A stretch of DNA of 62,545 nucleotides, the filler included, from Globobulimina sp. (lineage: Eukaryota), in assembly GCA_003354225.1 (NCBI GenBank). It is 37 parts of 37 records of this genome, joined end to end, with 100 filler letters (N's around TTAATTAATTAA, not from the genome) between each part and the next. Parts side by side here need not be neighbours in the genome. Positions count along the whole stretch, not along the records: positions 16,941 to 18,534 come from PIVH01014382.1; 36 more parts are not named here. The stretch is one strand, 5' to 3'. The notes under the pieces were generated by a model that worked only from the letters and a program-made list of their open reading frames with translations, did no database searches and was not told where the DNA came from. Made by a program: the position numbers and the translations under genes. This document shows, in pieces, positions 1 through 62,545 of this stretch. Each line of letters opens with the position of its first letter. Position 1 is the first letter of the stretch.

Positions 1-276
1 CACAGGTGACAATACTAAATTCATGCATAAAATATCCATAAGCTCTAGCACAAAATAAACACTATTCATTCCATATTTATTGAGTCGATAGTCGATAGAC
101 CATTATACCAGTGTTTTGAAAAACAAATTAATGGTAAATGGCCGGTAAACAGCAAAAATAAATGTATGTGGAAAACTACAAAAGGCAGACATGCACGTTT
201 TAAACTTTCAAATATGCACATATACCGATGATGTAATATTGACATGCTCCCTTACAATTAAGATTTTATGAATGTA

Positions 277-726
277 TTATTCGACACCATTATTATTGGT
301 AAATACTTCCAGTTCATAGACTGTAAAGTATAGTTCGCCGCTATTTAAATAACTTTCACTTGGAATATCATACGACAATGCAGCTGCATGTGACTTACTA
401 TGTTTATCGCATTCTGAGACAATTTGTATATCACTTCCTTCTACAAAAATACACAAAAAGCGGTCACCATGATACACTGCATGCGCATGTTCACTGTCTT
501 TAATATTAAAAATCTGCGCATTGTATTTGTTACTCGATCTAAGCAGTATTAAAAAAGCGTTCTCATCTTTTTTATAGTGACCAAAGCCATCTCCATCGGT
601 CCATGGAATTGAAACATATCCACCAAATACATTGTTCCTATCTGTATGTATTATACATAGCGTAGGTCCTTTATTACAAAGAATCCATAGTAACTCCTTC
701 AAAAGATCAATAAAGTGGGAGCGCAT
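277..726 (-). CDS. TLDc-domain protein (partial or last exon)
   Basis: Motifs CNKGPTLCII, NVFGGYVSIPW, DENAFLILL and YLNSGELYFTVYELEVF are typical of TLDc. Confidence 0.85.
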   Translation of the reverse strand: MRSHFIDLLKELLWILCNKGPTLCIIHTDRNNVFGGYVSIPWTDGDGFGHYKKDENAFLILLRSSNKYNAQIFNIKDSEHAHAVYHGDRFLCIFVEGSDIQIVSECDKHSKSHAAALSYDIPSESYLNSGELYFTVYELEVFTNNNGVE

Positions 727-872
727 AATTGCTTTCTCTTTGATGGATTACAAAGTAGAGCTGAATTATAATTATTGTGAAATAAAATGCTACAAAACAC
801 CAATTGGAAAATTAACAATTAATAAATAACAATCATTAAAATTAGTTCTGCAGCTGGGTAACATGATGCAAG

Positions 873-947
873 TACACTAAATTTAACTTTTTGTGTGCTA
901 AAAATATAAACATACACTAAATTTAACTTTTTGTGCACTAAAAATAT
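873..947 (+). repeat. Two-copy direct repeat, 40-bp period, just upstream of the GH92 start
   Basis: TACACTAAATTTAACTTTTTGTG(TG/CA)CTAAAAATAT at 873-907 and 913-947. Confidence 0.9.
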
Positions 948-954
948 CACGATC

Positions 955-1594
955 ATGTTGGTCAGCACATTGAAAAGTAACACATTTCAAAAGGTTCATC
1001 GTAAGCAAACACATATTCTTCGATGTTTATTACACGTTCTTACCATTGCTTTAATATTTACAATCATGTTAATACACTTCAACATACATGTTTAGTATAC
1101 CAAATTTTTACATTTATCGTTACCACAAATATTTTAATGACATATGATCATAAAATACACAGGGAAACATTGCTGTTGCTGTTCAAGATACGTTCCTAGT
1201 CCACGACACAAGCTCAAAGAATCTGGATTATGTTAACGTTTTTATTGGAACAGGAGAACATGGTCACACTTATCCTGGACCGCAAATGCCGTTCGGAATG
1301 GTTCAATTGAGTCCTGACAACGGGAAAACAGGATGGGATTGGGTTTCTGGCTATCATTATAGTTCTAACAAAATTGTTGGTTTTAGTCACACACATCTCA
1401 GTGGTACAGGAATTGGTGAATTGCAGGATATATCAATAATGCCTACCATCAAAAATATAAATAAACTGCGCAGAAGGACCGAGCACTACGACAGTTATTC
1501 TCATGAGGATGAAATAGCATTTCCTGGTTATTACCATGTTAAGCTAATTGAATCTGGCATAACAGCAGAACTAACAACGACTCAACGAACAGGA
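955..1594 (+). CDS. GH92 alpha-1,2-mannosidase, N-terminal part; exon 955-1089, intron 1090-1162, exon 1163 to contig end
   Basis: The frame upstream of the listed ORF reads LDYVNVFIGTGEHGHTYPGPQMPFGMVQLSPDNG, then GYHY and GFSHTHLSGTG. A phase-0 GT..CAG intron links it to an exon with a hydrophobic anchor. Confidence 0.85.
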
Positions 1595-1694
1595 NNNNNN
1601 NNNNNNNNNNNNNNNNNNNNNNNNNNNNNNNNNNNNNNTTAATTAATTAANNNNNNNNNNNNNNNNNNNNNNNNNNNNNNNNNNNNNNNNNNNN

Positions 1695-2255
1695 GTCTTG
1701 TTTATAATATGTGTTATTTTGCATATATTGATAATATTTGGCAATGATTTTATTCATTCCTTCGAACGTTTTGCCATTTTCGCGGCGAGGAAATATTAAT
1801 TTGACTTTGGATGAAAAATGCGTTAAATACTTACTGTGATTGGTTTTTAGTGCATCGTTAGTTTGCATTTCTTCTTTATTCTTATTAACGTCTTCAACTT
1901 CAACCATTTGGAAGAATTCTGTCGGATATTTTTCATGGAGATATTTTTTAATAATATGTTTATGTTTTGGATCACCATATGTTTCGACAATGGTCCATAT
2001 TCTTGTAATTCTGTTGCTAGATTCGTACCAAATTCGTGCAATATTTGTATTTGTTGCTACATTTTTTAATTGATTCCAGAATAATAATGCAGCGGATTTT
2101 GAATCAAATTGATTTTCTTTTTTACCATTTTGTGTTGGGATATTTTGTACAATTTTATGAAATTGTCGCGATTGCGTTTGTTTGTTGGTTGGTGCTTGTT
2201 GCATTTTTCTGTCTGTTGCTGGGTTTCCGTGTTCGGTGACAGACAAAGACGACAT
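1695..2255 (-). CDS. Hypothetical protein (3' truncated)
   Basis: ORF open to the contig edge; no motif recognised. Confidence 0.5.
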
Positions 2256-2301
2256 GTAAACAAACTGTGATAAATTAAGCCTTAGTTAAAAACGTTAAGT
2301 A

Positions 2302-3258
2302 TTACTTATAATTATAAATGTTTAAGTCAATAAATAGCATTGGAATGACAAAATAAAAGACTATTACAACGGAGAATGAATAGAATAAGACTGTCTGTAT
2401 TGGAATATCAGCAATATACTGACACAATAAATGTTGATAATATTCGGCGCTCGAAGTGTTACTGGATTTAATTGATTTTAATAAAATATTATTTCCAAAA
2501 TATTCCACCTTTGCTTGTAATTTAATATCATCACTTATCAAAATAAATTTTTTTGAGAACAGTAATTTTGCGAATAAATAAGTGGATATTTGTTGCGATC
2601 CAATTCCAAAGCCATAGTATGCCCATAATCTATTAAAATTTCTTTCTAATGTTCTTGTTGTAACTTGTGAGTCTTGGAACGCTTTAAAAAATACTGGTAA
2701 TGTCATGAAAAATTCATCACATTTAAATTCCACAAAATCCACAATTAACTCTCTTATATTCTCATCGTCGGAGTTACGGATACATTGTTGTAACAAATGT
2801 TTGATTGAATTGCGATATGAGTTGCATTGTTTATATTTAATATGTTTGCTGGATACTTTTGGCACAAACTCATTGATACAATATCTTAATATTTCACTCT
2901 TTTGATAATGCTCATCATTTTCATTTAATACAATATATTTTGTATATTGTGCACCTAAACAACAGCCAAAAATTAAAAAATGAATTAAAAATTTATAATA
3001 AGACATAAAATGATTTAATGATGAATTTGGAAATAAGCGGTCGATGTCATCCGTTACAAACATGATTAATTTATGTAAGCGGACAAATGCAATATCTAAT
3101 TCTAAATAATTATCAATCACATTTTGTAGAATGGATTTAATTTTGTTGTTAACGTTTTTAATTATTTGTGTTTCTGTTAAATTCTTTTGGCATTTTGTTT
3201 CATATTCTTTTGATAATACCATAAGTTGGTTAACATTCAATTTAATCATAGCAGCCAT
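2302..3258 (-). CDS. Hypothetical protein with C-terminal hydrophobic segment
   Basis: 318-aa ORF in AT-rich DNA. Confidence 0.55.
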   Translation of the reverse strand: MAAMIKLNVNQLMVLSKEYETKCQKNLTETQIIKNVNNKIKSILQNVIDNYLELDIAFVRLHKLIMFVTDDIDRLFPNSSLNHFMSYYKFLIHFLIFGCCLGAQYTKYIVLNENDEHYQKSEILRYCINEFVPKVSSKHIKYKQCNSYRNSIKHLLQQCIRNSDDENIRELIVDFVEFKCDEFFMTLPVFFKAFQDSQVTTRTLERNFNRLWAYYGFGIGSQQISTYLFAKLLFSKKFILISDDIKLQAKVEYFGNNILLKSIKSSNTSSAEYYQHLLCQYIADIPIQTVLFYSFSVVIVFYFVIPMLFIDLNIYNYK

Positions 3259-3637
3259 GATGTTGCCTTAGCAAACTGTAAAGTTTTTNNNNNNNNNNNN
3301 NNNNNNNNNNNNNNNNNNNNNNNNNNNNNNNNTTAATTAATTAANNNNNNNNNNNNNNNNNNNNNNNNNNNNNNNNNNNNNNNNNNNNTGTGTTAGGAGT
3401 TAGGAGTAGCTGTTAAGTTATTTGTATATTGTTTATTATTATTTGTATATATTTATTGTATATCGATGTATACTGTTTCTTGTATATTGTATATAATTAT
3501 AATGTATATTGTATATTGTTTATGTATACTGTATATAATGATATTTAGTATGTAGTAATTAAAAAAGTTAATACCTGAAATAAAAATGTTTGAATTAATT
3601 CCGATAATAAAATGAATTTAATAAAAGTATTTTATGT

Positions 3638-4084
3638 GTGGTGTTATTTAATTATCCATTAAAGATTGTGTTGCGACAGCATTCTAATCCAAAAATTGTA
3701 GATGTAATGCGTAAATATGCGGTATTAAGCACGACAGCAATTTGCTCCACATTTGTTTCAGTTTTCTTTGTAAAAATTTTAGGATTGGGTTGGTTTACAT
3801 TGTTGGATAATATTATTAACAGTGTATGTTTATTGTTTATGTCGTCGTGGTATTCAAAGTATTATTCAGTGCTATATAATAAAATATGTTGTTGCTGTCA
3901 TAAAAGAAATAAAAGCAAAGAAAAATCACCGTCAAGTGAGGAATATGTCGATCGAATGCCAGAAGTCACAAATACAAATTTGTCATCAACTGCATTGCCA
4001 CAAACACCAAGACCTGGAATGTCGCCTTCACCCAAATCTGCTGCAAATGGAACAGATGGAACAGTTATGACATTTCGAAAATAA
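3638..4084 (+). CDS. Last exon of a 7TM/serpentine receptor-like protein
   Basis: Two TM helices, DNIINSVCL, YSKYY..ICCCC and a polar tail. The pattern matches the 7TM genes at 10632-11758 and 50802-51639. Confidence 0.6.
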   Translation: MVLFNYPLKIVLRQHSNPKIVDVMRKYAVLSTTAICSTFVSVFFVKILGLGWFTLLDNIINSVCLLFMSSWYSKYYSVLYNKICCCCHKRNKSKEKSPSSEEYVDRMPEVTNTNLSSTALPQTPRPGMSPSPKSAANGTDGTVMTFRK

Positions 4085-4362
4085 GGATGTAATGCATTTA
4101 CAACCATTGCCATTGGAAAAGGTACAATCTCTGTCTGACACTGCAGAACATGTACAAATGGGTGATCCAGATGGTGCATGATAATATTCTGTCGTCATTT
4201 TGCTTGCTTTTTTGTTTCTGTATTGTGTGTATTGTATCTATCAGATGGGTTCTAAATGTTTATAACTTATAGATTAATATTAGATTTTTGTACGAGAACA
4301 GGAATTTTGAAAACAACCATCATAAAACTTGATTTAGAAAACTTTAGATTAAGTTCTAAAAC

Positions 4363-4982
4363 ATGTCATCGCTTTTATGGGTTTTAAACGTTTTTGCTAT
4401 CATTACATATTCCCAAAACTATATATACAATGGTAATTATACATTATCACAATCCAATTGGGAGGCTTCATGTCAATTTTATTATGATGGACATTTAGCA
4501 TCAATACACAATAATTCACAACTCCTCGAAGCACAAACTACAGCTGTAGATATAGCATGGATTGGCCTTAGTGACTCTGCAACAGAAGGTGTATGGATGT
4601 GGACCGATGGCACAGCATTTGATTATGGTTTAACTGATTTTGAATCTCCATGGCGTTTTAGTGAACCAAATGACTTCGAAGCAGGAGAAGATTGTGTACA
4701 AATAACTGATGGATTATGGAATGACGTTCGTTGTTCGAAGGTAAAGTATGGATTATGTGCTTATCCCATACCAATGACTGTGATTTCGGATAAATGGAGT
4801 TATTTGCGCTCGCTCCAACATCCGGGCTATATCGGAGTTATTGATATTTTGGATGAAATATATATTGATTTTTATATTACATTCCATTCCTGGCCTACTG
4901 CGTGGGGCAATATACTGCAATTTGGTGATAATGAAACACAAAGATATCCAGGAATATATGTGTATGGTCCCACAAAAGTATG
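4363..4982 (+). CDS. Secreted C-type lectin domain protein (partial)
   Basis: Signal peptide, then HLASIHN, AWIGL, WMWTDG, EPND, EDCV and WNDVRC. Confidence 0.9.
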
Positions 4983-5533
4983 NNNNNNNNNNNNNNNNNN
5001 NNNNNNNNNNNNNNNNNNNNNNNNNNTTAATTAATTAANNNNNNNNNNNNNNNNNNNNNNNNNNNNNNNNNNNNNNNNNNNNTATTATATCCGAATTAAT
5101 AAAATATTATTTCTTTACTGGATTTCCTGACTTACCTGCAAATGCACAAACCGTTCCAAACCCATATCGGCAGTCGATATGTACATACTCTCTATCTATA
5201 ACTATCTAGAAATTATTTAATTCTTAATTTAATCATTTCTTCCTTGCACAGCAAACGAACAAAAACTCAAGAAAGTGAGAATGGCGATGCGACATTGAAA
5301 AGAAATAGAAGTTTAATTGAAAGGATGTACAGGGATAACTCCTATAAGAAGCAGAATCATAAATATTGGAGATTATGAATGAATTGCCTGCCTAATTTAA
5401 AATTCTAATCATATGTTTAATTTGTTTAATGATAATAGTAACTTTCAAACAATAAGAATGTTTTTGTATCTAGATCATCAAAAACTATCCTGTTAACAGT
5501 AAAGTAGTATTTGATGAAAAATTAAAAATATGA

Positions 5534-6445
5534 TTAGACTTTCATATGTTGTATGCTTTGGTTTGCCACGTTTTGAGGATAGATCGTAAGCCAACGGTTC
5601 CAATCTCTGCCACGGTTCCATTCCTTTGCGTAACATTTGGCATATCGCAAAAGGATACATATTGTTTTGTTCAATACCCATTGTGGTTTATGCACAAAAT
5701 GTTGATTATGATGTTTGTACAAGTAATGGAATGTCGCCATAACCAGTTCCCAAAAATCTACATTAAAGTCATCCTCTCTTTTCCACATTAAATCCCTTGT
5801 ACATTTGCCATATTTGTCATAATATAAATGCATCATAAATCCAACAAATAAAGGCGCGCCAATACATATTAAACGAGAAAATAATATATACATTCTTTCG
5901 TGTATCACAATTTCATCTCTTGCTCCAAATATATATAATTGTATATAATGCAATAAAAACGCATAATTCTTTCGCCGCTGATCCTGACTGGCATGGAAAA
6001 ATAAAGGCTGTGCTGGATATCTGTCAAAATGACATATTTGATACGTAGCGCCATGCACAAATGGCTTTGTGTTAAGTACAGCGAATGTTACACTAAGTTC
6101 CATCTCATACAATAAATCTGTTTCTGATATCAAATCAAGACCAAAGTTGCAATGCTCTTTAAATGAATTATACATTATTCCTTTAAGTAATTTAAATTTC
6201 TGTGTATTGCTCATCAAATCATCAGATGTGATATTCCATTCTTTGCAAACGAGTGATATAATACCAACATATTCAATAATATCTAAAAATGTAAAAATGA
6301 GTTCAAAAATATCGGTTCCTACATATGTGATTTTGTTTTGCTTGATATGATGTGTTTGCTGTGTTTCATTTGTTGCAGATGGTCCATGTTGATCCAATTG
6401 ATAGTCAACGACACGACCGCAGTGTTTCAAACTTCCGGATATCAT
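5534..6445 (-). CDS. F-box-like protein
   Basis: TDIFELIFTFLD...ISLVCKEWN resembles an F-box. Confidence 0.6.
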   Translation of the reverse strand: MISGSLKHCGRVVDYQLDQHGPSATNETQQTHHIKQNKITYVGTDIFELIFTFLDIIEYVGIISLVCKEWNITSDDLMSNTQKFKLLKGIMYNSFKEHCNFGLDLISETDLLYEMELSVTFAVLNTKPFVHGATYQICHFDRYPAQPLFFHASQDQRRKNYAFLLHYIQLYIFGARDEIVIHERMYILFSRLICIGAPLFVGFMMHLYYDKYGKCTRDLMWKREDDFNVDFWELVMATFHYLYKHHNQHFVHKPQWVLNKTICILLRYAKCYAKEWNRGRDWNRWLTIYPQNVANQSIQHMKV

Positions 6446-7039
6446 CAGGTTGACGTGTCTAAGTCTCTTGGGCTCAGGATAAAAAAAAGCATTTTCAAGA
6501 AATGTTTACGGAGTTACAGTTACTTCACAAAACAATGAATTTGAAAGTCCGTTTGAATAAATTTTCCACTTTGCGGAGTTAAACCAAAAATCCAAATATT
6601 GTACATGTTGTTGTCCGCTGTCGATAATTTGCATAATAATCTGATAATTGCTTTTGACTTTGATTTATTTGTTTGTNNNNNNNNNNNNNNNNNNNNNNNN
6701 NNNNNNNNNNNNNNNNNNNNTTAATTAATTAANNNNNNNNNNNNNNNNNNNNNNNNNNNNNNNNNNNNNNNNNNNNGCAAGGCGTTCATATGACAAAAAA
6801 ATCTAAACATCCAATATTATATTATTGATCTAACATAAATATTTAAACAATTTTATCATATTTTCCCGAGATTTGAGAAGGTAGATCTTTATTTATTGCT
6901 TTTTCCATTTGTATACGACTGACTATATATTTTGAATGCATACAGATGGAAAAACGAAATTCTGAACATTTCCAAAACTTCACAACTGTATACTGGAATA
7001 ATGTGAAAGATGTTTTTGTATTATTATGTTCTACCTACA

Positions 7040-8014
7040 TCAAGTGTTTCCATACAAAGTTTTCTGTTTACCCAATGCAACAAACGTTTCTTCCGTATTT
7101 GCCAATACCTTTTCCGTAATACACATAAATTCCTCCGGATCCACATTTCCATCTTTATTCAAATCCAAAGCCTCGAAGCCACCTAAATCATCATACAATT
7201 GCCTTGTTGACATATTCAAGCGTCCAACAAATCTCTGATAATCATCGACACCAAATCTCCCTCTAAACTGTCCACCAAATTGCACCCTGTAATATGCCAA
7301 TAATAGTTCAGCTTTATCCTTTTGATTCGCTAAGAGTTTCATATCCGTATATTGCTTATTTAGTGCATCAATCACATTCAATATCTCCTCATCATCGCCA
7401 CATACTTGTTTTAATGCATTGTGCAACTCATCGAATGATTGGATGCAGTCATTCAATTAAACTGTTTCATTTTGTAAGTTGTGTACATGCGATTCCATTC
7501 CATTCACATGTTTCTTTATTTCAGTGCATTTTTTCGATAATATATCCGTGTTATTCCTATATTCATCATTCTGCTGCTTACAAAAGTCAATATATTCATT
7601 GACTTCGCCCCATTTATAGGACGCATACATTGCAATGTATGCGGTTATGATGGTTAATAACAAAATTATAATTAAACCAAAAAGTTTGCTGAATATACCC
7701 AAAAATCCAAAGATTACCAATACCGAAGATATGAGTGCTGTTATGGTAAATGCTGGGAATAATATCGTTTTTGTATTTTTCTCCAATTGATTTGCTACGT
7801 ATTGAGATACTTGATTTGTTAAAGTGTTATTCGCATTGTCATTGTCATCGTCATTGTCATCGTCGTTTGGCAGTTGTGAATATTGTCCGGGTGTTGGAGG
7901 TAATTCACTTGCTTTTTCATCCTCGTTTTCATTTCCTTCGGATTCAGAATCAGAGTCTTGTGTAGGTACTGCAATTCTGTCACGTACGTTTGGTTTATTC
8001 AGAGTAGTTGACAT
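7040..8014 (-). pseudogene. 2-TM, coiled-coil, EF-hand protein interrupted by one in-frame TAA (7457-7459)
   Basis: The two listed ORFs are contiguous in one frame (NETV*LNDCIQ). EF-hand DLNKDGNVDPEEF. Confidence 0.65.
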
Positions 8015-8470
8015 GATGTTGCTAGTGTTGATTTGAGTACAAGTTTTTGGCTGACACGAATTATTAAATTAAATGAACATCGATACACAGAACATGCAAG
8101 CTGAAGGTGACCGACTACATCAATTTTTGGCTCTTGTTTGAAAGCAAAAGCTGTGGATGAAGTCAACAATAAATTGGATGAAGAAGGAATTGATTATGAG
8201 GTTTTGTCAAGTTTCAGAGAGGAAGATTTGAGGGAAACTTTAAAATACAGCGAAATAAAACCATTATTCATTGGATTTATCATTAATAAATTAGCAAAAA
8301 TTCAAACATCCTGAGTTGATAAATATTCCTTTCAAGCTTCATATGCATCATCAACAGCATCTGTTGTCATNNNNNNNNNNNNNNNNNNNNNNNNNNNNNN
8401 NNNNNNNNNNNNNNTTAATTAATTAANNNNNNNNNNNNNNNNNNNNNNNNNNNNNNNNNNNNNNNNNNNN

Positions 8471-8758
8471 AACTACTCTCATAAAAGATGCAGAGCTCGT
8501 GTTGAACAAGCATTTGGAATTCTCAAACGTAGATTTGCCATCTTGCACAATGAAATAAGAATGTCTCCACCTCGCTGCTGCACGATTATCATGGCATGCT
8601 TAGTACTCCACAACATTGCTATGGATCGTTATGGAGTCACAGCCGATTTACAGAATGAAGCGCAAATAGTACCTGTTCCAGAATTTGACCCTGTTATTGT
8701 TGATAATGGCAATGGAAATGCTTTCAGAAACCACATTGTAAACACATACTTTACTTGA
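8471..8758 (+). CDS. Harbinger DDE transposase (HARBI1-like), C-terminus
   Basis: NYSHKRCRARVEQAFGILKRRFAIL...IIMACLVLHNIA...GNAFRNHIVNTYF. Confidence 0.92.
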   Translation, partial: NYSHKRCRARVEQAFGILKRRFAILHNEIRMSPPRCCTIIMACLVLHNIAMDRYGVTADLQNEAQIVPVPEFDPVIVDNGNGNAFRNHIVNTYFT

Positions 8759-8839
8759 ACATATTAGTACTTTATCAATGTTTCATTTTTAACAGGAATT
8801 TTTAATCACTTATGTACATCTTTTCATGTTTATCATGTT

Positions 8840-9679
8840 TTACTCATATTGGTCATAATTAAATTGCATCAATTCGCTATTTTGTTTTTGTTCTTCCTCG
8901 TGAGATTCAAGTTCAGCCACTTTTGCACTTAACAATGTATTCTTGAGCTGTGCATTCTGAATTTTCCATTGCACGAGTATTTTTTCCTCTTTGAGTTTCT
9001 CTATTTCAAGGCCAAGTTTTTGCTTTTCAACTTCGATTAGTTCCAACTGAGCTTGCTCAACAGTTTTTTGTTCATCTCTCGACAATTTACGCTTTTTGGC
9101 ACTAAACTTTCGGAAACCGGATGCTGGTGTGACTGAGGTGCCAGCAGCAGGTGGAGGAGTACTGACAGGTGAGATGGGGAGAGCAGCAGAATGTGGACGA
9201 CTGTCAGTCTGTGTCACCACGATTTCTTCGGATTCGAAGTTATCTGCTTGTGGACCTGTGTCAGCAACTGCCAGTGACTGTTCAAGTGCAGTATGAGGCA
9301 TACCAGACTCAAATCCACTAGAAAGACCTTCAGTAGACGGATTTTCCCTGACGATTTCCACTAAGATATTTTGCCATTCTTTCAACTCCTCTAATGGTGG
9401 TCCTCCTCCGGTTGGTGTTGTCTTTTTACTATGGGGAAGCTTTCGGACTGAAGCTAGCAACTGAACCAACTTTTCTTTAATTTCTTGACCTGTGCGTTTT
9501 ACTAAACTGTTGTTAGCATTCAAAGCGGCGGCGATTTCGTTGTACTTTTCATTTTTCCGCTTGGAAATGTCAGCTTTCATGTCCCGAGACTGGAGTAGCT
9601 GAAGATTTTCCCGATAAGCCACAACAATGTTGAGTATTTCTCCATCTTGGAAATTTGGTTTTCGTGGTTTTGGAGGCAT
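8840..9679 (-). CDS. Harbinger Myb/SANT-like DNA-binding protein
   Basis: RKPNF..EI, KYNEIAAALNA, RTGQEIKEK, TGGGPP and a C-terminal coiled coil. Confidence 0.85.
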   Translation of the reverse strand: MPPKPRKPNFQDGEILNIVVAYRENLQLLQSRDMKADISKRKNEKYNEIAAALNANNSLVKRTGQEIKEKLVQLLASVRKLPHSKKTTPTGGGPPLEELKEWQNILVEIVRENPSTEGLSSGFESGMPHTALEQSLAVADTGPQADNFESEEIVVTQTDSRPHSAALPISPVSTPPPAAGTSVTPASGFRKFSAKKRKLSRDEQKTVEQAQLELIEVEKQKLGLEIEKLKEEKILVQWKIQNAQLKNTLLSAKVAELESHEEEQKQNSELMQFNYDQYE

Positions 9680-10164
9680 TTTGGAAATAGAAGGCGGGAT
9701 TTGAAGTAAAAAATCACAAAAAATACGCAAACATTTGAGCCACTAACATACTGTTTAGAAAGATAACATCATGTTACCTAACATGACCTCTAACATGCGT
9801 TTGTGCAACCACTGTTAAGACCCCTGTTTACCAACAAGGTGTTAGCCAGATAACACCCCGTTAACACCCTAACAGACTGTTAAGTTAACATGCGTTTATG
9901 CAACCGGCCCCTGATTGTTAAGTGCGATAAAGCGCGAAATTAGAATATCAGTGTCATGATATAAATTTGTCTCCAATTTCGTTTTAGCTTGGCCAAAGTA
10001 AAATTTCCTATGTACCTTTTGCTACACGAAAATTGTAGCCATAACTTCATATGTGACTTAATTTNNNNNNNNNNNNNNNNNNNNNNNNNNNNNNNNNNNN
10101 NNNNNNNNTTAATTAATTAANNNNNNNNNNNNNNNNNNNNNNNNNNNNNNNNNNNNNNNNNNNN

Positions 10165-10386
10165 CATGACGTTTCTGGCCTTAATGTGTTGAAAATAATG
10201 GGGAATGATACGGATGGTTTAGGAGAGAATGAGTTTTGTGTCGAGTTAAAGAAATATGCAGAAGAAGGTGGTAAATTATATGAAAAAGTGGATGATACTG
10301 ATGATGGATCAAGTTATCATTTCAATATTGCCGTTTTTTTGGTTGTTTTTTCAATGATTTTCAGTTTGTTGCTATATATTCCTTAA
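10165..10386 (+). CDS. C-terminal fragment with hydrophobic tail
   Basis: ORF ends in a hydrophobic anchor-like segment. Confidence 0.4.
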   Translation, partial: HDVSGLNVLKIMGNDTDGLGENEFCVELKKYAEEGGKLYEKVDDTDDGSSYHFNIAVFLVVFSMIFSLLLYIP

Positions 10387-10631
10387 ATAATAAATCTTCT
10401 CGTACTTACTTCTGAACTTTAATTTGATCACATTAGGTTATAATTTTATAACTGGTTATGCAAACTGTGAGACTTTGTGAACTCGAGAAGAAATCTGTCA
10501 TTTGTTGCTAATACAACAAACGGTACACATATTAAATAGTGACATTATATTAAACATTTCATTTACTAAAAATATGTTTGTCTTAATACAACTATATAAT
10601 TAGAATATAATAATATAAATATATATATTAT

Positions 10632-11758
10632 TTAATCTTCTTGTGCTTCAGTACCAATTCGTTGGTATTCATTTTCTCGCTTTCTTTGATAAACATATTC
10701 CTTTGAATTGATATCAAATCCATCATCCACGGATTGAACCGAACTCTTTGTACTCTCGCCACCATCAACAGGCGTAATAATAGCCATAGCTCCTCGGCCA
10801 ACACTCGGAATCTGTCTAGTTTTTGCCAGATGGCGGATGCAATACATTTTGCATTTATTGTCACAGCTCCAACACATAAAAACATATAGTTTATGAAAGC
10901 AATGGAAAGAGACCAGAATGCACAAATAATTGGTATAAACATCTGATAATGCAATGAATGCCAATATGCACGAACTTATTTCGTAAACAGTTTGCTTCTC
11001 ATTATATAATATGGCATAATATCCAAATGATAAACTAATCGGAGTACAGATGGTCAGCGACAATGAAAAAACAGCCAATATGCTCGATTTCGTTATGGTT
11101 GATAATAATTTGTTATTCAACATTGATTCTGCATTCATACATCGATCAACATCCATCCTTTTAAATACTTGAAACAATTTAAACTGTCAAAGTGCGAATT
11201 AATTAATTTGAGTGCGCAAAGAAAACGCAATTTGATGTACACACATACCACAAATGTAAAAACCAAAGAAGCCGAAAATGAAATGATAAAAGCAAATGAG
11301 AATAATAATATGAGCGTGTATGCAGTTTCCTGAGCAAACCATAACAATATCAAATAAATGGGTGCTGCCAACGGAATGAATATAAAAATAATTATGTAAG
11401 CTTTAATTGTGCATTTTGACAAAGAATATGCAGATCCATCAAAGACAAATTTCAAACGCAAAAATAATACTAGCCACAGCAAATATGTTTGCAAAAAATA
11501 AAATACGATAAAATAAATCCAGTGGGTAACGTCCAGATGGTTCAGGCTGCCATGAAAACAAATAAACATTGAATTTCTAATTGCGACCAATACCAAAAGC
11601 AATGAAGATATAAAAAACATAAAACCGCAATAAAATAGTAATTTCGGTGTGTTTTGCTCAATGTTCCCTTTGTAATGTTTGCAAAATTTATATAGAGTAT
11701 AAACTGTCGTACCAAATAAAACCAAATTAATTGTACTATATCCAAATGTAAATATAAA
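10632..11758 (-). CDS. 7TM/serpentine receptor-like protein, intron 11184-11248
   Basis: A GTATGT..GACAG intron joins the two listed ORFs in frame (VFTFV|FKLFQVF). Multiple TM helices, LFLRLKFVF and DVYTNYLC. Confidence 0.75.
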
Positions 11759-11871
11759 NNNNNNNNNNNNNNNNNNNNNNNNNNNNNNNNNNNNNNNNNN
11801 NNTTAATTAATTAANNNNNNNNNNNNNNNNNNNNNNNNNNNNNNNNNNNNNNNNNNNNTACTTTACAACTA

Positions 11872-13452
11872 TCACTTTTTCTTATTTTTCATTCTTTTTT
11901 TAAGTGCTTTTGCTCGGTCTCTTTCTTTTTTTTTCTGATATTTATCTTTCACCAAATCTCTCCGCAACTGCATCTTCAAATATTTCTCAATCAATTCCGA
12001 TGTGTTACTCTCTTCATTCACACTCTCTTTTGATTGCGACCAGAAACATTTACACCAACTCGTCTTTGTCTTTGCCTCTTCTTTCAATTTCAGCGCCAAA
12101 TCATGCTTCAACTTCTTTTCATTTTTATTCAATGACTTCAAATGTTGCCTCAATTGCTTGGTCCCACTCATTTTATGATTATTTTCCACCTCAATCGGTT
12201 GATAATTATGCACATCATACACATCCAAGTCCCATTCATCCAATTTCTCGTCGGCTGACTCGTAAATCAACGCCGATTTACTCACCACCAATCCCTGTCC
12301 ATTCCCACCGTGTACTATCTGCACATCCTCTTCTTTATTCTCATACAAATCACTTAATTCCTGCTCCCGGTCCGTCGAAATAGTGTTTATCGTCGCTCTG
12401 CGGATCGAATGTAATGCAAACTCAGTCTCTTTCATTTGAGACTCCATCTTTTGATGCAAACTCAACAAGTTCTCCAACAAACTGTTCTGCTGAATGCCAT
12501 AACCATTATTCCGCCCAAACGACAAACTCGAACCGCCCGATGCCTGATGGCTGGGACTGCCGTCCTGTACAACATCGTAATCATCAGAGCCGCCCGACGC
12601 TGTATGCACAGTGCCGCGCCGATGCCCGTCCAATGGCAGCGGCTTAAACCCTGGAAAGTTGCTCTGATATTGGCCTAATACGCTCTGCAAATCGCGTATT
12701 CTATGCTTTCCATCGTAAAACTCGCTTTCATTCTGGTTCAATTCATCCAGTAACTCCGCAATCCGATTGTTACACAGTTCCAATTCCAAGTTCTTTCCAT
12801 CGATTTTCAAGTGCAATTCTATATTTTCCCCACATTCCCGATCCAATTTATCCCGGTATTCGTTCAATTGACTCACATATTCATTCAATTCCAAATCACA
12901 TTCGTCCTCCGAACAGCTGGAACCATCCGCATTACGCAGAGAATTGGCTAAATTATTACCCATATCATCGCACTCAGAATCCGAGCCCCATTCCAGTATC
13001 TCATCACTTTCATCGTCCCCAGTTCCAGCCATCACCGTCTGTTCCAGTTCCACCACAAAGCTCTTTGCGCCCTTCTTATTTTCCATCATCTTCTCATCGG
13101 ACACAGCCTCCTCGACTTCATACATAACCACCGAGTCCTGGCTATCGTCCTTAGCCTCCAGCGCCGCCACATTCTGTTTATTCGCCCTCCGCCGCGTAGT
13201 CGCATTCGCCTTCTTGAGCATCGCCACCCGTTGCCGCAATTTGCCATTCTCCCTCTCCAGCTCTTTCACCCTCCGCTTGAGGCCAATGATGCTCTTTTCC
13301 TCGTTGATCTTGGCCTTATTCTTCACCTTCTTGGCAGTCGACGCAAACCGCAGCGTCCGAATGGTCTCCCCGCGGTTATAGATGTGCGGCGACACCGTCA
13401 CCAACATGATCGTCTTGCTGTTGCCGCCCAAGCTGTCCTTCAATATATGCGT
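11872..13452 (-). CDS. Kinesin (end of motor domain plus coiled-coil tail)
   Basis: LKDSLGGNSKTIMLVTVSP...ETIRTLRFASTAKKVKN. Confidence 0.93.
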   Translation of the reverse strand, partial: THILKDSLGGNSKTIMLVTVSPHIYNRGETIRTLRFASTAKKVKNKAKINEEKSIIGLKRRVKELERENGKLRQRVAMLKKANATTRRRANKQNVAALEAKDDSQDSVVMYEVEEAVSDEKMMENKKGAKSFVVELEQTVMAGTGDDESDEILEWGSDSECDDMGNNLANSLRNADGSSCSEDECDLELNEYVSQLNEYRDKLDRECGENIELHLKIDGKNLELELCNNRIAELLDELNQNESEFYDGKHRIRDLQSVLGQYQSNFPGFKPLPLDGHRRGTVHTASGGSDDYDVVQDGSPSHQASGGSSLSFGRNNGYGIQQNSLLENLLSLHQKMESQMKETEFALHSIRRATINTISTDREQELSDLYENKEEDVQIVHGGNGQGLVVSKSALIYESADEKLDEWDLDVYDVHNYQPIEVENNHKMSGTKQLRQHLKSLNKNEKKLKHDLALKLKEEAKTKTSWCKCFWSQSKESVNEESNTSELIEKYLKMQLRRDLVKDKYQKKKERDRAKALKKRMKNKKK

Positions 13453-13552
13453 NNNNNNNNNNNNNNNNNNNNNNNNNNNNNNNNNNNNNNNNNNNNTTAA
13501 TTAATTAANNNNNNNNNNNNNNNNNNNNNNNNNNNNNNNNNNNNNNNNNNNN

Positions 13553-15000
13553 AAATCAGTGACAAATGCGCCAATTAACAATGAAATCATCCATAACAGA
13601 ATCGTTAGCGAATAAAACCATTTACTCTCATTCTGTGTATTTATGCTTTTCCTTAATTTCAAACATTGCATCAATGAATACCTGGCAACAAATAGTTCCA
13701 TCGGATATGTAAAAACCATGGTTGCTGCAAGAACAGCTCTGGCGCAGTTAATCACTGTGTCATTATAACTGAAGTTATTCAATATGTCTCCTTTGGTATC
13801 TGTCTGAAAACAAACAAAGCCAACAATAGCTAACCACATTGAAAAAAACAATGATATTCCCAATGAAGAATGAGTGGTAATATCCCATCGTCTTTGTGTA
13901 TTATTACGCAGTGAATTGAACACAATGAACGAGTTATGATGACATACAAACTGTGTATATATATATTATTTGTTTTGGAAAAGCAGAAAGTGAGAAATTA
14001 TAAATATAGACTTAATTACCGCAGAAACCATAATACCGATACCAGCAAACCACTGTTGATTTATAACCAAATGGTTTGCTTTCAAACCACTCAAATCGTC
14101 ATACGATGATATATGGCTTCCTTTGATAGTTACAGCAAATACAATAAATATCACCGACAGGATTGAGAGCGAAGATGTTTTATCCAAAGACGCCATATTC
14201 TTCAATAAGGACAATGGTAACATGAATAATATGGAATATAAGGAAACTACCAATGGCCTGTTACACAAAATGGAATTTGGATGTAAAGTTTGGAATATTT
14301 TTGGAATGGTATCACCGATAATTATATGATAAACTGTCATTGCACCGAATGCAAAAGAAAATATTGACAATGATGAAATGTAAAAACCTTTGTTACCAAA
14401 TGCATATCGCATTGTTTCTTCGTATGATTTTTTGCGTATTTTTAAACCACATTTAATGAGTTGACTGACTCCATAATCTACAATCAATGCAACCATAATC
14501 ATTAAGAATAAACCAAATAAAAAGCCAGCTAATTATAATGAATATATGTATTACATTTATTACAAGCAATAATAAAATAATTAAACATTTAAGTAAAGCA
14601 TTTGGAAGTCCTATGTAGTTTTTATAAGTGATACACAACATATTATCACAGATAATGAAACAATTTAACCTATGATGCCTGCGCCAACGCTGAATTTGTA
14701 TGATATATATTTTAATTAAAAAGAAATTATTATTCAACGTAAGTAACGTAACATTGAATTGACAAAATTCATGGTGGCTCCTGGTATCCCACTGTGTTTT
14801 GTCGGCACTGCAACCTCATTCACATTTGATTCCTGTTTATTTTTATGATATGATTTGATGGTTGATATTTGTCTGGAATTCGAATATATATATTGGACCA
14901 ATGATATTTGTCCAATATCTACAACCAATGATGCTTTCTCTTCGAACTCAATCTGTTCTTGCAACTCTATCTCTGCAGGCTCTGCCATGATGTCACACAA
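13553..15000 (-). CDS. Amino-acid transporter (Aa_trans, SLC38A11-like), multi-intron, partial
   Basis: GATMNFVN, AGIIG, SYEE..YAFG, IIGDTIP, LPLSLLKNM, CHHNSF, TKGDILNNF and TYPMELFVAR across exons. Confidence 0.88.
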
Positions 15001-15247
15001 AAATGTTTTTTCAACTACGAAAATAAGATCTACTATTCTGTTTCGGTTTCGATAGCAAAAGCATTACATCTTCAAAACTTCAATACACTAAGAACTCAAT
15101 AAAATCTTTTCCAGATCCTGTAGTGCAATCCCAACAACGAAGAACCNNNNNNNNNNNNNNNNNNNNNNNNNNNNNNNNNNNNNNNNNNNNTTAATTAATT
15201 AANNNNNNNNNNNNNNNNNNNNNNNNNNNNNNNNNNNNNNNNNNNNT

Positions 15248-15421
15248 ACACATACCGGGGAGAAGCCGTATGAATGCAATATATGTTTAAAGAAATTTGC
15301 AGCTAGTTCTAATTTAAAAACTCATCGAAAAAAAAATCATTCACAATATAATTTTAGAAACTACGATAATATGTCACCATTTAATCAAAGCGAAAACGAT
15401 AATTCTGTAGATTCCAAATGA
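15248..15421 (+). CDS. C2H2 zinc-finger protein, C-terminus
   Basis: [31 protein letters not shown] (not in the ORF track). Confidence 0.85.
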
Positions 15422-15431
15422 ATATTCATAA

Positions 15432-15479
15432 CGTCCTACAAAATCATGAGTTTTGTATGACGGTCGTGTAAAGGGTTAA
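15432..15479. mobile_element. Putative piggyBac-like terminus
   Basis: ...GTGTAAAGGG|TTAA with a subterminal palindrome CGTCCTACAAAA-TCATGAG-TTTTGTATGACG. Confidence 0.45.
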
Positions 15480-15987
15480 GAATAAAACGCATATAAATGT
15501 TATATTTTTTTAAATGGAAATACTATGTGTTTTATTATTTATATTTTTTAATTATATTTTTTTAACAACAACAAAAATAACGTTTGTTGATTTCCAATAT
15601 AACTCTTTGATTTAGCAAAATAACGTTTTGGCGATATTACTCACACTCATATTATTACACACATATAATTATATCGCATGAGTGATAGGGTTTAATAGAA
15701 CAGTTATTTTGAAAAATCAAAAAAGTTATATTGACACATCATAAAGTTGTTTGGAATATGAATGTTGCTTTAAAAGTAATATGTATTGTGTGTTATTTTG
15801 GTATTCAAATAATTAAATTGACTTTCATTAAATGTCCCTTTGTTTTTTAGCAATTGTCTTAAAAAAAAAACAAATGTCTCTTTATGTGCAGTATATCATT
15901 ATCCGTTTAACACGCACCAAAAACATTTAATTATTTTGAAAGATGTTTTGAAAACACTATAGCCGTTTTTTTAACTCACTCGAAACA

Positions 15988-16687
15988 ATGAGTAAAAACA
16001 ACAAAATAGGTGCTTTGAAACAGTTTGCCAAACTCATCAGCACATTTAGTTAGTTTACACTATTGTGCAGATTACACATAATAATCATTTTAATACACTA
16101 AAACAGGCGGAAGAGATAAATTCAATAAAACTCTGCAATATGTGTCAAAAACATCGTCATTTGCATTGAATGACCCGGAAATAGTTGGCAAATTAAAAAA
16201 ATTAGATTCAGGATTATCCACTGCGAGGAAAGTTGATAGATTATTTTGGTCATTGGTTGACATTCAAGCGATATTGGATGCAATAAATGACTCAAAAACA
16301 AGTGATGCATTAAAAGTAATATCAATTATTGGTGGTTTAGCCTCAGCATATCATTGGTATACTGACAATGTCATATTTTTGAGTAAAATTAATTTTTTAG
16401 ATAATGTTGATACAAATGCTGTGGCAACAAGTGGTGCCAAAGGGGATTTTATTGGAATTGCTGTTTGTTTATATTTGCTGTATTTAAGCATTAATCAGGA
16501 AGAAGATGAAAAAACATTACACTTAAAAAAAGTCAGATTTTTTGGAAGTTTTTGTGATTTAATCTGTGCATTTAATGATTGTGGTGCATTGGAAAAAATA
16601 ACTGGGCAAAAAATGAATGCCGGACAATATGGTGTTGCTGGCTTGTCCTCTGCGCTTGCCACTGTTTATAGAGTTTGGAATTCATAA
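15988..16687 (+). CDS. PEX11: Peroxin 11, intron 16049-16106
   Basis: Spliced N-terminus LISTFSGRDKFNKTLQY, then LSTARKVDRL, DNVIFLSK, CDLICA and GVAGLSSAL. Confidence 0.85.
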
Positions 16688-16940
16688 AAATTGTCAAATT
16701 TAATTTAAACACTGCCTGCCTATTTTCCGTAACCCAGAACCCGATATATTTGAAAAATCAACAAAAGAGCAAAAATGGAAAAAAGAAAATTTAGGAAATT
16801 TCAAATACTGTAACTAAAGAAGATTAAAAGTAAAAAGTTTNNNNNNNNNNNNNNNNNNNNNNNNNNNNNNNNNNNNNNNNNNNNTTAATTAATTAANNNN
16901 NNNNNNNNNNNNNNNNNNNNNNNNNNNNNNNNNNNNNNNN

Positions 16941-17928
16941 TAATTAAGGACACTAATGAGAAGCAATTTTGCGTGAGTCGAGCGAGTAAATATTGATATT
17001 TTAAGTGTCCGGACAATTTATTTTAGCTGGCGACACTATTGATTAGCGCGTCGAAAGTTCACATTGAACCATACCTCATAGCCTCCTTAAAGGAGGTAAT
17101 TGAAGCTCCATTATGTAGTCATACATTTTAGTAATCAGCTTGGTCTCTGTACGTACATTGTGGTTTAGTTTTTTCGTGAGTAGTACATATGTAGTAGTGG
17201 CCTGTTGGTTAGTGCAGGTGTATTGAAAACTAGTAATTAGAAAGTTAAGTTAAAAATAAACCCAATATTGAGATAAAGAAAAATTAAACATTTATGCAAA
17301 TTCTATCCCTGTAGTAAAATAATATTACTAAGATAAAAAGAGTCCTATCTATTTGAATTTAGGTTTCGGTCCTTTAAAGTCTATACCCAATTCGGCACTC
17401 TTGATAGTGGACCTCATCAGTAGACTTATTAGGTTTTACCTAATAATTAATTAGCTAATTAAGGACACTAATGAGAAGCAATTTTGCGTGAGTCGAGCGA
17501 GTAAATATCGATAATTTAAGTGGCCGGACAATTTATTTTAGCTGGCGACACTATTGATTAGCGCGTCGAAAGTTAACATTGAACCATGCCTCATAGCCTC
17601 CTTAAAGGAGGTAATTGAAGCTCCACGATGTAGTCGTACATTTTAGTAATCAGCTTGTCTCTGTACGTACATTGTGGTTTAGTTTTTTCATGACTAGTAC
17701 GTATGTAGTAGTGGCCTGTCGGTTAGTGCAGGTGTATTGTAAACTAGTAATTAGAAAGTTAAGTTAAAAATAAACCCAATATTGAGATAAAGAAAAATTA
17801 AACATTTATGCAAATTCTCCGGCCACTTAAAATATCAATATTGTCCGGCCACATAAAATTGTCCGGCCACTTAAAATATCAATATTTACTTGCTCGACTC
17901 ACGCAAAATTGCTTCTCATTAGTGTCCT
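16941..17928. repeat. ~515-bp tandem repeat (16941-17455; partial copy 17456-17818) plus inverted copy of the unit end (~17855-17928)
   Basis: The sequence restarts at 17456 with scattered substitutions. The reverse complement of AGGACACTAATGAG...GGACAATT follows a stuttered junction. Confidence 0.93.
17355..17427 (-). ncRNA. Hammerhead ribozyme, non-circularly permuted strand order
   Basis: Minus strand reads AAGTCTA-CTGATGA-GGTCC-(15 nt)-GAATTGG-GTA-TAGACTT-TAAA-GGACC-GAAA-CCTAAATTC. All core nucleotides and three helices are present. Confidence 0.82.
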
Positions 17929-18384
17929 CGGATAAAATAAAATGCTCCTAGAGTACAAAACTTTATTCTTTTGCGGAGTTGGTATGGGGTTTAGGGCGCT
18001 GTAGATAGCCAATATTATTAAGGATTTGGTTGCGTTTTTGAGTTACAATTGTCAATATTGCGTATTTTAGTCATAACATTAACGATTCCATCATGTTTTT
18101 GCATTAGTTTCAGCATCCGGCTAGGTTAGCTCATGCACTTTTTGTAAAAGTTAGCCTCAGATAAAATAAAATGTTCCTAGAGTACAAAACTTTATTCTTT
18201 TGCGGAGTTGTATGGGGTTTAGGGTGCTGTAGATAGCCAATATTATTAAGGATTTGGTTGCGTTTTTGAGTTACAATTGTCAATATTGAGGATTTTAGTC
18301 ATAACATTAACGATTCCATCATGTTTTTGCATTAGTTTCAGCATCCGGCTATAGGTTAGCTCATGCACTTTTTGTAAAAGTTAG
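17929..18384. repeat. ~229-bp tandem repeat, two diverged copies
   Basis: Copies at 17929-18154 and 18158-18384, both starting C(G/A)GATAAAATAAAATG. Confidence 0.92.
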
Positions 18385-18778
18385 GTAACAGTCATTGCAT
18401 CGGATAAAATAAATCCCACAATTCGATGATATTAGATTTTATTTTCCGATTCGGGGGCGCCGCCGTTAGGCGGCGGGGGGGGGCCCCCCAAACGAGTTGC
18501 GAACGCGTTCTGGAACGCGTTTTGAAACGCGTCGNNNNNNNNNNNNNNNNNNNNNNNNNNNNNNNNNNNNNNNNNNNNTTAATTAATTAANNNNNNNNNN
18601 NNNNNNNNNNNNNNNNNNNNNNNNNNNNNNNNNNATTCTGATTTGTTCTCGGACCGTTTATAAATAATCTCCCTCGGTTTCTTGAAAAAGTATCCCTCGG
18701 CTTCGCCTCGCAAATAACTTTTTCAGAAACCTCAGGGACATTATACAATAAATAATAATATCATACATTCCATTCCAT

Positions 18779-18860
18779 ATCTCACCGTAGGATTCGAACC
18801 TACATCCATTTGGTTTGTAATCCATTTAAACCAATCCTCTGCCAATTGAGCTAGGCGACC
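18779..18860 (-). pseudogene. tRNA-like sequence (pseudo-tRNA or SINE head), isotype uncertain
   Basis: A-box TAGCTCAATTGG and perfect T-arm GTAGG-TTCGAAT-CCTAC. Anticodon stem TTGGT/ACCAA has an enlarged loop. Mismatches in the acceptor and D stems. Confidence 0.7.
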
Positions 18861-18885
18861 ATTTTTCTTATTTCTTGTATTTACC

Positions 18886-18984
18886 AAAAACCGATTTAAA
18901 GTTGGCAATCTAAAGCGTAAGTGCCATGTAATTGAACCTTTTTGAGTTCACTCTCAGAAAATAGTTAGTTAGCAGTAGTATAAT
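18886..18984 (+). repeat. Dispersed repeat, copy 1 (shared with 35642-35740)
   Basis: 63 bp identical (18886-18948 = 35642-35704), with similarity extending to ~99 bp. Confidence 0.9.
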
Positions 18985-19833
18985 TGACGGTAAAGCCATT
19001 CAAAAGTAATATAGCCATCAGAAAAACACCAATCACCATCTGTATCACCATGACCTGTATACCAAATCATCAATGCTTTTCGTTTATTTTGAAGAAATTG
19101 CGGTCACTTTAAATGCGGTCACTTGATGCGGTCACGTGATTTCGACTTTTGGTTCCATTTAATAGATAAAGTTATTTTTTCACCACCTTTGACATCAAAA
19201 TCCACATTTAAACTTCCATCTGTTCTTGAATATGAAAATTTACTCATTGATTTAGCTGTTCCTTTGACGCCATCACCTCTTGATGCTATTATCAAAACTG
19301 CACAGTCAGCAATATCTGGATTATTCTCTTTTGCGTATGACATTTTCTAAGCGGGTTCAACTGGATCACGATACACATAATCCTCATTGTACGATTTTAC
19401 TACCACTTTTAGTGATGATTGTCCCATGTCCCTACTCTCAACTAATTAAAGAATTCAGAGTGAAAAGGCGGTAGCAATGTGGTAGGCGGCCACTCGATAA
19501 CTTATCCAGGCCCAAGGAAATATCTTCAAAACTTTAAGAAACACTTTTAATACTTTCGTTTCTACATTTCAGAATATCGAATATACCTATTGCCTTAATC
19601 AGGTAATCTATCGTTACTCGAAATTACTTCGGTAAAAGATAACGATGATACACTTTAAATAAAGACAAAAAAATCCATATCCACTCGACAAAAACTGATA
19701 AAAATAATACAAAAAATGCATATCCACAAACTAAACCACTAAATATATATAAAATAATAAACAAACAAAATTTAACTAATCAATATAATTTAGATACCAT
19801 TTTCGCAGACCCAGATATTATACGATCAACCGC

Positions 19834-20228
19834 ATGGAACGTAAAGACCAAATCAATAAACGATTAACCGCAAAAGTGTCAAATATTCAAAGACCACCAA
19901 ACCAAGCGAATGAGAATGAGAATATTAACGATTCATTATTCAGTGATTTAGAAGATATAGAAAATTATTGTTCAACATTTGATACAACAAAACCATCCAA
20001 TTACACATTGACACAATGTCCGCAAAAGGCAACTGTAGTATCGTCAGTTATAAATTTATGTAATTCATTAGTTGGGTCAGGCATTTTAGGATTAGCATAT
20101 GCTGTGAAGGAAATAGGATGGTTGTCATCTATTATATTATTAAGTGTATGTGCTGTAATATGTGCATTTACATTTCAATTACAAACATCGGCAGCGATAA
20201 TATACAATAATTCAACTCAATCCTTGTC
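19834..20228 (+). CDS. Amino-acid transporter (Aa_trans), N-terminus
   Basis: ATVVSSVINLCNSLVGSGILGLAYAVKEIGW. Confidence 0.88.
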
Positions 20229-21050
20229 NNNNNNNNNNNNNNNNNNNNNNNNNNNNNNNNNNNNNNNNNNNNTTAATTAATTAANNNNNNNNNNNNNNNN
20301 NNNNNNNNNNNNNNNNNNNNNNNNNNNNGATTCTTTTAATTGTGTTTCAATGAACTTTCTCATTCGTTGAGTTCTTTGTGTTATATGTTTTTGTTTGCGT
20401 TGCTTTCGAAACAGGACAAGGAATAATAACAACATAACAATGGCAGCAATAATAACAAGCACACCATCCTCATTACCGATAACCACAGCAGTTTGATTAT
20501 TAGATGCAATCTTTTCTCTTCCTGTACGTTTAAAATATTTTTGTTTTATTTGTCTATGGTTGTTTGTGCTTTCTGTCGTATTTATTTTGTTGTTTTTGCA
20601 TTATGTGTTTTATTGCATGCATATTCGGACACGGTTTGCTTTGGTTACTCGTGTTGTGTTGCTACAGACAAAATTTATTCTGTACATTTGGAACGTATAT
20701 ATGCTCTGTATATATGGCATAATAGCTATCAAGAAATAAATAGCTTTATAACAATGATATGACACAATATATTTAATTGAAATTAGTGCGTTGGTCAATC
20801 AATTCATATATAATACATACGTGAACTACAAAAAATTGGTAATAATGAGCCAAATGCTGACACATACAATGCATAATAACGCCTACATATTGTGTGTCGC
20901 GACAGTTTCTGTGTATTATTATTATTATTATACTCATTCATTTGGTTGGCAGTGTCAGGCGGTGCTAAACGTGTATATGCGGATATTGATGATCTGACAA
21001 TGTTATAATTATCGACTGAATAATTCTGAATGTGATATGATTTATATATA

Positions 21051-21710
21051 TTATATAATTATTTTGTGGCAATAATGGAATGCGAATATCTTAACTAATT
21101 TAGGTTTATCAATCATTATTGTTGTGATATTATTGTTGTGATATGTTTTGGAAACGATTGTTTGTGATAAATAAGGGATTTCCTCATTGTCGCCCAAATA
21201 AACCAATAAAGCCGACTCCAAATCCGATAATGAACAATTTAGTGAGTCGCAGACATTCGGCACACAAATAATATCAATTAATTCTTTTGGTGCCGCATAT
21301 ATTTTTGTGTAGGATACACTTTCTTTTTTTTCATCCTCTTCCTCTTCTTTCCCAATGTCAACATAATCGATGTCTTCTTCCTCTTCTTTGACATCTATAT
21401 TTGCTGTCGTTGCCTCATCCATTTGTTTAACTTCACTCTCTTTGAAATTATCCAACAATTCGCAATATAAAGTGGCCCGATCTCGAACTTCGTCGTCTTG
21501 ATCATTCAAAGAGCGTTGCAATAATTGAAATATGTCATTTTTGAGTCGCGGCTCAAGCACAGCGCATTTGGTTAAACACGAAACCGCCGCAGCTCTGTCT
21601 AACGACGTCTCATTAAATGCTTTCGCTTCACGTAAAACTTGCGATTTCTGGAGTTGATAAAATGGAGATAAGTCCTCGTCTTCCTGGTGTTTGCGAGTTT
21701 GGAGGGCCAT
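21051..21710 (-). pseudogene. COPG: Coatomer gamma subunit, internally deleted and truncated
   Basis: N-terminal SPFYQLQKSQVLREAKAFNE is joined directly to RAAAVSCLTK...LLQRSLNDQDDEVRDRATLY. Confidence 0.75.
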
Positions 21711-21751
21711 GGTTTTTTGAGAGGTTTTTTATTTTTTATCAAGTGAATAGA

Positions 21752-21922
21752 ATGGATGCACTTGACCTATGTGGGATTTTTTTATGCATATTCAATTATA
21801 TCGTGCTTGTTCCAGTGACTTTATATGGATTGCATTGCTACAGATTACTAAAGAAACAATGTTATATTCGCAAAAACCGAGACAGTTTCCTAACAAACGC
21901 GATCCATACATTCCTCATAATT
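21752..21922 (+). CDS. Membrane (7TM-like) protein N-terminus
   Basis: MDALDLCGIFLCIFNYIVLVPVTLYGL...YIRKNR, divergent from the COPG-like ORF. Confidence 0.5.
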
Positions 21923-22022
21923 NNNNNNNNNNNNNNNNNNNNNNNNNNNNNNNNNNNNNNNNNNNNTTAATTAATTAANNNNNNNNNNNNNNNNNNNNNN
22001 NNNNNNNNNNNNNNNNNNNNNN

Positions 22023-23553
22023 TGAAAGATTACTTTATTGATAACGGTGCCGGGATGATGCAGACAGTAACAAATGGATTAAGTGAACATAATACGTATG
22101 CTCCAAGATATAAACCGTCGACATTTAAACTTGCGGTCGCTGCACCAATCAAAAAATGTCAACCGCACACAATAATTGATATACATTCGACATCAGCAAC
22201 AGGTGTGACATTAAAAAATGGATTGGATGATTACCATGAAACATATCGGTTATTTTTTGGGAAAAAATATCAACGCAAAGATACGGTATTTGGTCACATG
22301 GATTGCTTTCATGGCAATTCAAATGTATGTTCAGTTCTCTCTCAATATAATAAATTAATAATTTGCTTCAATATCATATCATGTCAGTTGCAAAACCGAA
22401 TCAGGATCATTTAGATTTCTGCAATATTATGAGTGAGGCAGTGGAGCATGATGGTTGGGATCAGTTATATACAAATATTGAGTCTGTCGGCACACAGTTG
22501 AATTTCAGGTATATTGCATCTCGTTTGTATATGTATTGATATTTGTATGCACTGAAAACACATTAGGACCGTGAAACAAATATTATTTGATAGAGTTACA
22601 TTGGGATACAGATTTTTTGCTATATTAATGAGATTGAATGGATATGATTATGCAGATTCAGGCTCTGATGCGCAAAATGAATTATTTGCTAACTGGTTAG
22701 TTGAGTATGGCGGTAAAACGGATGGAAGTGACATCGTAAAAAAATTAAGAAATGGTACATGGTGGAGATGGAAAAAAAAAATCCAATATAATAAAAAAAG
22801 CAATAGTAAGAAACGAAAATATCGGTTTGATACAGAAACATCTCAGAATCGTGGAATTGGCCATTATATGGCATCATCACCGATGAATAATATGCCATCC
22901 GTTTCATTTAATGGCATGTATGGCACACCTTTAAAGAGAAGAAAATTAAATGTATTGTGTGACAATACAAATAATACAAATAACGCGCATATCAACAACA
23001 CAAATAATGCGCATATCATGCCATTTCCAGCTGGATTTATATCGACAATGCCAACACTGAATGAAAATAATACCACCAACAACAGTGAGGCACCCAATGA
23101 GATGAAATCAAATGTTAATAATGGCATTCCGCCAGTAACCAGTTGTGATTATTCGTTATGGGATGCGGAGAAAACGGGTGAATATATACAAAGATTAGCA
23201 AATATTAACGGTGTGGCCGATCAATGTAATAAACAAAATTTAATTGGGATATTATTACCGCATTTATCAAGTGTTGATTTATTAGGTATGTTATAATAAT
23301 TTTATTTCACACAGTTGCGGATGTAGACAGTTTGTTGTTTTGTATTTACAGGATTTGGTATCGTCGATTTAAGGATTCGGCATAGTATTTTGGAGCAAAT
23401 AAAATCGTTACAAGCAATACCGCCACAACAACAAATATCAAAAACACCTACACCATCAATAACCGCTTGCTATTCAATATCAACCCCAACAAAAAAACCA
23501 AGAAAAACAAGAGGCTTTTCAGCCAAAAAAAAAGCACCAAAAAAAGCGAAGTA
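22023..23553 (+). CDS. Multi-exon protein with SAM-like domain
   Basis: LWDAEKTGEYI...LIGILLPHLSSVDLLG, intron ~23287-23351, then FGIVDLRIRHSILEQI. Confidence 0.6.
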
Positions 23554-23719
23554 GTGGTATGAAGAGAAGCAATTTTATATTGACAATGGAGAGGAAATAC
23601 AAAAATTAAAACAAGTNNNNNNNNNNNNNNNNNNNNNNNNNNNNNNNNNNNNNNNNNNNNTTAATTAATTAANNNNNNNNNNNNNNNNNNNNNNNNNNNN
23701 NNNNNNNNNNNNNNNNAAG

Positions 23720-24595
23720 ATGTGGATATATTGTCCAAACAAAATCTGTAAACATCATTTATCATTTAAATTATCCTCAAAGTGTGTCTTATTGAAATGT
23801 CCAGTCTGTATTAAAACATTCAATCCATTCAAGAATATTGTAATTCAGTGTAAAAAATGCAAAACTAAAAATTCCACACCTTTATACAATCAAATTATAC
23901 AATGCGCCAATGCTAAATGTAAAAATATCATTAATTGTTGGCCTGTTTTTAGGATTGAAAAATATAAAGATCTCGAAAAAAAGAAAAATAATCATACGCC
24001 TCGTATTAATTTAGACAGTGATGAGGATGCTGCAGATGACGAAGATGATGATATTCAAATTGTGGAACGGAATAAAAACAATAATAAAAACAGTGACAAT
24101 TGCGAGGATACAACGAAAATTGAACCAAAAACAGAAACGTTTTTGTTGGTAAAAGAGAGTGAAATCGGAGTGTATACAAATCATAAAAAGAAAAATAAAT
24201 TGTATTCGCAAGAAAAGATTATTAGAATGGAGCATGAAAGGGATGGTTTGGTGGTTATCATAAATAATAATAATCGATTCAAAGCAAAACAAATTGTAAT
24301 CAAAGAACCAAAAGCATATAAATCCGCACATTATAACACATGAATGGTTTTCACCGCATATCATCACTTTTATCTCTTTCTTCTCGAACCGTGCAATCAA
24401 TATTGGATTATTTTATAATAAAATGCAATTATTGATGGAAATGAGCTAATATTGGAAAGACGAAGAAACGCAAAGAAATAAAAATATTTATATTAAAATG
24501 TCCAAAGATGATCAACAAAGATATAAAAAGGAAATGAAAATATGGCAAACTATTTCTTGGATGAATCACAATAATCGTCATCATGATATTCAATA
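23720..24595 (+). pseudogene. Cys-rich zinc-ribbon repeats plus disrupted HMG box
   Basis: CPNKIC, CPVC, CKKC and CANAKC. HMG-like EPKAYKSA and LMEMS*YWK...YIKMSKDDQQRYKKEMKIW with TAA at 24447-24449. Confidence 0.55.
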
Positions 24596-25410
24596 GCAGA
24601 CAAATGCAAAATCATCGCAGTTTGTCATAACTTTTGTTAAATCAACAATATGTATATAATTTAAATTAAATTATCTGTTTTTATAAAGATTACAAAAAAA
24701 CCTCAGGTAACTCTAAACTTTTACTACTTCGCCACACATCGAACCACTATGTCAACAAATGTCGGTTTAAGACTAGTTCGCTAAAAATGCGTTTTTCGTA
24801 AAATCTAGAAACTTACAAATGTAAAAACTATCGTTGTTGTTTTGCAAATGCATACCATTCCGATGCATCCAGCATCAAAACAGTAGAAGTTATTTCGGGA
24901 TATGTTTCTCGTAATTTTTCAATGAAATTAGACTGGAATCCACAACAAACAATTGCTCCATTTCCAAAAGCACGCACATAACTTTTAATTTGGTGACCCA
25001 ATGATCGGAATGTTATACACTCCTTACTCGTTACTTTAATATATATATGGCAATGTTCTCACAATAACAAGTTTATAATCATTACTTATAAGGATTATAA
25101 GCTCAGATTGTGAGAACATTACCATAATAATGTTTCATATCCATCCAATATATATCGACACCATTAACATTCACCGATGAACTGAATAATACATCGGGTG
25201 TAACCTCTGAACATCCTGATTTTCCAACATCTCTTTCATTCATCATTTTAGCATCATTCCTCTCACCAAACACTGTATTCATTGCATTCAAAACAAAACG
25301 CTCAAACTCCNNNNNNNNNNNNNNNNNNNNNNNNNNNNNNNNNNNNNNNNNNNNTTAATTAATTAANNNNNNNNNNNNNNNNNNNNNNNNNNNNNNNNNN
25401 NNNNNNNNNN

Positions 25411-27004
25411 CAGTGAGTCTATGCTTATTTCGATACGACACACATTTAGCGTCAATACATAATGATATAGATTTTACTGACGCAAAAAACGTTATGTCTT
25501 CATCATTAGGTACTGTATGGATTGGATTAAGGTATGATTTCACGACAGGCTGGGCATGGACAGATGATACAGACTGGGATTATGGCATAGATATCGACGG
25601 AGATGACGGGAATGGGCCATGGAAAAATGGTGAACCGAATGACATTAATGATGATTGTGTTCGTATATATAATGCATCTAATTATGAATGGAGCGACACG
25701 CACTGTGATGATAAATATTTCCCATTGTGTGCTTATCCTAAACCCTTGAAATTGAAAACTGATTATGTTCGAGCACCGACTGCAGTTTCTCGTATTGGTG
25801 TTATTGATATATTGGACGACATTTACATTGAATTTGATATAATATTTAAATCATTTCCACCAAATGGGTCAGGATCGATATTATATTTTGGAAATAACGA
25901 TGATGAACAATACCCAGCGATTATTATTGATACTGCCACGAATTCAGTATGTAATAATATATTCCTTTATATTTCTTATATCATTGTACATATTATTAAT
26001 AAACAACAGCTTGAGACCATAGTATCTAAAATACCAACCCACAATTTTAATTTTGCAAATATTGCATTAAACTCATCATATCATTATACCTTTCATTTAA
26101 CACAAAATTATTTACAAATAACATTGAATTCTGATCATGATTCAGTTCCTATCATTCGTTATAACCAAACTGTGAGTTCACATTCTATTTTAATGCAACG
26201 TGATATATACATAAATAATCCATGGAATTCCAATTTAGATCAAGTATTTGAAAGAGAAATAACAAATTTGTCTGTTTCAACATCAAATCAATATAACACA
26301 GATGCTTCCAATGAATTTAATTATATTTGTGATGAAAGTCGTTGGGAGATCCTTTCGCCAATATATTGGGATTTTGATAAAACTGACACAGACTGTACTC
26401 TCAGTCAAACTGATTCATCCTATGGTTATTATCCGGCATGGATAGGTGGTTCGGATGCAAGCTCTAAAGACTGGACAGATTATAAGGTAGAAACTAAATT
26501 TATAATCAATAATGTCAAACAAAATAATGATCCACAGATTGGATTATGGTTACGGCCACATGAGAGCCAGGGTATTTTGCATGGATATTGGATATATACC
26601 CTGGACTATACTCAAGATATTGAACATACGTTGCGAGTTGAAGTGAAGGATAATGTATTTGATATTTATTGGAATAATGGTTATAATTATACTAATGGTT
26701 CCGTTGGGTTAGCTACAAAATGGGCTGCAGTCACATTCACATCACTAAGAGTTACATTTGAAGCGAATGGAGAATTATTTACTGCGGCACCAACAACGGA
26801 TCCAACAAATAATCCCACTCTATTTCCAACAAATCCTACAGTCATTCCGACTAATTATCCATCCGATATTCCAACTAATAATCCAATCACAAGTCCGCCA
26901 ACAACAAGTCCGCCAACAACAAGTCCGCCAACATATAATCCAACATCACCACCAACAAATGCAGAATCCACATCAGTGACATTATCCCAATCACCATCAC
27001 AAGC
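25411..27004 (+). CDS. C-type lectin plus beta-sandwich domains and Pro/Thr stalk (partial)
   Basis: HLASIHN, WIGL, EPND, WSDTHC and PT/SPPT repeats. Paralogue of 4363-4982 (IGVIDILD.IYI.F). Confidence 0.88.
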
Positions 27005-27271
27005 NNNNNNNNNNNNNNNNNNNNNNNNNNNNNNNNNNNNNNNNNNNNTTAATTAATTAANNNNNNNNNNNNNNNNNNNNNNNNNNNNNNNNNNNNNNNN
27101 NNNNTAAATTGTTAAGAAAAAAAAAAAGAACGAAAGAAATTAGCAACGGAAAGAAATAAAATGATAGAAAATCACAACAAAATTCATCACTTTAATTAAA
27201 ATAATATGTGTTTGCAATGATTAAATTAAAATATTTAGATAATTTATGTAATTATTTGTCTGTGTATTTTT

Positions 27272-28295
27272 TTGTTGCACCTCAATGACATCTCTAGTGA
27301 GTTGGTTTGCTTCAATCAAAGAATGGATGTTTTAATTTCTAAATCCAATCAAGTAATTAATAAAAAGAAACAAATCATATCAGCTCATGTGTATACATTG
27401 AAAATGTACAACAAATCTTTAACCGCAGCAAATGTCGAAGCTGATGCATTGTTAAATGATCCAAACAAAAATTATTAATATATCTGAAGGCGTGTTGCAG
27501 CAAAATATGAGAGACTTAGAGGTTACTATTAAAGTGACAGTGGATATGGATACAAATAAAGCAATTCAGTTTGTGAATGGGATTGGTAATGTTAATAGTT
27601 CTCATTTTGTAGTGAGACCAATTATTTGTGTTAAAAATATTAAATCAACAACAGCGACAGTTTAGTTATTTGTTGTTGATATATATGACAGTTATTTATA
27701 TATTGAGTTATGTGGTTATATATAGATTGTGTTTACTAATATGAAGAAGAAAGAATATGAATGTACAGTGGAAATATGTGGTGATTATAAAAGGGATATA
27801 AATGGGAATGAGGATGAAATTAAAAGAAAATGGATGATGTCTGGAAACAAGTTTGTTGCATAAAGAATAAAAATGAGTATGATGTTACAGGTTTGGAAGG
27901 TGATATTTGTTATGGAATACGTGCAAAATATAAGAATCAATATGGAGTTGGTAAGGTTTGTAATGCCGTCACATTTAAAACAAGTACGTTTAGAATTTAT
28001 GTTTATTTTTGAATTTATATAATCTTTTTGGTATTACACAGAGAATATACAGATAAATCTTGCTCAGTCATCAATATTAACAGAAGCAGAGACATCTGTT
28101 TTAATATCGTTGTTAGCAAAATCAGGTAAACAAGTGAGGAAAGGATGGAGTTTATTGTATAGAGGGAGCAGAGATGGCTTTTCATCACAAATATTTCATA
28201 ATAAATGTGATGACAAAATGAAAACATTGAGTATAATATGCAGTGATAGTAATAATGTATTTGGTGGATATGCGTCTGTTGCATGGGAAACAAAT
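27272..28295 (+). pseudogene. Fragmented coiled-coil, FN3 and TLDc gene
   Basis: FN3-like YDVTGLEGDICYGIRAKYKNQYGVG and TLDc WSLLYRGSRDGF..FHNKCD..NVFGGY. Frameshifted and abruptly truncated. Confidence 0.65.
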
Positions 28296-28307
28296 ACGTT
28301 TCAAAAT

Positions 28308-28697
28308 TCAATTTGTTTTGTCGACATAGACAGTTTGAATGCCATTCTTATCATCAACTACTTTTGCGGCAAAATCATCATTGCAATATGTTTTATCACT
28401 CCTTGCAATAATAACTTCACACTCATCCACAAATGGCGAGATCCACGAAACATCGCAACAAATAATTTTGTCATTACTCCGAAATGTTTTATCAAACTGA
28501 ATCAACATTCCTTCGCCATTCACAAATCGCATAGCAATATGTTTCATCCATGACGCACTCACATAACTCACAAAATATCCTTTCTTAATTGCTTTGCTAT
28601 CCAATTTAACATTGCTTTGTCCGGAATATAATTTATAATCACCGCTCTCACGAAGACTTAAATTAAATATTGCAAAATATAAACAATAATCAAACCA
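28308..28697 (-). CDS. ADP-ribosyltransferase-like domain, C-terminal fragment
   Basis: YVSASWMKHIAMRF...DVSWISPFVDECEVII (S-x-S and E-x-E of the R-S-E ART clade). Confidence 0.55.
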   Translation of the reverse strand, partial: WFDYCLYFAIFNLSLRESGDYKLYSGQSNVKLDSKAIKKGYFVSYVSASWMKHIAMRFVNGEGMLIQFDKTFRSNDKIICCDVSWISPFVDECEVIIARSDKTYCNDDFAAKVVDDKNGIQTVYVDKTN

Positions 28698-28976
28698 NNN
28701 NNNNNNNNNNNNNNNNNNNNNNNNNNNNNNNNNNNNNNNNNTTAATTAATTAANNNNNNNNNNNNNNNNNNNNNNNNNNNNNNNNNNNNNNNNNNNNTTT
28801 CATAAATGATCGTAACTATAGATATTAGAGATTAAAAATCTATGTTTATTGCACTGAACTAACACATTTAAACACTTAAATAAAACTGAATACATAGGAT
28901 TTCCCCAAATTAACTTATAAAAAACCCCTCGCCACAAAAAGATACAAAAAATCACTTTTTTCCTCCACGACCGTCT

Positions 28977-30122
28977 TTATGTAAGGTTGAAATAAAACAT
29001 ATAATCCGCGGCAGTTAATTTTCTTTTTTTCTTTTTTAAATCATTTCTTTCAAAAACCTTTTCAGCCCAACCACGGCCACCTTGAAAATTATCCAAATTT
29101 GCCTTTTCAAATTCAGTCAAAGGCAACTCAGCCAACGCATCTTTATCATTTAATAGTTTCTCAGTCTCATTTAAAAACCAATTGACAGAGACAGAGCGAT
29201 CCCGATTCTTGTCAGCTCTCTCTTGTCTTTTCTCCAACATTTTAGCTTCAATCGATGGGAAACGTTTTTTCCATTTATACAATGTGTTTACTTTGACATT
29301 TTTTAATATCCCGGCAAATGCCTCTTGCTTCATAACATCCCGCGGCTTTACATATTTATGTTCATGCATCCAACAGATCACTTTATATTTATCGTTATTT
29401 GCGATATCACATCGGCTGACATCGGTCGAATCTCACTTTCTTTTTAGGTGTTTTTGTATTGTTTGCTGGGGACCGCGTAAGAAAGGTAGTGTTCCAACAC
29501 CTTTTTCTTTTAACTGATTCACGTACAGGCGATTGATTTACTATTTGTGGCGGATTTATTTGTGGCGGATCTATTTGTAACGGTGCCGGTGGTGGTTGTT
29601 GTAAAATATTTGAATCATTATGAGATAAATCTGATTGCAAAATATCGGATTGTAAAATATCGGATTGTAAAATATCTGGTAAAATATCATTATTTAAATC
29701 TGGTAAAATATCTGATTGTACATTTGATAAATTTGGTACAATATTTGATAAATCTGGTAATTGTACACGACTAAAATCAAATTGACTAAAATCATATGGA
29801 TGGGGCGGAGGTGGAGGACGAGGGGGGGTTGGATTGGGAGGCGGTGTAGGAGTGCGTTGTTGTGGAGATTCATTAACGACATTGAATCCTGGGATAGGTG
29901 CAAAGACAATGGATATTCGAGACCATTTTTGGAAGAAACGACTGAAGCTTGCCATTTAAGAAACGATTGAAGCCGGAAAATCTCTTAAGCGAATTATGAA
30001 ATTATGAATACAGCTGTGGACAATACAAGAAGTGGACAATATCAGATGCAAGATTTGAGTTTTTGAAATGTGTTATTTATTTGACAATATAAGAAGTGTA
30101 CAATATAAGATAACCCACTGTA
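28977..30122 (-). mobile_element. pogo/Tigger-like transposon left end with frameshifted ORF (Pro-rich plus CENP-B HTH)
   Basis: Minus strand TA|CAGTGGGTTATCTTATATTGTACACTTCTTATATTGTC at 30122-30083. CENP-B-like FQGGRGWAEKVFERNDL in 28977-29381. Confidence 0.68.
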
Positions 30123-30497
30123 TTCAATTTGTTTTACTTTCTCGTCAATAAACGTGTTTCCGAAAACACAAATTGAATAATATACTAGAAATCTGAGAAA
30201 CGTTTTTCAGAAACATTTTGAGAAACCACGTGTGAGAAACGTTTTTATAACATTTTCAGAAACGTTTTCATAGTGACTAAGAATTTTTTTTACTTTTCAC
30301 TAAGAACGTTTTTGACTATTTACTAAGAATTTTGTACATGAATTTCAGAAACGAATTTTGTACATGAATTTTGAAATTTTTCAAGGAAATNNNNNNNNNN
30401 NNNNNNNNNNNNNNNNNNNNNNNNNNNNNNNNNNTTAATTAATTAANNNNNNNNNNNNNNNNNNNNNNNNNNNNNNNNNNNNNNNNNNNNTACTAAA

Positions 30498-32083
30498 CTA
30501 GTCCGCAGATAAAAATATTTCCCTTAACTCTGTGGATTCAATCATGACATCTAAATAATTATCGATTTTGTTGAAATAAAAAGCATTTAATTTCCATATC
30601 GCTTTAGGTCCAACCAATGATTGGGCGCGCAAAAAGTTTAACAATTGATAGATTTTGTGGCATTGTTGGATTAATTCATGTTCATCTTGGAAGCCAGCTA
30701 AATTTTTACAGTTTTCATGCTTAACCAATGTGATTAATTTATAACAGGTTTCGTACTTAAATGTCACCACAGATAATAATAATGCTTTGTCTCTTTCCTG
30801 TAACAAATTGTCAATGTCTCTGTTAGTGATTGTATCGAGTTCCTCGCGGTATCCATGTCGGCATCGTAGCAATAATTGAATCTTTTCCTTGTCCATATTA
30901 CATAATTCTACTCCATTTATGCGCCATTCCTACAATAAACAAACAAATATATATATATTATATATGTATACAACTCATATTATTGATGTAGGATACCCAG
31001 AATATGGAAGCAAACGGTTTCAAAGAGTCAATCCTAGCAATCCACCATACGACGTGTGTCCATTCCCATTTAGGCATTGCCAAATTATTCATAGCCACCT
31101 CCATTTTCAAAGCATTCACATCTTTCTTTGCATAGCTTTTTAAAGCTTTATCTAAAGTTTCAATGCCAGCAAAATCTTGAACCTCTTGGAACGAATCGCA
31201 GCTTTCACGATCTTCTATGTCTCGGTTTAAAAGCCACGCTTTCATTCCTTTTTCGTCATTAATATCATTCAAAGACCCCGCCATAGCAAAATTAGCTTGG
31301 AATTTGGTGTTTGAGTGAGGCACCGGCGACCATGTCATAGTTTTAGTGCGCTGTTCTTCCGTCCCAATATCCTTTAAACTTTGTTTGATTTCACGATACG
31401 TTTTTTTTATTTCATCAATCTGTACAATGCAACATTTCGGGGCGGAAAACGCCCGCAAATTATTTCAAGAACACAATCTATCAAAGTGCAAGGATAGAAT
31501 TTCGGATTGTAAATTTTTCTAAAAAAAATGCGGTGATATACCTTGTTTATTGCGTCCATGGCGATGTTGAGCACAGTTTTATTATATTTCACTGCATTTG
31601 AGGTAGCATCGTTTGCTGTAAGCCATGATTCCCATTGTGGCCATTTAGCGTTATACATATTGTCATAGTGTGGATGTAATGCATTTAAATTTTCTTCCTG
31701 TTGTGATAATTCTGTGTCGTTTGGGGGGAGATAATTTTGTGTTTTTTGGGAATGAAATACATCACATCTCTCACCAAAAAGCGCTTTGTTTTCACAAAAA
31801 TCACTTTGTTGATGCAATAAAAATGCTAAAGAGGCCGATATTTGTTGGACAACGTTATGGAGCAAACTCAAATTTTGGTTTCCAGTGTGGCTCACTAATG
31901 CTGGTAAACTTTGTATTTCTTCAATTTCTTGTTTTTCTTCATGTTGTTCAGGAGGTACCGCAGATTGTTTATGATCTTCAGTTGATTTATTTCCAGGTAC
32001 GTCTGTTGTCGCATTATATGCAGGTTGAGGTTGTGGCGTTTCTTCGTTATCATCAAACACATCCGTAATATCAGTGTTTGTCG
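30498..32083 (-). CDS. Hypothetical protein with SAM-like domain (intron plus frameshift)
   Basis: WEWTHVVWWI...FASIFW|EWRINGVELCNMDKE across an intron. Frame change near 31407-31458. Confidence 0.5.
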
Positions 32084-32183
32084 NNNNNNNNNNNNNNNNN
32101 NNNNNNNNNNNNNNNNNNNNNNNNNNNTTAATTAATTAANNNNNNNNNNNNNNNNNNNNNNNNNNNNNNNNNNNNNNNNNNNN

Positions 32184-33776
32184 AAGAATAAATTTTGCTT
32201 TCCATAGTTTTGAGTGAAATTTAAATTCTAAATCAGTATTCCATGCATTACAAAGCCAACTTTGTCCGCCTTGAATATGTTTACAGCGAATTCTTATTTC
32301 TTCAAATTTTTTACAATTTGGCTTATTAAGTTCATTCAATACATGCAATAAATCTGTTTTATATTCATTTGTAGTCGCATTAATTGCTATTTTTGTACAG
32401 TTTTTAAACAAACCACCAATGCAATTAAATAATACCAAATTTGAAATATTTTCATCAATTATTAATTTTTGTAATTTTTTATAATAATGATTCATTAAAA
32501 TCAAATCAATTATAATTATTTCTTTATTCACACACAAAAAATGAAACATTTCTTGTAAATATTTCTTACTTTCATCCAGATTATTTTCTACTGTCTGTGA
32601 TGTTATTTCTTTTATAATCAATGAATTTAAAAACCTATAATGATATTTTGTAATTGTTTGTGCCTCAATTGATGATATTTTCGTTGCAGTTAACATCAAA
32701 TCAAAATAATGAAAGGCAGCAAAATAATTTGCAAAATTTGTATTATTTTTTAATATTCGTATTGTACACAATTTTAATTTCCATTTTGTTGCTTGAAAAA
32801 GTATCTCATTTTCTCCACTAAAATTACTTACAAATTTACATTCAAATCCTTTGATATTACATTGATTATTATTATTCCCACTTAATTCCAATATAATTCC
32901 ATCCCCCATATCTTGAATAAATCTTACTGCGATTTCTATGTGTTTACTAATTGATGTTGGTGCTCTAAATCGAATGTGTAATGATGATGCAACAATATAC
33001 TTACAACCAATATAAAATTTATCCGATTTATTAATAATGTTTCCGTACAAATGTACAGTTTCTCTCAGGACTTTACACCAATTCCTAAACTCTCGATGTC
33101 TATTTTTGATGGAAAACATCATTTCATTGGATCGAAGAGCTGAAAACGTTTTATTTAATTCTAACGATAATCTTTCATAATCAACATATAATATGACTGA
33201 CAAAATATTTTCAAACTTAATATTTGAATTTTTCTCAATTTTAAAATGATTATCACCAATAAAATCGGCTTTTAATGCTTTACAATATTTTGTATTTATC
33301 ATTTTATTTGTTTTTTCAATTACAATTTCATATTCATTTTTATTCAATGTACAAATTGTGTTATTCATTATTTCCTCTTTAATGTCTCTGTATTTCCCCT
33401 CAACATATTCCGATTTATTTTTATAATACTTCCAATAATAATATTTTACTCCGCAATCAAAATCTCTCTGTGCTTCCATCATTTTCTTTGCAGGATTTAA
33501 TGATAAACGCTTTGTTTTGTGCGTGGGTTTACCAATTTGTATATTATATTTATGTGTATTTAATCTATTAAATTCATGTACATTTTTTAATATTTTTCTT
33601 TGTGATAAAATATTTTCTTTTAACACAGCAAATGGAATATCGATGCAATAATCATCTTCAATATTCATTGCTGTGTTTGATGTTTTGTTAATATTTTTTA
33701 TTCGATCGCGATATCCGTAATCATAAATATGTAATAAATAACAATGGATTGAATTCAACACATTTATCCAAAAACA
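32184..33776 (-). CDS. Large protein with ART-like central domain (partial)
   Basis: Contig-spanning ORF with FYIG, PTSISKHIEIAVRF, GIILEL and SNFSGENEILF. Confidence 0.6.
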
Positions 33777-33878
33777 NNNNNNNNNNNNNNNNNNNNNNNN
33801 NNNNNNNNNNNNNNNNNNNNTTAATTAATTAANNNNNNNNNNNNNNNNNNNNNNNNNNNNNNNNNNNNNNNNNNNNTC

Positions 33879-35469
33879 GGCGGCGGACATCACACAAAAA
33901 ACAAACGTTGCCCGCACGACAAAAAAGATGGTGGATGTATTGACCATTTATATAATGACTTTTGTGGACGCGGATGGCATAAAAATGGATTTAGCGGTCA
34001 GTTTAAAGACAGACCAAACCCTTTGAAGAATAATAAAAGACGAAAAATTGAGCGGAATAATAACAAAAGAGCATGGAATGAAATGTATAATGGATGGAAT
34101 AACCAAGAGAGGCAACCGCAATATCAACAGCCTCAGTTTTCAGCGCCGCCACCAAGAAATAATCAAAGGCAATAGACAAATTATTTGATTTTACACAAAG
34201 TGTTTTTGGATGTATTGGCACATAAAATAATACCCAACAAACACTGCTTGCAATATATAACAAACACAATATTGATTATTGGAAATCTTGTCCATAATCC
34301 AATGGTGAATTAGTTGTTTGTATATATTTTTTCTTATTTTGTTACACAGTCTAAGAGTTTTTTTGTTTTTTTATGTCGACCCGGGGGGTTATTTTATTTT
34401 GCGTTATTTTTGTGTTATTTGAATATATCGACATTTATTATATAATCTGAATACATAGCCTCGAATGTATAAATGCAAGGATATAGCAGTCAGAAACAAC
34501 GAGAAAATCAAAGGTTTTTACAAAACCTGGAAAACGGCAAAAGTACCCGCTACACCGCCAAAATGGGAACTTCCTTCTGAGATTTTTATGGCAGCGTTAG
34601 AAGAATTGCCCGATGGTAAAACGGGAAATATAGGTCATCCGGACATGGAATTGAGAGAAACGATGAGGGATTTATTGGAAAATGGGGCTAAAGTCACATC
34701 CAATACAGATATAAAATTGGATAGAAATGATAAAGAAGAGTATCCATTGACAATGGAGCAACATATCCAACGTTGCGAAACTATACAGAAACGAATTAAA
34801 GATAAAGCAATATGGGGCCCGCTACATGAAAATGAGATGCCGGAAGGATACGAGGATTACCTTATAAATCCTGTATTCTTTAAAGATGAGACTCCTTTGG
34901 GGGGAATAAAGAAAGAAAGAATGATAATTGACTGCACAAAGGCAGATAAAGAGGGTTTCGCTCCCAATGAAAATATATTTGAATGGGAAAAAACTTGTGA
35001 ATATATTACAATATTAATGATAATCCGAATGATAGTAAATTGCGGCATAAAATGGATGGTAGCCGCAGACGCACAGAACGCATTTAATCGGGTCCCAATA
35101 AATAATAAATTTATACGATGGTTCGGGATGAAGATCGGAGTTTGGATTTTTCTATGGACCGCACTTGTTTTTGGCGGTGGTTCAAGTTGCAATATCTATG
35201 CGTTATTTGCATCAACAGTCGCATGGATAATTGCAAATAGCTATCAACATTTATTCTATATGGACAAAGTTTGCGTACTGCGCAACTATTTGGATGACTT
35301 CTTTGCCGGCCACAAAAGTGAGAAAGTGTGCTGGCAACAATATTATGCAATAAAATTGATGTTTAAAGCGTTAGGAATCCCAACGCAAGAAAGAAAAATG
35401 ATATCCCCGACACAGATTTTAATATGGATTGGATTTATAATTAATTTAATCACTCAAACTCTGTCAATA
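33879..35469 (+). mobile_element. DIRS-like retrotransposon fragment (gag-like 3' end 33879-34175; RT 34465 to contig end)
   Basis: RT motifs KERMIIDCT, ADAQNAFNRVPI, LVFGGGSS, NYLDDFF, LGIP and PTQILIWIGFIIN. No protease upstream of RT. Confidence 0.8.
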
Positions 35470-35578
35470 NNNNNNNNNNNNNNNNNNNNNNNNNNNNNNN
35501 NNNNNNNNNNNNNTTAATTAATTAANNNNNNNNNNNNNNNNNNNNNNNNNNNNNNNNNNNNNNNNNNNNGAGGCGATT

Positions 35579-35740
35579 TTTAGATTGCTTTGAATCGGTT
35601 TCATATGAATTTAATACTTAATTGGGTTAAATTCATTATCTAAAAACCGATTTAAAGTTGGCAATCTAAAGCGTAAGTGCCATGTAATTGAACCTTTTTG
35701 AGTTAGGTCACAGAAAATACTTAGTTAGCACTAGTCTAAT
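35579..35740 (+). repeat. Palindromic element containing dispersed repeat copy 2
   Basis: Imperfect hairpin 35579-35670; 35642-35740 matches 18886-18984. Confidence 0.85.
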
Positions 35741-35741
35741 C

Positions 35742-37162
35742 ATGGACGAGAAAGAAGTGAAACAAGAACAAGACATTGAAACAGAATCATCGGAAGAAAT
35801 TGAATTTTATTGGGATTTATTCAATATCGACTTATGTGATATCATTCGTACAGATTTAAAATCATTATTTACTCCACAAATCAATCAAGACGACGGCAAT
35901 AACAATGCGGACTCCATTTATCTCGATACAAAACAACAAGAAACCGCGGCACAAAAGAAACAAATCAACGAAAATGGACAAATTCTAATCTCAAATATCT
36001 ATGGCAAAATGTTCATTTTATATCCAGCACACAACACATTAATCGCTTTTGATTCAAACCGATTGACAGATTATTTAAATGAGACACAAACTGACCCAAA
36101 TAATAAGAACTTGATCCCAGAACGAGGTATATCGCCACCACAGAAATTATACCGTGTCTTCACAAACATCGTCGCCAATAAAATGGAACTCTCATTCAAC
36201 CAAAAACACATCGCATTGTGTTGCAACACATCATTTAAAGTGTATCACATTGCACAATTTTTCAACGAAAAGCATCCCGCTCCACAGTGGAAAATCGAGG
36301 AAAATGTTTTTCAATTTGATTGGAATGAAAACGCATTATTTCTAGTCATCGACAGCGGCAATAAACGCACATTGAAACATTACACTTTGCTCAATAATGG
36401 ATCTAAATTAATCGGTCCAATTCCCAACATCCCACATGACATAATCACAGAAATTAAAGTATTGTCCAAGGACATATTCGCGGTCTGCCTCGCCAATGGT
36501 TTCGTCATTATTTACAAATACAGCACAAGCGGCGAGTACCACGCCATCCACTCCATCAATATCAACAAACAACACTCCAAAGCCAGCCACAAAACCATTC
36601 CCTATTTGATCACTGATATGAAAGGCTGTAATTCCATTTGTGTCCATTACGGCATCCAATCGGCGCAAAGCGCTGACAAATACCTCCCTTATTTCTGCAT
36701 CTTCAAATACGATTCGTTGGACTTCAAAGCAGTGCGATGCGTCTTATGTGAGCACACCGGTTTGAATGAGATAAATCACGATTTCAAGGGCATCAAATCG
36801 CAGTACATCGGCGGCGAATTGGATTATTTGATATTTTGCTGCCAATATGATTATATGCTCAGTGTCTATGACGCGAACCGCAACGTGTTGGACACCAAAG
36901 GATTTGTGGTGAAGTACGACGAGGATCGAGACAATGGCAACGTGTGTGATGTCGGCGTTGATTATGTGAATACCGTCGCATGTATGGATCTGGAGACTGA
37001 CCAAAATACGTTGCCGCCCGTACCCATTGTATATATTCTAACCAATAAACTGAACATTGGCTGCTTTAACATCATACCTTATGACAATAATTACAACGAC
37101 AAGCAGTTATTAGCCACTATGCGTACCTCCATGCATAGTTTGCCGCCGATTCCCATACCGAT
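35742..37162 (+). CDS. NUP214: Nup214/Nup159-like N-terminal beta-propeller (partial)
   Basis: ILISNIYGKMFI, GVDYVN and LPPVPIVYILTN..IGCFNI resemble remembered Nup214 motifs (AVSNKYGL, LPPAPVLMLLST). Confidence 0.65.
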
Positions 37163-37262
37163 NNNNNNNNNNNNNNNNNNNNNNNNNNNNNNNNNNNNNN
37201 NNNNNNTTAATTAATTAANNNNNNNNNNNNNNNNNNNNNNNNNNNNNNNNNNNNNNNNNNNN

Positions 37263-38209
37263 CAGTTCCATACCAATTGAACAATCTGTTTCATTCCGCT
37301 TGATTGCGACCGCCTTGATGTCTGACCAACGTTTACCTGCTTTCGTTAGTGGTTCCTCTTCAACAGTTTCTTTATTCTCATCAACGTGGTTATTCTCACT
37401 GCCAATCGCATCAAAAACAGTACGCGACATAGCTATGGAATCATTAATCGATGACAGAAAAGCATCAATGTCATCACTCCTTTGATCTACGCAACAAATT
37501 ATATTATGGTTCATTTTCTGAAATTTCCGCATATAAAATTTCTCTTTTTTTGTTGGCGATTTTGGCTCTATGGTTTCTTGCATTTTTCTGTATTCTTTCA
37601 AACAAATATACGATCGCCATGTTTTTTGTATGAGTAAATAACATCTTTGCGTCCAATCTGTAGAAAAAAAACATGAATCAGCAAATATATACCCAATGAT
37701 CTGACGAACTGTTAACTTACATTCCGCACCATCACAAATAATCATTTTTTCATAATCTTTGCTTCTGCATAGTGGACAGCATAGAATTTGGGAATGTCGC
37801 TCAAATGATAATAAACATTGATGATGGAAACTATGCGAACAACTCAGGATTACTTGTTTTTTCTTTTTAAAATCTTCGCAGCAGATAGAACATCCATATT
37901 CAACATCGTTTCTTGCAATGGATTGTTGATGCGTTATTTCCCATTCATTGCAAGTTAATGGCGATGGTGGTCGAGCTTCTATACCCATTTGTTGTGCGAG
38001 CGTCAAATGTTTCCGCGGATTTGCATGGATATCTGAGGAGGATCAAACATTTACGTTTAAATTATTAATTAGTTAAAATATAATTAACTTCTTTTCTTTT
38101 TGGTAATTTTCAAATCTCTAAGGATTTTATCTTGAAATGCTGCACATAGTAAAGCCTCGGAGTTTGTTGATAACTTTGACTTTTGTGTTTTCTTCTTGCT
38201 ACGGTTCAT
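37263..38209 (-). CDS. RNF32: RING finger protein 32-like (RING-IQ-RING), introns, partial
   Basis: AAFQDKIL, LTLAQQMG..PPSPLT..EW, a RING-H2, IQKTWRSY and the start of a second RING. Confidence 0.82.
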
Positions 38210-38441
38210 ACTAATTATAGTTTAATTGAAAGGTTTTGATAATTCCAATTCCGTATTACTAATAAATCGGAATAATACGGCGATTTCTTTCTGGTTAGGT
38301 GAGATTCGATAAAATTGTATGTATGGAAGGTAAGGAATACTAAAAATAAATTAAATAATATAAATAAACTGTGTACGGCCAGAGAATTATTGTGTTAAGC
38401 ACAACAAAAAACCTTTTTTTTTCATCAACAACCAAAAAAAG

Positions 38442-38855
38442 ATGACAACACATTTTTCTTCCGTGTCTCGTCCAGAGACACAAACAAATAATAACACTAC
38501 TTTGCAATTGGATATTGCAAATAATTACGACAACGATAACGCCAATGAAACCAAACAAGATAATAAAAAAAAAGATGACGGTGAATTTGAAACAAATTGG
38601 GACGGTATAGTTGAATCATTCGAACACATGAAATTAAATGAAAGTTTATTAAAGGGCATTTATAGTTATGGCTGGGAAAAACCATCAGCAATTCAGCAAC
38701 GAGCAATAATCCCCGTCATACAAAAACATGACACAATTGCGCAAGCTCAAAGTGGTACAGGTATAAATAACATAAATATAAAAAAAATGCAATGATGCGA
38801 TTTTGCGTATAACTAATAAATACACAGGTAAAACCGGCACATTTTCCATTGCCGC
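38442..38855 (+). CDS. EIF4A: eIF4A DEAD-box helicase N-terminus, intron 38761-38827
   Basis: [21 protein letters not shown]...[19 protein letters not shown]. Confidence 0.92.
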
Positions 38856-39000
38856 NNNNNNNNNNNNNNNNNNNNNNNNNNNNNNNNNNNNNNNNNNNNT
38901 TAATTAATTAANNNNNNNNNNNNNNNNNNNNNNNNNNNNNNNNNNNNNNNNNNNNAACAAGAAACGTGGTAATTGAACATGTAAAACTGTTGAAAAAGCA

Positions 39001-40311
39001 TTGGATATGTATGATAAAATCACAGACGCACCAAACTATGAAACCATTGATAATATATTACAATTATTCTTTAATTACGGTCATCCAAATCAATATGTTT
39101 CTGTCTGGAATGATATTGAAAGTATACAATCAACAGACCACAAACAGAATGGATTAATGTCCTTTCCCTTGTTATTAAAATGTTGCATTAAATCTCCAAA
39201 AATTAACACAAAGGATTGTATTCAAATTTTAACATGGATGGAACACTCAAACTTTACATTAACAATTAAGGAAAAGTACATCAGCAAATTAATAATTCAT
39301 TGCGGCAAACAATATGATATAGAATCATTGGATTTTATTTACAAACTATTTAATGATGCAGTTATTGATTGCAATCCGGTATTTATCAAAACAACGTTCA
39401 TCACTGCTTATTCAATTTGTAATTATTTATCTAAATCGGTTGATATTTTCACTGGAATCCATGATGATGATTTAAATATGATTTGTGTCGGAACTATGAT
39501 GAAAATGTACATAAATCATGAATATTATGCAGACGCATTGCAATTATATGATCGGATCCCTTCCATCCAAAACGAAAATATCCAACAAAATGATTATTGC
39601 GATTCTATGGCTTTACAAGTTTGTGTCAAGTCTGATAATATGGAGAAAGGTAAGTTAATCCATGCAAAGGTGAATAAGCAGTTACATGATAAAGGAAAAT
39701 CTGAATTGGAAATGAATGAGCATGTTAAACACGCATTGATTGCTTTATACGCACATTTTGGTGACATAAAAGAAGCAGAAACATTGTTTAATGCGATGAG
39801 GAATAATCATTGTAACTGCATTGCTTTGAATCATATGATGAATGGATATATAAACAAGAATGATAATGAATATGCATTGGATTTATATAAATATGCATTG
39901 GAAAAGAATGAGTTATCAAATTTTTTGGCGATTACAGCTTGTTCTAATACAAAGAATTATATTTTGGGGAAAAGGATTTATTCCGACATTAAGATTAAAA
40001 ATTATCAAATTAAACTGAAACAACTGCTGATTGGTTTTTTTGCGGAGTGTGCAGAGATAAAACTTGCTGAACATGTGTTTCATTCGATTAATGCCAAAAG
40101 AATGGATATCATAACGATTAGTATCATGATGAGAATGTATATTGATAATGGACAGGATCTCGATGCAGTGGAGTTGTATGATAGTTTTATTAAAGATCAT
40201 AAAAATAAATCTATCGAATCTGCAGAAAATAGCATTTGTGATGCCATGGCAGTTAAAGCATGTATAAATGTTGCGAATTATGAAAAAAATAATGAAGCAA
40301 TTAAAACGTGA
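39001..40311 (+). CDS. Pentatricopeptide-repeat protein
   Basis: Repeats such as ALIALYAHFGDIKEAETLFNAM, NHMMNGYI..ALDLY and AITACSN...GKRIY. Confidence 0.85.
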   Translation: MDMYDKITDAPNYETIDNILQLFFNYGHPNQYVSVWNDIESIQSTDHKQNGLMSFPLLLKCCIKSPKINTKDCIQILTWMEHSNFTLTIKEKYISKLIIHCGKQYDIESLDFIYKLFNDAVIDCNPVFIKTTFITAYSICNYLSKSVDIFTGIHDDDLNMICVGTMMKMYINHEYYADALQLYDRIPSIQNENIQQNDYCDSMALQVCVKSDNMEKGKLIHAKVNKQLHDKGKSELEMNEHVKHALIALYAHFGDIKEAETLFNAMRNNHCNCIALNHMMNGYINKNDNEYALDLYKYALEKNELSNFLAITACSNTKNYILGKRIYSDIKIKNYQIKLKQLLIGFFAECAEIKLAEHVFHSINAKRMDIITISIMMRMYIDNGQDLDAVELYDSFIKDHKNKSIESAENSICDAMAVKACINVANYEKNNEAIKT

Positions 40312-40650
40312 AACGACCTTTAGTCTGGGTAATAATCCTATTCATAATCCTAATCATAATCGCAAGTCTTGCTCTGTACTAATACTCTGCGGTAATCTCA
40401 GTTAACATTTTGAATATAAAATGTTTCGGCGGCCAGAAATTTTTTCTGTGAAAACCTTTCAAGAGTAAGTATAAGTATAAGTGTGATGATTCAATAATTT
40501 ACAAGCATATAGCCACGAAAAGAAAAGAAGCTTAAATATCTATCTCGTNNNNNNNNNNNNNNNNNNNNNNNNNNNNNNNNNNNNNNNNNNNNTTAATTAA
40601 TTAANNNNNNNNNNNNNNNNNNNNNNNNNNNNNNNNNNNNNNNNNNNNTT

Positions 40651-41331
40651 CTTGAAAGAGAAGTAGATATTAAAATTTCAGGAGTGCCACAAAATAAAAG
40701 TGATAAAATTGCAAAAATTTGTTATAAAATGATGCAAGATATGTATAGTAAACATTATTCTGAATTATTAAATATTTTTTATGGAATACAAGTTTCCAAA
40801 ATAACAAATACTTCAAGAGAAGTAAGAGCCATAACAGCAGAACCTTTTAGTCTATTAAATTTACCAATACCAAATAATCAAGAAATAAAAAATCCATCAA
40901 TTTATGATTGTTTTGATTTATATTGCAAAGAAGAATTATTAGAGGGAGATAATGCTTGGTATAATGAAGAATTAAAAATAAAAGAAGATATATTGAAAGG
41001 ATTATGTTTTTGGACGTTACCAGATATTTTAATTATGGATCTTAAAAGATTTACATTTAATAATAAAAAAATCCATACTATAGTATCAATTGACGTAGAT
41101 AAAGTTGATTTATCAAAATATGTAATTGGTTATAATAAAGATAAATGTTTGTATCAAGTTTATGCAATTTGCAATCACGAAGGTAGTTGTTTGGGTGGTC
41201 ATTATTATGCTTACATAAGGACAGCAAATAATAAATGGTATAAGTTTAACGATACAGAAGTAAGAGAGATTCCCGAAAAACAATTAATTTCAGATAAATG
41301 TTATTGTTTTTTCCTTAGAAAAATAAAATAG
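40651..41331 (+). CDS. Ubiquitin-specific protease (C19), C-terminal part, probably giant-virus
   Basis: LPDILIMDLKRF and His box CNHEGSCLGGHYYAY..WYKFND. Intronless and very AT-rich. Confidence 0.9.
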   Translation, partial: LEREVDIKISGVPQNKSDKIAKICYKMMQDMYSKHYSELLNIFYGIQVSKITNTSREVRAITAEPFSLLNLPIPNNQEIKNPSIYDCFDLYCKEELLEGDNAWYNEELKIKEDILKGLCFWTLPDILIMDLKRFTFNNKKIHTIVSIDVDKVDLSKYVIGYNKDKCLYQVYAICNHEGSCLGGHYYAYIRTANNKWYKFNDTEVREIPEKQLISDKCYCFFLRKIK

Positions 41332-41344
41332 ATAATAATATATA

Positions 41345-42229
41345 ATGGATCTTGCATTTAATTCTGTAACAGGATTACCAAATAACCCTTTAGATTCTAT
41401 AACTAATACAAATGTTAATCCAATTTTTTTATTTATTTTAGTAGGAATTTTAATAATATTTTACGTTATTTTTTCAGTGGTTGGAAATCAATCTAATCAA
41501 TCTAATGTAAATATAGATCAAAATGGAAATAATGGTAAAAATGGTGGGATAGTATTCCTTGAAATTTTATTATGGTCTTTATTTATTATTCTTGTTTTAT
41601 TAAATGGAATTGCCTATTTTTTTAATTTAGATATTATTACAAGTTTAAAAGATATTTTTTCACCTGAACCAAAATTACAAATAAGGGCTGAAAATTATTT
41701 AGGAAAAAATAAAAAAGAAGAAAAAGATAATCAAACTAAACCCATTGTACCTGAAAAATTAACTGATCAAGTTTTTAATATTCCAGATAATGTATATACC
41801 TATCCCCAGGCTAAAGCTTTATGTAAAGCATTTAATGCAGATTTGGCTACATATTCTCAAATAGAACAAGCTTACAATAATGGAGCTGATTGGTGTAATT
41901 ATGGTTGGTCTGCTGATCAATTAGCTTTATTCCCTACAAATATGGAAACATGGAAAAAATTAAGAAAAATAAAAGGGCATGAAAATGATTGTGGTAGAGC
42001 AGGTGTAAATGGAGGTTTTATAGATAATCCAAATGTAAGATTTGGCGTTAATTGTTATGGTAAAAAACCATCAATAACAGGAGCTGAACAATTACTAATG
42101 AACAATAGTTCTCCTTTTCCTCAAACTGTTGAAGAATTAGAACAACAAAAGAAGGTAGATAAATTTAAAAATAAAATTAATAACATATTAGTTTCGCCTT
42201 TTAATCACAATAGTTGGAGTCAAGCTTAA
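41345..42229 (+). CDS. Membrane protein with Link (Xlink) domain, probably giant-virus
   Basis: Two TM segments, then YTYPQAKALCKAFNADLATYSQIEQAYNNGADWCNYGW...CGRAGV...FGVNCYG. Confidence 0.88.
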   Translation: MDLAFNSVTGLPNNPLDSITNTNVNPIFLFILVGILIIFYVIFSVVGNQSNQSNVNIDQNGNNGKNGGIVFLEILLWSLFIILVLLNGIAYFFNLDIITSLKDIFSPEPKLQIRAENYLGKNKKEEKDNQTKPIVPEKLTDQVFNIPDNVYTYPQAKALCKAFNADLATYSQIEQAYNNGADWCNYGWSADQLALFPTNMETWKKLRKIKGHENDCGRAGVNGGFIDNPNVRFGVNCYGKKPSITGAEQLLMNNSSPFPQTVEELEQQKKVDKFKNKINNILVSPFNHNSWSQA

Positions 42230-42343
42230 ATATCTAATTAANNNNNNNNNNNNNNNNNNNNNNNNNNNNNNNNNNNNNNNNNNNNTTAATTAATTAANNN
42301 NNNNNNNNNNNNNNNNNNNNNNNNNNNNNNNNNNNNNNNNNGA

Positions 42344-43192
42344 CTGGAATATAAATTCCCTGATGTTAACCCTCGTGATTTGGCTAACATGGTTTATTGG
42401 CAACAACCCCCGAACGTACGAAAATTATGGGAAGTGATTTGTCTAACAGTTTTCGTACCCAATTTACCAAAAAGTACCGAATTTGGCTCCATGGATCAAC
42501 TCTATGACAATTCCCGAAAAGCAGTTGGCACTCTTGCCAGAGGGATAATGGTCTTACGGTCCATGCGTCGACACGCTGAGATCGACCCTCGTACAGACTT
42601 CTTCAAAGTGGACGCTAGACCTTTGTCTGAATTAGAAAAAGAATTTTATCATGACCAAGTTGTCCGTCCAGAAAAGGCTAAAGAATATCGCATTCAACTA
42701 TACGACATTCAAGAGAAAAATGTCATGATGTGCAAACCAATCAGACGTTTATTCGGATGGGACATTTCTGGAGATCCATTGATGGCGGGAAAAATTGGAT
42801 TACGCGACCTCAAAGGTGAAATCGCCCCATCAGAATTCGACGATGCCAGAATGCCTAAGGAACAACAAATTGCTGACATGAAACGATATGAAGATTTCCG
42901 GTATTCGTGCGATTATTCACTTTTGGAATTGTTCAAATATTACTCATTGTACAAACGAGCAGAAGCATACTACTCCACCGTCAGCAAAGTAGAATGGCTT
43001 CGAGTAAAACGCGACGAACATGTCATGGACATCAGAGGTTGTTTCTCCACATTCACTGGTCTTCTTTTGGATTCATACGAACGTGCTGATCGAGAAGGAC
43101 GAAAACTCGCCCACGAAGTAGCAAATCAACGTCAACGACAATTGGGTCGACCCCCCACTCCGAAACCTGGTCCAGCAGGAGCCGGCCTCTAA
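42344..43192 (+). CDS. Unknown ORF at the 3' end of an LTR element (5' partial)
   Basis: Open from the contig edge; stop codon 2 nt before the PPT. Confidence 0.7.
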   Translation: MEYKFPDVNPRDLANMVYWQQPPNVRKLWEVICLTVFVPNLPKSTEFGSMDQLYDNSRKAVGTLARGIMVLRSMRRHAEIDPRTDFFKVDARPLSELEKEFYHDQVVRPEKAKEYRIQLYDIQEKNVMMCKPIRRLFGWDISGDPLMAGKIGLRDLKGEIAPSEFDDARMPKEQQIADMKRYEDFRYSCDYSLLELFKYYSLYKRAEAYYSTVSKVEWLRVKRDEHVMDIRGCFSTFTGLLLDSYERADREGRKLAHEVANQRQRQLGRPPTPKPGPAGAGL

Positions 43193-43194
43193 TC

Positions 43195-43823
43195 AAAAAG
43201 GGGGAGATGTCAAATAACCATTTTACTAATGTTCCCTATTTGCAGCTGTTTATATCCCTCACTTGATCCACAAGCTTTAATCATTGGCAAGCATTCCCTT
43301 TTGTATCTCTTTTGGCTGTGGACAAGAATTACTGGTCAACCAAAGCATTAACTCTTTGATCAATTAATGATCTGTATTGATTCTGTTATTTCATAATAAA
43401 TATGTGTTTTGAATTCGCGCCTTGTGCAATAAACCGCATAAATTGTCGCATTGCCTCTGGCCTCGTTTATTTAAATGACGACGCCAGAGGGCACGCTGCT
43501 AATCTGCGCGACTACAAAGTCAGTTTTGTTTTCTCTTCACGTTATAAAGTAGTCTGTTTTTATTCAATAAAGTTATCAAAAGTTGTTTATTCTTATCAAA
43601 ATACTATTATATATTGTAAATCAAGTGTGGATCATTTCTGCACATATCTAACCATCGAACATTCACCATTATTGTATTGAAAACCACCTTGGAATTGGCT
43701 AAAAGAAGAAATGTTATTTATCAAGAACATTTTGTGCTGTGTATTTGCATATTGTGTTGTTGTCTGGCTACATTAACTCTTATCGGAGAATCGTACCTGG
43801 ACAATTGGAGGTTCAGAACCGAG
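43195..43823 (+). mobile_element. LTR retrotransposon: PPT (43195-43207), LTR (43208-43803), tRNA-Gln-like PBS (43806-43823)
   Basis: AAAAAGGGGGAGA|TGTC...GACA|AT|TGGAGGTTCAGAACCGAG, with AATAAA signals inside the LTR. Confidence 0.75.
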
Positions 43824-44049
43824 TATTGACATTCAAAGGATCAAAAGATTCGTTTTTTTTATTATTTTTATTTTATTAATTCTGTTTGGCCGAGTCGTCC
43901 AACTTTAAAAAAGGGGGAAGACACTCAAGCTTGNNNNNNNNNNNNNNNNNNNNNNNNNNNNNNNNNNNNNNNNNNNNTTAATTAATTAANNNNNNNNNNN
44001 NNNNNNNNNNNNNNNNNNNNNNNNNNNNNNNNNCCTAAAATTAAAATAT

Positions 44050-44439
44050 TCATGTTAGTTGGTTTTGGGTCAATGTCTTTTCGATCGATTGCCAAAGGTT
44101 TTGTGCAGTATTTTCCCACGAAAACAACTGGCGTCTATTTCGGCCTTTTTCAATCAAGCCATCCCTTAACTTCTCATCAAAGGTAATTTTTTTCAATGCC
44201 CCTGCAATTTCTTCAGTATTGAGCGGGTTAACCAGCAATGCAGCATCGCCGGCTACTTCGGGCATGGATGTGACATTGGAAGTAATAACAGGTGTTTCAG
44301 CAAAAAACGCCTCGACAATCGGAATGCCAAATCCTTCGAAGTAGGAAACGTAGGTTATCGCCAGTGCGGAGCCTATTACCTGATACAGTTCTTCCATTTC
44401 AAGACGCCCGGTAAAAACTACCTCATCTTTGAATTTCAT
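44050..44439 (-). CDS. Bacterial-type GT4 glycosyltransferase, C-terminal fragment
   Basis: SYFEGFGIPIVEAF..TPVITSNVTSMPEVAGDAALLVNP...FSWE. Confidence 0.88.
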   Translation of the reverse strand: MKFKDEVVFTGRLEMEELYQVIGSALAITYVSYFEGFGIPIVEAFFAETPVITSNVTSMPEVAGDAALLVNPLNTEEIAGALKKITFDEKLRDGLIEKGRNRRQLFSWENTAQNLWQSIEKTLTQNQLT

Positions 44440-44892
44440 ATTAGGTCGAATATATCCAAAAAGTTTTTGTCCTGTTTCGGTGTTGTAGGTGAAAACATAA
44501 GATAAATCAAGCATGGGGTTAATACCATATCTTATGTTGTTTCTACCAAGATCTGTACCACAAGTACCCATAGATTCGTTGTTTGGAATAAGAACAATCT
44601 AAAATTATAATTTAATATTAAAAAAAATTTATTACTAAAATATTTTACGTTTCCATTTTGGGTTATTGTAGTGTTTTTTGGTGTTTCGATATCGTCAGTT
44701 ACAATAGGATCAAAGGCTTCTACATCTTCTAATGATCCTTTCTTTACTTCTTCATAAACGACATTCTTCATTTCAGATTCTTTACTATGTTTCTAAAAAG
44801 ATATTTTGGTAACTAAATGTTAAATAACTTGATTTATTCGGTTAAATTTTATATGGAAGGTATGTTCTTTAGAGTGATCGATTATAGTAACC

Positions 44893-45336
44893 CTTTATAC
44901 GTAACCTATAGTCTTAGGTTACGTATAAAGACGAACCTAAGACTTTAGGTTAACAGTTAAATGGTGTACTGAATGTATGATGAATTCAGTACACCATTTA
45001 TACAGTGATTAATATAATGTTTAGAACCGGTAAAGTCAACGATTAATATGTGCAATTCAACAACTACAGCCCCCTCACAAATTGCTCGACCAAGGAGCAA
45101 AACTTGGGTAAGTAACAAAACGACCCCCAGGTAGACAAATGTGGCCGTCAAACCAACGGACAAATGTGCGCAATTTTAAACTCGACACGTGGTAAACACA
45201 TGGTCTTCGGTTGACGACAGAGACCAACAGTACCTTTTAACTGTAGAGATCGCTTCGACGAAGCCTGGTAGAACTTTTGACATTGATCAAGCACTTTGTG
45301 AGTGGGACTGTATAAATGGTGTACTGAATTCATCAT
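44893..45336. repeat. Cluster of hairpins and a 30-bp perfect inverted repeat
   Basis: Hairpins at 44893-44930 and 44958-45000; inverted repeat 44977-45006 / 45307-45336. Confidence 0.88.
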
Positions 45337-45823
45337 TAATAACTTTCACAACGATACTTTCTGTGTAAAAGTTAAGTTATTACTAAATACTAAGTATATG
45401 GTTAGGAACTAAACATGCGCGGATTGTGAGGCTAATCCCATCGGGTTTGTGAGTCTAAGCATGCAGGAGAAACTGTTTCAGCTTACGAAAACTAAGCCTA
45501 GTGTTCCATATAACCGGTTTCTATTTCCACGGTGTCCCAGTAAGCCCCATGTTAACTCGGAATGGAACGATAGAAATTGTTGAAATCGGAAATGTTCAAG
45601 GAACATAACCCGGAAATGGGAATCGNNNNNNNNNNNNNNNNNNNNNNNNNNNNNNNNNNNNNNNNNNNNTTAATTAATTAANNNNNNNNNNNNNNNNNNN
45701 NNNNNNNNNNNNNNNNNNNNNNNNNTGATCATTTTTTATTTGTTCTCAAAACAAATTCCGCGCACCGTTCTAACATATCTATCCTTTTTGAATCACTTAA
45801 TAAGTCAGTATATTCTTGCTGTG

Positions 45824-46300
45824 TTAATTTAAAACTCTCTTTAGGTCCAATGTTGACAATAGAATATGATGTTTGATTCGTTTTGCTTGTCTTGAATAAT
45901 GAGTAAGTGCTCCATTTTGTTGTTCTGAAGCCATACATCTTGAATCATTTCCAGCACACTGAGCTGTGTTAAACTCAATTTTATTCGTACAAATACAATA
46001 AATTATATCAGTGATTCTTTTCTCTTCTTTATCATTACCAACTTGTCCTCCATCATGAAAATCATTCTCATACTGTTTAAATTCAACATTGATATATTTT
46101 GATCGTAATTCCATTAAATCATTCAAAATAGAATCAATTTCAGCAAATAATTCAGTGACAATATGAATTTTATCACTATCAAATGATTGCAAAGCTGAAT
46201 ATATTTTGTCATATTTGACAGGTCTCATAAAACGGTCAATTTTTGCAAAATCTATATATAAATTTTGCGATAAATAGAGAAAGAGGTAAAGCATTAACAA
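45824..46300 (-). CDS. Hypothetical protein fragment
   Basis: ORF diverging from the palindrome at 46245-46268. Confidence 0.4.
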   Translation of the reverse strand: MLMLYLFLYLSQNLYIDFAKIDRFMRPVKYDKIYSALQSFDSDKIHIVTELFAEIDSILNDLMELRSKYINVEFKQYENDFHDGGQVGNDKEEKRITDIIYCICTNKIEFNTAQCAGNDSRCMASEQQNGALTHYSRQAKRIKHHILLSTLDLKRVLN

Positions 46301-59261: not shown

Positions 59262-60393
59262 CAAACAAAACAGAATATGGTTTAAATCGTTTGATGCAAT
59301 TAAACCATTCAAACAAAATAAATATAACACTTCCTCTCAAATTCGCTCTGGTCACAGATTTAGATCGAACCTTAGTTGATCATGACAGCAAATACAAACA
59401 AAATGATCAAAACGTTAAAGTTACGTAGATCCGTAAGCAATTAATATAACCTCAAAATGTTGAAATAATTAAATTAAGAGATTCAATGATTTGTGGTGCA
59501 ATGAATACGCCCCAAATAATTGTGTATTGATATATGCCACGGGGCGATCCGTAAAAGAATACAAGAAACTCATCAAAGAATGCAATATCTTAAAACCAGA
59601 CATATTAATATCTCACGATGGGTCAAGCATTCATTGGTTCAACAAATCACTGATTACACAAATTCAAACAAAATATAATCACAAAATAGGTTAATTATTT
59701 TTTGTTTTCTCCCATTTAAAAATTAAAAACAAATATATATATATAATAGATTTATCATTGTATGCTACAATAAACGCAACAAAGTTTATGTTTTATGATA
59801 AAGTCTGGGAAAGAATATTATGTCAAGGATGGAACAAAAGTTTTGTTGCACAAATCCACGAAGAGATTCATGACAAATTTGCCTTATCGTCATCGAAAAG
59901 TGAGTCTTTGGAAGCATTTCGTGTTGGAGTAAGCTGCAAAAATGAAGACTTAGCTAAAAAAGTACAAGAATATTACAAGAAGCGAGTGGATGAGTTTAAT
60001 GATACGAAGATGAATAAGGAAGAATTGATGGCAGTGCACACATTTACATGCATTGGAAAGAAGGTGGATTCTATAAATAATAAGCACGAGTTTTGGAGTA
60101 CAATGAGTCCAAAGAATGCAGGCAAAGGAGCAGCAGTCGAATTTGTGAGAAAGCAGTTAGGATTAAATAAGACAGATATAATTTGTATGGGTGACTCGGG
60201 CAATGATCTGAGTATGTTAGGCATGGATGGCTATAACAGTGTGGTTGTAGCAAATGCATCTTCTGCATTGTTGAGGTTTTATGACAAGAATCATGAGCAT
60301 CGGAATATGATTAAGACGAAACAAGTGTGCACATTAGGCGTTATCGAAGGATTGCTGCATTATGGGACACAATTATTGAACAATCAACATTGA
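59262..60393 (+). CDS. Sucrose-phosphatase-like HAD-IIB phosphatase, introns 59420-59478 and 59690-59749
   Basis: LVTDLDRTLVDH, RFNDLW, IYATGRS, LKPDILI, PKNAGKGAAV, GDSGND and VVANA. Confidence 0.82.
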
Positions 60394-60701
60394 GTCATTG
60401 ACTGAGAAGTGACCTGCCACATTATGATTATTGCAATTTATTATAATATTTAAATGATAAATGATTTTTCTCCTTGAACATAATCAACTCACAGTTTTCT
60501 ATGTAATTTATTGTCGAATCATACGATCAACTGAATACATGCAGCTTTTATTCCGTAAGGACTAAGGACCGTAACCTATTTGGATATAATCATAATTCAC
60601 CTATTTCTGCAGTATAATTATATCCAATTACAATTATTAACATTGCATTTTGAAATAATCTCAATCACTTTTAACACAAAACAGACATAGCAAACGTAAA
60701 G

Positions 60702-60853
60702 ATGATCCAAAACAATTTCAGTGAACAAATGAATTTTATCCGCAAAGTTTTAAAGAAGATACCAATTTTTTCTCGGTTAAATAAAGAAGAACAGAATATT
60801 TTAGCATCAGCAATGAAATTAAAATGTTTTAAAAAAGGTATAAAAATAATAAA
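60702..60853 (+). CDS. cNMP-binding domain N-terminal fragment
   Basis: IRKVLKKIPIFSRL...LASAM....FKKGIKII. Confidence 0.7.
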
Positions 60854-61212
60854 NNNNNNNNNNNNNNNNNNNNNNNNNNNNNNNNNNNNNNNNNNNNTTA
60901 ATTAATTAANNNNNNNNNNNNNNNNNNNNNNNNNNNNNNNNNNNNNNNNNNNNGTCAACGGCAACAAAGCATTTTATACTAAGTGCGTATACACACACTC
61001 TCTATCAAAAATTGTTACAATACGAACCTACGAACCAAAATTCAAAAATTCTAAAATAATTTTGAATTTTTGCTTCCGTGTTGTGTATTTTAACTAATTT
61101 TAATTTTGTTATTTGAATGATCAATTAATATTGAAACAACCTGTTCATTTATATTATTTATATCCAGAATATGGGAAATTTTAGCCAATTATTACTCTAA
61201 TTATATGAAACT

Positions 61213-62545
61213 ATGATGGAAGAATTGTTAAAATATAAGTATTACAGTGTACCAATAGATCCTTACTTTGGTCCATGCATTCAAGAAAATAAAAATCATG
61301 GATGGATAAAAGTGGCTAAAAACTGTTTAACTAATTTTTTTTACTTTTACCAAGACATTTATGAACCATTCATTTTCTATGGAATAATTCCTCAGAACCA
61401 TACAAACATTGTGGTGGAAATTATTTTCTCTCCCAATGGTTTAAACTGTCGCATTTTGAGAGATGAGCATCAGATATTAAGTGATAAAAAAGGCAAAAAT
61501 AATATATATATTTATAAAATAGACACTGCATTATTCGACATTGACGAAGATATCAGTAAAATGCAATACATTTTTCAACAATTTATAGACTTTATACATA
61601 ACATAAATCCCAGACGATATCGGCAATATCAATCAACGAGAAAACCAAATAGAAAACAAACGCACATGACACAGCACGAATATTTAAATGACAATCAATA
61701 TGACAGTGATTGTAGCAATTACAGCGATGACAGCGACGACAGCGACTTTGATGATTTTGGCATTTATCTCAGCGACGATGAAATAGAACAATATATGAAT
61801 TTTGATGATGATTATTGTTACAAGCAACATACCAAAGCATACAACAGCAACGATAGAAACATGAAAAACGATGAGTTGGACGATGAGCTGGGCGATGAAT
61901 GTATTATTTATCAAGTATCGGATACGTGCTCCTCCCCAACGTTTCGCAGTTGTTATGAATGTACGGATTCACAACACTCACAACTGCCACACTCACAAGA
62001 CTCACAAGTGGCGGCACAGCGTGCAGCCGCTTCATGCGTTGAAAGCAGTTATTTTGAACAACAGCGCATACAGATAATGGATGTACGTATACAGAATGAA
62101 AACGTATCGGTATACAAGCTCAGGAATGATAATACATTGTCATTGGAGAAAATGAAAGAGATTTACGAGCGCATCACCTATGACTTCCCGGCGGTTTATG
62201 GCAACAATAACCACATCGCAGTTAAAGGCGAAAATGATGTCATACTCAACGCTGTGAACGAAGACAAAATATATGCTCCAAATCCAAAGATTGAAGACGA
62301 GAAACCTCCGAATGGCATACAAGACGTCGAGAACCACATAAAACTAGAAACAGCCAATGTATATAGTAACATATTAGCGCTTGGCAACGGATTTGACGAC
62401 ATATACGCGGACGGCCAGGATAATGTGCTCATTGCAGCAGAAAATAAAGTAAATGTCAAAGTGAATCACCCGAAAATCGTCAAACAAATCCAGCCGAAGC
62501 CCAGTGTGGATGACGACGGCCATATACACATACACATGAATGACG
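61213..62545 (+). CDS. Long hypothetical ORF with Asp-rich tract (3' open; absent from the ORF track)
   Basis: Frame +1 is open from ATG 61213 to the window end (MMEELLKY...DDSDDSDFDD...HIHMND). Confidence 0.65.
   Translation, partial: MMEELLKYKYYSVPIDPYFGPCIQENKNHGWIKVAKNCLTNFFYFYQDIYEPFIFYGIIPQNHTNIVVEIIFSPNGLNCRILRDEHQILSDKKGKNNIYIYKIDTALFDIDEDISKMQYIFQQFIDFIHNINPRRYRQYQSTRKPNRKQTHMTQHEYLNDNQYDSDCSNYSDDSDDSDFDDFGIYLSDDEIEQYMNFDDDYCYKQHTKAYNSNDRNMKNDELDDELGDECIIYQVSDTCSSPTFRSCYECTDSQHSQLPHSQDSQVAAQRAAASCVESSYFEQQRIQIMDVRIQNENVSVYKLRNDNTLSLEKMKEIYERITYDFPAVYGNNNHIAVKGENDVILNAVNEDKIYAPNPKIEDEKPPNGIQDVENHIKLETANVYSNILALGNGFDDIYADGQDNVLIAAENKVNVKVNHPKIVKQIQPKPSVDDDGHIHIHMND

Follow-up and report, generated by a model that had tools for sequence, protein, structure and literature searches.

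A candidate hammerhead ribozyme of C-S-G strand order in a small repeated module of the Globobulimina genome

The hammerhead ribozyme can be divided into three blocks, C (containing CUGAnGA), G (containing GAAA) and S (containing the cleavage site), so that types I, II and III have the orders CGS, GSC and SCG, respectively (PMC10085705). Eckert, Friedrich, Weinberg and Weinberg (Nucleic Acids Res 2023; PMC10085705) described natural non-circular permutations of the hammerhead, and this is the one published case series of a non-circular permutation of a structured RNA. In their account, type SGC has many examples, mostly from metatranscriptomes, while type CSG comprises "two similar sequences" from metagenome DNA only, with no host, and there is one doubtful GCS candidate, from a bacterium. 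The two type-CSG RNAs, CSG-1 and CSG-2, cleave in vitro at the expected site, slowly (kobs of 0.004 and 0.026 per min), to give products of 48/49 and 29 nt. The authors state that none of their RNAs lies in the genome of a known organism except the doubtful bacterial candidate, and they call the evidence for type CSG weaker because its covariation is "modest" (PMC10085705). A helix joining stems I and II "appears" in types SGC and CSG and is required for cleavage in type SGC, which makes this helper helix a usual feature of type CSG rather than a stated requirement (PMC10085705). A literature search that covered sources outside the subscription journals found no later type-CSG or type-SGC hammerhead in a named eukaryote.

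The window analyzed here, meaning the whole 62.5-kb stretch of Globobulimina sp. DNA, consists of 37 unplaced contigs of 1592-1594 bp, ordered by size, so that only positions 16941-18534 are genomic context for the motif described below. The original prediction had placed a hammerhead with the non-circular order A-C-B on the minus strand at 17427-17355, and this strand reads exactly as it said in segments, linkers and coordinates (Table 1). Blocks C, S and G follow one another 5' to 3', each uninterrupted, and this order is the published type CSG of Eckert et al. (PMC10085705). The prediction had itself cautioned that rare non-circular permutations had been reported, and it was right to do so; since the C-S-G permutation is already published (PMC10085705), a strong claim to novelty falls.

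All three helices of the predicted fold were reproduced, with the lengths, the closing G-C pair of stem II and the G-U pair and bulge of stem III that had been foreseen. Stem I (17427-17421 with 17383-17377) has seven perfect pairs out of seven, and stem II (17413-17409 with 17372-17368) has five pairs closing on G10.1-C11.1 (G17413-C17368). Stem III starts from A15.1-U16.1 (A17364-U17385) and has six contiguous pairs, one of them U-G; beyond these an A is bulged and three further pairs follow, for a total of 9 bp by direct reading. The core is standard throughout: C3 to A9 is CUGAUGA, with a stem I strand immediately before it and a stem II strand immediately after, G10.1 pairs with C11.1, G12, A13 and A14 are present, A15.1 pairs with U16.1, and H17 is A. 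The GAAA box lies between stems II and III (GGACC-GAAA-CC at 17372-17362), and the expected GUA cleavage triplet at 17386-17384 is followed by the stem I strand UAGACUU. By analogy with the hammerhead core and with CSG-1 and CSG-2 (PMC10085705), the cut is predicted between A17384 and U17383.

Table 1. Positions of the candidate ribozyme and of neighboring features, counted along the window
Feature	Positions	Strand	Content	Basis
Block C	17409..17427	minus	AAGUCUA 17427-17421, CUGAUGA 17420-17414, GGUCC 17413-17409	direct reading, descriptor scan
C-to-S linker	17394..17408	minus	ACUAUCAAGAGUGCC, 15 nt	direct reading, alignment with L009
Block S	17377..17393	minus	GAAUUGG-GUA-UAGACUU; stem III strand GAAUUGGGU, stem I 3' strand UAGACUU	
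UAAA linker	17373..17376	minus	connects the distal ends of stems I and II	direct reading
Block G	17355..17372	minus	GGACC-GAAA-CCUAAAUUC; stem III strand (A)CCUAAAUUC	direct reading, alignment with L009
Upstream hairpin	17428..17444	minus	AUUAGGU-AAA-ACCUAAU; site block of the alternative RF00008 alignment, GUA 17439-17437	
3'-flank element	17340..17350	minus	AGAUAGGACUC; common to L009 as AGAUAGGUCUC	
Repeat copy B	16941..17304		364 bp; reaches the contig end	96-97% identity to 17456-17818
Repeat copy A	17456..17818		last 84 nt also inverted at 17845-17928	summed depth 25-94 over 17460-17560 in run X1

We also scanned the window with a descriptor of our own that allows all six block orders on both strands, with at least 5, 4 and 4 contiguous bp in stems I, II and III, respectively. 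The sole match in the 62.5 kb was this locus, in the order CSG and with stems of 7, 5 and 6 contiguous pairs. Searches of the window with nhmmer, using a three-row profile, and with blastn-short found only the locus itself. Thus, the window holds a single C-S-G unit rather than units set head to tail, and this one copy stands alone in an unplaced contig that is rich in repeats.

The G+C content is about 31%. In the contig, a 364-bp repeat lies in direct orientation on both sides of the 151-nt segment that holds the ribozyme. It resembles a foldback or MITE-like element whose terminal inverted repeats are long. The same contig has a tandem repeat at 17926-18384 (period 228, 2.0 copies, 96% identity). 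The spacers that join the contigs are 100 nt long (44 N, TTAATTAATTAA, 44 N; for example, 16841-16940), and features should not be followed from one side of a spacer to the other. A weak tRNA match falls in the neighboring contig (18782-18858, minus strand; RF00005, 30.2 bits, gathering score 29), and long open frames in the other contigs carry eukaryotic Pfam domains, including kinesin, C-type lectin, PEX11, ubiquitin-conjugating enzyme, PPR repeats and reverse transcriptase. Four stretches, at 11872-13452, 25411-27004, 32184-33776 and 57816-59161, are open nearly throughout, with kinesin, C-type lectin and UQ_con plus ubiquitin plus SAM among their domains. Such intron-free coding stretches, unusual by the standard of animal genomes, may be long exons, retrocopies or transcript-derived sequence.

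Copies of the motif were sought in Logan contigs of sequencing run X1, which is from the same organism as the window (0.52 of the contig's sampled words), placed on 17200-17560 at 80% likeness. We found 25 contigs in this interval, nine at 99% identity or more, six at 95-99%, five at 90-95% and five below 90%. The summed depth over 17356-17433 was 28-61, compared to 6.8-9.1 in the adjoining unique flanks on the low-coordinate side. Within this region the depth was 48-61 at 17356-17394 and 28-38 at 17395-17433, and the S-G half appears to be commoner than the C half in this run. One contig is identical to the window over 17360-17430, and three variant contigs span from 17358 or 17360 to 17425 or 17426 with 6, 6 and 4 differences, so that the module of about 70 nt exists in X1 as several variants, 91-100% identical, with differing flanks. 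Loose ends at 17361, 17393, 17424 and 17430 lead into unrelated sequence. The different flanks and the contig ends together place the limits of the repeated unit approximately at the limits of the ribozyme, and a module of about ribozyme size is thus present several times in this genome.

The listed differences among the X1 contigs all fall at 17386-17405, that is, in the linker and outer stem III. The listing rule passed only differences that lie no closer than 31 nt to the end of a contig, and with variant contigs of 68-78 nt this clustering is partly an artifact of the rule; we rejected the idea that variation is confined to the linker. In two contigs, U replaces G17388 of the RNA, so that a G-U pair in stem III would become U-U in the absence of a compensating change. 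Some X1 copies may therefore carry damaging changes, with not all of the 4 to 6 differences placed. Runs X2 (0.06 of the contig's words), X3 and X4 gave zero contigs on 17200-17560, a result that weighs neither way.

A distant relative was found in metagenome contigs, which we scanned with a pattern that fixes the core bases and the UAAAG bridge and leaves all stem positions free. The scan gave nine loci, among them two pairs with the same sequence and one locus on the same record as a match in a viral contig (L001). Only one of the nine, L009, forms all stems, with 6, 5 and 5 contiguous pairs. L009 is a whole contig of 1624 nt with a tandem repeat at 1274-1530 (period 114, 2.3 copies), so that its ribozyme units, unlike that of the window, stand head to tail, in the layout S-G, spacer, C, linker, S-G, spacer, C, linker, S-G. 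Its stem I (ACCGUG/CACGGU), stem II (GGCAC/GUGCC) and triplet (GUC) are unlike those of the window, and its stem III sequence varies even between its own two units. The S-G hairpin of L009 has a long stem III (12 positions, one mismatch) and a loop that runs from H17 through one strand of stem I, UAAA and one strand of stem II to GAA. A second hairpin, closed by a 10-bp helix (CUUCGGAUGG/CCAUCCGAAG), has block C as its loop; these block C hairpins lie at 1341-1380 and 1455-1494. The 10-bp helix, which thus encloses block C, corresponds to the helix joining stems I and II of Eckert et al. (PMC10085705). An inner GUGCU/GGCAC pairing in L009 rivals the active fold in the nested minimum-free-energy (MFE) model and could act as an on/off switch.

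Agreement between the window and L009 extends beyond the searched pattern. The bridge after stem I is UAAA in units 0 and 1 of L009 and UCAU in unit 2, but agreement in UAAA is not independent because the search pattern fixed these bases. The linker, by comparison, is identical to that of L009 unit 1 at 10 of 15 positions, none of them fixed by the pattern, and the bases outside the pattern that also agree are AGAUAGGNCUC. Downstream of block G, both sequences share AGAUAGG[A/U]CUC (L009 1423-1433), and a similar CAGAUAGG occurs in the loose end of a paralogous X1 contig at 17361. The GAUAG of this 3'-flank element is able to pair with CUAUC of the linker, and we found no clear pairing partner for AGAUAGG[A/U]CUC that is common to all the family members compared. 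The L009 and window contigs have no similarity outside the motif. A match between the product sizes of L009 (49 plus 29 nt for unit 1 from G1349, and 46 nt for unit 2) and those of CSG-1 and CSG-2 was dropped as numerology.

We then aligned the window with the two full L009 units in register (alignment A2, three rows) and counted the pseudoknotted structure. In this alignment 46 of 48 cells pair (95.8%) and 7 of 16 pairs change on both sides, four in stem I, two in stem II and one in stem III, although the three rows come from only two independent loci, two rows being neighbors in one array, L009 was chosen among the pattern matches because it pairs, and the structure scored was derived from the window. 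None of 500 shuffles reached the observed percentage of pairing, number of both-side changes or covariation score, and sliding the partners by 1 to 3 columns lowered pairing to 25-40% and left no both-side changes. The helices of the hammerhead core thus covary between the window and L009, in three rows from two loci, one of them selected for pairing. The 25 other pattern matches (24 distinct records) served as controls, and none of them folds, with stem I reaching 0-3 bp: eight are other metagenome loci (stem I of 0-2 bp), one is viral and 16 are prokaryotic (stem I of at most 3 bp). The matches in viral contigs, L001 and L027, lie in coding-like DNA and were rejected as chance, and one of the scans of viral contigs gave no match. 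The original prediction had named genomic homologues and helix covariation among its checks, and both were found, as multiple copies in X1 and as compensatory changes that keep the three helices in L009.

The window copy differs from L009 at its 5' side. L009 has the helper helix, whereas in the window no upstream sequence is complementary to the linker, so that the helix lacks its 5' strand. However, the first part of the linker, CUAUCAAGAG, resembles the 3' strand of the 10-bp helix of L009, with agreement at 6 of 10 positions. The window copy is therefore complete in core and helices but may be trimmed at its 5' edge, and the upstream hairpin (Table 1) could be what is left of an S-G unit that lost its interior.

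These observations bear on several other explanations of the locus. At gathering thresholds, the sole Rfam match in the whole window is the tRNA mentioned above, and no hammerhead is reported. Under permissive settings Hammerhead_3 (RF00008) matches 17444-17358 with a score of 22.8 bits, where the gathering score is 48.5 (E of 0.019 in a 501-nt search). This weak match shows that the core, stem II and the GAAA-stem III strand look hammerhead-like to an independent model, and it raises the question of whether the locus is an ordinary type III hammerhead with its site upstream (AUUAGGUA, 17444-17437), an insertion of about 35-36 nt in loop 2 and an internal S block that is there incidentally. 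The RF00008 alignment has just this form and includes a 6-bp stem III (UUAGGU/ACCUAA), but its score is far under the gathering score, its stem I is in effect unformed (one deletion, and several pairs that cmscan marks as non-standard, with A-A at 1.1/2.1), and the order of the strands in the window is not a circular permutation of type III. The internal S block, in contrast, gives seven perfect pairs in stem I and lengthens stem III, and L009 keeps the C-S-G helices with no such upstream site and no Rfam hammerhead match even at E of 10 or less. We regard a type III identity as having a very low probability.

Another possibility is that short motifs came together by chance in repetitive, AT-rich DNA and that the RNA has no function. 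A match in any order occurred in 11 of 400 and in 64 of 3000 dinucleotide-shuffled windows; among the 65 matches of the larger set, five have at least 18 bp in total, one has at least 7, 5 and 6 bp in the respective stems, and three are in CSG order. An equally paired motif is thus expected about once per 600 shuffled windows (5 in 3000). This is rare for one window, but a large eukaryotic genome, or many windows scanned together, would be expected to include such matches, so that chance survives the sequence of the locus alone. The stability of the nested MFE fold is unexceptional (z of -1.69 and -0.52), and in that fold the upstream hairpin occupies the first 2 nt of stem I; since an unremarkable nested fold is expected of a pseudoknotted structure, this helps neither way. 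It is the comparative evidence, from the genomic copies and from L009, that sets chance aside. The module is multi-copy with limits matching those of the motif, and an unrelated contig repeats this architecture in tandem, with linker and flank sequence in common and with all three stems showing compensatory changes; none of the 25 other pattern matches folds. Chance is very unlikely in the light of these comparisons. We give more credence, while still thinking it unlikely, to the view that the family is real and the window copy is a dead relic, cut on its 5' side at about 17428-17430, deprived of the helper helix and no longer capable of a useful rate of cleavage. The missing partner for CUAUCAAGAG, present around block C in L009, would fit a relic, as would the end of homology between copies at 17424-17430, the setting of the copy, an unplaced contig of 1594 bp in which another repeat flanks it on both sides, and the possible deleted S-G remnant just upstream. 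Against this, the core nucleotides and all three helices are intact, exact and near-exact copies persist in the genome, and the UAAA bridge may by itself keep stems I and II together. Minimal hammerheads, moreover, still cleave in the absence of tertiary contacts, at a lower rate.

The reading that we prefer is that minus strand 17427-17355 is probably a member of a conserved type-CSG family and is predicted to be competent for cleavage. Membership in the family is supported by the motif, its multi-copy status, the helix covariation with L009 and a published precedent that cleaves in vitro. In the proposed fold, the adjoining S and G blocks would form a hairpin closed by stem III, and the loop of this hairpin would be made of the stem I 3' strand, the 4-nt UAAA bridge and the stem II 3' strand. 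Block C, 15 nt upstream, would clamp onto the loop through stems I and II, which would arise by loop-loop pairing, and the clamping would produce a normal three-helix catalytic core on a pseudoknotted backbone. The earlier suggestion that stems I and II are linked through the 4-nt linker fits a remark on the short linker of type SGC (PMC10085705). Minus-strand RNA, if transcribed, would be cut after A17384, leaving a 2',3'-cyclic phosphate there and a 5'-OH on U17383.

The element would then act as a small repeat that carries a ribozyme. Where units stand in tandem, as in L009, multimeric transcripts would be cut once per unit to lengths of about 114 nt, as in retrozymes and satellite transcripts. 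Because the clamp could reach the hairpin from either side in an array or a circle, types CSG and SGC would be one unit read from different starts. A broader proposal, which we put forward tentatively and consider unlikely, is that permuted hammerheads, besides being parts of RNA replicons of unknown hosts, are also DNA-encoded eukaryotic repeat modules made of a substrate hairpin (S-UAAA-G) and a separable catalytic clamp (block C) that meet by loop-loop pairing. As two independent pieces, they would leave the clamp free to reach the hairpin from the upstream side (CSG), from the downstream side (SGC) or in trans. If this two-piece proposal is true, the genome would be one with more S-G hairpins than clamps, and it would offer a first host, a genomic life style and a natural trans-cleaving hammerhead system.

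If the type-CSG assignment is upheld, the locus and its relatives would supply independent covariation for the CSG order, an organism in which to study it and a simple relation between types CSG and SGC. What would be new is a eukaryotic genomic home for such a ribozyme and a tandem array that links the two types. The Rfam searches of the window and L009 also illustrate that annotation with standard covariance models misses such elements.

Among known systems, the module resembles the retrozymes and hammerhead satellite repeats of animals and plants, which likewise are genomic, non-coding, repeated DNA that bears hammerheads, and the tandem units of L009 would yield unit-length RNAs as retrozymes do. 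Known retrozymes have, to our knowledge, type I or type III hammerheads and longer units. The window copy differs from them in that it is solitary, with no tandem array.

The resemblance to type SGC and the HRIMA-1 motif (PMC10085705) lies in the order of the blocks, since CSG, SGC and GCS are equivalent on a circle or in a tandem array, in the short bridge of 3-4 nt from stem I to stem II, and in the helix around block C, which L009 also has. An S-G hairpin of the L009 array can be assigned the C block before it or the one after it. HRIMA-1 differs in coming almost only from metatranscriptomes, presumably from circular RNA replicons, and in its fixed 5-bp stem I (PMC10085705), whereas the window has block C upstream only and a 7-bp stem I. 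The closest likeness is to CSG-1 and CSG-2 of the same paper, with which the window shares the block order C-S-G, the conserved core, the two core pseudoknots and a DNA-encoded origin. The predicted 3' product of the window (17383-17355) is 29 nt long if the RNA ends at 17355, as is the 3' product of CSG-1 and CSG-2 (PMC10085705), an agreement that is only a lead, because the published constructs may include flanks. The window copy differs from CSG-1 and CSG-2 in having no helix that joins stems I and II, and, whereas those are two metagenome sequences with no host (PMC10085705), the window copy belongs to a small repeat family in an assembled eukaryotic genome.
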